NCBI GenBank assembly: GCA_034669905.1
Contig: JAXMOL010000008.1
Span: forward strand, 1-64,000
Source: Candidatus Hydrogenedentota bacterium
GTDB lineage: Bacteria; Hydrogenedentota; Hydrogenedentia; Hydrogenedentales; JAEUWI01
DNA: 64,000 nt
Direction of reading: 5' to 3'
Position 1 is the stretch's first letter, and each line of letters starts with the position of its first letter. A program made the translations under genes and the position numbers. Below are positions 1 to 64,000 of this stretch, piece by piece. A model generated the notes under the pieces. That model did not search any database, had not been told where the DNA came from, and saw only the letters and a list, made by a program, of their open reading frames with translations.

Positions 1-26
1 AATTGTGTGGCATCAAATCGTTTCAT
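1..26 (-). CDS. 5' end of a possible divergent gene running off the window (MKRFDATQ...)
   Basis: Minus-strand ATG at 26 with AGGA/AAGGAG upstream; only 8 codons visible. Confidence 0.3.
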
Positions 27-163
27 GGGATAAATTCCTGCAATTTCTCCTTTTCATGGAACTTTTTGGCGAACGGGGGACATCTATACAACAAGTAGTG
101 GAGGCGTCCCTACTCAGACCAAGCATTTTGGGTCGCCACGCGCGAAAACAAATCGGTAATTGG

Positions 164-193
164 TTGACAAAATCACCGTTTGGCGCGTAAAAT
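164..193 (+). promoter_or_regulatory. sigma70-type promoter for the secretin operon
   Basis: TTGACA (164-169), 18 bp, TAAAAT (188-193) in an AT-rich intergenic region. Confidence 0.55.
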
Positions 194-264
194 TAGTATG
201 TTTATAAGTTGCAGAGCTTCCTCAACGTGGAAGTAGTGCCCCGGAGGGTAGAAGGGGTTCCACA

Positions 265-663
265 ATGGAACTTCGTCCATATAGTGTTCTCATTGCCATC
301 GCGCTGATCCTCGGCGGGATCGGATCCGCTGCCGCCCATACCATTCCGGCAGACAAGGTGGACGCCCAGAAAATCTTTTACGGCAACTCAGAAGCCTTCG
401 AAGCCCCTGCGCGGGTGAACTATCAAAAAATAGTGAAGGCAACCCCTGAGTATTCGTCCATTAAGAAGAAAAAGATTGTGAGTGGCTCGGCCAAGTACTG
501 GATCCTTATCAGCAAGGCCAGCGACCGCGCACAACGTCTTATAAAGGAAGTGGGTGAAGAAACAAACTTTGACCTGGTGGTGGCCGATGGATATCTTGAA
601 ACCCTGGAACCTGCCATCGAAGCCGAAGATGTTACGGAGTTGGTCCTCGAAAAGCTCCAGTAG
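265..663 (+). CDS. Secreted protein, shortened Skp/OmpH-like
   Basis: Signal peptide (..SAAAH); ARVNYQKIV and IKEVGEETNFDLVV...EDVTELVLEKL resemble the Skp N- and C-terminal core, but the long coiled coil is missing. Confidence 0.55.
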   Translation: MELRPYSVLIAIALILGGIGSAAAHTIPADKVDAQKIFYGNSEAFEAPARVNYQKIVKATPEYSSIKKKKIVSGSAKYWILISKASDRAQRLIKEVGEETNFDLVVADGYLETLEPAIEAEDVTELVLEKLQ

Positions 664-688
664 GACTGGCCCCCCACCCCAAGCCACC

Positions 689-1696
689 ATGCTGTCTTTC
701 CCCATCAATTTGGGCGACCTCCGAAGGCTCCTGTGCCTTCCCATACTGGCTCTGCTGGTCGCCGGCTGCGCCCGCTCTTCGGATGTGCAACTCATTTCCG
801 AAGCCCGAGGCCCCTTAACGGCCAACAGCGCCACCGTCTCCAATGCGGCAGCCCGACAGGCCCTGGATGATGCCATGGGCATGATCCGGGCCGGCGAACA
901 TTCCATGGCCATTCCCCGCCTCACTTCCATCACGTCCCGGTACCCCGGCAGCGATGCGGCGGTGGACGCGTGGTATTTTCTCGGCCTCACCTACTACAAG
1001 ATCGATGGGCTCTACAATGCGGAGCGCTATTTTTCCAAATACCTGAGCCTCCGGCCAGACGGTAAGTATGCGGCCCTGAGCCGGGAGTACGTGGCCGGCA
1101 TTGCCCAGTCCGTGCAACAGCGCGAAACCGATCGGGAAGCCCTGGAAGCCCGGGTCGCGAAGTATGAGGGCGTCAGTGAACCGGAAGAATTAGCCACCCA
1201 TTTGGAACTTGCCGACACCTATTGGAATAATAGTGAATACGAGAAGGCCTCAGTAATCTATCAAAAACTGCTGAAAGCCTGGCCCTCCCTGAAAGACGAC
1301 GTCATCATCCGACGACGCATGGAGCCCGGACCGGACGGCAATTGGATCATTCTTACGCCGGAGGAAGTTAATCGGCGTTACAAAGAGGCCGAGCCCCTCT
1401 CCATCTTCAACACGGCCTCCTGGAAGAGCGGACAGTTTCGCCCCCTCCAGTTGGACTATACCAATGTCTACTATAACGTCTCCGGACAAGCCGTCAATCG
1501 CAGCGAAAGCCCGCTGCAGGATGTCCGCGTGACCATTACAATATTCAACTTTGGTGGCCAGGTCTACGATGTGCAAACGCAGCATCTGGGCTCGCTGCGG
1601 CCGGGTGAAACCCGGGCCTTCAGCGTACGCTTCTCGAATTTTGATAACATAGACAACGTCCATCGATTCGAGTGTGTAGGGACCTATCAGCGGTAA
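689..1696 (+). CDS. Lipoprotein with BamD/CpoB-like TPR repeats and C-terminal FxLYD-type Ig domain
   Basis: Lipobox LVAGC; YPGS..AWYFLGLTYY..YLSLRPDG TPR signature; VSGQAVN..VRVTITIFN..LGSLRPGETRAF. Confidence 0.75.
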   Translation: MLSFPINLGDLRRLLCLPILALLVAGCARSSDVQLISEARGPLTANSATVSNAAARQALDDAMGMIRAGEHSMAIPRLTSITSRYPGSDAAVDAWYFLGLTYYKIDGLYNAERYFSKYLSLRPDGKYAALSREYVAGIAQSVQQRETDREALEARVAKYEGVSEPEELATHLELADTYWNNSEYEKASVIYQKLLKAWPSLKDDVIIRRRMEPGPDGNWIILTPEEVNRRYKEAEPLSIFNTASWKSGQFRPLQLDYTNVYYNVSGQAVNRSESPLQDVRVTITIFNFGGQVYDVQTQHLGSLRPGETRAFSVRFSNFDNIDNVHRFECVGTYQR

Positions 1697-1703
1697 GGAA
1701 GTC

Positions 1704-2828
1704 ATGCGAGTTTTACAACGGACAGCGGTTCTCCTGGCACTCCTGGGAAGTAGTGCCGTCTGGGCACAAGACCCCCAGCAGGTCCAGGTGTCCGTCAAGG
1801 TCATTGAGTTCCAGACCAACAAAGACATTGAAACGGGGCTGAGCGCCTACTTCCAACAGCGCCTCGTGCCTCAGCCCTATGGCCGGGCGGACTCTCCGGT
1901 GGGGAGCATCAGCGCCTCCGACATCACCTTCCCCTCCAGCACGACGGCGGGTATTACCGTATTCCTTGATCGTCTTGTCACCCGCTATGGCGATATCGAG
2001 GTCGTCCTTCAGGCACTGGTCGATCAGGGCCGGGCCTTTATTCTTTCCCAACCGACCGCCTTGGTGCCCGTCGGTCCCGCCGCCGATGCCAAGCCCACCG
2101 TCATCAAGACGACGCAGGACATCCCTTATGAAGACACGGTAGTGGCGGGCTCAACGGCCGTGCAGATTACCAATTTCAAGCCCACCGGTGTGACGCTTAC
2201 GGTGGTGGCCTCGGAAATCCTGGATGATGATGGCGATCCCGAAACGAAGGAAGACACCTATATCAACCTTCAGTTAACGGCGTCGGTCGTCGAAGAAGGA
2301 CAGCGCATTACGGTCGCCCTGGACGATCTGCTGGCCGGTTCGGGCGGTATCTTTGACTCTTCGACCAATGCTATTCAGGTGCCCGAGTTTGTGTCCCGCA
2401 TTATTACAACCAACGTCTGGGTGCGCCATGGACAGGTGCTCATGCTCGGCGGACTCTACCGCAACACGGAGAGCAAAGACCTGGCGACCCTTCCGTGGCT
2501 GACCCAGAGTGACCGGTTCATGAATGGCGTCATCCAACGTGCGGTTCCCTTTGCCGTCCAACCCGTGCCACTGAGCAGCAGCATTGGTAACAATACCCTG
2601 GCGCATAGTCGTCGGGAATTGATCTTCCTCATCAAGGCCGACGTGCCCACCCTCATATTCGATGAGGGCATGGCGGTCGAAGAGGAGGGGTCCATGCTGA
2701 CCAACCCCACGGGGGTGGTGACCGACGTGTTGAAGACCATCGGGGATATCCCCCGGGAAATTGGCGAGAACGTAACCGGGGAAGATCTCGGCGACGGCAT
2801 TACGTCTGAGTTGGGAGCGGAAGAATGA
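1704..2828 (+). CDS. Secretin-family outer membrane protein, core domain only
   Basis: Signal peptide, then QVQVSVKVIE, ILSQPT, TGVTLTV, VRHGQVLMLGGL, LPWL, ELIFLI secretin motifs. Confidence 0.8.
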   Translation: MRVLQRTAVLLALLGSSAVWAQDPQQVQVSVKVIEFQTNKDIETGLSAYFQQRLVPQPYGRADSPVGSISASDITFPSSTTAGITVFLDRLVTRYGDIEVVLQALVDQGRAFILSQPTALVPVGPAADAKPTVIKTTQDIPYEDTVVAGSTAVQITNFKPTGVTLTVVASEILDDDGDPETKEDTYINLQLTASVVEEGQRITVALDDLLAGSGGIFDSSTNAIQVPEFVSRIITTNVWVRHGQVLMLGGLYRNTESKDLATLPWLTQSDRFMNGVIQRAVPFAVQPVPLSSSIGNNTLAHSRRELIFLIKADVPTLIFDEGMAVEEEGSMLTNPTGVVTDVLKTIGDIPREIGENVTGEDLGDGITSELGAEE

Positions 2829-3919
2829 TGTACCGCAACGGCATAAGGTTCCTGGCCCTGTTGGGTATGGCCACCCTGTCCTTTCCCGCCACCGCCCAGG
2901 ACCCGCCTCCGGCCGAGCCCGCACCCGCACCCGCCCCGGCGGAAGCGGCCCCCGCAGCCCCCGCTGAAGCCGCGCCTGCAGAAGCTCCCCGGGATATCCG
3001 GCAGGTGCAGGTACGGGTGCAGATTGTGGAAACCAACGAACGGGGACTCCGGGACATCGGCGCCAATCTGAATTACACCCGCTTTGTGGATGGTGTGGAG
3101 CAATCCGGCTCGTTGGAGCAGATCAGTACGAATACATTTGATTCCGTGGGCGATTTTCCCCGCGTTACCCTGCCCGTTCCCGATTCACGGGATGTGTTTC
3201 GCCCGGATGAAGACAACAACACGGCCAATGGCGTCCAGACCCGGGAAGGTTTCGGACTGACCGCCACCGTAATTGAGTCAAACCGTGGCACACTGGACAC
3301 CGTCTTCCGGGGTCTCGAAGAAGGGCTTGATACCGATGTAGTTTCCCGCCCCGAAATCCTGGTCATTGACCAGAAGCCGGCCACCATCAACGCCGGTGGC
3401 GAGGTGCCCTTCCAGGGCGTCACCTACAATAAGGACACGGGCGTACCGAAACTCAATGTGGAGTTCAAGCCCATCGGGGTCAATATGGACATGGTGCCCA
3501 CGATCCAACCCAATGACATTATTAAACTCGACATCACCAAGCTCGATGTAACCGACACGGTGCGTATCGAGAATATTCGTGGTGTGGATTTGCCTGTTTT
3601 CTCAACCCGCTCTCAGACGGGGGTGGTTTATGTACCCAGTGGACAGACCCTCGTAACGGGTGGCCTGACCTCGCGGCTGGTGCGCCAGAACGAACGGCGT
3701 GTCCCCATCATTGGCAAACTCCCCGTCGTCGGTTTTCCCTTTCGCAGCCGCCAATCCGAATCCAACTTACGGACCCTGCTCATCTTCGTGACGCCCACGG
3801 TCGTGGACCTGCGCAACCTGTCGCCGGACGGCAAGCGGGCCATGGAATTCTGGAAAGGCCGTAACTGGTCCAACGAAAAACGGATCGGTGCCGAGATGGA
3901 GGCCATGGAGTTCGAGTAA
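2825..3919 (+). CDS. Second secretin-family protein, core domain only, with Pro/Ala linker
   Basis: QVQVRVQIVE, VSRPEILV..A.INAGGEVP, GVNMDMVPTI, GQTLVTGGL, VPIIGKLPVVGFPFRS, LLIFVTPTVV; start overlaps upstream stop. Confidence 0.88.
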   Translation: MMYRNGIRFLALLGMATLSFPATAQDPPPAEPAPAPAPAEAAPAAPAEAAPAEAPRDIRQVQVRVQIVETNERGLRDIGANLNYTRFVDGVEQSGSLEQISTNTFDSVGDFPRVTLPVPDSRDVFRPDEDNNTANGVQTREGFGLTATVIESNRGTLDTVFRGLEEGLDTDVVSRPEILVIDQKPATINAGGEVPFQGVTYNKDTGVPKLNVEFKPIGVNMDMVPTIQPNDIIKLDITKLDVTDTVRIENIRGVDLPVFSTRSQTGVVYVPSGQTLVTGGLTSRLVRQNERRVPIIGKLPVVGFPFRSRQSESNLRTLLIFVTPTVVDLRNLSPDGKRAMEFWKGRNWSNEKRIGAEMEAMEFE

Positions 3920-4052
3920 CGCCGGGATCGGAGGGCGCTCCAGAAGAACGTCCGTGCCCCAACAGAATCCATCGATCTTTGCGGGAGAGCGGTTCCTACC
4001 GATCTGCAGACAACACAGAAACTACAGAGGGTATCGCGCATATGGGATTGCT

Positions 4053-4271
4053 CATGGAGCGAGCTTTCAGCCCTTGTGCGTTGGTTGCCCCCCTTTTCAT
4101 GGGGCTTTGCCCCATGCTGGTATGTTGCCGGGCCTTTGGCCCTCCGGAAGCCGCAAGATTCGTGGGAGAGCACGCCACGAGCGCCAACGGTGCGTACCCA
4201 TATCAGCCCAGGCTGAAGGCCTGGGAAAACCCATTCCATGATGCTACGAAGGGCTGTAAGCCCGCCCCATG
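4053..4271. repeat. REPIN-like palindromic element (two inverted ~90-bp arms)
   Basis: Left arm 4053-4143 and right arm 4180-4271 are imperfect reverse complements, each with internal hairpins; left arm recurs at 15275-15362. Confidence 0.7.
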
Positions 4272-4622
4272 TTCGGGCAGATATAATTGAGATTGAAACG
4301 CGATTCGTGCATCAGCGTGACCCGAAATAGATAATTCGAGATTTGCTCCCTTAATCTTTGAATTAAACCCTTACAGGCAATCCAGCAGCATTTTATGATC
4401 CCTTGACGCTGTGCCGGGTAGGATAACCTGCCCTCCGTCCCATCTTCGGCGCGGTTGCTCCGTCAGCAATCGGTCCACTCGGGCGTAGTCGAATACTCCG
4501 CATTCGGCTATGTATACCTTGGGCCTACACCCCATTCACTTGATATCGACTGCGGTCATTCCGCACAATCGGGGCCGCTAACCTGAACCCCCATCCCAAG
4601 CCAACGGAGTGACCCGCCCCCC

Positions 4623-6191
4623 ATGAAAGCCTGCTTACGGACCTATGGATGGGCCATCGCTTCTGGAATTCTCCTCTCCTGGGCCTTGCCCAACTTTCAC
4701 TGGTTCCCCCTGGCCTGGGTGGGCCTCATTCCCCTGCTCTATAACACGCGCAGCACGACCGCCAAGGTGAGTGCCGCCCGCTTTTTCGTGGCGGGCTGGG
4801 TCTTTAACTCCATCGTGCTCCAATGGCTGATCGGCAACATCTTCTGGGCCGGTGGCTGGGCCATTCTCGGACAGCAGGGCGTATGTCTCGCTCTTTCCGT
4901 CTATTGGGCCCTCCTCGGTGCCCTCTGGTCCCGCATGAATACCCGGCTCCCGGTGTGGCTCATCGCGCCCGCCTTTGGCCTCTGCTGGATTGCCATGGAG
5001 TGGTTGCAGGCCCGTCTCTTCAGCGGACTCGGCTGGGCGGCCCTCGGCTATAGCCAGGGTCCGGATATCTGGTTTTCCCAGGTGGCGGCACTGGGTGGCG
5101 TCTCCCTCCTCTCGGGTATCCTGGTGACCGTCAACGTATGGCTCACCCAGGCCGTGGCCGACCAATCGCTCCGCCTCCGCAGTGCGGCGGCGGCACTGAT
5201 GCTGGCGGTCGTCGCCCATGGGGTAGGCATGCTCCTCCTCGACAGTCCCGATGAGAATCCGGACACGCCCTTTTCGGTGGGTATCTATCAGAGCAACTAT
5301 GCCCAGCACATGAAATGGGACCCCCATTTTGAGCAGACCATGCTGGACATGGCCATTGACCAATCCACCATCGTCACCCAGAAGGAACCCGTCGACCTCT
5401 TCCTGTGGCCCGAAGCCCTCATCATGAATGAGTTTCGCGCACCCCGGACCCTTCGCCCCCTGCAGGAATTCGTCGCCAAGACCGACGTCCCCCTCTTCAC
5501 CGGGGCGGTCCGCCGGGAAAACACCCCCACACGGGCCTTCAACGCCAGCACCCTGATCAGACCCAACGGCGACTACGACATTTACGACAAGATGAAACTC
5601 GCCCCCTTCGGCGAATACATCCCCTTTGAGTCCTACCTCGCCTTTGCCCGGGGTATGGGCGCGGGCGGTGGTATTACGCCGGGGGACACACCACGCGTTT
5701 TCTCCGTGGGCGACCGCAAATTCGGGCCCCTCATTTGCTTCGAAGTCCTCTTTGCCCCCCTCGCCGATGAACGCCGTGCCCTGGGCGCCGATTTCCTCGT
5801 GGTGATTACCAACCTCGGCTGGTTTGGCGGCAGCAATGTCCTGTCCCAAGAGCTTGAGATTGCCCGCTTCCGGGCCATCGAAAATCGCTTGCCCCTCGTT
5901 CAGGCGGCCAACACGGGCGTCTCGGGCGTCATCGACCCCTGGGGCCGCATTAATGTCATTGACGGCGTGGTTACGGTGAAGGGGCGCTACCTCACGTGGG
6001 ACACGCCGCCCCCCCGCGGTGACGCCATGATGCAGCGTCGTGTGGGGGCCTTGCCCCTGCCGGAAGCGGCCGCCTTGCCCCTCCCCGGCTCGGTTCGCTG
6101 GTTTGGACGGCTCGCCACCCTGGGCGGTCTCGCACTCGCCCTGGCCCTGTGCTTCCTGCCCGCTCGACAGAAGGCCCCGGAAACGTCATGA
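4623..6191 (+). CDS. lnt: Apolipoprotein N-acyltransferase
   Basis: N-terminal TM helices; WPE, YDKMKLAPFGEYIP, ICFE, ITN, RAIENR, AANTGVS motifs. Confidence 0.95.
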   Translation: MKACLRTYGWAIASGILLSWALPNFHWFPLAWVGLIPLLYNTRSTTAKVSAARFFVAGWVFNSIVLQWLIGNIFWAGGWAILGQQGVCLALSVYWALLGALWSRMNTRLPVWLIAPAFGLCWIAMEWLQARLFSGLGWAALGYSQGPDIWFSQVAALGGVSLLSGILVTVNVWLTQAVADQSLRLRSAAAALMLAVVAHGVGMLLLDSPDENPDTPFSVGIYQSNYAQHMKWDPHFEQTMLDMAIDQSTIVTQKEPVDLFLWPEALIMNEFRAPRTLRPLQEFVAKTDVPLFTGAVRRENTPTRAFNASTLIRPNGDYDIYDKMKLAPFGEYIPFESYLAFARGMGAGGGITPGDTPRVFSVGDRKFGPLICFEVLFAPLADERRALGADFLVVITNLGWFGGSNVLSQELEIARFRAIENRLPLVQAANTGVSGVIDPWGRINVIDGVVTVKGRYLTWDTPPPRGDAMMQRRVGALPLPEAAALPLPGSVRWFGRLATLGGLALALALCFLPARQKAPETS

Positions 6192-7771
6192 GCGCCGCAC
6201 GCCACCAACTGACCCGTTTCGCCGCCATCTTTGCCGGCGGCACCATGCTGAGCCGCGTCCTTGGACTCGTCCGCGATGTGGTGCTCCTTTCCGCCATCCC
6301 CGGACCAGCGAAGGAAATCTTTTTTTTCGCCTTCAAGATTCCCAATATGCTGCGGGACATGCTCGGCGAGGGTGCGGTGAACGCCGCCTATGTACCCCTC
6401 TTCTCCCGCAGTCTCGAGCAGGACGGCGAAGAAGCCTTCAAGCGACTGGTGCGGGCCTGTCTCTCGGCCACCATGATCCTCTTTTTCGTACTCACCGTGG
6501 TCGGCATCCTCCTCGTGCCCCTGCTCCCCACGGCCCTGGCACTCCTCCAGCCCCTGAGCCACGCCGATCCCCTGCCCCAGGAAACGCTGGAACGGACCAT
6601 GGAGGTCCTTCGGTGGATTATCCCCTATCTCTTTTTTATCGGCACGGCCGTCTTCGCCATGGGCCCCCTCTTTGTGGTCAAGCACTACGGCACGCCGTCC
6701 TGGGCACCCATGTTGCTCAATATCGCCCTTATCGCCTCGTGCCTCCTGCTCAACGACTATTTTACGGACCCTGTCTGGGCGCTGGTGACGGGCGTCTGGA
6801 TCGGCGGCATCGCCCAGCTCATCGTCCTCTTCCTCGCCATGAAGCGCCACACGGGCGTGCTCCTCCCCTCGTGGGAATTGGGACACCCCGGCGTGAAACA
6901 GGCCCTCTTCCTCTTGCTGCCCGTTATCGTGGGCCAGGCCACGGGGGAAGTGAACAAACTGGTGGACGCCTTTTTCGCCTTCAAGCTCGAAGCCGTGACC
7001 ACCCTCTATGCCGCCAACCGCCTCATCCAATTACCCCTGTCTATCTTTGGCATCGCCGTGGCCGTGGCCATCCTGCCCACCATCTCCGCCGCCGGGGCCC
7101 GGAAAGACCACGGCGAGATTCGCGCGACCCTCCTTCACGCCCTCCGCCAATCGGCCTTTCTTGTCTTACCCGCACTCGTCGCCCTCCTCGTCATGGGCGA
7201 AGAAATCGTGGGACTCCTCTTCGTCCATGGCGGTGGTGAATTTACCGCGAGCGATGGACACGACGCCGCCCTCGCCCTCTTTTACTACGGGCTCGGGCTC
7301 CTGTCTTTCACGTGGGTCAAGGTGGGTGTGCAGGGATTCTTCGCCATCCACGACACCCGCACCCCCGTCATCATTGCGACCCTCAGCATGGCCCTCAACA
7401 TCGGACTCAACATGCTCCTCGTGGGTCCCATGGGATTCCGCGGCCTGGCCCTCGCCACCTCCATTTCCTTCACCGCCAACTTCCTCGGGCTCTATCTGCT
7501 CTTGGGAAAACGCTACGGCACCCTCCTCTCCGCAGAATTCCTCTTGGGCATGGCCAAGCTCGCCGTGGCCGCCATACTGTCCGCCGGGGCCCTACTCCTC
7601 GCCCAACGGACCCTTCCCCTCGAATGGCTCCCCGGAGGCTGGTTTGGCGAACTCCTCAACGTCACCGCCCTACTGCTTATCCTCGCCACCACCTACCTCA
7701 TAAGCAGCCTGGCCCTCCGCGTCGACGACATGGCCATCCTGAAACGACTCCTCCGCCGTCGCCGCGCCTGA
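6188..7771 (+). CDS. murJ: Lipid II flippase MurJ (MviN)
   Basis: TMLSRVLGLVRD, AFKIPNMLR..GEGA, YAANRLIQLP, DTRTP, GLALATS; ATGA overlap with lnt. Confidence 0.95.
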   Translation: MSAARHQLTRFAAIFAGGTMLSRVLGLVRDVVLLSAIPGPAKEIFFFAFKIPNMLRDMLGEGAVNAAYVPLFSRSLEQDGEEAFKRLVRACLSATMILFFVLTVVGILLVPLLPTALALLQPLSHADPLPQETLERTMEVLRWIIPYLFFIGTAVFAMGPLFVVKHYGTPSWAPMLLNIALIASCLLLNDYFTDPVWALVTGVWIGGIAQLIVLFLAMKRHTGVLLPSWELGHPGVKQALFLLLPVIVGQATGEVNKLVDAFFAFKLEAVTTLYAANRLIQLPLSIFGIAVAVAILPTISAAGARKDHGEIRATLLHALRQSAFLVLPALVALLVMGEEIVGLLFVHGGGEFTASDGHDAALALFYYGLGLLSFTWVKVGVQGFFAIHDTRTPVIIATLSMALNIGLNMLLVGPMGFRGLALATSISFTANFLGLYLLLGKRYGTLLSAEFLLGMAKLAVAAILSAGALLLAQRTLPLEWLPGGWFGELLNVTALLLILATTYLISSLALRVDDMAILKRLLRRRRA

Positions 7772-7786
7772 TCTTCAGGAACTGAA

Positions 7787-8230
7787 GCCGACAGGCCGTC
7801 GGCGCTCCATAGAATCGACCGGTGTTTCGTGCCACCCGACGCACGGGAATACCGTGGGTTAGACGTCCCGCCTGACATAAAGCCCCCTAATAACCCGAAG
7901 GGCACAAGACACAGATGCTACAGACCACCGTTCCATGGTCTCAACGACACGCCATGACAGCCGAGACGGCTATCCCACTCTGGAGAAAATACAGCACGTA
8001 GCCAGAACACGTCCGTTCCCGGCCCAAATAACACGTATGGGTGCCACGGGCCCGGCAGAGTTTTCCCGTGCTAAGACATTGGCGCCACACCAGGCCCACT
8101 CACGGGACGGTATCGCGCCCGAGTGCCCTGTGTTTTCCACAGCAACGACGAGCCAGCCCACACACTTCACCATCGCTCGCACCACCCCAACGCGCGTTCC
8201 TGTACCGGAGGCAGTAGCCTCGCCCACCCA
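7787..8230. repeat. Cluster of degenerate REP-like palindromes
   Basis: Several short GC hairpins; exact 18-bp and 17-bp blocks (8102-8119, 8187-8203) recur at 10628-10645 and 10676-10692. Confidence 0.55.
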
Positions 8231-8296
8231 ACGTACCCACAGCAAATCCGATATCGAAACCCCGTCCCCATACCATGACCCAAAACCACGTGCAAC

Positions 8297-9118
8297 CTAA
8301 TTGTAATGCTCCATAAACGTCACGTCTCCATCCCAGTTGTTGAGGTCGTCGCCACCACCGAGGTATTCATCGGGCGCATTGTTGCGGTAGTGATTTCGGG
8401 CGGGCGGGGCGTAGGTGTGGCTGGGGTCATAACGGGGTTGGTCGGAAACTTCGTTCTCGCCGAAGGACCAGATATACACCTCCTTCGCGGCATCGGCCGG
8501 AAATCCTTGTTGTCCCGGATCAGCACCCGGCACATGCACTGTCAGCTGGTCGGGCGGTGTGGTGCCTTCGGGAATCCCGGTGGGGGTGAACACGCGGTTT
8601 GCCCGGTAGCTACGAAACAGGACGGGCCCCATGGTCGGTGGCCAGGGGCCGGGAAAGATTTGGTAGGGGTTACCCCAATGATCGTCCTCCAGCGATGTCA
8701 TATAGCTGGTGCCCAGTTTGCTTACCACGGCGGGGTCCAAAGTCTGCTGCGCGGGTTTGAGCAAGGAGTCTCCCCATGAGGCCTCAAGGGTAAGGGCACC
8801 CCGCCCGTGATTGATGAGCGCATAGGTCGCGCGGGTATAGAGGGCGCTACTGGCCTCGAAAAGGTTGGTATTGTGGGCCGCCATATACGCCGTGGTGGCC
8901 TGCTCAAAGGCCACGGGGTCGAAGAAGTCACGGAGACTACCCTTGCCCACATCCCGGAGCATCTTGGTAAGCGCAAGTTCGATGTTGCTAATTTCCGCCT
9001 GAACGCGAGCCGTGCTCCCGTAATTGGTCAAGGGAGAAAAGTAAGGCCGGACCACCAGGTAAAACCCCGCAGCGACCGTTGCCAACGTCGCCAATACCAC
9101 AATAAAATCTCGTTTCAT
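8297..9118 (-). CDS. GspG/pseudopilin-like membrane-anchored protein
   Basis: N-terminal TM, amphipathic helix (AEISNIELALTKM), DHWGNPY, IWSFGEN and GDDLNNW motifs of the GspG C-domain; no G/FTLxE prepilin site. Confidence 0.6.
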   Translation of the reverse strand: MKRDFIVVLATLATVAAGFYLVVRPYFSPLTNYGSTARVQAEISNIELALTKMLRDVGKGSLRDFFDPVAFEQATTAYMAAHNTNLFEASSALYTRATYALINHGRGALTLEASWGDSLLKPAQQTLDPAVVSKLGTSYMTSLEDDHWGNPYQIFPGPWPPTMGPVLFRSYRANRVFTPTGIPEGTTPPDQLTVHVPGADPGQQGFPADAAKEVYIWSFGENEVSDQPRYDPSHTYAPPARNHYRNNAPDEYLGGGDDLNNWDGDVTFMEHYN

Positions 9119-9353
9119 GCCGCAATACCTCCAAAGACACTGTAGCACCATGCCTCCAGCGAATCGAATACGTACACTCGCTGAATTCAGGCCTTGGGCA
9201 CTCCCGCCACGGCAGAAACGCCCCCAACGGGGAGCGTAGGCATTACTACGGGGAGCATGGGAACGAAGAGAAACCTGGTGCCGGGGGCACCCATGCCGGC
9301 GGGCCGCCGGCGCGCCATACCCCAGGGAGTCTCTGCACGCGCCCCATAATCCT

Positions 9354-9410
9354 TTTTGTCTAAGTTTTATTTGACAAAAGTATCATATCGTGCTATCCTT
9401 GTCTAAGTTA
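9354..9410 (+). promoter_or_regulatory. sigma70 promoter with overlapping operator TGTCTA-N8-TTGACA
   Basis: TTGACA 9371-9376, 17 bp, TGnTATCCT (9394-9399); TTGTCTAAGTT present twice (9356, 9399). Confidence 0.65.
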
Positions 9411-9449
9411 AGGCTGAACGAGTTCAACAAGCAGACGAGGACCAATGCG

Positions 9450-9608
9450 ATGCTTAAACGGAGTCACTATTTCATTCTGGCGGCAGCCTTCCTGTCGTTT
9501 CTGCTGTCGGTCTACCTGTTCTTCACGGGCCAGCAACTCGAAGGGATCTTTGTGGGCATCTGGGTCCCCTCCATCTTGTCCCTGGGCATCTACACCCGGA
9601 CGCGCTAA
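9450..9608 (+). CDS. Small 2-TM membrane protein (52 aa)
   Basis: GAGGA RBS; MLKRSHYFILAAAFLSFLLSVYLFF..GIFVGIWVPSILSLG. Confidence 0.7.
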   Translation: MLKRSHYFILAAAFLSFLLSVYLFFTGQQLEGIFVGIWVPSILSLGIYTRTR

Positions 9609-9634
9609 GGCGTCTGGAAGAGGAGCAATACGCC

Positions 9635-9796
9635 ATGACCGAAATACTCATCTTCGCATCGGGTGTTTTCATCTCCCTGATAACGATAGCGGGTTTCATT
9701 GCCAGCATCCGGGAATTCAAGTATATGGGCGAACACCCAGAGGAATATCCGAAAGATTTCTCCCATCTCCGTGAAGGGGAGAAGTCGTCGAGATAG
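9635..9796 (+). CDS. Small single-TM protein (53 aa), absent from the ORF track
   Basis: GAGGAG RBS; MTEILIFASGVFISLITIAGFIASIREFKYMGEHPEEYPKDF... Confidence 0.7.
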   Translation: MTEILIFASGVFISLITIAGFIASIREFKYMGEHPEEYPKDFSHLREGEKSSR

Positions 9797-9831
9797 TCGC
9801 ACGAAAACACGGGGTCGCACGGCCCGCAGAA

Positions 9832-10548
9832 ATGGATGGCACGATGGCAGGACGGAAACGTTACGTGGTTATTTCACTCACTGGTATAGGAGTACTTATC
9901 ATGGCAGGGTTAGGCATTTGGATGGTCGTCGGCTTGGTGTCGGTGGCCGGGATAGAAACGCCCGAGTACGAGGTCGTAAGCCGCCACGAGGGCTATGAGA
10001 TCCGCGAATACGAGCCCTACATTGCGGCCGAGGTGACCATGGAGGGCGACTTTCGCCGTGCCATGAACGGTGGCTTCCGAACGCTCGCCGACTATATTTT
10101 CGGGAACAACGCCAAGGCAGGCGCGGGAGACACCACGGATTCCGAATCCATCGCCATGACGGCCCCCGTGATTGAGCGCGAGGCCCCGTCGGAAAACATT
10201 GCCATGACCGCACCGGTGACCGAACAGCAGACGAAAAGCGGTGCACGGGTGGTGTCCTTCATCATGCCGAGCGAATACACCATGGAGACCATCCCCAAGC
10301 CGAACAACCCGGACGTCACGCTGGTGGAAATGCCGGCGCAACGCTTCGCCGCCCACCGCTTTTCGGGACGGGTCCCCCTGAAGAAGGCGGACACAAAAAA
10401 GCAATTCCTCCTGGACGCCTTGACGCGGGACGGGGTTGCCACCGAAGGAGCGCCCATGCTGGCCCAATACAATCCGCCGTGGACGCCACCCTTCATGCGC
10501 CGAAACGAAGTGCTCATCTTGGTAAAGGACGAAGTGCCTGAGGAATGA
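9832..10548 (+). CDS. SOUL-family heme-binding protein
   Basis: ETPEYEV, YEIREY, GFRTLADYIFGNN, IAMTAPV (x2), FIMP, AQYNPPWTPPFMRRNEV. Confidence 0.92.
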   Translation: MDGTMAGRKRYVVISLTGIGVLIMAGLGIWMVVGLVSVAGIETPEYEVVSRHEGYEIREYEPYIAAEVTMEGDFRRAMNGGFRTLADYIFGNNAKAGAGDTTDSESIAMTAPVIEREAPSENIAMTAPVTEQQTKSGARVVSFIMPSEYTMETIPKPNNPDVTLVEMPAQRFAAHRFSGRVPLKKADTKKQFLLDALTRDGVATEGAPMLAQYNPPWTPPFMRRNEVLILVKDEVPEE

Positions 10549-10583
10549 CACCAGGAGCTTGGACACGGCTGTCACGGCGCCTT

Positions 10584-10785
10584 GGGCACCCATGCCGTCG
10601 GGCCGACGGCGCTACATAGGCGCACGTACGGGACGGTATCGCGCCATCCCAGCCACTCCGCCATCACACGCCACGCCAACGCGCGTTCCTGTCCCGGTGG
10701 CAGCGGGCATGCCCACGTCGTGGAGACACAAGAGAACGATGATGAAAACATCCCAGGGTCGCAGACATTCCTGTCTGCGATAGCG
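10584..10785. repeat. Cluster of REP-like palindromes
   Basis: Shares blocks with 7787-8230 and 9285-9320; also the hairpin TCGCAGAC-ATTCCT-GTCTGCGA. Confidence 0.55.
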
Positions 10786-11161
10786 GTGGGGATACGTGAT
10801 TTGACTCCAGTCCGCTTTACCAACGCCCCGTCTCCTCATACTGCCGGGACAGCCTCGCGCAGCAACGCTTGCCGTTCATCCGCTGAATGCGCCGTTACGT
10901 CGCCGTCCGCACGCTACCCTACGTGGCGTTCAGCGCGAAGGCAGTCCCAGTGGGACATGCAGCCGCCCTGCAGACAACCCGGCAAACACAGGCGCAATGA
11001 ATCGGTCGCCAACAAACACCCTACTTTCCGACCCACTGCGGCAGAACGTCCCTTGGACACGCTTATCCAAGCTCCTGAATTCTCCCCGGCGGCGGGATAC
11101 GCACCCCCGGCTTGTGGCATACTAGGGGCCGTTGTGTCATCCCCTCCAACCCATCCACAGA

Positions 11162-12079
11162 ATGTCCTTCATGAATCGCCCCGTCATTGCCTATCTCGCC
11201 CTCGCCTCCGCTGTACTCGGCTGGGCCATTTCTCCTATTTTCATGCGCGTCCTGGCCGATGAATACGACCCCTACACCCAGGCCTTCCTGCGCTATGGTT
11301 CCGCCGCCGTCATCCTCGTGGTCATCTCGTCCATCTGGTTCCGCCCGGGGCTCATGGAGGCCATCCGCCGTCCCAAGGATACCATCGGGCTGGCGCTGTT
11401 AAACACCACCATGCAAACAACCTGGACCATCTCTCTCTATCACACCACGGCCACCACCGCCCAGCTCATTACCAAGACCCAGGTGGTCATGATTATCGCC
11501 ATGAGCTATTTCCTCTATCACGAGGAGCGGGCGGTTATTACGAGTCCCCGCTATATTATCGGCACGGTCCTCGGCTTCATCGGCGTGGCCGGCATCCTCA
11601 TGGATGACCCCGCCAACTCCATGTTGCCCCAACTCAATCTGGCGGCCCTGCTGCTCCTCTTCACCTCCGTCTGCTGGTCGGTCTATGCGGTCTGGGGGAA
11701 ACACATCGTGCGCGACCTCCACCCCGTGCCCATGTTCACCGTGGTGGCCGTCTACACCTCCACCGCTTTCGCCATCAACATGTTTCTCTTTGGCGATCCG
11801 TCCACTATCTTGACGGGAAGTGGCAACATGCTGGCCTTCGCGGCCTTTTCTGCCGTGTTGCCCATTGCCATCGCCCACTGCGCCTATCACTACGCCCAGC
11901 GCCACCTCGGCTCGGCCTTCTGCATCAGCCTCATGCTGGTGAACCCCGCCATCACCAATGGACTCGCCCTCCTCCTCTGGGAAGATGAGTCCATGAACCT
12001 CATCCAATGGGCGGGCGCCGCCATCCTCACCCTGGGCAGCTACTTTGTGGTCCAGACCCAACGGCGGGTAGCAACGTGA
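11162..12079 (+). CDS. DMT/EamA family transporter
   Basis: About 10 TM helices in two repeats; WAISPIF, AFLRY, HEER, WSVYAVWGK, NPAIT..L.WEDE. Confidence 0.85.
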   Translation: MSFMNRPVIAYLALASAVLGWAISPIFMRVLADEYDPYTQAFLRYGSAAVILVVISSIWFRPGLMEAIRRPKDTIGLALLNTTMQTTWTISLYHTTATTAQLITKTQVVMIIAMSYFLYHEERAVITSPRYIIGTVLGFIGVAGILMDDPANSMLPQLNLAALLLLFTSVCWSVYAVWGKHIVRDLHPVPMFTVVAVYTSTAFAINMFLFGDPSTILTGSGNMLAFAAFSAVLPIAIAHCAYHYAQRHLGSAFCISLMLVNPAITNGLALLLWEDESMNLIQWAGAAILTLGSYFVVQTQRRVAT

Positions 12080-12082
12080 ATG

Positions 12083-12136
12083 TGTCTAATATTTCTTAGA
12101 CAGTTTATTGACACGATATACAACCTGTGGTACGCT
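12083..12136 (+). promoter_or_regulatory. sigma70 promoter with operator TGTCTA-N8-TAGACA
   Basis: Palindrome TGTCTAA-N6-TTAGACA at 12083-12102; TTGACA 12108-12113, 17 bp, TGnTACGCT (12131-12136). Confidence 0.65.
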
Positions 12137-12209
12137 TTAATCAGGGTCGATGGGAGTCGGCGGGAGATTCCCGCACTGTCGGCCCTTCCAAAACCCTGGG
12201 AGCGTGCCC

Positions 12210-12701
12210 ATGAAAACCCATTTACTGCAACAAGAGCAATACATCGATGCCCCCCTCGATGTGGTCTTTCCCTTTTTCTCCCGTCCGGAAAATCTGGAGC
12301 GCCTCACGCCCGATTTCATGGGAATGACGGTGCTCACGCCCCAACCCATCCCCATGCATGTGGGGGCTATCATCGACTATGTCGTATCGGTAAATGGCCT
12401 GCCCATGCGGTGGACCACGTGCATTTCCGAGTATGAGCCCCCCCATCGCTTCGTGGACGTGCAATTGAAGGGCCCCTATTCCTTCTGGCATCACACCCAT
12501 ACCTTCGAACCCGACGGGGAAGGCACGCGCATTCACGATGCAGTGCGCTACGTAATTCCCTTTGGTCCCTTTGGCGCCATTGCCCACGCCCTCATGATTA
12601 AGCGGCAACTGAACACCATCTTTTCCTATCGGCGCACTTTTCTCGAAGGCATCGAAGACTGGAGCACCCTGAACAAAATGCCTCGCGGGGCCTCGGCATG
12701 A
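12210..12701 (+). CDS. SRPBCC family protein
   Basis: VFPFFSRPENLERLTP, FVDVQLKGPYSFWHHTHTF, D.VRY..PFG, IFSYR. Confidence 0.9.
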   Translation: MKTHLLQQEQYIDAPLDVVFPFFSRPENLERLTPDFMGMTVLTPQPIPMHVGAIIDYVVSVNGLPMRWTTCISEYEPPHRFVDVQLKGPYSFWHHTHTFEPDGEGTRIHDAVRYVIPFGPFGAIAHALMIKRQLNTIFSYRRTFLEGIEDWSTLNKMPRGASA

Positions 12702-13450
12702 GCGCCACCGTAGAACGGGTTGCGATGCTGGCCCCCCGGAGTGCGGTGGCACAGGCACTGGCCGCGTTCTACCACGCACAGCAGGTGCCCGTGGCCTTGT
12801 TGGGCAGGACCTTGCCCGAGGATGTGACGGCAGCAGCGTGGACGGCGGAATGTGATCTGACTGATTTTGATGCCGTGTCAGAAGGCCTGCTGAAAGCCCG
12901 GGATGCCCTCGGTGGACTTACAGGCATCGTGAACTGCGCCGGCTCTATTCTGCTGCGTCCCGCCCACCTCACGTCCCAGCGCGACTTCGGAGATACCATC
13001 GCGGCCAACCTCACCACGGCCTTCGCCACCGTGCGCGCCGCCAAGAGCGTGTTTAAGCGGGAGGGTGGCTCCGTCGTATTGATTTCCTCGGCCGCCGCAC
13101 ACCTCGGCATGGGCAACCATGAAGCCATCGCCGCGGCCAAGGCCGGCGTGGAAGGACTCGCCCGTTCTGCCGCCGCCACCTACGCGAGCAGCGGTATCCG
13201 CTTTAATGTGGTCGCCCCCGGCCTGGTGGAAACACCCCTCACTGAAGCACTCACCCAGCGCGAAAGCGCCCGCAAGTTATCGGCGTCTCTTCACCCCCTG
13301 GGCCGACTTGGTACAGCAGCAGACATCGCCCGGGCCATCGCCTGGTTTCTCGATCCCGCGCAGTCCTGGGTAACCGGTCAGGTCCTCGGGGTAGATGGCG
13401 GCCTCGGCCGCGTTCAGCCCCGCCCCCGGGTGGCAGGAGGTGACGCATGA
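12698..13450 (+). CDS. Short-chain dehydrogenase/reductase with atypical N-terminus and active site
   Basis: VNCAGS, SS, HEAIAAAKAG (no catalytic Tyr), NVVAPG, WVTGQ..VDGG; TGxxxGxG motif degenerate. Confidence 0.85.
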   Translation: MSATVERVAMLAPRSAVAQALAAFYHAQQVPVALLGRTLPEDVTAAAWTAECDLTDFDAVSEGLLKARDALGGLTGIVNCAGSILLRPAHLTSQRDFGDTIAANLTTAFATVRAAKSVFKREGGSVVLISSAAAHLGMGNHEAIAAAKAGVEGLARSAAATYASSGIRFNVVAPGLVETPLTEALTQRESARKLSASLHPLGRLGTAADIARAIAWFLDPAQSWVTGQVLGVDGGLGRVQPRPRVAGGDA

Positions 13451-13908
13451 GCATGGACGTGGCAATACTGCTGGCCAATGCTTCGAGCACGTTGTTGTTG
13501 TGCGGGCTCATCTGGACCATTCAGCTGGTCCACTACCCGAGCTTCCACTATGTGACCCCCGACCGTTTCACCCACTTTGAGGCCTTCCACCAACGGCGCA
13601 TCCGCCTCCTGGTCGTGCCCCTTATGCTGGTCGAACTGATATCGGCCGTCGGCCTCCTTTGGTACCGCCCGGAGGCACTTCCCGGTCTCTGGGCCGTCTT
13701 CGGGGTCGTGCTGGTGGGCCTTATCTGGGGTACGACCTTCACGCTCCAGTTACCGATCCACAAGCGACTTGCGGGAGGTTACGATAAGCAGGCTGTCACG
13801 GCATTGGTCACAGGCAACTGGTTTCGCACCATCGCCTGGACCCTGCGCGCCCTCCTCGTCATAGGGGGAATCGGGCTGCTGCTGATGGGCGAGGCGCCCC
13901 CAACATAA
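13447..13908 (+). CDS. 4-TM hypothetical membrane protein
   Basis: GLIWTIQLVHYP, H..RI..LVVPLM..E, P.H..L, NW.RT..W; ATGA coupling to the SDR. Confidence 0.8.
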   Translation: MSMDVAILLANASSTLLLCGLIWTIQLVHYPSFHYVTPDRFTHFEAFHQRRIRLLVVPLMLVELISAVGLLWYRPEALPGLWAVFGVVLVGLIWGTTFTLQLPIHKRLAGGYDKQAVTALVTGNWFRTIAWTLRALLVIGGIGLLLMGEAPPT

Positions 13909-13909
13909 G

Positions 13910-13941
13910 ACACGGACAAACCCGAGCGGGCCTGTCCGTGT
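13910..13941. terminator. Hairpin between convergent genes
   Basis: ACACGGACA...TGTCCGTGT inverted repeat. Confidence 0.45.
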
Positions 13942-13993
13942 GGTCTTGATAGTCTATTTTCACACCGCGATTGTGCGGCGCTCCTCCCGTAAG

Positions 13994-14992
13994 CTACTTA
14001 TCGAGGAAGTCGAGGAGCGGCTGGATAAAGCGGTCGTAGGTTTCGATGTGGGGCAAGTGTCCGACACCGTCGAGCAGCACCAACTTCCCCTGGGGAATTG
14101 CTTTGGCGGCCGCCTTGCCCAACTGGGGGTACTGCCCCAAGGTGGCGCGCTTGGCATCGTCCACCATGTCTTTACCCAAGGCGGTCGTGTCCCGTCCCCC
14201 GATGATCAACAGGGTCGGTGCCTGAATATTGGGGAATTCATGGATGACGGGCTGGGTATAGATCATGTCATAGGTCAGGGCCTGGACCCGGGCCATCTGG
14301 GGATACTCAGGGCTCAAGGTCATGCGGGCGAGTAATTCCACCCAGGGCTCATATTCATCTTTCCAGACCCCGTCATAATAGCTGTTGAGCTGGTATTTCT
14401 TGATGCCTTCGAAACTCTTTTTCAACTCCCGGCTATACCATTCATCCACCGAGCGATAAGGCACCCCCTTGGCCTGCCAGTCTTCGAGGCCAATGGGATT
14501 CACCAACACGAGCTTCGCCGTGTGCTCGGGGAACATGAGGGCAAAGCGGGAGGCCACCATGCCGCCCATGGAGTGACCGAGAATAATGGCCTTATCGACG
14601 CCCTGGGCCTTCAGGAGGGCCTGCGTATTGCTGGCGAGAGCCGGGAAGGAAAAGGGATAGTCAATGGGTTTGCTCGACTTCCCGAAACCAATCTGATCGG
14701 GAATGATGACCCGGTACCCGGCCTTCGACAAATCGGCCGCCGTTTCGCCCCAGTAGGCGCCGCTGAAATTTTTGCCGTGCAGCAGGACCACCGTCTCGCC
14801 GTTGGGTGTGGCGGGTTGCACATCCATGAAGGCCATGGAGAGCGGGCCGCTATGAGCGGGGATTTCGTGATACTGGACGTCATAGGGGTAGGGATAACCT
14901 TCCAGGGCAATCCCGATAGGCTCCAGGGCGGAAGCCACCCCATTTATCCCGAACAGCAACAGGGCTACCAACAAACTACGCATGGGTCTCAT
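13994..14992 (-). CDS. Secreted alpha/beta hydrolase
   Basis: Signal peptide; LLHGKNF, PDQIGFGKS, GHSMGG nucleophile elbow, GHLPH. Confidence 0.9.
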   Translation of the reverse strand: MRPMRSLLVALLLFGINGVASALEPIGIALEGYPYPYDVQYHEIPAHSGPLSMAFMDVQPATPNGETVVLLHGKNFSGAYWGETAADLSKAGYRVIIPDQIGFGKSSKPIDYPFSFPALASNTQALLKAQGVDKAIILGHSMGGMVASRFALMFPEHTAKLVLVNPIGLEDWQAKGVPYRSVDEWYSRELKKSFEGIKKYQLNSYYDGVWKDEYEPWVELLARMTLSPEYPQMARVQALTYDMIYTQPVIHEFPNIQAPTLLIIGGRDTTALGKDMVDDAKRATLGQYPQLGKAAAKAIPQGKLVLLDGVGHLPHIETYDRFIQPLLDFLDK

Positions 14993-15274
14993 ATAATCTC
15001 CAAAGGGGTTAACATTAGATACACGACGTCTCTATTCAGGAAATCACGTCGGTCATGTCGCCATGGTCCCATCGGGAACTGTCGTTGGTGGTTTAGTTGC
15101 TCCACGTGAGTCACAGAATTTCGCATAAACCTTGACCTGACTCAGAAAGAATTTCCCTCTTGGGAGTAATGGTTCCGCAGACCGTTCCCAGGTCAGACCA
15201 TGAACGATGCCTCAGCTCCCCTGTCCACGGGGAAAGCATGGATTTGGCAACCGCCAAGCGTGGTGAGGATGGGC

Positions 15275-15465
15275 CATGGCACGGCTTCCAGCCCTGAATG
15301 AGGGATGGATCAGGAGACATGGGGTTTGCCCCATGCGGGGATGTTGCCGGGCCGTTGGCCCTCCATTGAGAATTCCGACACCGCAACGACGAAGAAGTCA
15401 GCGCCGAAGGCGCGTAGTTCTTACGTCTTCGACGTAATGCAGGCGAGACGCCTGCGCTCCCAAGC
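15275..15465. repeat. REP-like copy (same family as 4053-4143) plus GCAGGCG-AGA-CGCCTGC hairpin
   Basis: CATGGGGTTTGCCCCATGCGGGGATGTTGCCGGGCCGTTGGCCCT is close to 4098-4143. Confidence 0.65.
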
Positions 15466-15527
15466 CCCAAATCTCTAAGATGGCAACCGAACGACTTGGA
15501 AAATGTCCGAGATGAATCTTCGCCTGT

Positions 15528-17840
15528 TTAGTAGCGGTCCGGTCCCAGTGGGAAATTGTCGTAGGGCCCCGCTTCGTAGCTCAGCAGTTCCCGGAAGTTA
15601 GGCAAAGCGGGATTGGTCTGCACCAGACGCCAGACCCCTTCGCGATTGCTCCACGTGGTCCACACCTCGGCGGCCGTGCTTTGTGGCAGGTCGATGGTGA
15701 TATCCGCGCGGAGACCACTGCTGTCCGTAAGGGCAACGGCCGCAATACGCACGTAGAGCAGAAGGTTAATTTCCCCCGAGCTATCCGCATTGGTAAAGTC
15801 CCACTGACGGATCTGGCGGTGCATGGCCACGGAGCGGTAGCGTTCCAGTAACCACTGGTAGGCCCGCTGGGCGTATTGAAAGCCCCAGCCTTCGGGGTCG
15901 GTGTACTCGGTTGAATAGACGGACATAATGCCGTTGAGATTCTTGGCCACGAGGGCCTCATCCCACAATTCAATCTGCTCGACGATCGCCGTTGCCGCCG
16001 CCCGGTGTGTTTCGGGAACGCCCTGATAATCGGGCCACCAGGGGGCCGTTACCTCGATGTCCTTTTTCGGCTGCGCCACGGGCGAACTCGTTGCCTGGGC
16101 GAGGACCGGGGTAAGCACCACCTCTTCGACGATCCGACTTTCCACCACGCTGAAGGCGAGATAGGTCCCGAAATCGACGATCCCGGAAAGGGGCTCCCGC
16201 TCGTCGGTCACGGCGGTGACGGAATAGGCCACGGTCTGGTCAGGCAAGACGGTCGTATCCACATAGCTGCGGTTTTCCTGCTCGAGGGGAGGGCTGAGCA
16301 GGGTAAACTCCGTTTCCGGGGCCACACGGCGATAGACCCGGTATTCCACATCGTTTTCGCGAAAGCCCCACGAGACGACGACCGCCCCATTTTCCCGACG
16401 GGCCGTAAAGGCGCGGATGGGTGCCGCCACCTCCTTGATGGTGTAGGCCTGTTGTTCCCGCACGTTCTCGCGGGTATTCATCACGAAGGCATTTACCCCC
16501 ACACGGGTAACAAAGGCGTTGCCGGCAGCCTGGGGTTTCCGCATGGGAGCCAACAGATTTACCCAACCTGCGGCGGTGGGAATCGTCCCCGCTCTCACGA
16601 CCCGGGGAAATTCTTTTTTGACGCCTTCGCCGGCATGGGGCGAGAGAAAAGGAATCCAGAAGAGGTCGCCCCGGTTGGGCACCAACTCCGCGATCTGGCC
16701 CGGGCGCTCGAGGCCATAGGCGGCCCGCAACAGATTGCCCTGATCCAACACGCCGTCGATATCCTTGAGATTGAGATGAAAGGTTTCCGGGTCCCCTGCC
16801 TCAACCAGTTGGAGTGCCACCAGGATCTGGCGCATTACCAAATCCTTACGGCCCACCAGGGATTGGGGCACCAGGTTTCGCAATACCGGGTAAATCCCAT
16901 CGTCCCAATGGAATCGGGCAGGGCCATACCACAGGTCGGGACCGTTCTCGAAGGAATAGACCGTGGCCCCCGTCATGGCCCCGTTGAGAATCATGGCGCG
17001 ATAGAGATGGGCGGGGGCCTTGCTGGTGCCCCCGGCATCGCCAAAGAGCCCTGGAGACACGTAGTGGTTATCGGCATACCACAGGGCGTCGGCGGCCACA
17101 CCCCAATTGCTCACACCGTCCTCGAGCCAAAGTCCCATGACGGCTGACTGGTTGGGAATCGTATGGTCGCCCCGCGTAAGGCTCGCGGGAATCACGTAGT
17201 CTTTGCAGGCCACGATTTTCTCATAGAGGGGCGTGCAGGCCGTGTTGCTCATGATCCGGACCCACTGCAACTCATCCAGCGGCAGGTAAACGAAACGCCC
17301 ATAACGGGCCGCCGTATCAATGATCTCGATAAGCCAGTCGATCACCTCGGGCGTCTGACCATCCCGCATGCGGGGCGAATCATAGTAGCGAAAATCGAGG
17401 CCCACCACTTCCAGACCGCGCACCATGGTGTGGGCGCGAAGCAACGCCTCAACCAGTTCCAGGTCCATGCGCTCTTGCTGGGGCGCATCCGCAATGCGAA
17501 TTACCGTGGGAATCTGAGGCTCCTGCAATACCTGCAACACCCGCTCGTAATTTTCTTTCTTCTCGGCACCCTTGCCCGGCACATCGAACTTCAGCACACT
17601 GTTGGAGCGAATCGTTTCAGGCAACTGCGCCCAGGCACCGATGAGATGCTCTTTCTGCCGATCTGGATCACCCCGATAGGCCGCCAAATCCTGAAAGAGC
17701 ATGAGGGGGTGCGCCGGGCTGATTTCGACAGCCAGGGGCGGAAACTCGGATGACGTCGTGACCGATGCCGCCAGCAACGCTACACAGCACACGGCGGTGC
17801 GTACACCGGCGCGGAAAAAACGGGGGGTTTCGAAGAACAT
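15528..17840 (-). CDS. Secreted GH98-like protein with FN3-like and C-terminal NTF2/SnoaL-like domains
   Basis: ISPAHPLML, WAQLPETIR, AARYG, MGLWLEDGVSNWG..D..WY, GATVYSFE resemble the GH98 barrel; VSW..YRVYR..YVDT..YSVTAV is FN3-like. Confidence 0.6.
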   Translation of the reverse strand: MFFETPRFFRAGVRTAVCCVALLAASVTTSSEFPPLAVEISPAHPLMLFQDLAAYRGDPDRQKEHLIGAWAQLPETIRSNSVLKFDVPGKGAEKKENYERVLQVLQEPQIPTVIRIADAPQQERMDLELVEALLRAHTMVRGLEVVGLDFRYYDSPRMRDGQTPEVIDWLIEIIDTAARYGRFVYLPLDELQWVRIMSNTACTPLYEKIVACKDYVIPASLTRGDHTIPNQSAVMGLWLEDGVSNWGVAADALWYADNHYVSPGLFGDAGGTSKAPAHLYRAMILNGAMTGATVYSFENGPDLWYGPARFHWDDGIYPVLRNLVPQSLVGRKDLVMRQILVALQLVEAGDPETFHLNLKDIDGVLDQGNLLRAAYGLERPGQIAELVPNRGDLFWIPFLSPHAGEGVKKEFPRVVRAGTIPTAAGWVNLLAPMRKPQAAGNAFVTRVGVNAFVMNTRENVREQQAYTIKEVAAPIRAFTARRENGAVVVSWGFRENDVEYRVYRRVAPETEFTLLSPPLEQENRSYVDTTVLPDQTVAYSVTAVTDEREPLSGIVDFGTYLAFSVVESRIVEEVVLTPVLAQATSSPVAQPKKDIEVTAPWWPDYQGVPETHRAAATAIVEQIELWDEALVAKNLNGIMSVYSTEYTDPEGWGFQYAQRAYQWLLERYRSVAMHRQIRQWDFTNADSSGEINLLLYVRIAAVALTDSSGLRADITIDLPQSTAAEVWTTWSNREGVWRLVQTNPALPNFRELLSYEAGPYDNFPLGPDRY

Positions 17841-17983
17841 GAACGAAATTGTATGATAGGTGGATAACACAGGACAACCCGGCGGCCTAAGTTGCTTGAT
17901 TCCGCTTCTCTTATGAATGTCCTTTTCTGGCGATTAGTTTCCCCTTCCTGACGTGCGACACGCCGTCACTGCGAGGTATCCCC

Positions 17984-18901
17984 GTGTCTTTTCCCATCAT
18001 TGAGCCCGTCGAACAAGTGCACCGTCCGCGACGGGGACTTCGGGCACGCCCCCGATCAGCGGGCAATTATCAGCAGCACTGCAATGTGGTCTACGCCGAA
18101 GCCGCCGGCCTGGGCCTGACGCTGGACGTCTTCAAACCAACCGCACCCTCAAACGGCCGGGCCATAATCGATGTGGTCTCCGGGGGGTGGCATTCCGATC
18201 GGGTCCGTCTCAACGAACACATCGGTCTGGGGGCCATCGACGCCTTTTGTGCCGCAGGGTTTACCGTCTTCGCCGTCGCCCCGGGTTCTGCCAGCCATTT
18301 CACAGCCCTGGAAATGGTGGCTCACGTCCATGCGGCCATTCGCTACGTACGCGAACACGCCTCCGCCTGGGAAATCGAAGCCGCCCCCCTGGGACTCTGC
18401 GGCGTTTCTGCCGGTGGGCATCTGGCGGCCCTGACCGCCTTGTCGCCCGAAGCACCGGACCCCAAAGCCCGGCAGGGCTGGTTTCGGCACGGCACCGAGG
18501 TGGCCGCTGTCGGGCTTTTTTTCCCACCCACCGATTTCCTGGATTATGGAGGTCGACTGTTTCCCTTTGACCGCGGTGGCGAGTTTTCTGTGCCCCGACT
18601 CCTCTTCGCTGATGGCATGGCGGCGAAAGACGAGGCGACCCGGATGGACAGGGCCCGGGCCATCTCCCCGCTGCACCAGGTCCGCAGCGACCATCCACCC
18701 TTTTTTCTGACCCATGCGACCGAAGATGGGGTGGTGCCCTACAGCCAATCGACCCGCTTCGTCGACGCGCTGGCCGAGGCGGGCGTATCGGCCACGCTCC
18801 ACACCCACGAAGGCCCCGGACACCCCTGGTCCACCATCGCGGAAACCTGTACCGAAATGGCATCCTGGTTCCATGAGCAACTCCATGAACCCACCGGATA
18901 A
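17984..18901 (+). CDS. Alpha/beta hydrolase (esterase, HSL/BD-FAE-like)
   Basis: LTLDVF.P, VSGGW, GVSAGGHLA, ISP, PPFFLTH..D.VVP..QS, GH. Confidence 0.85.
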   Translation: MSFPIIEPVEQVHRPRRGLRARPRSAGNYQQHCNVVYAEAAGLGLTLDVFKPTAPSNGRAIIDVVSGGWHSDRVRLNEHIGLGAIDAFCAAGFTVFAVAPGSASHFTALEMVAHVHAAIRYVREHASAWEIEAAPLGLCGVSAGGHLAALTALSPEAPDPKARQGWFRHGTEVAAVGLFFPPTDFLDYGGRLFPFDRGGEFSVPRLLFADGMAAKDEATRMDRARAISPLHQVRSDHPPFFLTHATEDGVVPYSQSTRFVDALAEAGVSATLHTHEGPGHPWSTIAETCTEMASWFHEQLHEPTG

Positions 18902-19397
18902 GCCCCCAGCGCCTTGGGAGGACCTTGTGGAGTATGGCCGTGACACTATCGTGGTCGATCTCTCTACGCCCCCTACCCCCGACCTTACCCGACAGATTGG
19001 TCCCCGGGTGGCCCGTTTTCTTCAACCTAAATGGGAGACCGACCTCGAGCACACCCTTGCCCCCCTGGTGGACCAATACGCCGATCTGATACTCCTGTGC
19101 CCGCCTCCTCCCTCCCTCACCAACCCACGGTCCGCCGTCGCCGCGATCAAGCGGGTGCTGCGTTCCGGAGGGCGGGTATGGATGGAATTCCCCGTTGCGT
19201 CGCAGCCACCGAAATGGGACTGGCGGGCCGCGCTGGAATCCGAATGCCTGTGGGTAGATGTAGACGAGCAGTTCACACCAATTGCTATGGCAGCGGAATA
19301 CACGAGGAGGGGCCCTGACACCCCTTCCGGGCCCCGGGAAGAAAAGGATGCAAATTGCGTTCAACCCTGCTATCGTAGGGTGAGCGGGATCAAATAA
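18885..19397 (+). CDS. Hypothetical protein, possible degenerate methyltransferase-like fragment
   Basis: ADLIL..NP..AV..IKRVLRSGG resembles the class I MTase C-terminal motif; no GxG SAM motif. Confidence 0.35.
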   Translation: MNPPDKPPAPWEDLVEYGRDTIVVDLSTPPTPDLTRQIGPRVARFLQPKWETDLEHTLAPLVDQYADLILLCPPPPSLTNPRSAVAAIKRVLRSGGRVWMEFPVASQPPKWDWRAALESECLWVDVDEQFTPIAMAAEYTRRGPDTPSGPREEKDANCVQPCYRRVSGIK

Positions 19398-19467
19398 ACG
19401 TGTGGTGCCATGGCGGAAATTGGATTTCCCATCCAGGCGCCCCATCCAACTCAGGAAAGGTTTGCTT

Positions 19468-20082
19468 ATGAAGAACGTGCTTACTCTCGGCTTAACCTGC
19501 TTCGCCTTGCTGCTGACAACCGGTGCCATGGCCAAGGAGCGTGTTGGAGACCCCTATACGCTGAATACCTGTCCCATTTCCGGGGAAAAACTGGGCAGCA
19601 TGGGTGAGGCCCCGATTTATGTGGGCGAAGACGGCAAGGAAGTCCGCTTCTGTTGCGCGGGCTGCGAAAAGAAATATGTCGCCAACAAAGCCACCCTGGA
19701 TGAAGAAATCGACAAGAAACTGATGGCCGACCAGGAAGCCCACTATCCGTCTAACACCTGCATCAACTCCGGTGCCGAGCTGAAAGACGGTGGCGTGGCC
19801 TTTATCGCCGGAAACCGTCTGCTGAAAACCTGCTGTGCCAAGTGCAAGGCCAAGGTCCAGGCCGACCCGGCAGCGTATATCGCCAAACTGGACGAGCAAG
19901 TCATTGCGGCGCAGAAAGATAGCTACAAGGGCGAAGTCTGCCCCATCTCAGGCAAAGCCCTGGGTGACTCTCCCGAGTCCGTAGTGGTTGCCAACCGCCT
20001 GGTCAAAGTATGCTGTGGCGGGTGCAAGGACAAGGTAACGGCGGATCCCCTGGCTGCCTTCGAGAAGGTCTCCGCCAAGTAG
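19468..20082 (+). CDS. Secreted Cys-rich protein with three YHS/TRASH-like metal-binding repeats
   Basis: Signal peptide; CPISG..FCCAGC, CINSG..TCCAKC, CPISG..VCCGGC. Confidence 0.8.
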   Translation: MKNVLTLGLTCFALLLTTGAMAKERVGDPYTLNTCPISGEKLGSMGEAPIYVGEDGKEVRFCCAGCEKKYVANKATLDEEIDKKLMADQEAHYPSNTCINSGAELKDGGVAFIAGNRLLKTCCAKCKAKVQADPAAYIAKLDEQVIAAQKDSYKGEVCPISGKALGDSPESVVVANRLVKVCCGGCKDKVTADPLAAFEKVSAK

Positions 20083-20114
20083 GTCTGGCATTGAAATAAG
20101 TGCTTCTTTAAATG

Positions 20115-20150
20115 GGCCGGGCGTACCCCACGCCCGGCCTGTATTTGTTT
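20115..20150 (+). terminator. Intrinsic terminator
   Basis: GGCCGGGCGT-ACCCC-ACGCCCGGCC followed by a T-rich tract. Confidence 0.6.
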
Positions 20151-20353
20151 CGAAAGCACCTCGCAAGGTACCTTCCCCCCAGGCCCGACACGGAATCCTA
20201 TGGACTGAGCCATCGAATTGCGCATTTTGCGGGGCTGTGGTACTATAAATCGTGGTGAACAGTAGGATTGGTTGGGCCGCAAGGGGGTGTGGCGGAAAAT
20301 TGGAGGGATCCTGTCGGTGGGAACAATAGGCAGGGGCCCTGAGGATTAAACTC

Positions 20354-21490
20354 TTGGCGACAGACGACGAACTCGGCAAACATATCCTCGTGGTGGACGA
20401 CCTTCCGGAGAACTCTATTGTATTACAGAGTTTTCTGGCACCCATGGGCTACCTCATCGAATCGGCCACCGATGGGGAGACGGCCCTCCAGATGGTCGCG
20501 GAAAACCCACCCGACGTTATCCTGTTGGACTTGATCATGCCCGGCATGGACGGTTTTGAAGTGTGTCGGCGGCTGAAGCAGGATCCCGATACCCACCACA
20601 TCCCGGTTATCATCGTGACGGGCATGTCGGATAGGGATTCGAACGTTCGGGCCGTGGAAGCCGGTGCAGACGATTTCCTGATTAAACCCTTCGATCGCAT
20701 CCTGCTGGAAGCCCGCATCAAGTCTTCGGCCAAAGGCAAATTACTCCACGACCAGCTCATTCATTACAAGCAGGAATTGGAACGCAAGGTCGAAGAGCGC
20801 ACCCAACAAGTCGTACTGACCCAGCAGGTGACGGTCTTCAGTCTCGCCAAGCTGGCGGAATCCCGGGATAACGAAACCGGCGATCACCTGGAGCGAATGC
20901 GTTCCTATGCCCGGATTCTTTCAGAAGAAATTGTCGGCTTAGAGAAATACCAGGGCAAGCTGCACGACAACTTTGTCGCGGAGATGTACCAGTCCACGCC
21001 TCTTCACGATATTGGGAAGGTGGGGATACCGGATCGAATTCTGCTGAAACCCGGCAAGTTGACCCCCGAAGAATTCGATATCATGAAGCAACACAGCCAG
21101 ATCGGTGGCGACACCCTGAAAGCCGCGGACGCGGAAGCCGGGCGCGATTCCTTTCTCGCCATGGGCCGCGATATCGCCTATTACCACCATGAAAAATGGA
21201 ACGGCTCCGGCTACCCCCACGGACTGTCCGGGACGGATATCCCGCTGGCGGCACGCATTACGGCCCTTGCCGATGTATACGATGCCCTTTCCAGCAGACG
21301 TCCGTACAAAGAGCCGTTCAGCCATGAAAAGTCTAAGGCCATCATCCTGGAAGGCCGGGGGTCACACTTCGACCCCGACGTGGTGGACGCATTTCTCGCG
21401 CGGGAAGAGCAATTCCTCGAGATTCGGCACAGTTTCCAGGGCAAGGGTGAACTTGCGCCCATACAAACCCTGGCCAACACCCTCGACTAG
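20354..21490 (+). CDS. Response regulator with HD-GYP cyclic-dinucleotide phosphodiesterase domain (RpfG-like)
   Basis: REC (VVDD, LLDLIMPGMDG, KP); ETGDH, LHDIGK, HHEKWNGSGYP, ADVYDAL, RPYK. Confidence 0.93.
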   Translation: MATDDELGKHILVVDDLPENSIVLQSFLAPMGYLIESATDGETALQMVAENPPDVILLDLIMPGMDGFEVCRRLKQDPDTHHIPVIIVTGMSDRDSNVRAVEAGADDFLIKPFDRILLEARIKSSAKGKLLHDQLIHYKQELERKVEERTQQVVLTQQVTVFSLAKLAESRDNETGDHLERMRSYARILSEEIVGLEKYQGKLHDNFVAEMYQSTPLHDIGKVGIPDRILLKPGKLTPEEFDIMKQHSQIGGDTLKAADAEAGRDSFLAMGRDIAYYHHEKWNGSGYPHGLSGTDIPLAARITALADVYDALSSRRPYKEPFSHEKSKAIILEGRGSHFDPDVVDAFLAREEQFLEIRHSFQGKGELAPIQTLANTLD

Positions 21491-23256
21491 CGCGGACTAT
21501 CGGTGTACGGGACGTCCAGCACCTCCAGGGCGGCCCGCAGTGACACCGGGACACCCTTCGAGACGCCGCGTATCGTGGGGGGCAATAGCACCGGGACCTC
21601 CTCCAGGAAGTGTAGTATTTCCCACCCTTCCCCTGGCTCACGCGCATCTTCAGGCAGGTGGCGCACCCAGGCGTACAGCCAACGACTTTCTACCTCCTCC
21701 GCCCCATCCAGCTGACGAAACCGGATCCGCGCATAGGTTTCTTCCCGACGCTGCTGCCAATGGGTTGGCTCTTCTTCGCCGAGCCGCTCCAGGAGTAAGC
21801 GGGCGGAAACGAGGCCGAGATAGTGGGTTTGCAGGTCGGCCAGGGTGGCGGCCGCCGGTTTCATCGTACCGGACAGCACGGCGCCCACCACCGGTGCCCG
21901 GGCCAGATAATCCCCCGCCAGGCGAAGGGCTTCCTCCCACTCCTGGAGTTGCGCTTCTGCCGCGGTGCTTTCCTGCACGGCCAGATGACGCCACAAGGCC
22001 GCCAGCAACCACGCCGTGCTGGACGGGTTCGCACCATTCAGCAGGTCGGCAGATTGGCCGGTACTGTAGACCGACGCCGGTAAGGAACCGGGTAGCCCAT
22101 CGCTCCCATAGGTGGTACGAAGGGTCGTGCGATGAAACTCCAGGGCACGCCGCCCATGCGCGGACATACCCAAGCTGTCCAGGGCCGCCGTGGCCCAGGC
22201 GGTGTTGAATATGGTGGCATACGCGAGCGCCGGGTAACTGATGGGCGCGCGCACAATGCTCCCCGATTGGGGATCCACACAGGCCTGCAACGCACGGGCC
22301 GCAAGGCTTGCCGAATCCCCGGGGGAGACCGGCTCCAGGTTCGAATTTCGTGGCACACCCATGTCCAACAGTTGGGTCCGCAAGGATTGGAGGCCCTGTT
22401 CCGAGGCGGACACCGCCAGGCAGAGGCTTACCTGAAGGATACCTGCGGTGGTGCTTTCGACGATGGGTTCCATCATGCCGAATGCCCTGCCAACTACCGC
22501 TGGAAGCACCGCTTCGTCTGCGCGGGCATCCACCTCCAAGGTCTGGGCGTCTATCGGCGTGCATGAAGCCCCCCGTGTGCCGGAGGGGGAAAAGGAACCC
22601 CAGTACACCCCATCCCCGAAGCTCGACCAGGCGGTGCTCGAATGGGCCGAGTCGGCCAGGTGACGGGCCCGGGACCAGTCTTCCTTACCCGGTCCCTTCG
22701 GCCGAAAGGCCAACATGGTGCCGTCTATCGGGTCATAGGCGGTGACAAAGCCAGTAGACCGGGGAAAGCGGTCGTAGCCGTCGGCCAGCCCGGTAACCAG
22801 GCGGGTGGACGGCGCGATATGCTGGTACCAGTGCACCTTGACCGGGACCTGGAATCCGTCCAGCTCCAGGCGTACCACGACCACATCCATCTCCCGCAGC
22901 ACCATAACGTGTTGGACCGCGCGGCGGTCGTCGGCCCGTGCCGCATAGGTGGTTGTCAGGGAGCCGTCGGTATTCCGGACGTGGGTGATGTGCCATTCGG
23001 CGGCAGTAAAGGAATAGCGCGCTTCGCCCTCGTCCAACAACCAGCCTGCGCCCCCCCGCGTCCCCTCTTCCGAGGTATCGCGCCCCATGTGCTCCCAGTA
23101 GCCCAGGGTCGGCCACCGCAATTGCGCCACCCTTCCGGTCGCATCTATCGCAGCCGTCAGGCGACCATTGCCGATCACTTCTACGGGTGGCGCTGGCTCA
23201 GACGCCACCGCAAGTGGGGACAAAAGGACCAGCAGGAGGGCCAGCAACCCGCCCAT
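21487..23256 (-). CDS. Secreted GH15/glucoamylase-like protein with eroded catalytic motifs
   Basis: IGNGRLTA..DATG....LRWP N-domain; SGSIVRAP..AW...ALD..G....RRALEF helical barrel start; TGATG coupling to upstream gene. Confidence 0.55.
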   Translation of the reverse strand: MGGLLALLLVLLSPLAVASEPAPPVEVIGNGRLTAAIDATGRVAQLRWPTLGYWEHMGRDTSEEGTRGGAGWLLDEGEARYSFTAAEWHITHVRNTDGSLTTTYAARADDRRAVQHVMVLREMDVVVVRLELDGFQVPVKVHWYQHIAPSTRLVTGLADGYDRFPRSTGFVTAYDPIDGTMLAFRPKGPGKEDWSRARHLADSAHSSTAWSSFGDGVYWGSFSPSGTRGASCTPIDAQTLEVDARADEAVLPAVVGRAFGMMEPIVESTTAGILQVSLCLAVSASEQGLQSLRTQLLDMGVPRNSNLEPVSPGDSASLAARALQACVDPQSGSIVRAPISYPALAYATIFNTAWATAALDSLGMSAHGRRALEFHRTTLRTTYGSDGLPGSLPASVYSTGQSADLLNGANPSSTAWLLAALWRHLAVQESTAAEAQLQEWEEALRLAGDYLARAPVVGAVLSGTMKPAAATLADLQTHYLGLVSARLLLERLGEEEPTHWQQRREETYARIRFRQLDGAEEVESRWLYAWVRHLPEDAREPGEGWEILHFLEEVPVLLPPTIRGVSKGVPVSLRAALEVLDVPYTDSPR

Positions 23257-24659
23257 CAGCGGTGATCCGGATGGGTCAGGTACCCTTCCAGCAGAAAGTG
23301 GCCCTCTTCGAAGCGCCCCGTTGCCTCCAGGCGCGACCACGCCCCCAGGGCATCCACATAGGGGAGCCAATCCTGTTTCAGATCTTCGGTGTGATAACCA
23401 GGAATGAGTTCCTGCTCGGCGAGTTCAAGCAACCACGCCCGGGCCAGGCCCATGGTGGGCGCCCACTGAGCCCGCACAAAAAGTTGTGCTTCCGAATCCA
23501 CGCCTGCTTCCCGGCGCAATAAGACCGGCATCCGAGAGGGCTCGTTGGTCCATGCGAGGGTATCTTCCACCATGGCCACCGCACGGGGCCGGGAGTACGG
23601 GGGAGCGGTGAGCAACCAGCCCGGTTGCTCCTCCCACTGATACCGCCGGGCAATATCCATATCAGCCAGCGTCGAAGCCGTCGGGGGCGCGCAGCGTGTC
23701 GCGATACCGCCCACCTCAATCGCCCGTTGGTCTTCGGCTTCCTGGGAAGGAAAGGCGACCCACGCCCGCTCGCCCCCACACTCCAGGGCGGGCAGGGGCG
23801 GAAGTTGAGCCCGCCACCAGGCCTGCATATAGGCGAGCCCACCCCCATCGACTGTATCGGGAAAAATCCAGGTGGCAAGGGTATGGGCCGCGCCGCGCAG
23901 CGCGGCCACCGAAGCGTCATCCACGGCATTCAGTACGAACATCGCCTCTGGCCAGGCCGCTGTGTAGTGAAGCGCCGGCTGGGAATCATCCGTCGATTGG
24001 TTCAAGGCCAGGCGAAAAGGCAAGCCCGCTTCGGCCGCGATGCGAAGCCGCCCCCCATGGGGTCCTTCCCAGGCCAGGGCAATACCTTCCCGGTCCTGCC
24101 CTCCCCGTTCTACCGGCAGGCCCGCCTGTGCGAGCTCCTGAACCATCCGCACGGATGAACCCACCAGCAAGAAACCATCGCGCCAGCCATAAATTACGTC
24201 GCCCCAGCGGTAGGTCGCTTCTGCAGGCGATTGGGCCACCGACCGATGAAAAAATGACGCCACACGCATCGCCACGCCGGGACGACACGAAAGGACCCAT
24301 CCGTGGGCATTTCCGGAAAGCACGCCGGCCCGCCCGAGCCAGAAGCGAAGACGACGGGGGGTGGGGCGCACACCAGTCACTTTGCGCACCGAAAGGACCA
24401 CGTCGTTCAAGAAGGGCGGTGCCGACTCCTGGAGCAGGGCGTACTCGTCCGACTCCTCCCATTGGGTCCAGCTCTGGGGAAGGTCATCGCTCTCGAGCTT
24501 CCATCCCGCATCGGCCAGGGCGTAGCCCCGCAGATCGGTGTGCTTAAGCTGCCGATCAATACCTATCAGGACCAGTAGGACGACACCGAGAACCAGGAAG
24601 GGCCCCCACTGCAGCAGGAGACGACGCCATCGGGGAGCGGCTGGGGTAGAGGTTTCCAT
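23256..24659 (-). CDS. Membrane-anchored hypothetical protein
   Basis: 467-aa ORF with a single N-terminal TM, inside a coupled operon. Confidence 0.7.
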   Translation of the reverse strand: METSTPAAPRWRRLLLQWGPFLVLGVVLLVLIGIDRQLKHTDLRGYALADAGWKLESDDLPQSWTQWEESDEYALLQESAPPFLNDVVLSVRKVTGVRPTPRRLRFWLGRAGVLSGNAHGWVLSCRPGVAMRVASFFHRSVAQSPAEATYRWGDVIYGWRDGFLLVGSSVRMVQELAQAGLPVERGGQDREGIALAWEGPHGGRLRIAAEAGLPFRLALNQSTDDSQPALHYTAAWPEAMFVLNAVDDASVAALRGAAHTLATWIFPDTVDGGGLAYMQAWWRAQLPPLPALECGGERAWVAFPSQEAEDQRAIEVGGIATRCAPPTASTLADMDIARRYQWEEQPGWLLTAPPYSRPRAVAMVEDTLAWTNEPSRMPVLLRREAGVDSEAQLFVRAQWAPTMGLARAWLLELAEQELIPGYHTEDLKQDWLPYVDALGAWSRLEATGRFEEGHFLLEGYLTHPDHR

Positions 24660-24686
24660 TGTGATATCCAGACCGACCCGTCGGGG

Positions 24687-24959
24687 CTAGGCCTCTTCCC
24701 AGACCGTGTCTTTTTCCTGCTCACGACGTCCTTCGACCCGCTGTATCTCGCGGGCCAATTCGTCCTTGAGCCCGGAGAACTCTTCGTGGCTGGTAGCGGT
24801 GGCCAACTTCGCATCAAAATCAATGCGTATTGCGGCGATATCTGCATCACACTTGCTGTCAATGGCCGCGATTTTAGCCTTGTCTTCATCCGAAAGGCGT
24901 TTCGTGGGGCCTGATGCGGCCTCCATGCGTTCCATCGCCAGTTCATAGGCACTTTTCAT
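24687..24959 (-). CDS. Small coiled-coil hypothetical protein (MKSAYELAMER...)
   Basis: AAGGA RBS; charged helical 90-aa ORF. Confidence 0.8.
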   Translation of the reverse strand: MKSAYELAMERMEAASGPTKRLSDEDKAKIAAIDSKCDADIAAIRIDFDAKLATATSHEEFSGLKDELAREIQRVEGRREQEKDTVWEEA

Positions 24960-24995
24960 GGGAGCAATCCTTCTTCTGCCTGGGCAGGCAGTGGA

Positions 24996-25487
24996 CTAAA
25001 ACGAAAATTCATCGTCGAGCACGGAACCGATAAAGCGCTCGACCGAAACAGGAAAATACTGGTTGTTGGGTGAAACTATGACGCCCGTTGTAATGTCTTC
25101 CCGGCGCTCCAATTCGTCCAGGCACGCCGCAAGCACCGTGTCCAACGGTTCATCACAGGGTTGAATCTCAAGCAACTCCGACTTGCATTCCATGGGCCGG
25201 TCGGGAAAGCCCATGAAACCAAAGAGTCGTCCCGACAGGGCCGCATCGACATGGTTCTCGCCAAAAATCTCCTCGTAACTGGGAGAAAGATGGGCGGGGC
25301 GGATAACGAACTGGGGCGATACGTGTACTTTGCCGATTACTTTCGAGGTCTGGTGCCCATCCGTGATGGAAGGACCCAGACAGATATAGGGCAAATCATG
25401 GGAACCCCGCACAATACCGTAGGTGGGTTTCCGCACAATCACCGTGCTTCGATAGAGTTGCCGCATTTCATGGGCGCTCAGGCTCAT
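24996..25487 (-). CDS. Hypothetical cytoplasmic protein
   Basis: AAGGA RBS before MSLSAHEM; globular sequence (LPYICLG, G.VHVSPQFVIRP). Confidence 0.75.
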   Translation of the reverse strand: MSLSAHEMRQLYRSTVIVRKPTYGIVRGSHDLPYICLGPSITDGHQTSKVIGKVHVSPQFVIRPAHLSPSYEEIFGENHVDAALSGRLFGFMGFPDRPMECKSELLEIQPCDEPLDTVLAACLDELERREDITTGVIVSPNNQYFPVSVERFIGSVLDDEFSF

Positions 25488-25605
25488 GGGAAATATTCCT
25501 TGTCGATTCGACGTATTGCGGGACACGCAGCCCCATTGCGACAGGATATCACAATGTCTCGTTTGCCACGTGGGCACCGCACCGGCGAGGGCCACCCCTA
25601 GCTTA

Positions 25606-26055
25606 CTAATTCCCATCTGGCAGCGCAACCAGCCCGCACTCGAAAAGCTTTACACTGTCGGCCGATTTACTGAGCTGATAGGCCACCGCAACCCGGTCGC
25701 CCACCGAAAGGGCGCTCCAATAGGGCTCGGGTACGGGCCACTCGGCGGTCACGGTTCGGTTTCTGGCCACGATCGCCAGGGTAACATAGCCCCCCCGCTC
25801 CGGAATATCGATGGGGGCGAGGGCCTCAATCGTCGCCACCCCCCGCACAACGGGCTGAAACACATAGGCGGCCCCCTGGTTAAGGCGCAGGGCAATCTGA
25901 CTGAGCACCCCCAGCACCAGGAGACCGAGCACAATGAAAAATATGCGCTGACGCCGGGTCATGGCCTGCCGGGGCGGCCCCTGTCGCATCCAGGGGGTCC
26001 GTCGGGCCTCCATGTGGGTGGGCACATCAGAATCGCGGTTGAATTTTGTGGCCAT
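25606..26055 (-). CDS. Small single-TM protein with a possible OB-like domain
   Basis: RRQRIFFIVLGLLVLGVL TM; W..LSVGDRV.V.Y. Confidence 0.65.
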   Translation of the reverse strand: MATKFNRDSDVPTHMEARRTPWMRQGPPRQAMTRRQRIFFIVLGLLVLGVLSQIALRLNQGAAYVFQPVVRGVATIEALAPIDIPERGGYVTLAIVARNRTVTAEWPVPEPYWSALSVGDRVAVAYQLSKSADSVKLFECGLVALPDGN

Positions 26056-26346
26056 TTTGCCCTTCTCCCGGCGCGTCGCCAGCGTTTCCCCGGGGTGTCA
26101 ATCCCTTTCGTTTGGGGTCTCGGACTGCCCCATGGGGGACCGCCCTGCCCCTATCATGCCCCATTCGGCGGCTTGACACCACCCCACACATTGTAGGAAC
26201 ATGCGTGCTTTGGAGAATCTGCGCGTGTAGTCCGGAACGGCAAGACACCGCTGGTCGACCGATTCTGCACGCTCCAAACCCGCAATCTTTTCCGGGACGG
26301 AGTCTACCCGCTCTCCGTGCAGAGCTGCCAGGAAGGTTCAATTCTC

Positions 26347-27690
26347 ATGAATATCTTTATCGCCGGTGGCGGCCGCGTCGGATTTCACCTCGCCCATTTG
26401 CTCAGCCGGGAACATCAGGATGTGACGGTCATTGAGCAAAACCCCGATCAGATTGAACAGATCGATTACGCCCTGGACGTAAGCACCGCCCAGGGGGATG
26501 GTTCTTCGGTCATGCTGCTCCAGTCACTGAATGTGGGCAATGCCGAACTTTTCGTGGCCAGTATGGGCAATGATGAGAAAAATCTGATTGCCGCGGCCAC
26601 GGCCAAGGGACTGGGTGCCAAGCGCGTCGTAGCGCGAGTCGATAACCCCATGTATATGGAATCCAACATTCTCTACGAGACCGTGTTGGGCGTGGACTAC
26701 ATCCTCAGTCCTGATTCCCTGGCCGCCCTGGAAATCGCCAATTATATCGAACACCCCAGCATTCTTTCTTCCCTGGACTTTGGGGGGGGCCGGGCTCAGA
26801 TGCGCCTGGTGCGGGCCGTCAAGTCCCCCACCCGCAATGGCAAGACCCTGAAAGACGTGATTCAACCCCGCAGCGGGGTGCTCCTGGGTGTGATTGAACG
26901 GGACAACCAATGCCTGATCCCCCATGGTGATTCCGTCGTTGAGCCCGGTGACCTGGTAACCCTGATTGGCAATCCGGAGAGCCTCGACAAGATGCAGAAG
27001 CTCTTCCACGGCCAGGAAGTAAAGCCCCGTCGGGTTGCCATCATGGGCGGCGGCACTATCGGGCTCCGATTGGCCCAGGCCCTGGAAGGCAAGCTCAAGA
27101 CGGTGAAGGTCTTTGAACGTCACGAAGCCCGCTCTCAGAAACTCGCCGCCAAGCTCACCAAGGCCAAGGTTATCATGCGCGATGCCACCTCCCGCGCGGC
27201 CCTCGAACAGGAGCACGTGGACAGCATGGACATGTTCATCGCAACCACGGGCGACGACGAGCGGAATATTATGGCGGCTGTTCTGGCGAAGGAAGTGGGT
27301 GCCAAAACGGTGGCCGCCATCGTGCACCAGCCCGATTTCGCCCCCCTCGTAAAACGGTTGGGAATCGACCTGGCCGTGACGCCCCGCACCTCGATTGCCG
27401 ACCGTATCCTCAAGATGATGTATCGTGGAGATGTCTCCTCCCTCGCCGTCCTGGGCGATGGGCAGGTGGAAGTGCTGGAGGTCAAGGTGGGCGATGGCTC
27501 CCCGGTCCTGGGCAAAGAATTGCGGGACGTACGTATGCCCCGCGGCGCCCTCGTGGGCATCATCCTGCGCGGCAGTAAGGTAATTATTCCCAGTGGTATG
27601 GACGAAATTCACGCCGGGGACTCGGTCATTCTGATTTCCGAATCCCGGGCCCTGGAAGCCGCCCGAAAAATCTTGTTGAAAAAGAAATGA
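26347..27690 (+). CDS. trkA: Trk potassium uptake NAD-binding subunit
   Basis: Two RCK domains: IAGGGRVG and IMGGGTIG; DEKN/DERN. Confidence 0.95.
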   Translation: MNIFIAGGGRVGFHLAHLLSREHQDVTVIEQNPDQIEQIDYALDVSTAQGDGSSVMLLQSLNVGNAELFVASMGNDEKNLIAAATAKGLGAKRVVARVDNPMYMESNILYETVLGVDYILSPDSLAALEIANYIEHPSILSSLDFGGGRAQMRLVRAVKSPTRNGKTLKDVIQPRSGVLLGVIERDNQCLIPHGDSVVEPGDLVTLIGNPESLDKMQKLFHGQEVKPRRVAIMGGGTIGLRLAQALEGKLKTVKVFERHEARSQKLAAKLTKAKVIMRDATSRAALEQEHVDSMDMFIATTGDDERNIMAAVLAKEVGAKTVAAIVHQPDFAPLVKRLGIDLAVTPRTSIADRILKMMYRGDVSSLAVLGDGQVEVLEVKVGDGSPVLGKELRDVRMPRGALVGIILRGSKVIIPSGMDEIHAGDSVILISESRALEAARKILLKKK

Positions 27691-29174
27691 ATTATCGCCT
27701 CGTCTCCAAATACCTGGGCCACTTCACCGTCGTCTTCGGCTTGCTCATGATTCCATCGGCCCTTTGGGCCTATGGGCTGGGCGAAACCGATTCGCTGCAC
27801 GCCTTTGGTGAGGCCATCGGAATCGCTATTCTGGTAGGGCTGGTGCTGACGCTGCTGGGTCACAGGGCCCCGGACCGTATGTTTCAGCGGGAGGGCCTCG
27901 CCCTGGTATCCATGGGGTGGATTGTGGCCGCCGGCATTGGCGCGTTGCCCTTCGTGTTCAGTGGCACCCTCGAGCCCGTAGAGGCCTATTTCGAGACCAT
28001 GTCCGGGCTTACCACCACGGGCTCCACGGTATTGCAGGATATTGAGTCCACCGACGCCAGTATCTTGTTCTGGCGCTCTTTCACCCACTGGATCGGCGGA
28101 ATGGGCATCATCGTCTTGTTCATCGCCGTACTCCCCTACCTGGGCGCGGGCGGAAAACAGCTCTTCAAATCCGAATCCCCCGGTCCCGATCCCCGCGGCC
28201 TGAGTCCCCGGATCAAGGACACGGCATCCATTCTCTGGAAAATATACGTGGGGATCACCGTTGTCCAGACCCTCTTGCTCATGCTGGCGGGCATGAGTTT
28301 CTACGATGCGTTGACCCACACCTTTGGCACCCTGGCCACCGGTGGTTTCAGCACGCGCAATGCCAGCATCGCCGCCTATGACAGCCTCTCCATTGAACTG
28401 GTCATCATCCTGTTCATGGTTCTTGCGGGCACCAACTTCGGCCTCTTCTTCGCCATGTTGCACGGCGATTGGTGGGCCCCCCTCAAGAATACCGAATGGA
28501 AAGCCTATATCGGCATACTCGTGCTGGCGTCCATCCTCATTACAATCAACCTGATGGGGGTGCAAGGCCACATTGCCGAAGATGGGGCCGGACCCCCTGC
28601 ACCGGAGTACAGTCTGGGTGAAGCCGCGCGCCATGCTTCCTTTCTCACGGTCTCTATCATGACCACCACCGGATTTGGCACCGAAGACTTCAACGTCTGG
28701 CCCTATTTCTCCCGGACCCTGCTGGTCCTGCTCATGTTCGTCGGGGGCTGCGCCGGGTCTACCGGGGGTGGGATCAAGGTGGTGCGTTTTCTGATCCTGT
28801 TCAAGATGGCCTACTGGCGGGTGGAGAGTACCTTTCGCCCCAAGACCGTTCGCCCCATCCGCATCAATGGGCAGGTGATCGATGACGATGTGCAACGTAC
28901 CGTCTACGCCTTCTTCGTCGTGCACATGTTCATCATGGCCTTTGGCTGCGCCTTCATGTCGCTGCTGGGACTCCCCTTCCAGACAGCCCTGACCTCGGTC
29001 GTCGCCACCCTGAACAATATCGGCCCGGGTCTGGAGTTGGTTGGGGCGGTGGAGAATTTTCACTTCATCCCCGACAGCGGAAAGATATTCTTGTCCATGT
29101 GCATGGCCATGGGACGTCTGGAACTCTTCAGCATCTGCGTGATGTTTGTGCCCGCCTTCTGGAAGCACGGCTGA
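27687..29174 (+). CDS. trkH: Trk potassium uptake membrane subunit
   Basis: FETMSGLTTTG, WIGGMG, ATGGFS, TTTGF, GGCAGSTGGGIK, NNIGPG, GRLE. Confidence 0.95.
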   Translation: MNYRLVSKYLGHFTVVFGLLMIPSALWAYGLGETDSLHAFGEAIGIAILVGLVLTLLGHRAPDRMFQREGLALVSMGWIVAAGIGALPFVFSGTLEPVEAYFETMSGLTTTGSTVLQDIESTDASILFWRSFTHWIGGMGIIVLFIAVLPYLGAGGKQLFKSESPGPDPRGLSPRIKDTASILWKIYVGITVVQTLLLMLAGMSFYDALTHTFGTLATGGFSTRNASIAAYDSLSIELVIILFMVLAGTNFGLFFAMLHGDWWAPLKNTEWKAYIGILVLASILITINLMGVQGHIAEDGAGPPAPEYSLGEAARHASFLTVSIMTTTGFGTEDFNVWPYFSRTLLVLLMFVGGCAGSTGGGIKVVRFLILFKMAYWRVESTFRPKTVRPIRINGQVIDDDVQRTVYAFFVVHMFIMAFGCAFMSLLGLPFQTALTSVVATLNNIGPGLELVGAVENFHFIPDSGKIFLSMCMAMGRLELFSICVMFVPAFWKHG

Positions 29175-29281
29175 AGCATTCTTCCGGCAACGCCAGCCCA
29201 AAGGGCATCTGGTTTACATGCACCGATAAGTGGCAACGTATTTCCAAGTCAGCCTCTAAGAATTCCGCGCACGCGTTTCAG

Positions 29282-29621
29282 CTGTGTCGCCCTTTCAGGG
29301 CGCGGTGGTTGGTGCGGGAACCTTTTACCCAAGGCTGGAAACTGCCATGCCCCTTGGGGGCGCTTGTCGTAACCGCAATCACTGACGGCTTCCAAGGCAT
29401 TCAATCGAACGCAACCGACGCTGGCATCGAGACCATCGTTTAGCCTGAGTCCACTACACAGGTGTTGCAACAACCGAGTCTGAGGTCAGGTCCCCGCCGT
29501 CCCTACGGGCCGCGTCGGCGCACCCAGCCTTCGGCCCGAAGGGCCTACACCGTTCGAAAGCCCGGGGCAACGTCCTGGGACCCATGGGCGCCAATTACAT
29601 AGCCCTGAAAGGGCAACACAG
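29282..29621. repeat. 340-bp element bounded by 20-bp inverted repeats (REPIN/MITE-like)
   Basis: CTGTGTCGCCCTTTCAGGGC (29282-29301) versus GCCCTGAAAGGGCAACACAG (29602-29621), 19/20 complementary; internal hairpins. Confidence 0.65.
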
Positions 29622-29790
29622 AGCGGGGTTACCCGTTGAAGCGCTTGTCGAAATCAGCAGGCGTCTGCAGTGCCACAGAATTACCGTGGATAATAGACAG
29701 ACCAAGCGCATCTTGATGCGATCCGACGTGCGGAACCCGTGCACGCTCTCCGGAACCGATAATTTCCAAGCCGCGAAAGGGCAGGTGACC

Positions 29791-30339
29791 TTAGCGCGCC
29801 AGGCCCCGCTGCTGGGCATAATCGGCCAATTGCTCCCGCAGAATCTTCCGGCCGCGGTAGAGGCGGGACATGACGGTGCCAATCGGGCAGCCCATGATAT
29901 CGGCAATCTCTTTGTAAGACTTTTCTTCCAGATCGGCCATGATGACGGCCTGACGAAAGTCTTCGGGAAGCTCGGCGACGGCATGACGCACTTCGTCGTC
30001 GAGCAATTCCAGCATGGCGTCCACATGATTGATGTCGGCGGCGTTGTTGGGGGTTACAGGAGTTTCTGCGGCTTCGGTGCCCGATAGCTCAACCTGCAGG
30101 GGAAGTCGGGAGCGTTTGCGGTACTCGTTAATAAAGGTGTTGCGAAGGATCGTCAGCAACCAGGCCTTGATATAGGTCCCCTCTTTGAACTTGTCATGAA
30201 AGCGCAGTGCTTTCACCACGGCATTCTGGGTCAGGTCTTCGGCATCGGCCGCGTTGCGGGTGAGATTGAGCGCCACCGCATAGAGCATATCCAGATGCTC
30301 CAGTACCTGTTTTTCGAAATCTGGTGAGCGCTGCGACAA
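29791..30339 (-). CDS. ECF RNA polymerase sigma factor
   Basis: LYAVALNLTRN..DAEDLTQ, KAWLLTILRNTFIN, LPEDFR, SYKEIADIMGCPIGTVMSRLYRGR; start uncertain (TTG at 30339 chosen). Confidence 0.92.
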   Translation of the reverse strand: MSQRSPDFEKQVLEHLDMLYAVALNLTRNAADAEDLTQNAVVKALRFHDKFKEGTYIKAWLLTILRNTFINEYRKRSRLPLQVELSGTEAAETPVTPNNAADINHVDAMLELLDDEVRHAVAELPEDFRQAVIMADLEEKSYKEIADIMGCPIGTVMSRLYRGRKILREQLADYAQQRGLAR

Positions 30340-30626
30340 ACGAGCATCCCGAGGCTGTGTGAAAACCCTGTTGCCGGATCGAAACGACCGCACCAGAGAC
30401 CTTCTGGAGAATACGGTACTCCCCAACACCAGGCCGTGCCACTGGACTCCAGTCCAATGACCGTGACCTTCAAAGGGCACTGGAATCTAATTCATCCGCG
30501 TCCCTTCTCCGTGTAATCGACCGGTTCTATATCTTCGTGATGGTAACAAGGGTATCGCGGACAAGTCAACGCACCGGGCCTGTAATTGCACACTTATCGA
30601 ACACTTTTGCGCAACGACAACCCGTC

Positions 30627-32687
30627 TTACAATGCCAAATCCCGGTAGCCCAGAATACGGGGCCGAAGCACCTGCCACGACGGGTCGGTCAACTCTGGAT
30701 CGTCGGATAGTATTTCGGTAGCACGGGTTCGGGCACGATGAATGAGTCGGCTGTCATGCACCCAGGCGGCCGCGTGGGGATCGTCAAATCCGGCTTGCCG
30801 AAACCCGCTCACCTCCCCCGGTCCGCGCAACTGCAGGTCGGCTTCGGCGAGGTCAAAGCCACTGTCCATTTCGCAGAAAATACGCAGCCGCTCCTTCCCC
30901 TCCTTCGTGCCGGGCTTGCCCAGCAGGAAACAATAGGATTGGGTGCTGCTCCGGCCGACCCGACCTCGGAGCTGGTGCAGTTGCGTCAGGCCAAACTGGT
31001 CGGCATTCTCGATGACAATGGTAGTGGCGCGCGGCACGTCGATACCCACTTCGATTACGGTGGTGGAAAACAGGACGTCAATCTCTCCGGCCACAAAGGC
31101 CGCCATGATGGCGTCTTTTTCACCGGCATCAAGGCGGCCGTGCAGGAGGGCCGTGCGTACGCCTGCCAACGCTTCGGTGGAGAGTTCGGCAAAGTGATCC
31201 TCCACGGCGGTAGCGGTCTGGCGCACTTCGGAGGCTTCAACGAGAGGGCAGACGATAAAACTCTGATACCCGGCCTCCGCCTGCTCCCGAAGATAGTCGT
31301 AGCACCCGGCCACCTTAGACTCGGGCACACAGCGCGTCTTCACCGGCTTTCGGCCGGGCGGCATGGTGTCGATGAGGGAAAGATCCATACCGCCATAGAG
31401 CGTCATCGTCAACGAGCGGGGGATGGGCGTGGCGGTCATGTGCAACACGTCCACCGACGGGCCCTTGGCCTGCAGGGCGGCGCGCTGTGCCACGCCAAAG
31501 CGATGTTGCTCGTCGATGATGACCAGCCCGAGATTGGCGAAGGTGGTATCTTTCTGAAAGAGGGCGTGGGTCCCCACCAGGACGTGCACCATACCGGCGG
31601 CGACCTCGCGACGAATTGCGGCGGCCCCCCGCACACTGCCGGTCAGCAGCGATACGACAATGCCCCGCTCGGAAAACAGGCGGGAAAAGGATTGGTATTG
31701 TTGCTCGGCCAGTAGCTCGGTCGGGGCCATAAAGGCCACCTGGTAGCCCCCGTCGAGGGCGGCGGCCGTGGCGTGGGCGGCCACGATGGTCTTTCCGCTG
31801 CCTACATCGCCCTGCAGTAGCCGGGCCATGGGGTGGGGCACCGCCATATCGTGGAGGATTTCAGAGGTCGCCCGATCCTGCGCCTCCGTCAGCGCAAAGG
31901 GCAAGGCCTTCCCCAGAGCAACGAGATGGGCACCATTGATACGGTGGGCGATGCCCGTCTCGGCCTTGCGGTGGGCATGCTTGTAGCACACCCCCAGTTG
32001 GATAGTGAGAATATGTTCAAAGGCCATCCGCGCCCGGGCCTGGTCGGCCGCCTCGCTGCTTTCCGGAAAATGGATCTGATGGATGCAATCCGAAAGGGCA
32101 GCCAGCCCTTCGGCTTCTCGGACCGCGTCGGGCAGGGTTTCCGGAAGGGTCCCGTCTACGAGGGACAGGGCATCGCGTACGAGGGTGCGTAACATCCGCT
32201 GCCCAACTTGCTCGGTCAGGCGGTAGATAGGCACGATGGCCCCGCTCAACGGCTCATCCGCCTCCCCGCTGTCCACCACCTCATAATCAGGCCCTTTGAG
32301 TGCGAGCCCCTGGTAGCGCTCGACCACGCCATGGAATATGGCCTTCACACCGGGCCGAAGGGTCGAATTGGCCAGGTAGCCCCGGCCGAAGAAGGTTGCC
32401 CGCATCGTACCCGTTTCGTCTTCCAGCGTAAGAATCGCCATGGAGTTCCGGCCCCGCATCCGCTGATTCCGCGCACTCTTCACGGTGGCTAACACGGTTA
32501 CCCGTTCGCCCTCCTCCACCTCACCAATGGCGGCAAAAGATCGGCGGTCCTGGTAGTCCCGGGGAAAGTGGTAGAGCAGATCGCCGATGCATTCAATGCC
32601 CAATTGGGCGAGTAACTCGGCCCGCTTTGGCCCCACCCCGGGCAACAGGGTTACGGGTTGTTTGAGCGTTGGTGCATGTGCGGTCAT
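30627..32687 (-). CDS. recG: ATP-dependent DNA helicase RecG
   Basis: GVGPKR, FPRDYQD wedge domain, LLQGDVGSGKT, DEQHRFG, TATPIPR, FGLTQLHQLRGRVGR, DLQLRGPG. Confidence 0.96.
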   Translation of the reverse strand: MTAHAPTLKQPVTLLPGVGPKRAELLAQLGIECIGDLLYHFPRDYQDRRSFAAIGEVEEGERVTVLATVKSARNQRMRGRNSMAILTLEDETGTMRATFFGRGYLANSTLRPGVKAIFHGVVERYQGLALKGPDYEVVDSGEADEPLSGAIVPIYRLTEQVGQRMLRTLVRDALSLVDGTLPETLPDAVREAEGLAALSDCIHQIHFPESSEAADQARARMAFEHILTIQLGVCYKHAHRKAETGIAHRINGAHLVALGKALPFALTEAQDRATSEILHDMAVPHPMARLLQGDVGSGKTIVAAHATAAALDGGYQVAFMAPTELLAEQQYQSFSRLFSERGIVVSLLTGSVRGAAAIRREVAAGMVHVLVGTHALFQKDTTFANLGLVIIDEQHRFGVAQRAALQAKGPSVDVLHMTATPIPRSLTMTLYGGMDLSLIDTMPPGRKPVKTRCVPESKVAGCYDYLREQAEAGYQSFIVCPLVEASEVRQTATAVEDHFAELSTEALAGVRTALLHGRLDAGEKDAIMAAFVAGEIDVLFSTTVIEVGIDVPRATTIVIENADQFGLTQLHQLRGRVGRSSTQSYCFLLGKPGTKEGKERLRIFCEMDSGFDLAEADLQLRGPGEVSGFRQAGFDDPHAAAWVHDSRLIHRARTRATEILSDDPELTDPSWQVLRPRILGYRDLAL

Positions 32688-32864
32688 GGAAATGCTTTTC
32701 GGAAATCGGTCATCGGGTTTGGGAGCGTGCCGCAACCATACCGAGGGTAACGGCGGGGGCGCAAGTTTCCCCGCTGCCGGGTCGATTCGCCCTGACGGCA
32801 AATGGCGGGGTACAATAGCGCGCTGAACCGCCCCAAGTCTTCCCAACTGGAATACGCGATTGTG

Positions 32865-34505
32865 ATGTCCCGACGCCTCATAGCCCCGCTCTGTACGGTT
32901 TTCTTTCTGGCCCTTGCCTCCACGGCAGGTGCCCACCCCCTGGGCGACTTCTCCATTAACCAATACTTCGTGGTTGATGCGACGCAGCCGACCCTCCGAC
33001 TCCACTATCTGCTGGACGTGGCCGAGATTCCCTCCTTCACGGAGCTGGATATGCTCGACACCAATTTCGACAGTGAAATTAAGAAGGACGAAGTCGAACG
33101 CTACCTGGAACAGCGCATCCCCCAATTAGAGGCCCAACTGGCCCTGGAAGTTGGTGGGAATGAAACGCCGCTGACGCTCCTGCGCCACAAACTGGTGTTG
33201 CTCCAGGGCAACAGCGGCATGGTGGTCTTCAATATTCTACTGGACCTGGAGGCCCGGGACCTGGCCTGGCCGCCTTCGGACACGACGAAACTCACCGTTC
33301 GTTCCTCCAATTATCCGCTGGAACAGGGCACCCACGAGTGCCTGCTCTTGCCCGGTAGCCAGCTGATGGACGTGACGGAAAGCAACGCGGATGGGCTAAC
33401 GGGCGTCAACGACCTGCCCGGCGTCTACACCAACCGGGAAGCGCAGTTTGTGTTGACGCTCCGCCCGGGAACTACGGCGATGGCCTATCCCACCGCCGAA
33501 GACGCATCAACCTTTTCGTGGACATCGACGGTGCGGCTTGCCGAAGCCCAGGGCGAGGCCGGGGTGGCGGAGGGCATGGCGCAGGCCATGGTGGAGCCCG
33601 GATTCCAAGATGACTTCCCGGGAGGGCCGGGAAAACCCATCCTGTCCATCGCGAGCGATGTGTCTCCCGCCACCTTCGCAACGGGGACGCGGACCGCAGA
33701 GGACAGCTATGCCGCCCGCCTCATGAACCGGGTGTCGGTCATTGTGCGGGAGCCGGATCTCGCGCCTTCCCTGCTGGTTTTGGGGCTGTTGATAGCCGCA
33801 CTGTTGGGCATGGGCCATGCCCTTGCGCCGGGCCATGGTAAGACGGTGATGGCGGCCTATCTGGTGGGGGAACGGGGCACCATGTGGCATGCCCTGATAT
33901 TGGGCGTCGTGGTCACCATCACGCACACCTGGAGCGTTATTTTCCTGGGGCTCGTGACCCTGTACTTTGACGATTGGCTCTCGGAGGAACAGGTCAATTT
34001 CTGGACCGGAATCCTCTCGGGACTCATCATCGTTGTCATCGGTCTGGTCTTATTTCGCCAACGCTACTATCGGCTACTGGCCGACGCCCAGGGCAAGGGC
34101 GGCGACTGGCAGTTCGCACATGGCCATGACCATGTGCCCGAAGAAAAGACGCTGCTCGTGGAACCCGGGGCGGCACCAAGCTACCGAAACATCCTTTGGT
34201 TGGGGATTTCTGGTGGTATCGTGCCCTGCCCGGCGGCCCTCATTGTGCTGCTCCTCGCCCTTAAGGTGGGACGTTTAAGCTATGGTCTTGGCCTGCTGGT
34301 AGCCTTCAGCCTGGGATTGGCAGCTGTGCTCGTGCTTATCGGCATCCTGGTGGTGCGGGCATCCCGACTTTTTCAGCGGCAAAGTGCGGTGCGTCACCCC
34401 GTGATTCAGGCACTTCCCCTCGCATCTGCGGGGCTGATCACCCTCCTTGGGGGCTGGGTCGTCTTCTGGACCCTCATCCAATTTGACTTGTTCCAAATCG
34501 GATGA
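32865..34505 (+). CDS. Ni/Co transporter (RcnA/NicO family) fused to an N-terminal exported domain
   Basis: Signal ending AHPLGDFSIN; HALAPGHGKTVMAAYL, THT, HGHDH, GGIVPCPAA, FSLGLA. Confidence 0.88.
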   Translation: MSRRLIAPLCTVFFLALASTAGAHPLGDFSINQYFVVDATQPTLRLHYLLDVAEIPSFTELDMLDTNFDSEIKKDEVERYLEQRIPQLEAQLALEVGGNETPLTLLRHKLVLLQGNSGMVVFNILLDLEARDLAWPPSDTTKLTVRSSNYPLEQGTHECLLLPGSQLMDVTESNADGLTGVNDLPGVYTNREAQFVLTLRPGTTAMAYPTAEDASTFSWTSTVRLAEAQGEAGVAEGMAQAMVEPGFQDDFPGGPGKPILSIASDVSPATFATGTRTAEDSYAARLMNRVSVIVREPDLAPSLLVLGLLIAALLGMGHALAPGHGKTVMAAYLVGERGTMWHALILGVVVTITHTWSVIFLGLVTLYFDDWLSEEQVNFWTGILSGLIIVVIGLVLFRQRYYRLLADAQGKGGDWQFAHGHDHVPEEKTLLVEPGAAPSYRNILWLGISGGIVPCPAALIVLLLALKVGRLSYGLGLLVAFSLGLAAVLVLIGILVVRASRLFQRQSAVRHPVIQALPLASAGLITLLGGWVVFWTLIQFDLFQIG

Positions 34506-35013
34506 GGCCTCTCGCCTGCCCCTGACGCCCTGCCCGTCCCTCGGCCACAATTCATGGGAAAATGGCGAATACTGTTCCCTTTGGACGACTTTTGGTCTCA
34601 TAATACGACCATTTTGTAATAGATCTGTCACACCCCATGGTCAAACAGGGGTGATCTTCCATAAAAACCCGAAGTCGGCCTACATGAATGTACGCTTTCA
34701 TTTTTTAGACAAGTTGTGTATACTAAGGGTGGATTTAGGCACGATAGACCGAGAGCGGGGCGACAGTTCCGCTTTTTTTTCTGCCCATTTCCATAACCCC
34801 CTCGGAGGCGACCGTGCGCACCGTCGCCTCTCTTTCTTTACCGAACGGTACGTTAGTACACCCTTGCAGCCAAGCGGCCCCATCGTCTAGGATGGGAACG
34901 TGCCGCCACCGTGCCGCCCTTCGGAACGCATGGTGGCTCCGGCACACCCCACGTTTTTTTCGACCGCGTTCCCCTGCGGTGACCCTACAACACTAATCAC
35001 GAGAGGGATTCCT

Positions 35014-36288
35014 GTGAAGACTACCCCCACCTCCAAAAGCACCCGGCGCCAGTTTCTCGGCACGTCGGCAGCGATTGGCCTCTTTACCATCGTTCCCCGG
35101 AAGGCCCTCGGCGGCCCCGGACATACCCCCCCCAGTGAAGAACTCACCAAGGCCGTGATCGGCGTAGGCGGCATGGGCCGGGGACACCTCGGCTACCCGG
35201 GCTCCCGATTGCTGGCCGTCTGTGACGTCGATCGTGCCCATGTCAACACGGCACTCGAACGGGTCGATGATTACGTCAAGGGCTATTCCGATTTCCGCGA
35301 AGTACTGGATCGGGATGATATCGACATTGTCCACGTGCCGACCCCGCCCCACTGGCACGCCCTGATTTCCATCGCCGCCGCCGAAGCCGGCAAAGACATC
35401 TGGTGTGAAAAGCCCATGGCCCGCACCATCTATGAGAGCCAGAAGGTGGTGGAAGCGGTGCAAAAGCACGACCGCATGTTCCGCCTGAATACCTGGTTCC
35501 GCTTCCAAGGCGGCTTTTACGGGATGGGCACCGAAGTGAAGCCCATTAAGAAGTGCGTGGAAAACCGCCTCCTGGGCTGGCCCCTCAAGGTCACCGTGGG
35601 TGCGACCACCGGCTTCAACTGGAAATTTCAGTGGAGCGGCCTGACGGACCTCAAGCCCGAGCCTATCCCCGAGACCCTCGACTACGACATGTGGCTCGGA
35701 CCGGCGCCCTGGAAGCCCTACAGCAAGCACCGCACCCATGCCACCTTCCGGGGCTATTGGGATTACGACGGCGGCGGCCTGGGCGACATGGGCCAGCACT
35801 ACCTGGACCCGGTGCAGTACTTCCTCGAGAAGGACGACACAAGTCCGGTAGAAATTGAAGTGGACGCACCCCAACAGCACGATGATGCCGTGGGCTCCTG
35901 GCGGCGTATCACCTATCGCTATGCCGATGGCTGCGAGATCATTCTCGATGGCGCGGGCACGGACGAAGGGGTGGCCTATATCGAAGGTCCGGAAGGAAAA
36001 CTCTTCCAGAAATTCGAATCGGACATAACCGGCCTGAAAGAAAAGGTAGACGCCCTGCCCGATCCCGCGCCCCAGATTACGGACTTCTCCGAATCGGTCC
36101 GGACCCGTAAGAAGTTTGCCCTCAACGAATCCAACGGCCACCGCTCCTGCACCCTCGTCAACCTGGGGGTCATCGCGGTGCGGCTGGGGCGCAACCTGCG
36201 CTTTGACCCCGATGCCCAGCGCTTCATTGATGACGAAGGGGCCAATCGCCTCCTCCATCAACCCATGCGCGGACCCTGGCACGTATAG
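35014..36288 (+). CDS. Tat-exported Gfo/Idh/MocA oxidoreductase
   Basis: STRRQFLG Tat motif; IGVGGMG, TPPHWHA, CEKP, DMWLGPAP, DMGQH. Confidence 0.92.
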   Translation: MKTTPTSKSTRRQFLGTSAAIGLFTIVPRKALGGPGHTPPSEELTKAVIGVGGMGRGHLGYPGSRLLAVCDVDRAHVNTALERVDDYVKGYSDFREVLDRDDIDIVHVPTPPHWHALISIAAAEAGKDIWCEKPMARTIYESQKVVEAVQKHDRMFRLNTWFRFQGGFYGMGTEVKPIKKCVENRLLGWPLKVTVGATTGFNWKFQWSGLTDLKPEPIPETLDYDMWLGPAPWKPYSKHRTHATFRGYWDYDGGGLGDMGQHYLDPVQYFLEKDDTSPVEIEVDAPQQHDDAVGSWRRITYRYADGCEIILDGAGTDEGVAYIEGPEGKLFQKFESDITGLKEKVDALPDPAPQITDFSESVRTRKKFALNESNGHRSCTLVNLGVIAVRLGRNLRFDPDAQRFIDDEGANRLLHQPMRGPWHV

Positions 36289-36341
36289 CAACGACAATTC
36301 ACCCCCGCGCAAGACGCCCGGGTGGTTGAGAGGATAGCTTG

Positions 36342-37199
36342 ATGATACAGAAGATGAATCCATTGGCGCTCGGCCTCGCTGCATTGGTCGCGGGCCTTTG
36401 CGCTCCCCTGGCCGGTGCCGATGTGGCCGCCATTGTGGCCCAGTTTCCCGCCAACGATGCCGCCGCAGCCAACGCCCTGTTTGAAGCCCTCCTCGATGAA
36501 GGAGACGATGCCATCGAAGGGCTTTGTGACCAACTGGTGCCCCTGGGTGCCGGTGACGACAATGGGCCCCGCTACGCCCTGACCGGTCTGGCCCGCTATG
36601 TGAGCCGTCCCGGTGCGGAAGAGGACCGGGAAGACGTGGAGGACGCCCTCCTGGAAGCCCTGGAAGATGAAGACAACGCGGAAGTGAAGCAGTTTCTGCT
36701 CCGCCAGTTACAGCAGTGCGGTGGCAATGAAACGGTATCCGAAGTGGGCGGGCTGCTCCTCGACGACGCAACCGCCTCCCATACCATCCTCACGCTCGAC
36801 GCTATTGGCACGAGGAAGGCCAAGCGGACGCTCACCAAGGCGCTGAAGAAAACGAAAGGCACCACCCAGATCCAGATCCTGGCGGCCCTTTCCGACGATG
36901 GTCGTAATCGCACGGCGGCTAATGTGATCGAAGATCGCCTCCAAGCCCAGCCCGAAGCCGATGAATACGTCCATCTGCTCTCCCTGCTGGTGGCCTTCCA
37001 GGGCCACAAGGCCCACGGCGCCCTCATCGACGCCATGGACCGGGAAGAAGCCCGTTGCCGGAAAGCCGCACTGAGTCACGCCTCCACCATGATGGACACG
37101 TCTGCGGTGAAGAAGTGGCGGAAAAAGGTGGCGGACGCCGATACGTCGGACGCGGTGAAGCGGGAGATTGGGGCCTTGCTGGCCGCCGCTTCCGAGTAG
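36342..37199 (+). CDS. Secreted HEAT-repeat protein
   Basis: Signal peptide; RYALTGLARYV, VKQFLLRQLQ..G, LLLD....A...L..IG helical repeats. Confidence 0.75.
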   Translation: MIQKMNPLALGLAALVAGLCAPLAGADVAAIVAQFPANDAAAANALFEALLDEGDDAIEGLCDQLVPLGAGDDNGPRYALTGLARYVSRPGAEEDREDVEDALLEALEDEDNAEVKQFLLRQLQQCGGNETVSEVGGLLLDDATASHTILTLDAIGTRKAKRTLTKALKKTKGTTQIQILAALSDDGRNRTAANVIEDRLQAQPEADEYVHLLSLLVAFQGHKAHGALIDAMDREEARCRKAALSHASTMMDTSAVKKWRKKVADADTSDAVKREIGALLAAASE

Positions 37200-37224
37200 C
37201 AACATATCGAATCGTTTGTGTCTG

Positions 37225-37256
37225 AATGGCCCCGAATACTCGGGGCCATTTTCTTT
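37225..37256 (+). terminator. Intrinsic terminator
   Basis: AATGGCCCCGA-ATAC-TCGGGGCCATT followed by TTCTTT. Confidence 0.75.
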
Positions 37257-37392
37257 AACGTGGAAGTCACTCTCGCGCCCGCACAAGCCGATTCGATCAT
37301 TCGGCGGTGCCATGACATTCCGTAGATAGCATAAAAACGCTCCCCACACGATCCGGATAGATTTGGCAGAAGGAATTTGAGACACTGGGGCC

Positions 37393-38457
37393 ATGAACGA
37401 AAGCAACAGCCCCGACAACCACGACGACCTCTTGTGGAACGCCATTGCCTCCCGTGACGGACGCTTCGATGGGGTCCTCTTTTATGGGGTCACCTCAACG
37501 GGCATCTTTTGCAAGCCCACGTGTCCCAGCCGACGGCCTGCCCGGGCGAACGCCCGCTTTTTCTCGTGTCCGGAGGATGCCGTGGCCGCTGGATTTCGTC
37601 CCTGCAAACGGTGTACGCCGGACGTTATCCCAGCGGTCAACGAGAATGTGACGCGGGTGATGCAGGCCGTGCGCTTCATCGATGCCCACGACACACGGAA
37701 CCCGACCTTGCGCATCCTGGGTGCCCACGTGGGACTGAGTCCCCAGCACTTTCAAAAGCTCTTCACCGCCACCCTCGGGGTAAGTCCCCAGCAGTATGCC
37801 ACGGCCCTGCGGGTCAATCGCTTTAAGCAACAGGTGCAGGCCGGGGAATCGCTCACCGACGCCGCGCTCGATGCCGGTTTCGGCTCCTCCAGCCGACTCT
37901 ACGAACGGGCGGCCGAACACCTGGGCATGACACCGGGGCGCTACAAGAAACAGGGCGCGGGGCTCACCATCCGTTACCATCATGGGGAAACCGCGCTGGG
38001 CATCCTGCTGCTGGCTGCCACGGAGCAGGGCCTGTGCAGCGTACAGTTGGGCGACACGGTGGCACCTCTATTGGCGGAACTGGAGCAGGAGTTCGCCCAG
38101 GCCACACGCATTCGGGATGGCCAGACCCTGGGCCCCTGGCTCGATGCCTTTCGGGCCTACCTCGATGGCACGGAGCGCCTGCCCGAGTTTCCCCTCGATG
38201 TGCAGGCGACGGCCTTTCAGGCGCGGGTGTGGCAGGCCCTCCGGAACATCCCCCGGGGCCAGACCCTGAGCTATTCCGAACTGGCCCAGGCCATCGGGGA
38301 ACCCAACGCCACCCGGGCGGTCGCCAGTGCCTGTGCCCGCAACCCGGTGGCCTTGACCATCCCCTGCCACCGTATCGTGCCCCGGACGGGTGGCTTCGGT
38401 GGCTATCGCTGGGACCCGAAACGCAAAAAGCGTCTCCTGGAGATAGAACGGTTTTGA
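37393..38457 (+). CDS. ada: Bifunctional regulator / O6-methylguanine-DNA methyltransferase Ada
   Basis: STGIFCKPTCPSR and FRPCKRC Zn site, AraC HTH, FQ.RVW..L..IP.G, IPCHR active site. Confidence 0.95.
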   Translation: MNESNSPDNHDDLLWNAIASRDGRFDGVLFYGVTSTGIFCKPTCPSRRPARANARFFSCPEDAVAAGFRPCKRCTPDVIPAVNENVTRVMQAVRFIDAHDTRNPTLRILGAHVGLSPQHFQKLFTATLGVSPQQYATALRVNRFKQQVQAGESLTDAALDAGFGSSSRLYERAAEHLGMTPGRYKKQGAGLTIRYHHGETALGILLLAATEQGLCSVQLGDTVAPLLAELEQEFAQATRIRDGQTLGPWLDAFRAYLDGTERLPEFPLDVQATAFQARVWQALRNIPRGQTLSYSELAQAIGEPNATRAVASACARNPVALTIPCHRIVPRTGGFGGYRWDPKRKKRLLEIERF

Positions 38458-38489
38458 CAGTGGATAGTGGACAGTGGATAGTGGATAGT
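38455..38489 (+). repeat. Heptamer tandem repeat (TGGAYAG), about 4.5 copies
   Basis: TGACAG TGGATAG TGGACAG TGGATAG TGGATAG, beginning at the ada stop codon. Confidence 0.85.
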
Positions 38490-38507
38490 TTGAAACTGTG
38501 AATTGTG

Positions 38508-38632
38508 CCTTCACCCTTCACCCTTCACCCTTCACCCTTCACCCTTCACCCTTCACCCTTCACCCTTCACCCTTCACCCTTCACCCTTCACCCTTCACCC
38601 TTCACCCTTCACCCTTCACCCTTCACCCTTCA
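38508..38632. repeat. Perfect heptamer tandem repeat (CCTTCAC)x17 plus a partial unit
   Basis: Directly visible; reads (TGAAGGG)n on the minus strand. Confidence 0.98.
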
Positions 38633-39545
38633 AACTCAACCCTTTCAGGGTGATTTCACAATCGTAGGGACCCGGCACTTCCCAGCCGAGGTTGAAGGAG
38701 GTCAGTTGGAGATCTTCGAAGGCGGTATGGATCAGAAATCCCTTGGCCTGCGAAGCGGCCAACGCTTCTTGGAGTAAGGCCACGAGATCGCCACGTAAGG
38801 CATGCCACTTCCCGTCACCGGTGGCTCCCTGATAAAAGTCTTTGCCCGGCAAGGTGCAAATAAACTTGCCCGTCGCGTCGTCTTTCCCGATGTCCAGCGC
38901 CTGGTGGCCGGGGGGCAGGTCGTAGCGCACGTCAAACATGGGCAGGCCAAACCAGATCATATCGTTGAAATCGGGACTCGCCCCATTCTTATTGTGGACG
39001 GTGAAGAACGCGGTAATCTGACCGGTGTGGGCACCGGGGTCCACTGTTTTCTCGGTAGCGACCTCGCACCGGGCCACGCGGAAGTCTAAGCTGAAATCGG
39101 CCGTTGCATAATCGGCCAATCGCACAGGCGTGTCAAAGCGCTGCTCCACCAAGAGGTGGGGCCAGGGCTCGCCTTTCTTGCGCAACGCGCCGCTATACTC
39201 CACCCCACCATTTACCCTCAGGGTGACGCCTTGGCCCGCGAGGCCGCCGGGATGGATGACCACTTCCTTGGCGGCATTTTTCATGACGCGCGTGCCGTCA
39301 TTCTCGACCGATACTGGCGCGCCTTCCAGGCTGTATTGGGTGCCCCATTGGGCCAGTCGCCACGCCGGGTCCGGAGCTTCCGGTTCTTGAAGAATGGGCC
39401 CCAGGATCAGCGGGGTGGCCCCCGAATGCACCGCCGAAAGGTTCAGGCCCTGCTTGAGCGCCAGATCGGTAAACAATTCCGTTCCGTGCACGGGCATAAC
39501 GGAAAGCAGGAAGATGGCGGGGATAAAGAAACTGCGCATTAACAT
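38616..39545 (-). CDS. Secreted hypothetical protein (possible carbohydrate-related beta-sandwich)
   Basis: Signal peptide; WRLAQW, WPHLLVEQ, WFGLPMFD.R, NLGWEVPG; stop codon lies inside the heptamer repeat. Confidence 0.75.
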   Translation of the reverse strand: MLMRSFFIPAIFLLSVMPVHGTELFTDLALKQGLNLSAVHSGATPLILGPILQEPEAPDPAWRLAQWGTQYSLEGAPVSVENDGTRVMKNAAKEVVIHPGGLAGQGVTLRVNGGVEYSGALRKKGEPWPHLLVEQRFDTPVRLADYATADFSLDFRVARCEVATEKTVDPGAHTGQITAFFTVHNKNGASPDFNDMIWFGLPMFDVRYDLPPGHQALDIGKDDATGKFICTLPGKDFYQGATGDGKWHALRGDLVALLQEALAASQAKGFLIHTAFEDLQLTSFNLGWEVPGPYDCEITLKGLSLKGEG

Positions 39546-39793
39546 GTACTACCTTTCTCGGGTCAGGACCGAGTGGTCACTGACCGCATACTACCTCGCG
39601 GCATGTTGGTTTGTTCATCGCATAGGTAGCGCCCGTCCCCGTAGAATGGATCGACCAAAGACCGTGCCGCTACGGTGTTCTTTGGTCAACGGTCGCGCCG
39701 CGAATTTCAATATAATGCCTCTGTGCCCCCTGCGCACGTATATCGCCAAGCTCGTCTTTCTCGCTGACTGACCGTCGCGCGGTGTGCCCCAAT

Positions 39794-40552
39794 TCAGGGC
39801 GTCGGGCCGATGAGCATGCCCCCATCCACGACGATGGTTTGACCGGTGACGAGTTGACTGCCGGTAACCAGACTGATGATGGCATCAGACACGTCTTCCG
39901 GCGTACAGACTTTGTGGAGGGGCGAGCGGTCTTCACACTGTTTCTTGACCATGTCGTAGGCATGGCCGAGGCCCTGCTTGAGCCATTCCCCTTCGATAAA
40001 TCCAGGGGCCACCGCATTGACCCGCACCTTGGGTGCACACACGCGGGCCAGGGCCACCGTCATGTTGAGCAAGGCCGCTTTGGACGCACAGTAGGGAATG
40101 GAACTGCCCGTAGCCGAGATACCGGCAATGCTGGCCACGTTGACCACGCAGCCGGATTCGCTCTTAGAAAGGACTGGCAAGGCAGCCCGTACCATCTGGA
40201 AGGGCCCCTTGAGGTTTACGCCCATGATCCGGTCCCAGTCGTCGTCGTCGACCTGGTCCAGGGCATTGTGGGGAATAAAGCTGGTCGTACCCGCGTTGTT
40301 CACCAGCGCATCGATCCGGCCGAGTCGTTCGACGGTGCATTCCACGAGGTGCTTGCAGGAGTCGTTGTCTGACACATCGGCCTGTACGGAAATGGCCTGA
40401 CCGCCCAGGGCCTGAATCGCCTGCACGACCGCCTCGGCTTCCCGGTGGGAACGGCTGTAGTTGATGGCGACGGCGTAATTCAGTTTGGCAAGAGCCAACG
40501 CGGTGGCCCGTCCTACTCCCCGGCTCGCACCGGTTACAATGGCCACTTTCAT
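39794..40552 (-). CDS. Classical SDR oxidoreductase (FabG-like)
   Basis: TGASRGVG, NNAG, YCASK, NAVAPG, TGQ..VDGG. Confidence 0.92.
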   Translation of the reverse strand: MKVAIVTGASRGVGRATALALAKLNYAVAINYSRSHREAEAVVQAIQALGGQAISVQADVSDNDSCKHLVECTVERLGRIDALVNNAGTTSFIPHNALDQVDDDDWDRIMGVNLKGPFQMVRAALPVLSKSESGCVVNVASIAGISATGSSIPYCASKAALLNMTVALARVCAPKVRVNAVAPGFIEGEWLKQGLGHAYDMVKKQCEDRSPLHKVCTPEDVSDAIISLVTGSQLVTGQTIVVDGGMLIGPTP

Positions 40553-40820
40553 GGAAGCACCCACAGCAAACTCCTTTTCTCGCGTGGACTACGCGTTTTG
40601 GGCCAGCCCGAATGACGATGGGGATTGGCCCCGCTCAGGATCGCGCTGGGGCAGGTCACGATAGGGCGCACAACCTCAGAACGACTGGTCGGTAGGATGC
40701 CACACCGGACGGCGAATCGCAACCCTTCGCATGTTTGCATACGGGACTCCGGTGCCCTAGAGTATGAGGGCAATCGACACCGCCCCCTGGGGTAGCGTGA
40801 CAACGACTGGGGACCTCAGC

Positions 40821-41576
40821 ATGCAACTACGTGCCGTATTGGAATACGGGTGGAAAGAGCGAACGGACTTGCCCTTCGCTACCGACTGGGACCGGGCCGC
40901 CGTCTCCGAAGAGGAGTCGGGGGGCTACGACGCGGCCCTGGCCCGTATCGTGACGGGACAGACCGCGGTGCAAGGGGTCGACAAACTCTTCCGGCGCCGC
41001 GGGGAGGTGGGCGTAGACCCCATCAAGCGTTTTGTCAAAGGACTCCTGGAATGTGACGACGACGCGACCTTAACCTGCCATATCGATTACTTCGCCTATG
41101 TCTTTCTCAAGGGCGCGAAGAACTTCGACTTCTTCTTTCCGGCGGTGAAAGAGGATTCCCAGATCCAACTCGCGCCCCTCTTCGGACCCGATGGCGTCGA
41201 ATCTATCATCGGCTCCATACAGGACTTTGAAATTACCGGGGGCGGCAACCTCGACAAGGGCATCAAGGCCACCTACCTGGACGCCCGGCCCCTGGCACAG
41301 CGGGAAAGCGCCCGGGATGAGTGGCGCACCCTGGGCGTATTGCTGTATAGCGGACCGTCCACCCTCGACAGCATCTCGAAAGATCTGGGGCTGGGCTACA
41401 CGCTGGCCGACCGGCTGCTCGTACCCTTTCGCCGATGCGGCCTCCTGCGCAAAGACGGGGCCGTCTATTGCCTGGAAACGGCCCCGGCGAAAATGGCCAT
41501 TACCCTTGCCCTCCTGCGGGCGGTGCTGGGACTGAATCCCCTGGAAGAGGAGCGGACCCTGTGGAAGCTATCGTAG
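40821..41576 (+). CDS. Hypothetical protein with C-terminal winged-helix-like domain
   Basis: LLYSGPSTLDSISKDLGLGYTLADRLL..F..CGLL...G..Y fits a wHTH; N-terminal part not recognised. Confidence 0.6.
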   Translation: MQLRAVLEYGWKERTDLPFATDWDRAAVSEEESGGYDAALARIVTGQTAVQGVDKLFRRRGEVGVDPIKRFVKGLLECDDDATLTCHIDYFAYVFLKGAKNFDFFFPAVKEDSQIQLAPLFGPDGVESIIGSIQDFEITGGGNLDKGIKATYLDARPLAQRESARDEWRTLGVLLYSGPSTLDSISKDLGLGYTLADRLLVPFRRCGLLRKDGAVYCLETAPAKMAITLALLRAVLGLNPLEEERTLWKLS

Positions 41577-42448
41577 AAAACCTGGTCAACCCCTGGGTGC
41601 TCGCCTATATGGTGTTGCTCCTGCTCTCCGTCGTCTTCCCCCGCCTGTTGGAAAAGATCGCCGCGACCAACCGCGAAATCGATCGCCGGGAGGCCAAACT
41701 CCACGGAGAACCGGTGATTGGTCCGGGCTTCCGCCTGGAAACGAGCCGAAAAATCGCGTCGCGGGAGTTCACCATCTTTTCGGCCATTGCCCTGCTGGCC
41801 CCCTTCATTCTCGGGGGTATCGCGTATGCCAGGTATATGCCCCTGCAGGAAGAAGAATTTGTGTCCGTACAGAAGAGTCTCGGCACCGCCTTCGTCGGGC
41901 TCTTCATCTGGATTTCCGTCAGCGGAACCGAAACGGCCAAGGCCTTCTTCGGGGGACTCGCTTTTCGCGCGCTGCTCGCCCAGACCCGGCCTTTTCAGGT
42001 AGGCGATCGGGTGACCCTGGACGGCTACTCAGGGCGCGTGGAAAACATTGGCTTTTTCCACGTATCGCTTATCACGCCCGATGACGATCTGGTAAGCGTC
42101 CCCACCTACCAGCTCTGGTCCGAACCCCTGGTATCGACCAACGCCGGCAACCGCATGTCCCTCTGCGTCATCGATTTTTACCTGTCACCCCGGGGCAATG
42201 CCGAGCAGCGCAAAAAAGCCGAGGCAATCATCCGCGACGCGGTGCAGGCTTCCATCTACTACGAACCCGCCAAACCCCTGCAGACCTATTGCAACCAGGA
42301 GGTGGACGCCATCCATTTCCAGGCCAAGGCCTACGTCACCAGCACCTATCGGGAGTTTGAGTTTAAGGACGACGTCACCAAGAAGACCCTCGACGCCTTC
42401 GACGAACACAACATCCCGCTGGCCTTGCCAAAACGCTATGCAGAGTGA
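41561..42448 (+). CDS. MscS-family mechanosensitive channel-like protein
   Basis: GAGGAG plus GTG start; 3 TMs; RPFQVGDRVTLDGYSGRVENIG..DDDLVSVP. Confidence 0.8.
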   Translation: MEAIVENLVNPWVLAYMVLLLLSVVFPRLLEKIAATNREIDRREAKLHGEPVIGPGFRLETSRKIASREFTIFSAIALLAPFILGGIAYARYMPLQEEEFVSVQKSLGTAFVGLFIWISVSGTETAKAFFGGLAFRALLAQTRPFQVGDRVTLDGYSGRVENIGFFHVSLITPDDDLVSVPTYQLWSEPLVSTNAGNRMSLCVIDFYLSPRGNAEQRKKAEAIIRDAVQASIYYEPAKPLQTYCNQEVDAIHFQAKAYVTSTYREFEFKDDVTKKTLDAFDEHNIPLALPKRYAE

Positions 42449-42578
42449 GGAGTGAAGTTCGTGGTGGGATGACTACGGCTTCCTCACCTATCAAGACTTC
42501 CTCGAGGGTGCTCCCTTCGAAGACGGGCGGCAGGGGTGGCGTTGTGGGTGTGGGGGCTCTGGTAAACCTTTTCGCGCC

Positions 42579-43598
42579 TCACGTCGTGGACAACACCACA
42601 CGAAAGCGGGCTTTACCGCTCATCATGTGTTGGTAGGCGGCTTCGGCTTCTTCGAGGGGAAAGACTTCGTTCATGGGGCGAACCCCATTGATGGCACTGA
42701 AGGCCAGCGTGGCCTCCGCATCGATGGCGGTTCCGGAATACCATCCCCGAACGGTGTAGCTGCCGCCAATCATCATGCCGGGATTGACCTCAAGGGATTG
42801 GGCAGCGCCCAACACCATAAGGGAGCCCCGCGGCGCCAGCCCGGGCATTGCCGCTGTCATGGCAGGACCATGGGTCACCGTGGCAATGATGGCCTGGGCC
42901 TTGCCCAAATCGGAGAGGGCGGCGGCGGGGTCCCCCGCCTGGCTGTCGATGTAGTGGTCGGCGCCCAATCGAAGCGCCAGCTCCGCCTTGTCGGCACCCC
43001 GTGCAATCGCCACCGTACGAAAGCCCATCTTCTTGGCGTACTGCACGCCCAGGTGACCGAGCCCGCCAATCCCGAGTATGGCCACCGTATCCCCCGCCTG
43101 GGCACCACAGTTGCGCAACGCGTTAAATGGGGTCAGCCCGGCGCACAGTAAGGGAGCCGCATCCAGGGCATCGATGCCCGCTGGCAGGACGGCAACGGCA
43201 CTGCTATGGGCGACCATGTACTCGGCATAGCCCCCGTCGTAGGTGGTGCCCGTTATCGTGTGGCTCTCTTTTTCACAGGCGAAAAAATCACCGCCGCGAC
43301 AGGGATTACAATGGCTGCAATAACCGCCGTTCCAACCCACGCCCACCCGCTGCCCCGGTGTCAGTCGGGTTACGTCGTCACCGACGGCATCCACCACCCC
43401 CACGACTTCATGTCCGGGCACCAAGGGATAGGTCAGTCCCGGGAAGGCGCCTTCCTTGGCAAACATGTCACTGTGACACACCCCGCAGGCCTCTACCTTG
43501 ACCCGAACCATTCCGGGACCAGGCTCAGGGACAGGACGCTCCACGATTTCGAAGGGAGCGCCGGCGGAGGGAATCTGGGCTACACGCATGGTGGTCAT
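42579..43598 (-). CDS. Zn-dependent alcohol dehydrogenase
   Basis: ACGVCHSD, PGHE, C..C..C....C, APLLCAG, GIGGLGHLG, RFRVVL. Confidence 0.93.
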   Translation of the reverse strand: MTTMRVAQIPSAGAPFEIVERPVPEPGPGMVRVKVEACGVCHSDMFAKEGAFPGLTYPLVPGHEVVGVVDAVGDDVTRLTPGQRVGVGWNGGYCSHCNPCRGGDFFACEKESHTITGTTYDGGYAEYMVAHSSAVAVLPAGIDALDAAPLLCAGLTPFNALRNCGAQAGDTVAILGIGGLGHLGVQYAKKMGFRTVAIARGADKAELALRLGADHYIDSQAGDPAAALSDLGKAQAIIATVTHGPAMTAAMPGLAPRGSLMVLGAAQSLEVNPGMMIGGSYTVRGWYSGTAIDAEATLAFSAINGVRPMNEVFPLEEAEAAYQHMMSGKARFRVVLSTT

Positions 43599-43784
43599 GG
43601 GAGTTCTCCGATGGGTTGTGTTGATCGTGTTCGAAGCCCACGCCGCACGGTGGGCCGATAGCGCCATCCTACCACCCCCACGTGGAACCGACGCAAACGG
43701 AAGACCCCGGCCAGTATTGCAATCGTTCCTGCGCCACCGTAGTATGGTCTCCAACGTTTTCTTTCTTCCATTGGAGTCATTCTC

Positions 43785-45125
43785 ATGAGCTGGAAACCTA
43801 TCCCCGTTTTCGCCCTGGTCCTGGGGGCTATCATCAGCACAACGATGGCTACGGCCGCACCCACCATCACCGTGGTCACCGAGGAGCCCGTCTACACCCT
43901 CGTTTCGCCGGGTAACGGCGCGGGGCCCTTGTGGTGTTATGGATGCACCCAGGTAGTCCGGCAGGGCGATGAGGTGGTCATCAGTCAAATGGAAACGGGT
44001 GAAGACGTCCCCCTGCTGTGTAACACGCGGTGGAAGTTGCTCACGCGGAAGGACGGCGCCTGGGAGACCTTCGCGGAGGCGGAAGGCTATCGCCAACGGG
44101 AACCCTGCCCCATAGGCGTGACGAAAGACGCGGGCTTTTTTCTCTATGTAAACGATTCCCTGACGCCGCCCGGCACGCACTACAAAGAGTGTGAGCCCCA
44201 CCTGCTCAATTTTGCCTCCACAGCGCAGGGCAGCATGCCCAAGAAGCTTTCCCCCAAATGGGATGAGGAGCAACCCTACTACACCGACCATTCCTATCGC
44301 GGTTTCGGGGTGGACGGTCCCAACAACGAGCTGCTCATGTTGAACATCGACGCCAAGACGAGTATTCAGCACTGGTGTCACCTCGACCAGTCGGGGAAGA
44401 CGTTGGCCAACGGATCGATTACCTTTCCCATCCGCTCGGCCTATCTCCAGGCCGCCCTGAGTAACCGCGCCGCCCACGTGCTGGCCATCAGCGACATCGT
44501 CGAGCCGGTGGACGAGTGGCGGGAGTATAAGTTCGCGGAGACGGAACGGAAGTGGGACTATGTGTTTCGCATCCTCTACTACACCTGGACGCCGAATACG
44601 CAGAGCCAGCCCTTTGCGGAACCCATCGAAATCGCCAATGTCGACAAAACGGGGGGCTACATCAGCAATCAGGATCTGTGGATAGCTCCTGACGGCAGCG
44701 CCTATCTCCTCTATCGCGAGCAGGAAGTACAGTCCGCCCTGATGCGCGATAAGTTCTTCCCCGAGGGCTCGCTGCTACCCACGCTCCATGTGACCGTGGT
44801 GAAGGATGGCAAGATTGTCGACCGCCAGGTCCTGGTGGAAGGCAACGACACCCAGTCGCCGGGCAACGCCCGTTTCCATGCGACGCCGGACGGCAAACTC
44901 TACGCCCTGGCCTACGTGGGTGGTGCGGAAGCCGGTATGAAACTCATCCAGGTTTACCCCAGGGTGGATGAGCCCGTGTTGATGCCTGTCCCGTTGGAAA
45001 AGCCGTTCAGCGCCTTCTGCCTCGCCAATACCCGAGCCGGCTGTGCCCCCTCGAACACCATCGACATCTTCGGCTATGCCGGGGGCGGGGGCGTGCTTTC
45101 CTATGCGGAATTGACCTTGAAGTAA
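43785..45125 (+). CDS. Secreted hypothetical protein (possible beta-propeller)
   Basis: Signal peptide; beta-rich; DLWIAPDG and FHATPDGKLY repeats. Confidence 0.75.
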   Translation: MSWKPIPVFALVLGAIISTTMATAAPTITVVTEEPVYTLVSPGNGAGPLWCYGCTQVVRQGDEVVISQMETGEDVPLLCNTRWKLLTRKDGAWETFAEAEGYRQREPCPIGVTKDAGFFLYVNDSLTPPGTHYKECEPHLLNFASTAQGSMPKKLSPKWDEEQPYYTDHSYRGFGVDGPNNELLMLNIDAKTSIQHWCHLDQSGKTLANGSITFPIRSAYLQAALSNRAAHVLAISDIVEPVDEWREYKFAETERKWDYVFRILYYTWTPNTQSQPFAEPIEIANVDKTGGYISNQDLWIAPDGSAYLLYREQEVQSALMRDKFFPEGSLLPTLHVTVVKDGKIVDRQVLVEGNDTQSPGNARFHATPDGKLYALAYVGGAEAGMKLIQVYPRVDEPVLMPVPLEKPFSAFCLANTRAGCAPSNTIDIFGYAGGGGVLSYAELTLK

Positions 45126-45149
45126 CCTCCTGAGACGCGCCGGAGGAGG

Positions 45150-45327
45150 GCGATGCCGAGTAAAACGAGGTTTCGTGTGCGTGGAGGGCAAGTGATGAGT
45201 CCTCTTCGAGATGCGCCAGATTCGGGCGTCCGAGCCCAGCCGTCGAAGAGACGCCCGCGTACGTCCGCTACCATGGCCCCTCGTCGGTATCGCTCCACGC
45301 GCACAAACCCTCGCACCTCGGGATCGC
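45150..45327. other. 178-nt imperfect rod-like hairpin (candidate ncRNA or MITE)
   Basis: 45150-45186 pairs with 45293-45327; inner stem 45202-45209 with 45243-45250. Confidence 0.5.
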
Positions 45328-45510
45328 GCGGCACGAAGATGGTGCTATTCAGGTCACCTGCGACGAAGACCGAGAGAGGCCCTGCGGCCGTGCTCCTGTC
45401 CCATCCGGGGCACACCGTGCTATGGTAGAGGGACGCGGCGGGCACCGAGGTGGCACCCCGCCCGCTGCGACACAACGCATCAACCGAACGTTTATTCCAG
45501 GGATTTCGTT

Positions 45511-48500
45511 ATGTACCGCTGTACCCTTCTCCGGACTCGTGGGAGTCTGCTTCTTCTTTCCGTGCGCATCGCGCTGGTGCTGGCTTGCTTCCAGGGAGCA
45601 CAGAGCGCTCCCAAACAGGCGACCGATACCAGCACGGTGGAGGGCCAGTACTTTGCCCATGACATGTTCGAACGCTATACGGATGGGCAGGAGCTGGGCC
45701 GGGGCTTTCGTACCTACAATCCCAACAATCAAATGACCCGCCTCTTTACGTACCCGGTCTCGACGCCCCTGGATTACGAGGTGGCGACAAACGGCAGCTA
45801 TCGGCTTTACACGGACACCTTCGACGGAGGATTCGGCGGAAGCATCGGCCTGGCCGGGGGGCTCACGGTATTCAGCCAGGAGAGCGCGCCGAATGCTGAC
45901 CCCCAGGTCCCCGACGGCTTTGCGAGCCTCCAGCTTTCGGTCCGCCAAGGAAGCGGTATGAACGACAGCGCCTTCGACGGAAGTTACAGCTACCACGCCC
46001 TTCTTCGCGACGACGACGGCACCTATCGCACCAGCTTCGGCGCGGCCAACGCCAATGGTGGCGGTGCCTACTTTCTGATTCGTGAATCAGCCATCGTCCG
46101 CACCTTCTCCTACGACGTGGTGTCCGATGGCCGCATCGACCTCGGCCCCCAGGAACCCAACTTCGCCGCGGTTGTGCCGGGGGGCGATGTGGTCGTCAAC
46201 ACGGCCACCTACGACAATGGGGATGACCCGGAAGCGCCGGACGGTTACACGGGGCTGGCCCTCTACCTTCGTCGCTTTCCCGACAACGATGCAACCTATA
46301 CCGATTTTCGGGGCACCTACCGAATCCATCAGCTCAGCAGTGATGGCAGCACCACGCCCCGGTCGGAGGTGGGTACCATCACGGCAGGTGGGGGCGGTTA
46401 TTTCTTCGGCACGCTGGATGGACTCGACTACTCCGGGCAGATTCAGTTGAATACCACGGGCACCTTCACCCTCGTGGACAGCACTGCCTACCAGGGGACC
46501 CTCAGCGCCGCAGGCGACATCGCGGTCCTCACCACTACAGGCAGCACCACCCCGACCCTCACGCTCTGGGTGCGCACGGCGGGCGGCCCTGGCAATGCCC
46601 GCGACGAAGATGGCGACGGCGTCCCAGACAGTGAGGAAGGGGCACTCGGCACCGCAATAGACAATCCGGATACGGACGGCGACGGACTGCTGGACAACAC
46701 GGACACCCGGCCCACCATCGCCGACAATGTGGTGGCCGCCACCCTGAGTGAATCGCGCGTGGTCTTCGAGTCGGATGGCCCCACGAGCGCCGAGCTTACC
46801 CTGACCCTGGACAGCGATGACTTCCCCTTTTTCGATTGGACCTTGTCCTCCAACGTTTCCTGGTTAACCCTGGATCGTTCCGAAGGGTTCGGGGACGACA
46901 CCATCACGCTGCGTATCAATGCAGCCAACCTCACCATCGAAGACAGCCCCTACGTGGCGACCATCGACCTCGTCGCGCCCAACATGGCCCCCGTTACCCC
47001 CCTTTCGCTCACCGTGGAGATTGCCACCACCCAGGTCGACCTCCTGGTCTCCCCGGAGACGCTTTCGCTGGCGGCTATCGAAGGGGGCCCGCTCGTCTCG
47101 GCAACAGTCTCCCTGAGCAGTCCGGATGGCGATGATTTCTCTTGGGAAAGTGACGGGGTCCCCACCTGGCTGACGGTGACCCCGCCGGAAGGGGTCGGCC
47201 CCACCGAAGTGACCCTCACGGTGGACCCGACCGAATTGGTCGTGGCGAATACACCCTATACGACCACGATCACCTTTCGACCCGACTTTGCCGGGCCCAA
47301 GTCTGCGACGGTCTCCCTTACCGTGGACGTATTGCCACCGCGTGAAATCGATGTCCCCTTTCCCCTGTTCCCGGGCGAGAGCGCCCAGACCGGTCCCGCC
47401 GTTGCTTTCGACCCCACCACGGGCCAGTGGCTGGCAACCTGGGTCGAAGAGGAGGCCATCTGGTTGTTGATACTGGATGAAACCCTCCTGCCCTTCGGTG
47501 ACCCCGTCCAGCTTTCGGGCGATTTCTTCGGCATCGCCGACAACCCCGCCATCGTCCTCGTCGATGACGCGCGCGAGGCCTGGGTCATCTGGGAACAGCG
47601 CCAGTCCCCCACCGACGATGCCATCCTACAGGTCCGGCCCATTGACCTGACAGACCGCAGCCTCGGTAACCGCTTCGGTTTCACGACGGCATCGGGCGAC
47701 AAGTCCACCCCGTCCGCCACCTACAACGCCGTGACGAACGAGGTGCTGGTGACCTACGACCTCGAATTTGCGGACCAGGCCTTTGTCGGACAGGCGCGCA
47801 TCGACGGCACCACGCGGGAGGAGCGGGGCACGGGCTTCGCCGCCACCAACGACCATCACCAATCCCGTCCAGCTGTGGCCTGGCTCGCGGACAGCAACCG
47901 CTACCTGGTCGTCTGGCGCGAGATTATTCCCGGTGAAGAAGCGGATGTCATCCAAATTCGAGCTGCCCGTCTCGACGGCGATACGGGGGAAATTCTCGGA
48001 GAAATCCTTGTCGTCGATGAGGAGGCCCCCAACGCCGCTCACCTTCGGGTAAGCGCCGCGACGGGGTTGGGCAGCTGGACCGTCACCTGGTCGGAAGCCT
48101 CGTTGACCAGCCTGCCCGCCCGATTACAGAGTCGCGCGGTCACCGCAGACGGCCTCATCGGAACCCGCTACACGCTGGATACGACCCAGCGGGCCATTCC
48201 GCCGGTGGAGATGGCCTACAACCCCGCTTCACGTTTGGGCACGATCCTCTGGACCCGCGCCCCGGGAGAGGAAGGCGACGTGGCGGTTTACCAATACACG
48301 TCGGGCCAGGGCCAGCCTCTGGGCGATCCGGTGAGTTTACCCGACATGCCCCGTTCGGCGAGTAGTGCCGCTGTAGGGGCCAACCCGAATGACAACGAAA
48401 TTCTATTGGTTTGGGAAGACCCCGCGACCATTCCGCGACAGCTTCGGGCACTTCGGATTTCGGGCGGCTCCGACGATGTCGATGGGGATGGGCTCCCCAA

Positions 48501-50964
48501 TGAATGGGAACTGGGCTTCGGGCTCAATCCCAACAGCGACGGTGGCGATGATGGCGCCCTCGGCGACCCTGATGAGGATGGGTTGAGTAACCTCGCCGAA
48601 TTCCTGCTCGGAACAGACCCGACCAATCCCGATGGCGATGGCGACGGCCTCCTGGATGGCCAGGAGGACACGAACAATGACGGCATGATAACGGATGCTG
48701 AGACCAGTCCGCTGAATCCCGATACGGACGACGACGACGTACCCGATGCCGTGGAGTGGTTCCTGGGAAGCAACGGAGCGGACCCCGATGACCGGCCCGA
48801 CTCGGGCATCTACCGTATCGACTACGGCACGTGGACACCGGGAGAATCAGGCACCGTGACGGTGGGCTTTTACCTCGCTGAAGCGGCATCGACGGCATTG
48901 CAGGTCAATCCAGACGGGGTGCAGAAGCAGGTTGCGGCGGAAGACTGGACGATGGGCTCGGAGGATGAAGGAGACGTTGTGCTTCGCGATGCCGGTGTGC
49001 ACGAAATCACCTATCAGCTGACGCCGTCGGTGGATGTTACGGCGACGACTGCCTATGGGACCTTTCGCTTCGAGTTGCGAGACAGCGAGGGTCTCGTGGA
49101 TGCCCGCACGGTCGTATTGGTGGCCGATCCCCTGGGCGCCTATGGGGGCGACGGAGTCAACACGGCCCAATCCCTGGCGGAAGCCTATGCGCCCGTGCTG
49201 CGCCTCCATCGGGATGCGGTATTCGCGCCCATTCCGGTAGAACTCAGTCTCGACACCGCCCGATTCGATATGGGAAATACCATGACCCTTCGCGTGGCAC
49301 CAAGGCCCATTGACCTCCATCAATCGCCCTATCTAGAAGCCCAGGTCGACCTGCCGGGAGAAGATACGGAAGCACTCTTTGCCGCCTACCCGGATGTGGA
49401 AGTGCGTCCCGCTCCCACCCTGTATTACACGGTGGCCGCCCTGGACAAAGAGAACGACCCGCCGCGCCAATTGGCCATCCAGTACTACCTCCACTTCTAC
49501 GCCGATGTGTGGGGGCTGGACCAACCCGGCGGCCATCGTCACGAAGGCGACTGGGAAGTATTTCAGGTCCTTATCAACGACGGACTGCCCTTCCAGGCCA
49601 CAGCAACCCAGCAAAGCCAACTGGCCGCCCTGGACGGGGAAGTCGCTGGAGGCGAGAGTCGCCCCTGGGAGGCCATCGAAGTCACGCCCGCGTCTCGCCC
49701 CATTGTGTATGTGGCGCACGGGAGTCACGCCCTCTACTTTGAGCCGGGTGCCACGGTCTTTGATGCCGGGCTGGACATCGGTGACGGTCTGGGATACTGG
49801 CTGCTTCCCGAAGGAGCTGACGGTCTCCTGAGCAGTACCGATTACCCGAATACGCTCGGAATTTCCCTAACCCCCCTGGGGCGGGCCCAAAGCGACGAGG
49901 CACCACGCTGGCTGCGCTTCGCGGGCCGTTGGGGGCAGTGGAACTATCCCATACCGGAAGCAGACAACCCGGCTCCCACGGTGAACGACGGCCCTCTGGG
50001 TCCCCTCTTCCTCGGCACGACGACCGATCCCCGGGACGAATCCGGGGTTCTACACGTCTGGTCAGACCCCCTCGCCTTTGCCACCCGCATGCCGAATAAC
50101 ACCGACTCCCGGGAATCAGAAATTCGCGTCCTCCTTCCCGAGTCTGTGTGGGGCGATACGGCGATGCTCCTGGATGCCCGGGGGCGCATTTTCTCCGCCG
50201 CCATCTCCGCCATCGACGGTAGCGTTGCCATTACGGCACCCGTGCAAAGCTATTTGTTCGGCGTGGTCGATTGGCCGACAGGAAGCCGCCCCACCCTTCG
50301 CGCCATGGCGCGCTTCAGGCTCTTCAACACCACGACGCCTGTCTTTCAGGCTACCGAGGGCGTAAGCGATTTGGGGACGCTCACCTTCGAAGATGGCTTC
50401 CTCGTCGGCGTGGGCAACTACGCGCTCCAGGACACCGATGGGGATAGCGTGAGCGACCATCTCGACCCCGATATGGACGGGGATGGCAAATTAAACACGG
50501 ACGACGACGACCTGCTGAACGACGGTTGGTCGGATGCCTATCATGCCCAGGACTCCGATGGGGACGGCGTGCCCGATTTCCTGGACGATGACGATGATGG
50601 AGACGACCTGATTGACGCCCTGGACCCAGACCGGGATGGCAATGGCATGGACGATGGGGACGACCCGGGCGACCAGGATGGCGATGGCTTCCTGGACGCG
50701 GTAGATCTCGATCGGGATAACGACGGCTTTACCGATGCGGAGGAGCGGTCGGCGGGGAGCAATCCCCTCCACTATCTCGATACCCCCTTGCAGCAGGTGG
50801 GCGATTTGGATGGCGATGGCGATGTGGACGCTGCCGATGGCCAACAACTGGTCAACCAGGCCTTGGGCCGGGCGCCCTACGATGCCCGGCTGGACTATAA
50901 TCTGAACGGCACAATTGATGCCGTCGACCTCCAGCTGCTGATCGACGACATTCTACACCCCTAA
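45511..50964 (+). CDS. Giant secreted protein (~1817 aa): BACON/Ig-like repeats, propeller-like region, TSP3-like Ca-binding repeats, Vps62/DUF946-like domain, C-terminal dockerin-like domain
   Basis: W..SSNVSWLTL..SEG.G repeats; many DxDGDG motifs; YAPVLRLH..IQYY..HEGDWE..P.VYVA.GSHA.Y..W..F.GRWG..GP.GP; GDLDGDGDVDAAD..DYNLNGTIDAVD. Confidence 0.8.
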   Translation: MYRCTLLRTRGSLLLLSVRIALVLACFQGAQSAPKQATDTSTVEGQYFAHDMFERYTDGQELGRGFRTYNPNNQMTRLFTYPVSTPLDYEVATNGSYRLYTDTFDGGFGGSIGLAGGLTVFSQESAPNADPQVPDGFASLQLSVRQGSGMNDSAFDGSYSYHALLRDDDGTYRTSFGAANANGGGAYFLIRESAIVRTFSYDVVSDGRIDLGPQEPNFAAVVPGGDVVVNTATYDNGDDPEAPDGYTGLALYLRRFPDNDATYTDFRGTYRIHQLSSDGSTTPRSEVGTITAGGGGYFFGTLDGLDYSGQIQLNTTGTFTLVDSTAYQGTLSAAGDIAVLTTTGSTTPTLTLWVRTAGGPGNARDEDGDGVPDSEEGALGTAIDNPDTDGDGLLDNTDTRPTIADNVVAATLSESRVVFESDGPTSAELTLTLDSDDFPFFDWTLSSNVSWLTLDRSEGFGDDTITLRINAANLTIEDSPYVATIDLVAPNMAPVTPLSLTVEIATTQVDLLVSPETLSLAAIEGGPLVSATVSLSSPDGDDFSWESDGVPTWLTVTPPEGVGPTEVTLTVDPTELVVANTPYTTTITFRPDFAGPKSATVSLTVDVLPPREIDVPFPLFPGESAQTGPAVAFDPTTGQWLATWVEEEAIWLLILDETLLPFGDPVQLSGDFFGIADNPAIVLVDDAREAWVIWEQRQSPTDDAILQVRPIDLTDRSLGNRFGFTTASGDKSTPSATYNAVTNEVLVTYDLEFADQAFVGQARIDGTTREERGTGFAATNDHHQSRPAVAWLADSNRYLVVWREIIPGEEADVIQIRAARLDGDTGEILGEILVVDEEAPNAAHLRVSAATGLGSWTVTWSEASLTSLPARLQSRAVTADGLIGTRYTLDTTQRAIPPVEMAYNPASRLGTILWTRAPGEEGDVAVYQYTSGQGQPLGDPVSLPDMPRSASSAAVGANPNDNEILLVWEDPATIPRQLRALRISGGSDDVDGDGLPNEWELGFGLNPNSDGGDDGALGDPDEDGLSNLAEFLLGTDPTNPDGDGDGLLDGQEDTNNDGMITDAETSPLNPDTDDDDVPDAVEWFLGSNGADPDDRPDSGIYRIDYGTWTPGESGTVTVGFYLAEAASTALQVNPDGVQKQVAAEDWTMGSEDEGDVVLRDAGVHEITYQLTPSVDVTATTAYGTFRFELRDSEGLVDARTVVLVADPLGAYGGDGVNTAQSLAEAYAPVLRLHRDAVFAPIPVELSLDTARFDMGNTMTLRVAPRPIDLHQSPYLEAQVDLPGEDTEALFAAYPDVEVRPAPTLYYTVAALDKENDPPRQLAIQYYLHFYADVWGLDQPGGHRHEGDWEVFQVLINDGLPFQATATQQSQLAALDGEVAGGESRPWEAIEVTPASRPIVYVAHGSHALYFEPGATVFDAGLDIGDGLGYWLLPEGADGLLSSTDYPNTLGISLTPLGRAQSDEAPRWLRFAGRWGQWNYPIPEADNPAPTVNDGPLGPLFLGTTTDPRDESGVLHVWSDPLAFATRMPNNTDSRESEIRVLLPESVWGDTAMLLDARGRIFSAAISAIDGSVAITAPVQSYLFGVVDWPTGSRPTLRAMARFRLFNTTTPVFQATEGVSDLGTLTFEDGFLVGVGNYALQDTDGDSVSDHLDPDMDGDGKLNTDDDDLLNDGWSDAYHAQDSDGDGVPDFLDDDDDGDDLIDALDPDRDGNGMDDGDDPGDQDGDGFLDAVDLDRDNDGFTDAEERSAGSNPLHYLDTPLQQVGDLDGDGDVDAADGQQLVNQALGRAPYDARLDYNLNGTIDAVDLQLLIDDILHP

Positions 50965-50970
50965 ACGAAA

Positions 50971-51004
50971 ATCGGTGTCCGAATCCAAGGATTCGGACAC
51001 CGAT
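50971..51004. terminator. Perfect 16-bp inverted repeat between convergent genes
   Basis: ATCGGTGTCCGAATCC-AA-GGATTCGGACACCGAT, with a T-tract on the minus strand. Confidence 0.75.
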
Positions 51005-51031
51005 ACAACTATTAAAACGTGGGGAGAGTGA

Positions 51032-51250
51032 TCAGGGACCAACCGCTTCGGGTTCGGGCAGTTTGCGTACTTCGCCTTTTGCCAGAATCTGTTCCGAACG
51101 GTCGTAGAGAACGAACTTTTTTGCCCCTTCTTCCCGGGCATCATCCTCAACGACACCGACCATGGAGTCACGCCATCCTTGCATGTCTTCCATGTCCCAG
51201 CGATTCTGCTGTTTCGCCGTCAAGGTATACCGGTAGATCTTTCGTGCCAT
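51032..51250 (-). CDS. Small hypothetical protein (72 aa)
   Basis: AGGAG RBS, ATG start, terminator downstream. Confidence 0.7.
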   Translation of the reverse strand: MARKIYRYTLTAKQQNRWDMEDMQGWRDSMVGVVEDDAREEGAKKFVLYDRSEQILAKGEVRKLPEPEAVGP

Positions 51251-51533
51251 GTCGAAGCTCCTGAAGTAACGCGATTAGACCACGGAACGCGGCAAATCGC
51301 ACCTGTTGGTAAATGGGCCCCGCAGTAGCGTGATGCCACCCGTACTACTTCTCGTATTATAGCAGCGCAGCCCGTTTTTTTACAATATAATAGCGCGACG
51401 CTCACAAAAGTTCCCTCAAAGCGATTTTTTCGGAACCCTGGCGGGCGGGGGTATATTAGACTTGGAGACAGGTTGCTGTTCAGACGGGCAGCAACACCAT
51501 AATACAGATAAAAACACCACAGAAAGCCACGTT

Positions 51534-53645
51534 TTGTCAATAAATTACCTCCTTACTGGAAAAGCGTTTGCGCTGGTCACCCTCCTTCTCGTGGGCACCT
51601 TCACGGGGGCCGCCGCACCGGAATACCGCCCGGAAAAGGCCAAACGGGCCCTGAACACCGATCAGTACAGCCTCTCGATTCAGAAGAATAATCGGGTCGA
51701 CATCCATCTGTTCGATGGATTTCCCGTCCTGATTGGGGCCTACCCCAGCATCACGACCGTCGAAAAAGGTACCCGCCCCCTTAAGGTCGTCTACAACAAG
51801 AGCAGCCGGGTAAGCGTGCGAAATGCCCTGGGCCGGGGAAACGGCTTTCAGTTTAGAACGGATGAATGCGATTGGGTAATCGCGGTCTATCCCGGACAAC
51901 CGTTCGTCACCGCGACCCTGACCTATACCAACGCCGGGCGCAAACCGGTCCAGGTGACGGCCCTGTCCCCCTGGGATATTGGCGGCAAAGGCAAAGGAAA
52001 GCTCTTCGTCGGCCGGGAGGGCGGCGATCAAACCGTGCTGATGGGGAGTGCGTCGCGTGATAGCCCCAGTGGTACACGGACCCATGGTGAGGCGGAAAGT
52101 CCGGGGCACCTTTCTGCCTGGAACCCCACTTCGCAGGAAGGGATTGTCGCCGGATTTCTCGGGCAATCGGAGCACCCGTCGTTTGTGACCTTGCGCGACT
52201 CAGGGGAAGATAATGGGGCCGTTTTCGGGCGCTTTCAGGCCCGGACTTCCTTTGAGCCGCCCATCACCCTCGGCCCCGGGGAATCGTTGCAGGCGGACGT
52301 GTTCTATCTCGCCTTTGGCGAGCGCGATGCGGCAGAAGGCCTGGAACGATTCATCGGCGCAGCCCGCAAGATGGCGCCCTTTCCTCAGCTGTCGGAACGG
52401 TTCTACCGCGGCTGGAATGCGGGGGCGCGCCCGGATATCGATGCGGAAACCATCCGTCTTGTCATGGAGGGCCTTTCCAGCACAGCACGGCAACGGGGAT
52501 GGGGACACGTTCATCTGGGCACGGCCTGGATGGCGAATCCAACCTCCCTCACCCGGGATCAGGAACGCTTCCCCCAGGAACTTTCGGAGTTGACCGCCCA
52601 TGGCCACGCCCTGGGACTTACCGTGGGCCTGACGGTCCCCGTGGGCGTCGTGGATGAAGCGGCGACCGCCGCTTTCATCCGCCGCTGTCAGGCGGAGGGG
52701 ATGGACAGCATCGAGTTGGCCCCAGACGATTCGCACGGTGCCCGACTGGCCGTGCGCGCCCTGTACACGACCCTGGCGGCGTCCGGAATCGGGGAAACAT
52801 CCCTGCCCCCGGTGGTGCGCGCCCCTTCTCCCGTCCCGCTGCCCTTCGGCGCCATTGGCCCGGCCTCCCGGGCCTACTACCTTCCCATTTCCGGCGATCC
52901 CCTGCTGGCGGCCCCCGGTCTACGCCAGGAAGTGGACTTGGCCGGGCTGAACGATGAGCAGTTTATTACGGAGGTCACCCGCACGGCGCTCCTGAACCAA
53001 CCGCTCCGCACGGCGCTGCCCTTTTCCGCCCAAACACCCTTTCGGCAGGCCGTGCTCGGTCGCGTGGGGCTGTCGGGCGCCAGATCGGCGCGCCCCATCG
53101 ATTTGTTGGGCGACACGCCGCCGGACGTATGGTACCTGCCCCTTAAATCCTCGGCAGGCAGCTGGACCATTACGGGCCTCTTTAACTGGGGGGCTGGGCC
53201 AGACCACGTGCTCCAAATGCCCCTGGACCGCCTTGGCCTCAACCATAGCGTGCGCTATACCGTCTACGATTATTGGGCGGGCCAGTATCTGGGGCTGATT
53301 CAGGATACGTTGAAAGTCGAAGTGCCGACGGATGGGGTCCGTCTGCTGGGGCTGCGCTACGCAGAGCAACGCCCCATGCTGGTGGCTTCCAACCGGGACT
53401 TCACCCAGGGCGCACGGGACCAGGGCGAAATCACGTGGGACCACGCGACCCAGACCCTTTCCGGCAGCATGGAGGGAGTGGGCGACTTCATGCATTTGCT
53501 CACCTTCTACGTACCGGAACCCTACGTCTTGAAATCCGTCGAGGCCAGTGAAAAGGTGTTGACACAGGTCACCGATGGACCTTCGATAAAGATTGGTTTT
53601 CGTCCCAGCCTTCGGGGCGAAATCCGGTGGCGCCTGTCTTTCTAA
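51534..53645 (+). CDS. Secreted GH36/GH27 alpha-galactosidase-like protein with eroded catalytic barrel
   Basis: Beta-supersandwich N-domain (LGPGESLQAD), RGWN, D.ERFP..L....H..GL..GL, ARPIDL, GLFNW, VYDYWAGQYLG; start uncertain. Confidence 0.65.
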   Translation: MSINYLLTGKAFALVTLLLVGTFTGAAAPEYRPEKAKRALNTDQYSLSIQKNNRVDIHLFDGFPVLIGAYPSITTVEKGTRPLKVVYNKSSRVSVRNALGRGNGFQFRTDECDWVIAVYPGQPFVTATLTYTNAGRKPVQVTALSPWDIGGKGKGKLFVGREGGDQTVLMGSASRDSPSGTRTHGEAESPGHLSAWNPTSQEGIVAGFLGQSEHPSFVTLRDSGEDNGAVFGRFQARTSFEPPITLGPGESLQADVFYLAFGERDAAEGLERFIGAARKMAPFPQLSERFYRGWNAGARPDIDAETIRLVMEGLSSTARQRGWGHVHLGTAWMANPTSLTRDQERFPQELSELTAHGHALGLTVGLTVPVGVVDEAATAAFIRRCQAEGMDSIELAPDDSHGARLAVRALYTTLAASGIGETSLPPVVRAPSPVPLPFGAIGPASRAYYLPISGDPLLAAPGLRQEVDLAGLNDEQFITEVTRTALLNQPLRTALPFSAQTPFRQAVLGRVGLSGARSARPIDLLGDTPPDVWYLPLKSSAGSWTITGLFNWGAGPDHVLQMPLDRLGLNHSVRYTVYDYWAGQYLGLIQDTLKVEVPTDGVRLLGLRYAEQRPMLVASNRDFTQGARDQGEITWDHATQTLSGSMEGVGDFMHLLTFYVPEPYVLKSVEASEKVLTQVTDGPSIKIGFRPSLRGEIRWRLSF

Positions 53646-53788
53646 CGCTTAACTTGCTTGGGAAGTGGGGTCTGGCCATGAGCGAACACACACCGGGCCG
53701 GAGGGGAGCGTGTACCCGGATCCAATGACCTGGCGGCAAGGCAGCGCCCCATCCACATCGTGCAGACCACCCCGACGGTGGCCTGGCC

Positions 53789-56233
53789 TTACTTGATGAC
53801 CGTGCGGGTAATCCCCTCCCGAGCGGGTTGTACCGGCCCAAGCTTCTCGTTGAGGGCCGCGACTGCTGCGCCCGTTGCACCGCGTTTTTCCGCTTCGCTC
53901 AAGAGGGCCCGGGCCTGACTCTTGTCGCCCACGGCGAAAGCCATATCGGCAAGCCGTAAAAAGGCTTCCGGGCGGTCCGGGTAGGCCGTCTGTGCCGTCT
54001 TGAGGAATCCAGCGGCCAGATTGGGCTGGTTCAGCGCCATGGCAATATCGGCGAGGGCGATTTCCGGCAGGGCCTGGGGCGTTACCTTGGGTGCTGCATA
54101 GCGAATATAGGCCTCCGCCGCATCCCAAACTCCCGAAGCGCCACAGCGGGTGGCCAGTTGCGTCCAGGCATCCCAATTGTTGGCTTGTTGCCCGCCCCAC
54201 TCGGCCAGGAAATTCTCGGCCCCTTCCAGGCGGGCACTGGTCAAGCCGAGCAGGGTCCAGGCGCCTGGATTGTTCGGTTCAACCGTCATGGCGAGCTGGA
54301 GCATGTAAAAGGCACTGAGCACGCGGCCTTCCATCAGATTGCGTTGGGCCTGGACTACGAGCAGGGCGGCTGACTGAGGCGCGTTCCGCTGAATTTCTTC
54401 GGCCTGGGCGCGCAGGGCAGCGGTCTGCTCTGCCAATTGGCGATAGGGGGCCAACTGGGCCTCCAGGGCCTCGTTCGGGTTGTTTTTCAGCACCCCTTCC
54501 AGGAGCGGCAGCCCCCGGTTGATATCCCCCATGCTGGCGGCCAACATGCCGTAACGTTCTTGCGCCGGAATCGGCAGGGGGCCTAGTTTATCGGCCCGCT
54601 CCAATGCACGGAGGGCCTCAATGAAAAATTCCTGATCACTGGCCTGACGCCCTTGCTGCTCGGCTGCATAGGCAATATAGAGCGCCACCTCCTGATCCAC
54701 GGGAAGGCGGAGCGCGGCCAGCCGCAGGTGCTCCAGCGCCTGCTCGAATTCCTTTTGTTCCAGGGACAACAAGCCGAGGTACTTGCGGGCATCGCCGTTC
54801 TGCGGTTCCAGATCCAGCACCTGGGTCCAGGCGGCAATTCCCTGACTGATGCGGCCGCGCCTTGCCTCCGTATCACCCTCAGACTGCACCAGTTGGGCCA
54901 CGAGAAAACGACCGATTGCCTCTGGTGGCTCGACCGACCCGGGCTGTTTCTCCTGTTCCGCTGCCCACAGTTCGAGGGGACGGGTCCACAGCCCACTACG
55001 CTGCATGGAGAGTCCGGCGAGGACTAAGATAAGGACCGCGGCCACGGCACCGCCAATCAGTCGGGTCCGCTCCTTGCCGACGAACTGAAGCAACCAGGGA
55101 ACGATGATGCAGAAACCCGCCCAGGGGAAATAGAGGTAGCGGGTCGGCCCGACTTCGTCCGTCAGCCCGTAGCGCACCGCACCGAGCACGGCGAGGAGTA
55201 TCCAGCATCCCAGCATGGCGGGAAGTCGCTTCCAGACCAGCCCGACGGCAATGGCTGCCAGGAGGAGGAGCAGGCCGAGCGCGCCGGTCACCAGTCCGCC
55301 CGAAACGGGCAGGAGGTCGTAGTTGGTGGGTACCAGCCCGTAATAGAGCCCTGCCCCCAACTGGGCCAACAGTGCGCTGGGGCCGCCCTGGGCACCGTGT
55401 TCCAACATGCCCGAGGCATTCCCTGTCACCCAGAGGAACAGGGTGGTCAGGAGCAGCACCGACGCGACGACGCCCCGGTAATCCCGAATACTGGCGCCAC
55501 TATCGCCACGAAGATAGAGGAGGATGATCCCGATCAGGGGATAGGTCAACGCGGCCGCGTCACTACCGAAGGCAAGCGCAAAGCACAGTACGGCGCCGGA
55601 AAGGGACATGATACGGTTGGCCTGTGGCGGGCATGCCCGTAGTAACAGGAGCAGCCCCGACAGACCGAAGAAGGAAGACTGGAGTACGGGTCGGGCCACC
55701 AGGTAGTTCACACTCTCCGTGGCCAGGGGGTGCACGACAAAGAGCATCCCCGCGATCATGGAAATGGCCTCAGGCGTGCGGGGTTCGAGGAGGCGACGGG
55801 CGATCAGAAACACCAGCACCCCGCAAAGCAGATGAAGCAGAATGCTGCCGCCATGGAGGTAGTCGACATTGCCGCCTCCGAGACCGGCATTGAGGGCCAG
55901 GCCTATCACGGCAAGGGGCGCGGTGGGAAAATCGGCCACCGCTTCGGGCGATGTCACGAGTCGGGCCACCGGCGAATCGCCGCCCAGCACCGTGAGGTCA
56001 GCGCCGTGAAGTGGAATGCTGAATGCGAAGAGATACACGACGAACCCAAGGGCCGCAATCAGGAATGCGCTAATCCACACCTGCGCCGTCTCGGTCCCTT
56101 CATCGCCTTTGAGAACCCCGGAAGCCACCTGGGCATCGAGGCCCGCGTTACCGGTGCTTTCCCCGGCCTGCGCTTCCGCTTCGGACTTAGTTTCTGTCGA
56201 CTCTTGCTCGTTGTTCAACGCACCGTACTCCAT
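53789..56233 (-). CDS. TMTC-like GT-C membrane protein with C-terminal TPR repeats
   Basis: H..SILLHLL, LFVVHPLATESVNYLVAR, RYLYFP, R...W.....LW, followed by TPRs. Confidence 0.75.
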   Translation of the reverse strand: MEYGALNNEQESTETKSEAEAQAGESTGNAGLDAQVASGVLKGDEGTETAQVWISAFLIAALGFVVYLFAFSIPLHGADLTVLGGDSPVARLVTSPEAVADFPTAPLAVIGLALNAGLGGGNVDYLHGGSILLHLLCGVLVFLIARRLLEPRTPEAISMIAGMLFVVHPLATESVNYLVARPVLQSSFFGLSGLLLLLRACPPQANRIMSLSGAVLCFALAFGSDAAALTYPLIGIILLYLRGDSGASIRDYRGVVASVLLLTTLFLWVTGNASGMLEHGAQGGPSALLAQLGAGLYYGLVPTNYDLLPVSGGLVTGALGLLLLLAAIAVGLVWKRLPAMLGCWILLAVLGAVRYGLTDEVGPTRYLYFPWAGFCIIVPWLLQFVGKERTRLIGGAVAAVLILVLAGLSMQRSGLWTRPLELWAAEQEKQPGSVEPPEAIGRFLVAQLVQSEGDTEARRGRISQGIAAWTQVLDLEPQNGDARKYLGLLSLEQKEFEQALEHLRLAALRLPVDQEVALYIAYAAEQQGRQASDQEFFIEALRALERADKLGPLPIPAQERYGMLAASMGDINRGLPLLEGVLKNNPNEALEAQLAPYRQLAEQTAALRAQAEEIQRNAPQSAALLVVQAQRNLMEGRVLSAFYMLQLAMTVEPNNPGAWTLLGLTSARLEGAENFLAEWGGQQANNWDAWTQLATRCGASGVWDAAEAYIRYAAPKVTPQALPEIALADIAMALNQPNLAAGFLKTAQTAYPDRPEAFLRLADMAFAVGDKSQARALLSEAEKRGATGAAVAALNEKLGPVQPAREGITRTVIK

Positions 56234-56314
56234 TGCCGTTTAAGACTGAAACGCGATTATAGGCGACTTGGACCCGCGCATGGAAATAGGTGGCCGCCCC
56301 ACTACCGCGCCGTG

Positions 56315-57742
56315 TCAGGTGCGGCGAGGCCGGGTTTGCACGTAGACGAGCCCGAGGGTGCCCAGGAATAGGAGGGCGAAACCGAGCGCGACGCTCCAGG
56401 TGCCGGCACGACGGCGGGCCGTCAACACCACATCCTCACCGGAGCCCACGTGTTGTCCTTCCCAGGTAAATTCCCAGTTGCCGAGCTGGTGGGTAGCACC
56501 CGGTGGCAGCGTGAAGGTATCTACCTCTTCTCCCGCGGCATTCAAAGCGGCCAGGTGCAGGCTCAGCTCGGGTGCCTGCGGATGTCTGCGGTACTCCAGT
56601 CGGAGGGTGTCGGAAGTGTGGACAATGCCCTCCCGCAGTTGGAGTGTCCTGTCTCCGTGCCGCAGCACCAGCGCCGACAGCCCGCCTGTGGCGTGGGGCA
56701 AGGGTACCGCCCGGGACATGAGTTGCTCCAGGCGAAGATATCCGCCGTGGGAAAAATTCCACTGCCCTCCCGCCGAGAGTGCGGTGGTGACCGGAAGGGC
56801 ACTGTCCTCCAGGCACTGCACGAGGGCCCGATCTTCGTCCCAACCATGCAAGCGCACCACACGGGGGGCGCCGGACGGATCCTGATAGTAGTAGGGACCC
56901 GGGTCCCCCACTGCATTCCTCGGGACCGCTACGCGGGTAACCTTTTCGCCGCCCACCTGCAGGGTAATGGCGCTACCATCCGCTTCCCGACCGACATAGC
57001 GTACCTGGGTACCATCCCGTAGCGTGAGGCCACTTCCCGGCGTCAGACTCTGCAGCCATTGGACCGCGGCGCCATCTCGCACGCCCCATCGGGCTTCCGC
57101 CCCGAGCGCTTCCCGCCCTGTGCGGGCCGCCTGCTCCGCTTCGGCTTCGGTCTCATGCCATTGAAACTGCAAGGCGGTCTGTCCGTCGGGGTAATACCAG
57201 GCATCCTGTTCCAGAAAGAGCGCCGTGCCCGGCTTCGATGCATCGGTCGCCCACGCGAGATAGGCCAGGGGGCGTCCCCGTTCGTGGCGCACGAGCCCCT
57301 CCCAGGGCACAAGCTCCTCCACCACCAGCATGGAATCACCCACAGGGATGGTATTACCCGGGACGACCGGATGGACCACTGGGCCGTCGGGCCCGTGAAT
57401 AACAAGCTCGTGTTCGTCTTCGGATTCGTGCAGGAGTTCGTGGCGGTCCAGCCGAAGCCCCAGGGGCATGACGGCCCCGTCATAGGTCTCGTCTGGATCC
57501 AGAAACCGGAGGGCCCTGGAGTTATCGAGGGGCAGCAAATCCGGGCTGAGATTACGGTGGGGCCCCACGCTGAAGTGGTCGGGATTGTGGGGCGTGATTA
57601 CGGTGTGCTCGGTCACCCCCGTCGACAGAAAAATTTTTCCGCCGGTCGTCTGAAGCTGGAAATAGAGTATTCCGCCAATGAGCGCCAGAAAAAGGAGGTA
57701 CAGGAAAGAAACCCAGCGGCGTGTGTTGATTCGTGAAGCCAT
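56315..57742 (-). CDS. Membrane protein with large periplasmic domain, ResB-like topology
   Basis: N-terminal TM; C-terminal G.W.V..GF.LL.LG TM; PLGLRLDR. Confidence 0.5.
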   Translation of the reverse strand: MASRINTRRWVSFLYLLFLALIGGILYFQLQTTGGKIFLSTGVTEHTVITPHNPDHFSVGPHRNLSPDLLPLDNSRALRFLDPDETYDGAVMPLGLRLDRHELLHESEDEHELVIHGPDGPVVHPVVPGNTIPVGDSMLVVEELVPWEGLVRHERGRPLAYLAWATDASKPGTALFLEQDAWYYPDGQTALQFQWHETEAEAEQAARTGREALGAEARWGVRDGAAVQWLQSLTPGSGLTLRDGTQVRYVGREADGSAITLQVGGEKVTRVAVPRNAVGDPGPYYYQDPSGAPRVVRLHGWDEDRALVQCLEDSALPVTTALSAGGQWNFSHGGYLRLEQLMSRAVPLPHATGGLSALVLRHGDRTLQLREGIVHTSDTLRLEYRRHPQAPELSLHLAALNAAGEEVDTFTLPPGATHQLGNWEFTWEGQHVGSGEDVVLTARRRAGTWSVALGFALLFLGTLGLVYVQTRPRRT

Positions 57743-57784
57743 GGGAACAGTATGCCCTGCGCTTGACCTGCGTTGCGAGGCCGC

Positions 57785-58423
57785 CTATTCCGCGTAGGGA
57801 CTCACGAGGCTGGTCTCGGGCACGTCACGGTATTTCGCGCCTGCCACGAAAAACTGCACCAGGCCGTCGGCGATTTCGGGGCTGAGCCGGGTCTCGGAAC
57901 GGTTCGACTTGGCCATCATGTGCATATCCATCACGCCGAGAAAAACCAGGGTCAGACTCTGGCTGTCCCCGCCGGAGAGTTCCTTGTTTTCCAGACCGTC
58001 ACGAATCACGCGTTCTACCAACTTGAAGCGCTGCCGTATGAGCCGGTTGCGATCGAGGGACGGTCCCTGTTGGGGGGGGGAAAAAAGCACCTGAAGGATG
58101 AGGCGCACGGAATCACTGTTCTGCTCGGCGAGTTCGAAGGCACCGGCAATAATGCGCTTCAGTCGGGCAATGGAATCGCCGTCCGACTCGACGGCGGCTT
58201 CAATACGCTCCAGCAGTTCACTGAACTTCGTTTCGAAAAGGCGCCGAAAAAGGTCTTCCTTATTTTCGAAGTAGTAATACAGCACCGGCCGGGTCACCCC
58301 GGCGCCTTCGATGATTTCCCGAATACTCGTGCCCTCATAGCCCCGCTGGCTGAACAGATTGAGTGCGCTGTTCAAGAGTTTTGTTTCGGCTTCATTGGTC
58401 GTCGCAGGTTCGGGTACAGCCAT
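57785..58423 (-). CDS. TetR/AcrR family transcriptional regulator
   Basis: LNSALNLFSQRGYEGTSIREI...AGVTRPVLYYYFENKEDLF. Confidence 0.95.
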   Translation of the reverse strand: MAVPEPATTNEAETKLLNSALNLFSQRGYEGTSIREIIEGAGVTRPVLYYYFENKEDLFRRLFETKFSELLERIEAAVESDGDSIARLKRIIAGAFELAEQNSDSVRLILQVLFSPPQQGPSLDRNRLIRQRFKLVERVIRDGLENKELSGGDSQSLTLVFLGVMDMHMMAKSNRSETRLSPEIADGLVQFFVAGAKYRDVPETSLVSPYAE

Positions 58424-58442
58424 GGGTGCCTCCAGTTTTTAC

Positions 58443-58456
58443 CTAACGTTCGTTAG
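58443..58456. promoter_or_regulatory. Palindromic operator, probable TetR autoregulatory site
   Basis: CTAACG-TT-CGTTAG, 20 bp upstream of the tetR start. Confidence 0.6.
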
Positions 58457-58535
58457 TCATTCCCGATTTTAGTCCAGATCCCCGGGAATTGCAAGCCCCG
58501 TGTATAGTCCCGTAGACACCCCCCCCGAGAACCGC

Positions 58536-59129
58536 TCATGGGTAGAGGCGCTCTTGCTTCCACGCGGTGAGCTGTCGGGTGTAGCGACGTCGGTCATGAA
58601 GTCGAAAGGGCTGTTTGAGCCAAAACTCGATCTGCTGAGGGCGAAGGCGAAAACCGGACCAGAACTCAGGGCGGGGCACTTTTCCGATGGCAAACTTTGC
58701 CCCGTACTTTGCGATACGCTGTTCAAATTCAAAATGCTCGGTATAGACCGCCGACTGACGGGAAGCCCACGCGCCTATCTGACTCTGCTTGGGGCGCTGG
58801 GCGAAGTACGCGTCGGCCTCTTCTTCGCTTACCGGCTCTACCCGCCCACGAACCCGGATTTGCTTGTCGAGGGGCATCCAGTAGAAGCAGAGGGCGGCAC
58901 CCCGATTGGTTTCCAGGTCCTTGGCCTTCGTACTCCCGAGGTTGGTGAAAAAGACGAAGCCTTCTTCATCGGCCTGCTTGAGGAGCACGACCCGTGAGTC
59001 GGGCATCAGATCGGCATCAACCGTCGATAACACCATGGCCGTGGGCTCATGGATACCCTCACAGGCCTCGGCCTCCTCCAACCAACGGTGAAACAGGGCA
59101 ATGGGGTTATCTTCTTTGGGAATGGACAT
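58536..59129 (-). CDS. pdxH: Pyridoxamine 5'-phosphate oxidase
   Basis: EPTAMVLST, RVVLLK, FFTN..S.K, QIRVRG, SQIGAWASRQS, IEFW....RLHDR. Confidence 0.95.
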   Translation of the reverse strand: MSIPKEDNPIALFHRWLEEAEACEGIHEPTAMVLSTVDADLMPDSRVVLLKQADEEGFVFFTNLGSTKAKDLETNRGAALCFYWMPLDKQIRVRGRVEPVSEEEADAYFAQRPKQSQIGAWASRQSAVYTEHFEFEQRIAKYGAKFAIGKVPRPEFWSGFRLRPQQIEFWLKQPFRLHDRRRYTRQLTAWKQERLYP

Positions 59130-59184
59130 GGAATGGTGGCTTTCGGCGCGGGTCATGGGGCACCAGACCGGGGCCCCGGGCAGC

Positions 59185-59997
59185 TTAAACGAATTGTTTC
59201 ATGTACTCGAGGCTCTTGGTCGCGATCGCCTCTGGCCCCGGTTCGAAGTTAAAGACCTCAACGGACACATAGCCCTGGAAGTCCACGTCCTTGAGCGCCT
59301 CGAAGATGGGGGCGAAATCGACCTCTCCAAAGCCGGGTCCATTCAGGTTTTCATCATTGGCGTGGTAGTGCTTCATCTTGTCGGCATAACGGCGGATCAG
59401 GGTGGCCCGGTCATCCTTTTCGAAGGTCATGGCCTTCGTATCCAGGATGAGCTGAAAATTGGGGTGCTGGACCGCGTCGATAAGTTTCACCGTCTCTTCG
59501 GCACTCTGGAGGAAGTTGGTTTCCAGGTGCGTCAGGGGTTCCATGCAGATGGTCACGTCCCGCTCTTCACAGGTGGGCATGGCTTCGGACATGATTTCCC
59601 GGGCGTAGTCGAAGGCCTGGTCATAGGTCACGCCCTCTTCGATGTTGCGCTGCTTGGGCGAACCGAAGATGATGACCTTACCGCCGATATCACCACAGAA
59701 ATGGACGAGGTCCTTCATGTAGTCACTTGTAAACTTCCGGATGGCCGGATCGGGGTGGGTAAGGTGGACTCCGTCGGGTCCGACGAAAACCCAGTGAATC
59801 CCGAGGATATCGAGATCGGCTGCGGCGGCGCTACGCACGATTTCCTGCCGCGTTGCTGCGGAGATATCTGTCACGAAGGGCGAAAAGGTAAAGGGGGCCA
59901 CTTCCAGGCCGTCATACCCGACTTCCTTCACATAGTTGACGGTGCGGGTAATGTCATTCCAGTCTTTAAAGATCTCACTGCAGATTCCAAACTTCAC
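59185..59997 (-). CDS. Sugar phosphate isomerase/epimerase (xylose isomerase-like TIM barrel)
   Basis: GYDGLE, FGSP..R, MEPL...ETNF, LD, HYHAND, PG.G..DF, SVEVF. Confidence 0.88.
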   Translation of the reverse strand: MKFGICSEIFKDWNDITRTVNYVKEVGYDGLEVAPFTFSPFVTDISAATRQEIVRSAAAADLDILGIHWVFVGPDGVHLTHPDPAIRKFTSDYMKDLVHFCGDIGGKVIIFGSPKQRNIEEGVTYDQAFDYAREIMSEAMPTCEERDVTICMEPLTHLETNFLQSAEETVKLIDAVQHPNFQLILDTKAMTFEKDDRATLIRRYADKMKHYHANDENLNGPGFGEVDFAPIFEALKDVDFQGYVSVEVFNFEPGPEAIATKSLEYMKQFV

Positions 59998-60009
59998 GAA
60001 AGAGTCTTT

Positions 60010-61365
60010 CTATGATTCGGCGTTGATGATGTCGTTGTCCGGAAATTCTTCCGAATTGTAAATGAATACCCGATTGCCACCGGAGCGCTTGGCGTCATAC
60101 ATCATGGCGTCGGCAAAGCGGATGAAGGAGCGGGCCGTACTGCCCGGACGATATTGCATGAGTCCGATACTGAGGGTCAGGCGGTCAAAACGTTTGGATT
60201 CGAAGGACTGTCGAATACGTTCGGCGATGACGTGGGCCTGTTCTTCGTCGGCTTCCGGCAGGATGACGGTAAACTCATCACCGCCATAGCGGAAGCCGAT
60301 ATCGACGTGCTCACGGGTACTTTCCAGCACAACCTCGCCGGCCGTGCGCAATACGCGGTCGCCTTCGAGGTGTCCGTGGCAATCGTTGTAGGTCTTGAAT
60401 TGATCGACATCAAAGAGGAGCAACGACAAGGGGTGCCCCTGTCGGGTTGCGCGCTCAATCTCTGCTTCCAGGCGGTCATAAAAACAGCGTTGGTTGTAGA
60501 GACAGGTGAGGCTGTCCTTGATGGACATCTCCTTGAGTTCGTTTTCCAGATGTTTCTGTTGGGTAATGTCTTTGCAGATGGCGAGGGTCGATACCTTGCC
60601 CGTGCCCGGTGCCCGCACCTGGGAAAGGGTGATGTTGACGGGAATCAGCAAGCCACTTTTGTGGAGCACTTCGGACTCATAATTTTGAACCGGCTTACCC
60701 TGGTCCAACATGCGATAGATGTATTGCAACTCATCGTTGCCACCATGTATCAGGTTGGCGATGGGCATCTGCTCCAGCCCTTCGCGGGCATAGCCAAACA
60801 TGTGGGTAGCCCCCTGATTGGCAAAGGATATATTCAACCCTTCGTCAATGGTCAAAATCGCGTCGACCGTACTGTGGAACAGGCTCTCCAGATAATCTTT
60901 CGTGCCCCGCAGTTCGTGATTGGTTCGTTCCAAATCGGCCGTCGCCTCGGCCACCCGGGCTTCCAACTCGGTCTGATAGCGCTTGTTTTCAATGATCAGA
61001 CGCCGTCGCTCCAGGGCCTTTTCTACGGCCAACGAGATTTCCGAGAGGTTGAAGGGCTTCAGAAGGTAATCGTCTGCCCCGGCACGCATGGCTTCAATCG
61101 CGTTGGTCACCTCGAGCAGCGCGGTAACCACGATAACCGCCAGTTCGTCGTCCTCTTTCTTCGCCTGGAGGACGACATCAATACCATGCACCTCGGGCAT
61201 CTTGAGGTCGGTAATGAGCAGGTCAAACCGGGTTTTCTTCAGCGTTTCCAACGCGTCTACAGCCGAGGTAAACATCTCGCAGCCGTAGCCTTCTTCCGTC
61301 AGGTGCTGCCCAAGCAATTCAAGAATACTGGATTCATCATCCAGTATCAGGATGCGTGCATTCAC
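60010..61365 (-). CDS. REC-PAS-GGDEF diguanylate cyclase response regulator
   Basis: ILILDDE/DLKMP REC; PAS (FAN..A..MFGY, DITQQK); D.LT.LYN, D.FK.YND..GH..GD, RYGGDEF. Confidence 0.93.
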   Translation of the reverse strand: MNARILILDDESSILELLGQHLTEEGYGCEMFTSAVDALETLKKTRFDLLITDLKMPEVHGIDVVLQAKKEDDELAVIVVTALLEVTNAIEAMRAGADDYLLKPFNLSEISLAVEKALERRRLIIENKRYQTELEARVAEATADLERTNHELRGTKDYLESLFHSTVDAILTIDEGLNISFANQGATHMFGYAREGLEQMPIANLIHGGNDELQYIYRMLDQGKPVQNYESEVLHKSGLLIPVNITLSQVRAPGTGKVSTLAICKDITQQKHLENELKEMSIKDSLTCLYNQRCFYDRLEAEIERATRQGHPLSLLLFDVDQFKTYNDCHGHLEGDRVLRTAGEVVLESTREHVDIGFRYGGDEFTVILPEADEEQAHVIAERIRQSFESKRFDRLTLSIGLMQYRPGSTARSFIRFADAMMYDAKRSGGNRVFIYNSEEFPDNDIINAES

Positions 61366-61441
61366 GTCTCATCGCTCCAACGTCTGGTGGAATCCGCTGC
61401 AAACCCCTGCATTGAGATCGACCACATTCAGGCACCCATCG

Positions 61442-61672
61442 CTAAAGATATTTGACGACGGCTATCATCACAAAGATAGAGCCAACACCCAACCCGATTT
61501 CCAGTTTTCCAGGAAGTTGATCCTTGTCAAATTCCTTATTGCCCAACTCGCCATCTTTTTTCGAGGCGATGCTTTTGCTCTGCGCATGGACCCCGTCGAC
61601 ACAAACGAGAAACCCGAGACAGAGGACCAGGCACACAACGCCCAGCAATATGAGATACTTTGACGCCATCAT
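61442..61672 (-). CDS. Small exported/membrane protein (76 aa)
   Basis: GGGAG RBS; signal-like N-terminus (..VHAQ) and C-terminal TM. Confidence 0.65.
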   Translation of the reverse strand: MMASKYLILLGVVCLVLCLGFLVCVDGVHAQSKSIASKKDGELGNKEFDKDQLPGKLEIGLGVGSIFVMIAVVKYL

Positions 61673-61978
61673 AACAATCTCCCTGTGGTGAATGGATTAC
61701 GCTGTCATTTTAACCAGTCCCGATACAAAGTGCAATACGAATAAAAATAGTGCTCCCGCATACCCGGCAAAGAACTGGTCGACGGTCCAGACGGGTTGTG
61801 GTCCGTCGGGGGAAGGGGGTTTAAGTTTGCGATATCAGGGATGGCCGGGTTAGGGTGTATTTTCGCCTGCGCCCCCGGCTGACGATTCTTGTCTGTATTT
61901 GCCTGTTTTTGTATAATCACTGAAAGCAAGGTGCTCTACTCTGCGTTTGACCAAGGAAGACTAGAGGGTGATACCCCC

Positions 61979-62419
61979 ATGGAAAAAATCCTAACTGTTA
62001 ATGACGTCGCTGCGATCCTGCAGGTTAAGGCCATCACCGTCCGCGAAATGTTTCGCGAAAAACGGCTTCGGGGCTTTAAAGTAGGCAAGGCCTGGCGGAC
62101 GACTGAATCGATGTTGCAGGAAGATATCAGCGCACTGGCCCGGGGAGAATCGCCGGCGGAACTTCCGACGCCTGATGTTCAGCGCTCCTCGGCGACGCCG
62201 TCGGCCACACCGGTGGCCCCGCCTCCGGTCACGCCACCTCCGGCCACGGCGCCTCCAGCCACGACGCCCGAGAAGTCTGCGGCCCCTGTTGCTTCGGCCA
62301 CCCCGGCACCCTCCGCGCCCCGGGAAACCCCCAAGCGCAAGCCTGCGGCCCGGCCGGCCCCGGTGACCCAACCGGCCTCCGAGCAGGACGACGAGGATAC
62401 GCAGCAGATGTTGTTCTAG
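61979..62419 (+). CDS. Excisionase-type HTH (HTH_17) protein with Pro-rich tail
   Basis: ILTVNDVAAILQV...TVR....KRL.GFKVGKAWR; P/A/T-rich linker; ends DDEDTQQMLF. Confidence 0.85.
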   Translation: MEKILTVNDVAAILQVKAITVREMFREKRLRGFKVGKAWRTTESMLQEDISALARGESPAELPTPDVQRSSATPSATPVAPPPVTPPPATAPPATTPEKSAAPVASATPAPSAPRETPKRKPAARPAPVTQPASEQDDEDTQQMLF

Positions 62420-62519
62420 CGCGCCGGTCGAGATTGGGGCCATCTTCCCTTGTGAGGAGCAAGGGTTAATGTAATAGCGTAACTAAACATTATGACAACG
62501 CATTGATGACGTGCTAGCA

Positions 62520-62548
62520 TTGACAAAATGAAATGGCGACTATACTAT
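62520..62548 (+). promoter_or_regulatory. sigma70-type promoter
   Basis: TTGACA, 17 bp, TACTAT in an AT-rich intergenic region. Confidence 0.6.
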
Positions 62549-62667
62549 ACGTGGCAATAATCTGGTGTGGTGGGGCGTCACCATTCCCTTGTAGACAAAC
62601 CGTCTAGACGCGCGAAGTCGTGCACCGGGGATTGACTTCGCCCAGCGTATCAAGGAGCGTTTGATTC

Positions 62668-63510
62668 ATGCGAATCCTGGAGTTTCTCAACGATTCGAAA
62701 GACGATATCGAGGCATCCGGGTTGATCTACGAATGTGGACTGGCCCCCATGTATCACCGCGTTTTCTCTCCGGAAGAGCAGCGGTATATCGAAGCACGAC
62801 AAGAAGATTTCCCCTTTACCCGCGGAGAGTATATCGCCTCGCGGCTGGGTGAGCATGACATGATCAGCGACCTGGCGCTCTTCTCGCAACGCTTTCGCGC
62901 CAACCTGGAAGAACGTTTTCTTGCGGCCCGCCTGAAGTCGGTGGGGGCCCAGTTCCTCGTCGAAGCCGGTGACTGGTATGCCCTTCATCTCTTTATCCAG
63001 GAAATCATCCGGGACGCCGACAATCTCCGTGCCCATCTTCCGGCGGCCCGCGAATTCACCAAAGAGTGCTGTGAAAAACACATTCGTTATACCCACCAGA
63101 TCCGCCAGGAACTGCCGGCGGGAACGGTCCAGGGGGAACACCTGGGCTACTGGGTCATGTCTCATCTCCTGGAAGAAGAAACCAATTACGACCGTGCCCT
63201 CCACTATGCCGAACAGGGTATGAATCAGGGCTGGCAGGGCAATTGGGCGCCCCGTATCAAACACCTGCAGAAACTGGCCCCACCCCGCAGCACCCAGAGC
63301 ACGATCGTCAATCTCAGTGGTGGTCACCCGCCCGGATCGGGCCACCGCCCCACGCCCCCGCCCGGCGCCCAGGCCCCGATGCTGGAAACCGCCGAACGTC
63401 ACGTCGCCTGTTCTCAGTGCGGTCAGAAAATGCGGATCCCCTCCACCTTCACCCGGGCCTTTGGGGCCTGTGTAAAGTGCGGCAACCGGGTGGATATCCC
63501 GCAAGACTAG
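62668..63510 (+). CDS. Hypothetical protein with TPR-like helices and C-terminal Zn ribbon
   Basis: AAGGAG RBS; YDRALHYAEQG...W..RI..L; CSQCGQKMRIP...CVKCG. Confidence 0.75.
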   Translation: MRILEFLNDSKDDIEASGLIYECGLAPMYHRVFSPEEQRYIEARQEDFPFTRGEYIASRLGEHDMISDLALFSQRFRANLEERFLAARLKSVGAQFLVEAGDWYALHLFIQEIIRDADNLRAHLPAAREFTKECCEKHIRYTHQIRQELPAGTVQGEHLGYWVMSHLLEEETNYDRALHYAEQGMNQGWQGNWAPRIKHLQKLAPPRSTQSTIVNLSGGHPPGSGHRPTPPPGAQAPMLETAERHVACSQCGQKMRIPSTFTRAFGACVKCGNRVDIPQD

Positions 63511-63641
63511 TGGGTCCGCCGGGGCCAAAGTGCTCCAAATTAACGCAGTGTTTACCTTATTTTCATCTGGCACATTTTTCCGGATCCTGTGCTATACTGA
63601 AGGTGCAACGCGCATGATGGCAACCTCAGCGTGTTGGGTAG

Positions 63642-63687
63642 AGCCGCCGCGCGGTGCCACCGGCACCACACGGCGGCTGAGTTTTTT
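63642..63687 (+). terminator. Terminator-like hairpin in the leader of the last gene
   Basis: AGCCGCCG...GGTGCC-ACC-GGCACC...CGGCGGCT followed by GAGTTTTTT. Confidence 0.55.
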
Positions 63688-63861
63688 CCGGCCCCTTCCC
63701 CCCTTTTCGCGAAACTTCCCCGCCCCGTGATCAGTCCTATGTACCGATGAACAGGTAGGCCCCTTGTTATGGGGCACCGGATGTTTGATATGGTTTTCAA
63801 ACAGCCCTTTAACCGCGACCTGGCCCCTGGCCAACTTCAGATTCTGGAAGGTTTCAGCACT

Positions 63862-64000
63862 ATGTCCGTTCGACTTCTTCGCCAATTGCTTACCCCGGTC
63901 CTCGCACTGACCCTTATCCTGGGCGCTACCCTCGTCGCCTCGGCCGACAACCATGGAGACGACGAACTCAACAAAGCCATTGCCCGGCTGAATGCCGAAC
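63862..64000 (+). CDS. Secreted protein, 5' part only
   Basis: MSVRLLRQLLTPVLALTLILGATLVASA signal peptide; frame open to the window end. Confidence 0.65.
   Translation, partial: MSVRLLRQLLTPVLALTLILGATLVASADNHGDDELNKAIARLNAE

Follow-up and report, generated by a model that had tools for sequence, protein, structure and literature searches.

Here we show that an operon encoding two secretins reduced to the barrel, a predicted TPR lipoprotein and a small Skp-like protein is near-universal, single-copy, fixed in order and under purifying selection in the phylum Hydrogenedentota. The copy described here lies in a 64,000-nucleotide stretch of DNA, the window (Table 1). SecA and SecB are our labels for the first and second secretin of the operon, and the lipoprotein, SecA and SecB genes together are referred to as the trio. 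Secretins are taught as the homo-oligomeric exits of pilus-type or needle-type machines, to which they are docked by their N-domains.

Table 1. Features of the operon and its surroundings, in window positions
Feature	Position	Strand	Remarks
Predicted sigma-70-like promoter, TTGACA-18-TAAAAT	164..193	+	11/12 consensus matches
mini-Skp	265..663	+	132 aa; signal peptide, Skp body fold, tentacles ~58 residues shorter
TPR-FxLYD lipoprotein, predicted (Cys27)	689..1696	+	335 aa from ATG at 689; lipobox LVAGC
SecA, divergent barrel-only secretin	1704..2828	+	374 aa; acidic DDDG loop, lengthened amphipathic loop, amphipathic C-tail
SecB, barrel-only secretin	2825..3919	+	364 aa; Pro/Ala linker, canonical amphipathic loop, conserved helical C-tail
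lnt (apolipoprotein N-acyltransferase)	4623..6191	+	outside core; often downstream, 32/40 loci
murJ (lipid II flippase)	6149..7771	+	outside core; often downstream, 30/40 loci
Lone pilin-like gene	8300..9151	-	in 64-kb window

A sequence-only reading of this DNA had described four co-oriented, tightly spaced genes, and this is what we find: the ORFs are all on the plus strand, separated by 25 bp and 7 bp and then, between secA and secB, by a 4-bp ATGA overlap. Promoter-like sites numbered 6, against 2.1+/-1.6 in shuffles. Each of the four genes is covered in part by contigs of one RNA run that comes from a relative, which is weak evidence; the run was found with this stretch, and for that reason the genes cannot be ranked. 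The same run held 0.12 of words and left lnt and murJ without contig coverage, and a 20-kb control gave three pieces of at least 150 nt. Linkage of lnt and murJ to the trio is limited to one order, and lnt is not beside the trio in genomes G061 and G062 or in Sumerlaeota-type loci.

Both secretins match the Secretin family PF00263 (SecA 53.6 bits, SecB 115.6 bits; Pfam cut-off 27.5), and neither gave a Secretin_N, STN, N0, BON or AMIN match in Pfam at E<=1. Thus, the profile scan agrees with the earlier claim that both are devoid of N-domains. Equally correct was the observation that a first strand of the type QVxVxVxIxE follows the signal peptide almost directly: it is QVQVSVKVIE from residue 26 in SecA and QVQVRVQIVE from residue 60 in SecB, where it stands behind the Pro/Ala linker. 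As a positive control, Pfam detected Secretin_N in all five long secretins of this genome; these five contain all 11 Secretin_N matches of the genome, and no free-standing Secretin_N gene was found in it by Pfam. SecB could be aligned through RVPIIGKLPVVGFPFR to XcpQ/EpsD, with the amphipathic loop and gate hairpins kept, and SecA keeps the gate hairpins and has an amphipathic loop of 38 vs 22 residues. Both retain the barrel strands. The names of these elements follow in part the cited papers. Both proteins fall far below the NCBIfam cut-offs for T2SS GspD and T4aP PilQ secretins, and the structure model of SecA is poor (pLDDT 58.8).

The two genes might have decayed to fragments, or might belong to a split secretin with N-domains on proteins of their own, as in the case of mitochondrial GspD/GspDN, a precedent described in PMC8134430. 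Three weak STN matches outside the known secretins would fit such an arrangement. However, an intact signal peptide stands directly before the barrel, with no N-domains, in all 40 fetched loci, dN/dS is 0.04, and the confinement of Secretin_N matches to the five long secretins also argues against it, so that we regard this explanation as highly improbable. A frameshifted full-length secretin was rejected. The secretins are N-less in these 40 loci, and the sole longer SecB form among 7991 scored candidates, a C-terminally broken copy, is N-less too.

Of 94 genomes of the phylum, 92 have the lipoprotein, and 58 of 61 relatives have SecB, with identities of 47-95%. The secA gene is immediately 5' of secB in 40 of 40 loci; 38 of these loci have the lipoprotein and 36 have mini-Skp, and contig ends account for five of the six gaps. 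A second scan, of 79 loci, returned 53 with the plain four-gene order, 19 cut by contig ends and 7 with a duplicated or split secretin, so that the synteny proposed as a check across relatives is indeed conserved. The dN/dS of the operon genes is 0.037-0.07, compared with 0.117 for lnt. Moreover, 14 metagenome loci that are not of the Hydrogenedentales type contain the trio, the lipoprotein being upstream in 12 of the 12 with sequence there and SecB downstream in 10 of 10, and on Sumerlaeota-type contigs lipoprotein-SecA-SecB recurs without mini-Skp. The core is three genes, not four. Of the self-contained four-gene system proposed earlier, the conserved, self-contained operon with two N-domain-less secretins and a TPR lipoprotein stands, and its number of core genes does not; none of the three outcomes that the earlier reading had named as refuting was obtained. 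In G060 (97% complete) mini-Skp is joined straight to secA and the lipoprotein match is absent, which means that the lipoprotein is not indispensable; G089 (95%) has neither a lipoprotein nor a SecA match.

SecA and SecB are 23% alike, yet both are always kept, and their separation was never seen where contigs permit checking. SecA forms a cross-phylum clade (SH-aLRT 98). In tree tests on a quick tree of 77 rows, in which A1 and A2 are each represented by 10 of 35 rows, a single clade of all SecB (p-AU 0.75) and a clade of SecA, SecB and six distant short secretins (p-AU 0.63) were not rejected, which does not demonstrate either. Among distant short secretins are some that carry the names Omnitrophota and Calescamantes. 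A coevolution analysis of SecA and SecB (91 pairs, effective number 62) had signal-peptide and lineage noise as its top pairs, and the hairpin ladders that serve as its positive control were absent; having no power, it was rejected.

These data bear on the question of whether SecA and SecB each build a homo-oligomeric pore of their own, or stacked rings, with one pilotin for both, and serve as large general diffusion channels for solutes, e.g., oligosaccharides. The solved secretins among our structural matches are all homo-oligomers, and secretins form open pores, as the title of Disconzi et al. 2014 has it. In addition, SecA alone, SecB alone or the trio is duplicated in six loci, which loosens a fixed 1:1 pairing and shows that either secretin can be duplicated independently, and in 29 of 40 loci a secreted, weakly GH42-like protein is encoded by the divergently oriented neighbour. 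On the other hand, that GH42 match is below its cut-off (E 9e-4) and is missing in the G000 orthologue, the two genes are never apart where contigs allow and overlap in their stop and start codons, and the Sumerlaeota-type SecA stops at the last strand, without a C-tail. Taken together, we consider separate pores quite unlikely.

In the case of the lipoprotein, TPR repeats precede a C-terminal FxLYD_dom that scores above its cut-off. The lipobox pattern is present in 61 of 85 distinct orthologues, and 23 of the other 24 have a Cys after a hydrophobic stretch. A reading of the protein as BamD was rejected; with the five-TPR BamD model TIGR03302 it obtains 45.9 bits, below the cut-off of 81.4 that other ORFs of the genome pass. 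With the PilF/PilW model TIGR02521 it obtains 16.7 bits against a cut-off of 154, a narrow test that passes in 0 of 14 control genomes. A search of PDB sequences with the lipoprotein profile returned solely generic TPR proteins, BamD and CpoB, and atlas searches its own cluster and otherwise generic TPR matches, with the FxLYD part below 0.9. We regard the lipoprotein as a candidate pilotin or scaffold.

The small upstream protein had been read as a dedicated Skp-like chaperone. The Skp body fold is borne out: the model has a pLDDT of 94.5, and the best Foldseek and VIA rows were Skp, OmpH and SkpA (Z 6.4, 5.2 and 5.2; next 3.9), although the best match, with 86 residues aligned at an rmsd of 3.2, is only moderate, as Z is <8. 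OmpH (Pfam) is below its cut-off in 27 of 30 members, and BLASTP found no match between mini-Skp and canonical Skp, which is present in the genome beside bamA. The chaperone role is weakened. Where tentacles are expected the model has helices of 8 and 24 residues, and by hand count ~49 residues lie between the body motifs, versus ~107 in canonical Skp; ~58 residues of the client-caging tentacles are gone, and a role as a general Skp chaperone was rejected. Furthermore, eight of eight Sumerlaeota-type loci that have room upstream show no mini-Skp match, and G062 shows none either. Our best reading is that it is a structural accessory.

The window was also said to hold no partners of a secretin machine. 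No ATPase, platform, PilM/N/O or N-domain was found in it (Pfam on 38 of 56 or more long ORFs; tblastn of the whole window with eight T2SS/T4P queries), and to this extent the statement holds; it has to be amended for the lone pilin-like gene. A canonical T2SS/Tad machine upstream of position 1, which had been named as a possible owner of the secretins, was rejected, since no secretion machine was found upstream of the locus.

Elsewhere in these genomes motors are common: T2SSE-family ATPases number 7-21 per genome in 61 of 61 genomes, and secretin matches 4-11 per genome in 60 of 61. With motors encoded elsewhere in all 61 genomes, independence from them is not demonstrable by profile. SecA and SecB may form the exit through the outer membrane, or an accessory layer, for T2SS or type IVa pilus machines encoded elsewhere, with the TPR-FxLYD protein replacing the N-domains as motor link or piloting PilQ too. 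This would be in line with the eight GspE/PilB-type ATPases of G000, five of which are away from any secretin gene, and with G062, where pilM-pilN-pilO and a full-length PilQ follow ~500 bp downstream of the trio. G000 has only five long secretins. Moreover, none of its proteins scores at or above the PilW/PilF cut-off, which leaves PilQ without an assigned pilotin. However, the operons of the T2SS and T4aP include full-length secretins of their own, the flanks of only 1 of 139 loci (a partly redundant set) contain PilM/N/O, ATPase or platform matches, no N-domain gene stands free, and the lipoprotein is not among the 13 PilW-like matches at E<=1e-6. We therefore judge a role in these machines rather unlikely.

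The genes could also be an RcpA-TadD module that belongs to a Tad pilus system encoded in trans, with which they share the architecture of a short secretin plus a TPR lipoprotein; for one distant short relative the source gives the label CpaC. Profiles largely refute this, and we give it hardly any credence: RcpC/CpaB occurs in 7 of 94 genomes of the phylum and not in the one genome here, versus 92 of 94 for the lipoprotein, which excludes Tad as owner. The RcpA N-domain is also lacking, and G025 has, 1.2 kb from its RcpC gene, a separate secretin in a 569-aa frame.

We propose instead a motor-less outer-membrane channel of two barrel-only secretins, likely mixed, which the lipoprotein would pilot in the manner of RcpA-TadD, and we see the chances for and against this proposal as evenly balanced. 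The operon proteins would be exported by Sec with cleavage of their signals, and the TPR protein would be lipidated, bind a secretin C-tail, as TadD binds RcpA, pilot the ring and brace it from outside. The ring would form without N3, SecA and SecB co-assembling in one gated outer-membrane ring of mixed composition; the Sumerlaeota-type SecA, having no tail for piloting, would need SecB. Mini-Skp may be a structural part on the periplasmic side that is specific to the lineage, comparable to SkpA in the type IX translocon. Because there are no N-domains for docking one, the channel would work without a pilus or secretion motor. Its cargo is the least certain point: within this model, a housekeeping route by which envelope macromolecules (surface lipoproteins or glycan) pass un-energised is possible, if somewhat doubtful. 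In its boldest form, the proposal describes the first obligate mixed bacterial secretin, an alternating SecA/SecB barrel-only ring braced by the lipoprotein and with a tentacle-less Skp trimer as its cap, which would serve at least two phyla as a motor-less essential translocon for surface lipoproteins or envelope polymers; this we think unlikely, though worth entertaining. Against the proposed channel we counted the motors in all 61 genomes, the pilMNO-pilQ linkage in G062 and the losses in G060 and G089. Further points counted against it are the duplications, the need for N3 in PulD-type pores, the poor SecA model, the loss of lnt/murJ linkage outside one order and the antibiotic leak of an undocked secretin.

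A natural barrel-only pair that a whole phylum retains in the manner of a core gene would show what the minimal secretin is, test the dispensability of N3 and the possibility of mixed secretin rings, point to motor-independent use of the pore and, as a minimal large pore, be of interest as a nanopore scaffold. As the four small genes are co-expressible in E. coli, these questions are directly testable.

Our literature search, which covered few subscription papers, returned no description of this system. Like T2SS GspD and T4aP PilQ, SecA and SecB have a complete secretin core with gate hairpins and amphipathic loop; unlike these and T3SS SctC, they lack N0-N3 (STN, Secretin_N) and AMIN, and unlike GspD and PilQ they are unlinked to platform or ATPase genes. 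Mini-Skp shares the body fold of Skp/OmpH without the long helical tentacles that form the client cavity. By analogy only, the type IX SprA-SprE-SkpA translocon (PMC10994853) likewise combines an outer-membrane channel, a TPR lipoprotein and a structural Skp homologue; however, SprA, a single-chain barrel, has no relation to secretins, the tentacles of SkpA are complete, and a motor energises the translocon. The Slam translocon with Skp (PMC9090332) is a motor-less surface-lipoprotein route that uses Skp, again an analogy only, as Slam is not a secretin. Slime polymer is released through secretins, according to PMC12475490, and an undocked secretin leaks antibiotics unless plugged, according to PMC13392014. 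According to PMC8134430, N3 is needed for the assembly of PulD-type pores, whereas mitochondrial GspD, which lacks N0-N3, forms pores. The miT2SS described there resembles our operon in pairing an N-domain-less secretin with a second, divergent paralogue, GspDL; it differs in keeping the N-domains as separate GspDN, plus GspE/F/G partners, and in mitochondrial GspD/GspDL the beginning of the C-domain is missing as well, a part that SecA and SecB keep. Finally, P. aeruginosa RcpA (PMC10499894) is without N3, and its ring formation depends on the TPR lipoprotein TadD, which is bound by the RcpA C-tail. The RcpA-TadD structure (PDB 8ODN), matched by both of our secretins (profiles or model), likewise has a short secretin without N3 and a TPR lipoprotein alongside. 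RcpA, however, keeps an N-domain, forms a homo-ring from a single gene and serves a pilus, whereas here Tad genes are absent from 87 of 94 genomes, the secretins are two paralogues with no N-domain, and the lipoprotein carries FxLYD.

The operon at the start of the contig, which is also the start of the window, is a real system of the secretin-pilotin kind. Its ORF coordinates bear out the layout described in the sequence-only reading: four genes in the same orientation, with spacings of 25 bp, 7 bp and a 4-bp overlap. The second gene encodes a protein with a lipobox, TPR repeats and an FxLYD domain scoring above the cut-off. Pfam identifies a Secretin domain in both SecA and SecB, the products of the last two genes, and no N-domain in either at E<=1, and their NCBIfam scores are far below the cut-offs for GspD, PilQ and SctC.

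Features of the operon, of the genome of the window (G000) and of loci in related genomes
Feature	Position	Strand	Remark
Promoter-like site	window 164-193		11/12 consensus matches
SecA	window 1704-2828	+	first barrel strand from residue 26
SecB	window 2825-3919	+	first barrel strand from residue 60, behind Pro/Ala linker
Lone pilin-like gene	window 8300-9151	-	63% over 30 residues to pilin of the T2SS locus on contig C38
1917-aa ORF	window 45211-50964	+	sole match is a bacterial TSP3 repeat near the C-terminus
Secretin fused to polysaccharide-export domain	G000:C2:116022-117500 = L005:1387-2865	-	Poly_export PF02563, one Secretin_N, Secretin
Secreted 854-aa protein and DUF4139-like gene	L179:370-2934, 2969-4528 (start of G000:C6)		no Pfam match for the 854-aa protein; weak GH42 in one orthologue
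Trio next to pilMNO (genome G062)	L178:7938-16991
mini-Skp abutting secA (genome G060)	L053:9231-11990
Broken secA/secB copies	L090:4562-5749; L112:150-1907		internal stop codon in secA; secB enters unrelated sequence before last strand

The earlier claim that neither secretin carries N-domains also held: neither N-domains nor frameshifts were found in any of 40 fetched loci, chosen for long contigs out of 58 genomes with a match. Among 7991 scored candidates, the single longer SecB form has a broken C-terminus and still lacks an N-domain. In G000, all 11 Secretin_N matches fall inside its five long secretins, and three weak STN matches lie elsewhere. The alignment of SecB to Vibrio EpsD spans positions 6-276; a long loop region, the two hairpins of the gate and the amphipathic loop all fall within it. 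SecA, which shares 23% identity with SecB, is the more divergent of the two; its structural model is weak (pLDDT 58.8), and the Foldseek matches listed at E<=0.001 are all secretins. Its amphipathic loop counts 38 versus 22 residues and its tail is also amphipathic. In the Sumerlaeota-type loci, SecA often stops at the last strand and SecB retains its tail. A DDDG-like acidic loop, which we presume, as a guess, to bind calcium, is present in 86 of 91 SecA sequences. The broken copies at two loci are possibly assembly errors.

Gene order is conserved. The secA-secB pair is found in 40/40 loci, the lipoprotein gene in 38 and mini-Skp in 36, and five of the six gaps are contig ends. A separate scan of 79 loci, partly overlapping with the same genomes, gave the plain four-gene order in 53, an order cut by contig ends in 19, and a duplicated or split secretin in seven. 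SecB is present in 58 of 61 relatives, with one strong match apiece (the copy is split over contigs in two genomes), and the lipoprotein in 92 of the 94 genomes that are at least 90% complete. Relative to the nearest relative, dN/dS of the four genes is 0.07, 0.068, 0.045 and 0.037, and that of lnt 0.117. Each of the four genes is partly covered by contigs of one RNA run from a relative, mostly <99% alike, which lends weak support to their expression; the run comes from a single study and was itself found by searching with this stretch of DNA. In the freely accessible papers searched, no description of the operon was found.

Searching 1.84 billion representatives with a profile revealed a second tier of N-domain-less secretins of 290-390 aa, belonging, where named, to Sumerlaeota/BRC1, Omnitrophota and Calescamantes. 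Six further N-domain-less secretins of 290-360 aa (proteins P0044, P0045, P0052, P0054, P0055 and P0075; one named Calescamantes, one Omnitrophota) form a clade of their own. Of the 18 loci that a metagenome scan yielded, four are of the Hydrogenedentales type. In the remaining 14, the lipoprotein gene precedes secA in 12/12 loci with sequence there, and secB follows in 10/10. The neighbours of the trio vary in these 14 loci and do not include lnt or murJ, a neighbourhood restricted to one order. In a quick tree, the SecA sequences of the two phyla group as a single clade (SH-aLRT 98); tree tests neither rejected nor demonstrated that SecB is monophyletic or that SecA and SecB share an origin. 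All four genes are present in genome G061, which belongs to another order, and three in G062. Since mini-Skp is missing from G062 and had no match in eight loci of the non-Hydrogenedentales type with at least 800 bases upstream, the core of the system is lipoprotein-SecA-SecB.

The proposal that the Skp-like protein is a dedicated chaperone is weakened: by hand count, about 49 residues separate its body motifs versus about 107, which leaves its tentacles too short for a client cage. Its fold is well predicted (pLDDT 94.5), and two structure searches ranked Skp, OmpH and SkpA first (Z 6.4, 5.2 and 5.2, against 3.9 for the next; best Foldseek E 0.013). As G000 also encodes BamA, an adjoining canonical Skp and an LptD match, it belongs to an ordinary diderm in which mini-Skp is a second, special paralogue.

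Could a conventional machine own the trio? T2SS and Tad genes were sought in the upstream flanks and none was found; a canonical machine upstream of position 1 would have refuted the sequence-only reading. In 29 of 40 loci, the gene divergent from the operon encodes a secreted protein of about 856 aa whose weak GH42 match stays below cut-off, often with DUF4139 after it; the same two genes are found at the start of contig C6 of G000, to which the nearest relative's upstream flank maps. A Tad system as owner was rejected, the marker RcpC occurring in just 7 of 94 genomes. Several observations do count against our model. Firstly, many T2SSE-family ATPases are present in 61/61 genomes and several secretins in 60, which bears on a motor-less pore; G000 alone has 18 such ATPases, eight of GspE/PilB type, versus five full-length secretins, and five GspE/PilB-type loci have no nearby secretin gene. 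Secondly, in G062 the trio, without mini-Skp, is followed on its own strand, after about 500 bp, by pilM-pilN-pilO and a full-length PilQ; among 139 loci, partly redundant, it is the only one with such an arrangement. Thirdly, mini-Skp directly abuts secA in G060 (97% complete), which lacks a lipoprotein match genome-wide, and G089 has neither a lipoprotein nor a SecA match. Finally, six loci (L087, L088, L094, L095, L104 and L106) carry tandem duplications of the trio, SecA alone or SecB alone; identity between copies, compared in four of these loci, is 72-84%.

Two other genes are worth recording. The pilin-like gene has no Pfam match and, outside the window, was seen only in the nearest relative. 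Fifty of the 94 phylum genomes carry an orthologue of the PF02563-secretin fusion, which likely serves a Wzx/Wzy polysaccharide pathway as its exit through the outer membrane; by eye, the adjoining ORFs resemble a chain-length co-polymerase, a polymerase/ligase and an AAA ATPase.

A mixed SecA/SecB assembly is predicted on the grounds that the two are constantly paired and translationally coupled and that SecA can lack a tail. SecA and SecB would form a gated ring in the outer membrane that the lipoprotein pilots and that operates without a motor, mini-Skp being an optional component on the periplasmic side; we give this model an even chance. The cargo might be envelope macromolecules, a guess from the lnt/murJ neighbourhood and from the analogy with Slam and Skp (PMC9090332). 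The gated motor-less ring is suggested by precedents. In P. aeruginosa, RcpA lacks N3, and its rings form only when the TPR lipoprotein TadD is present, which binds the last residues of RcpA (PMC10499894). Mitochondrial GspD forms pores without N0-N3, and PulD is said to need N3 (PMC8134430). The type IX translocon counts a Skp homologue and a TPR lipoprotein among its structural components (PMC10994853). Polymer release through secretins is possible (PMC12475490), and PilQ requires plugs when undocked (PMC13392014).
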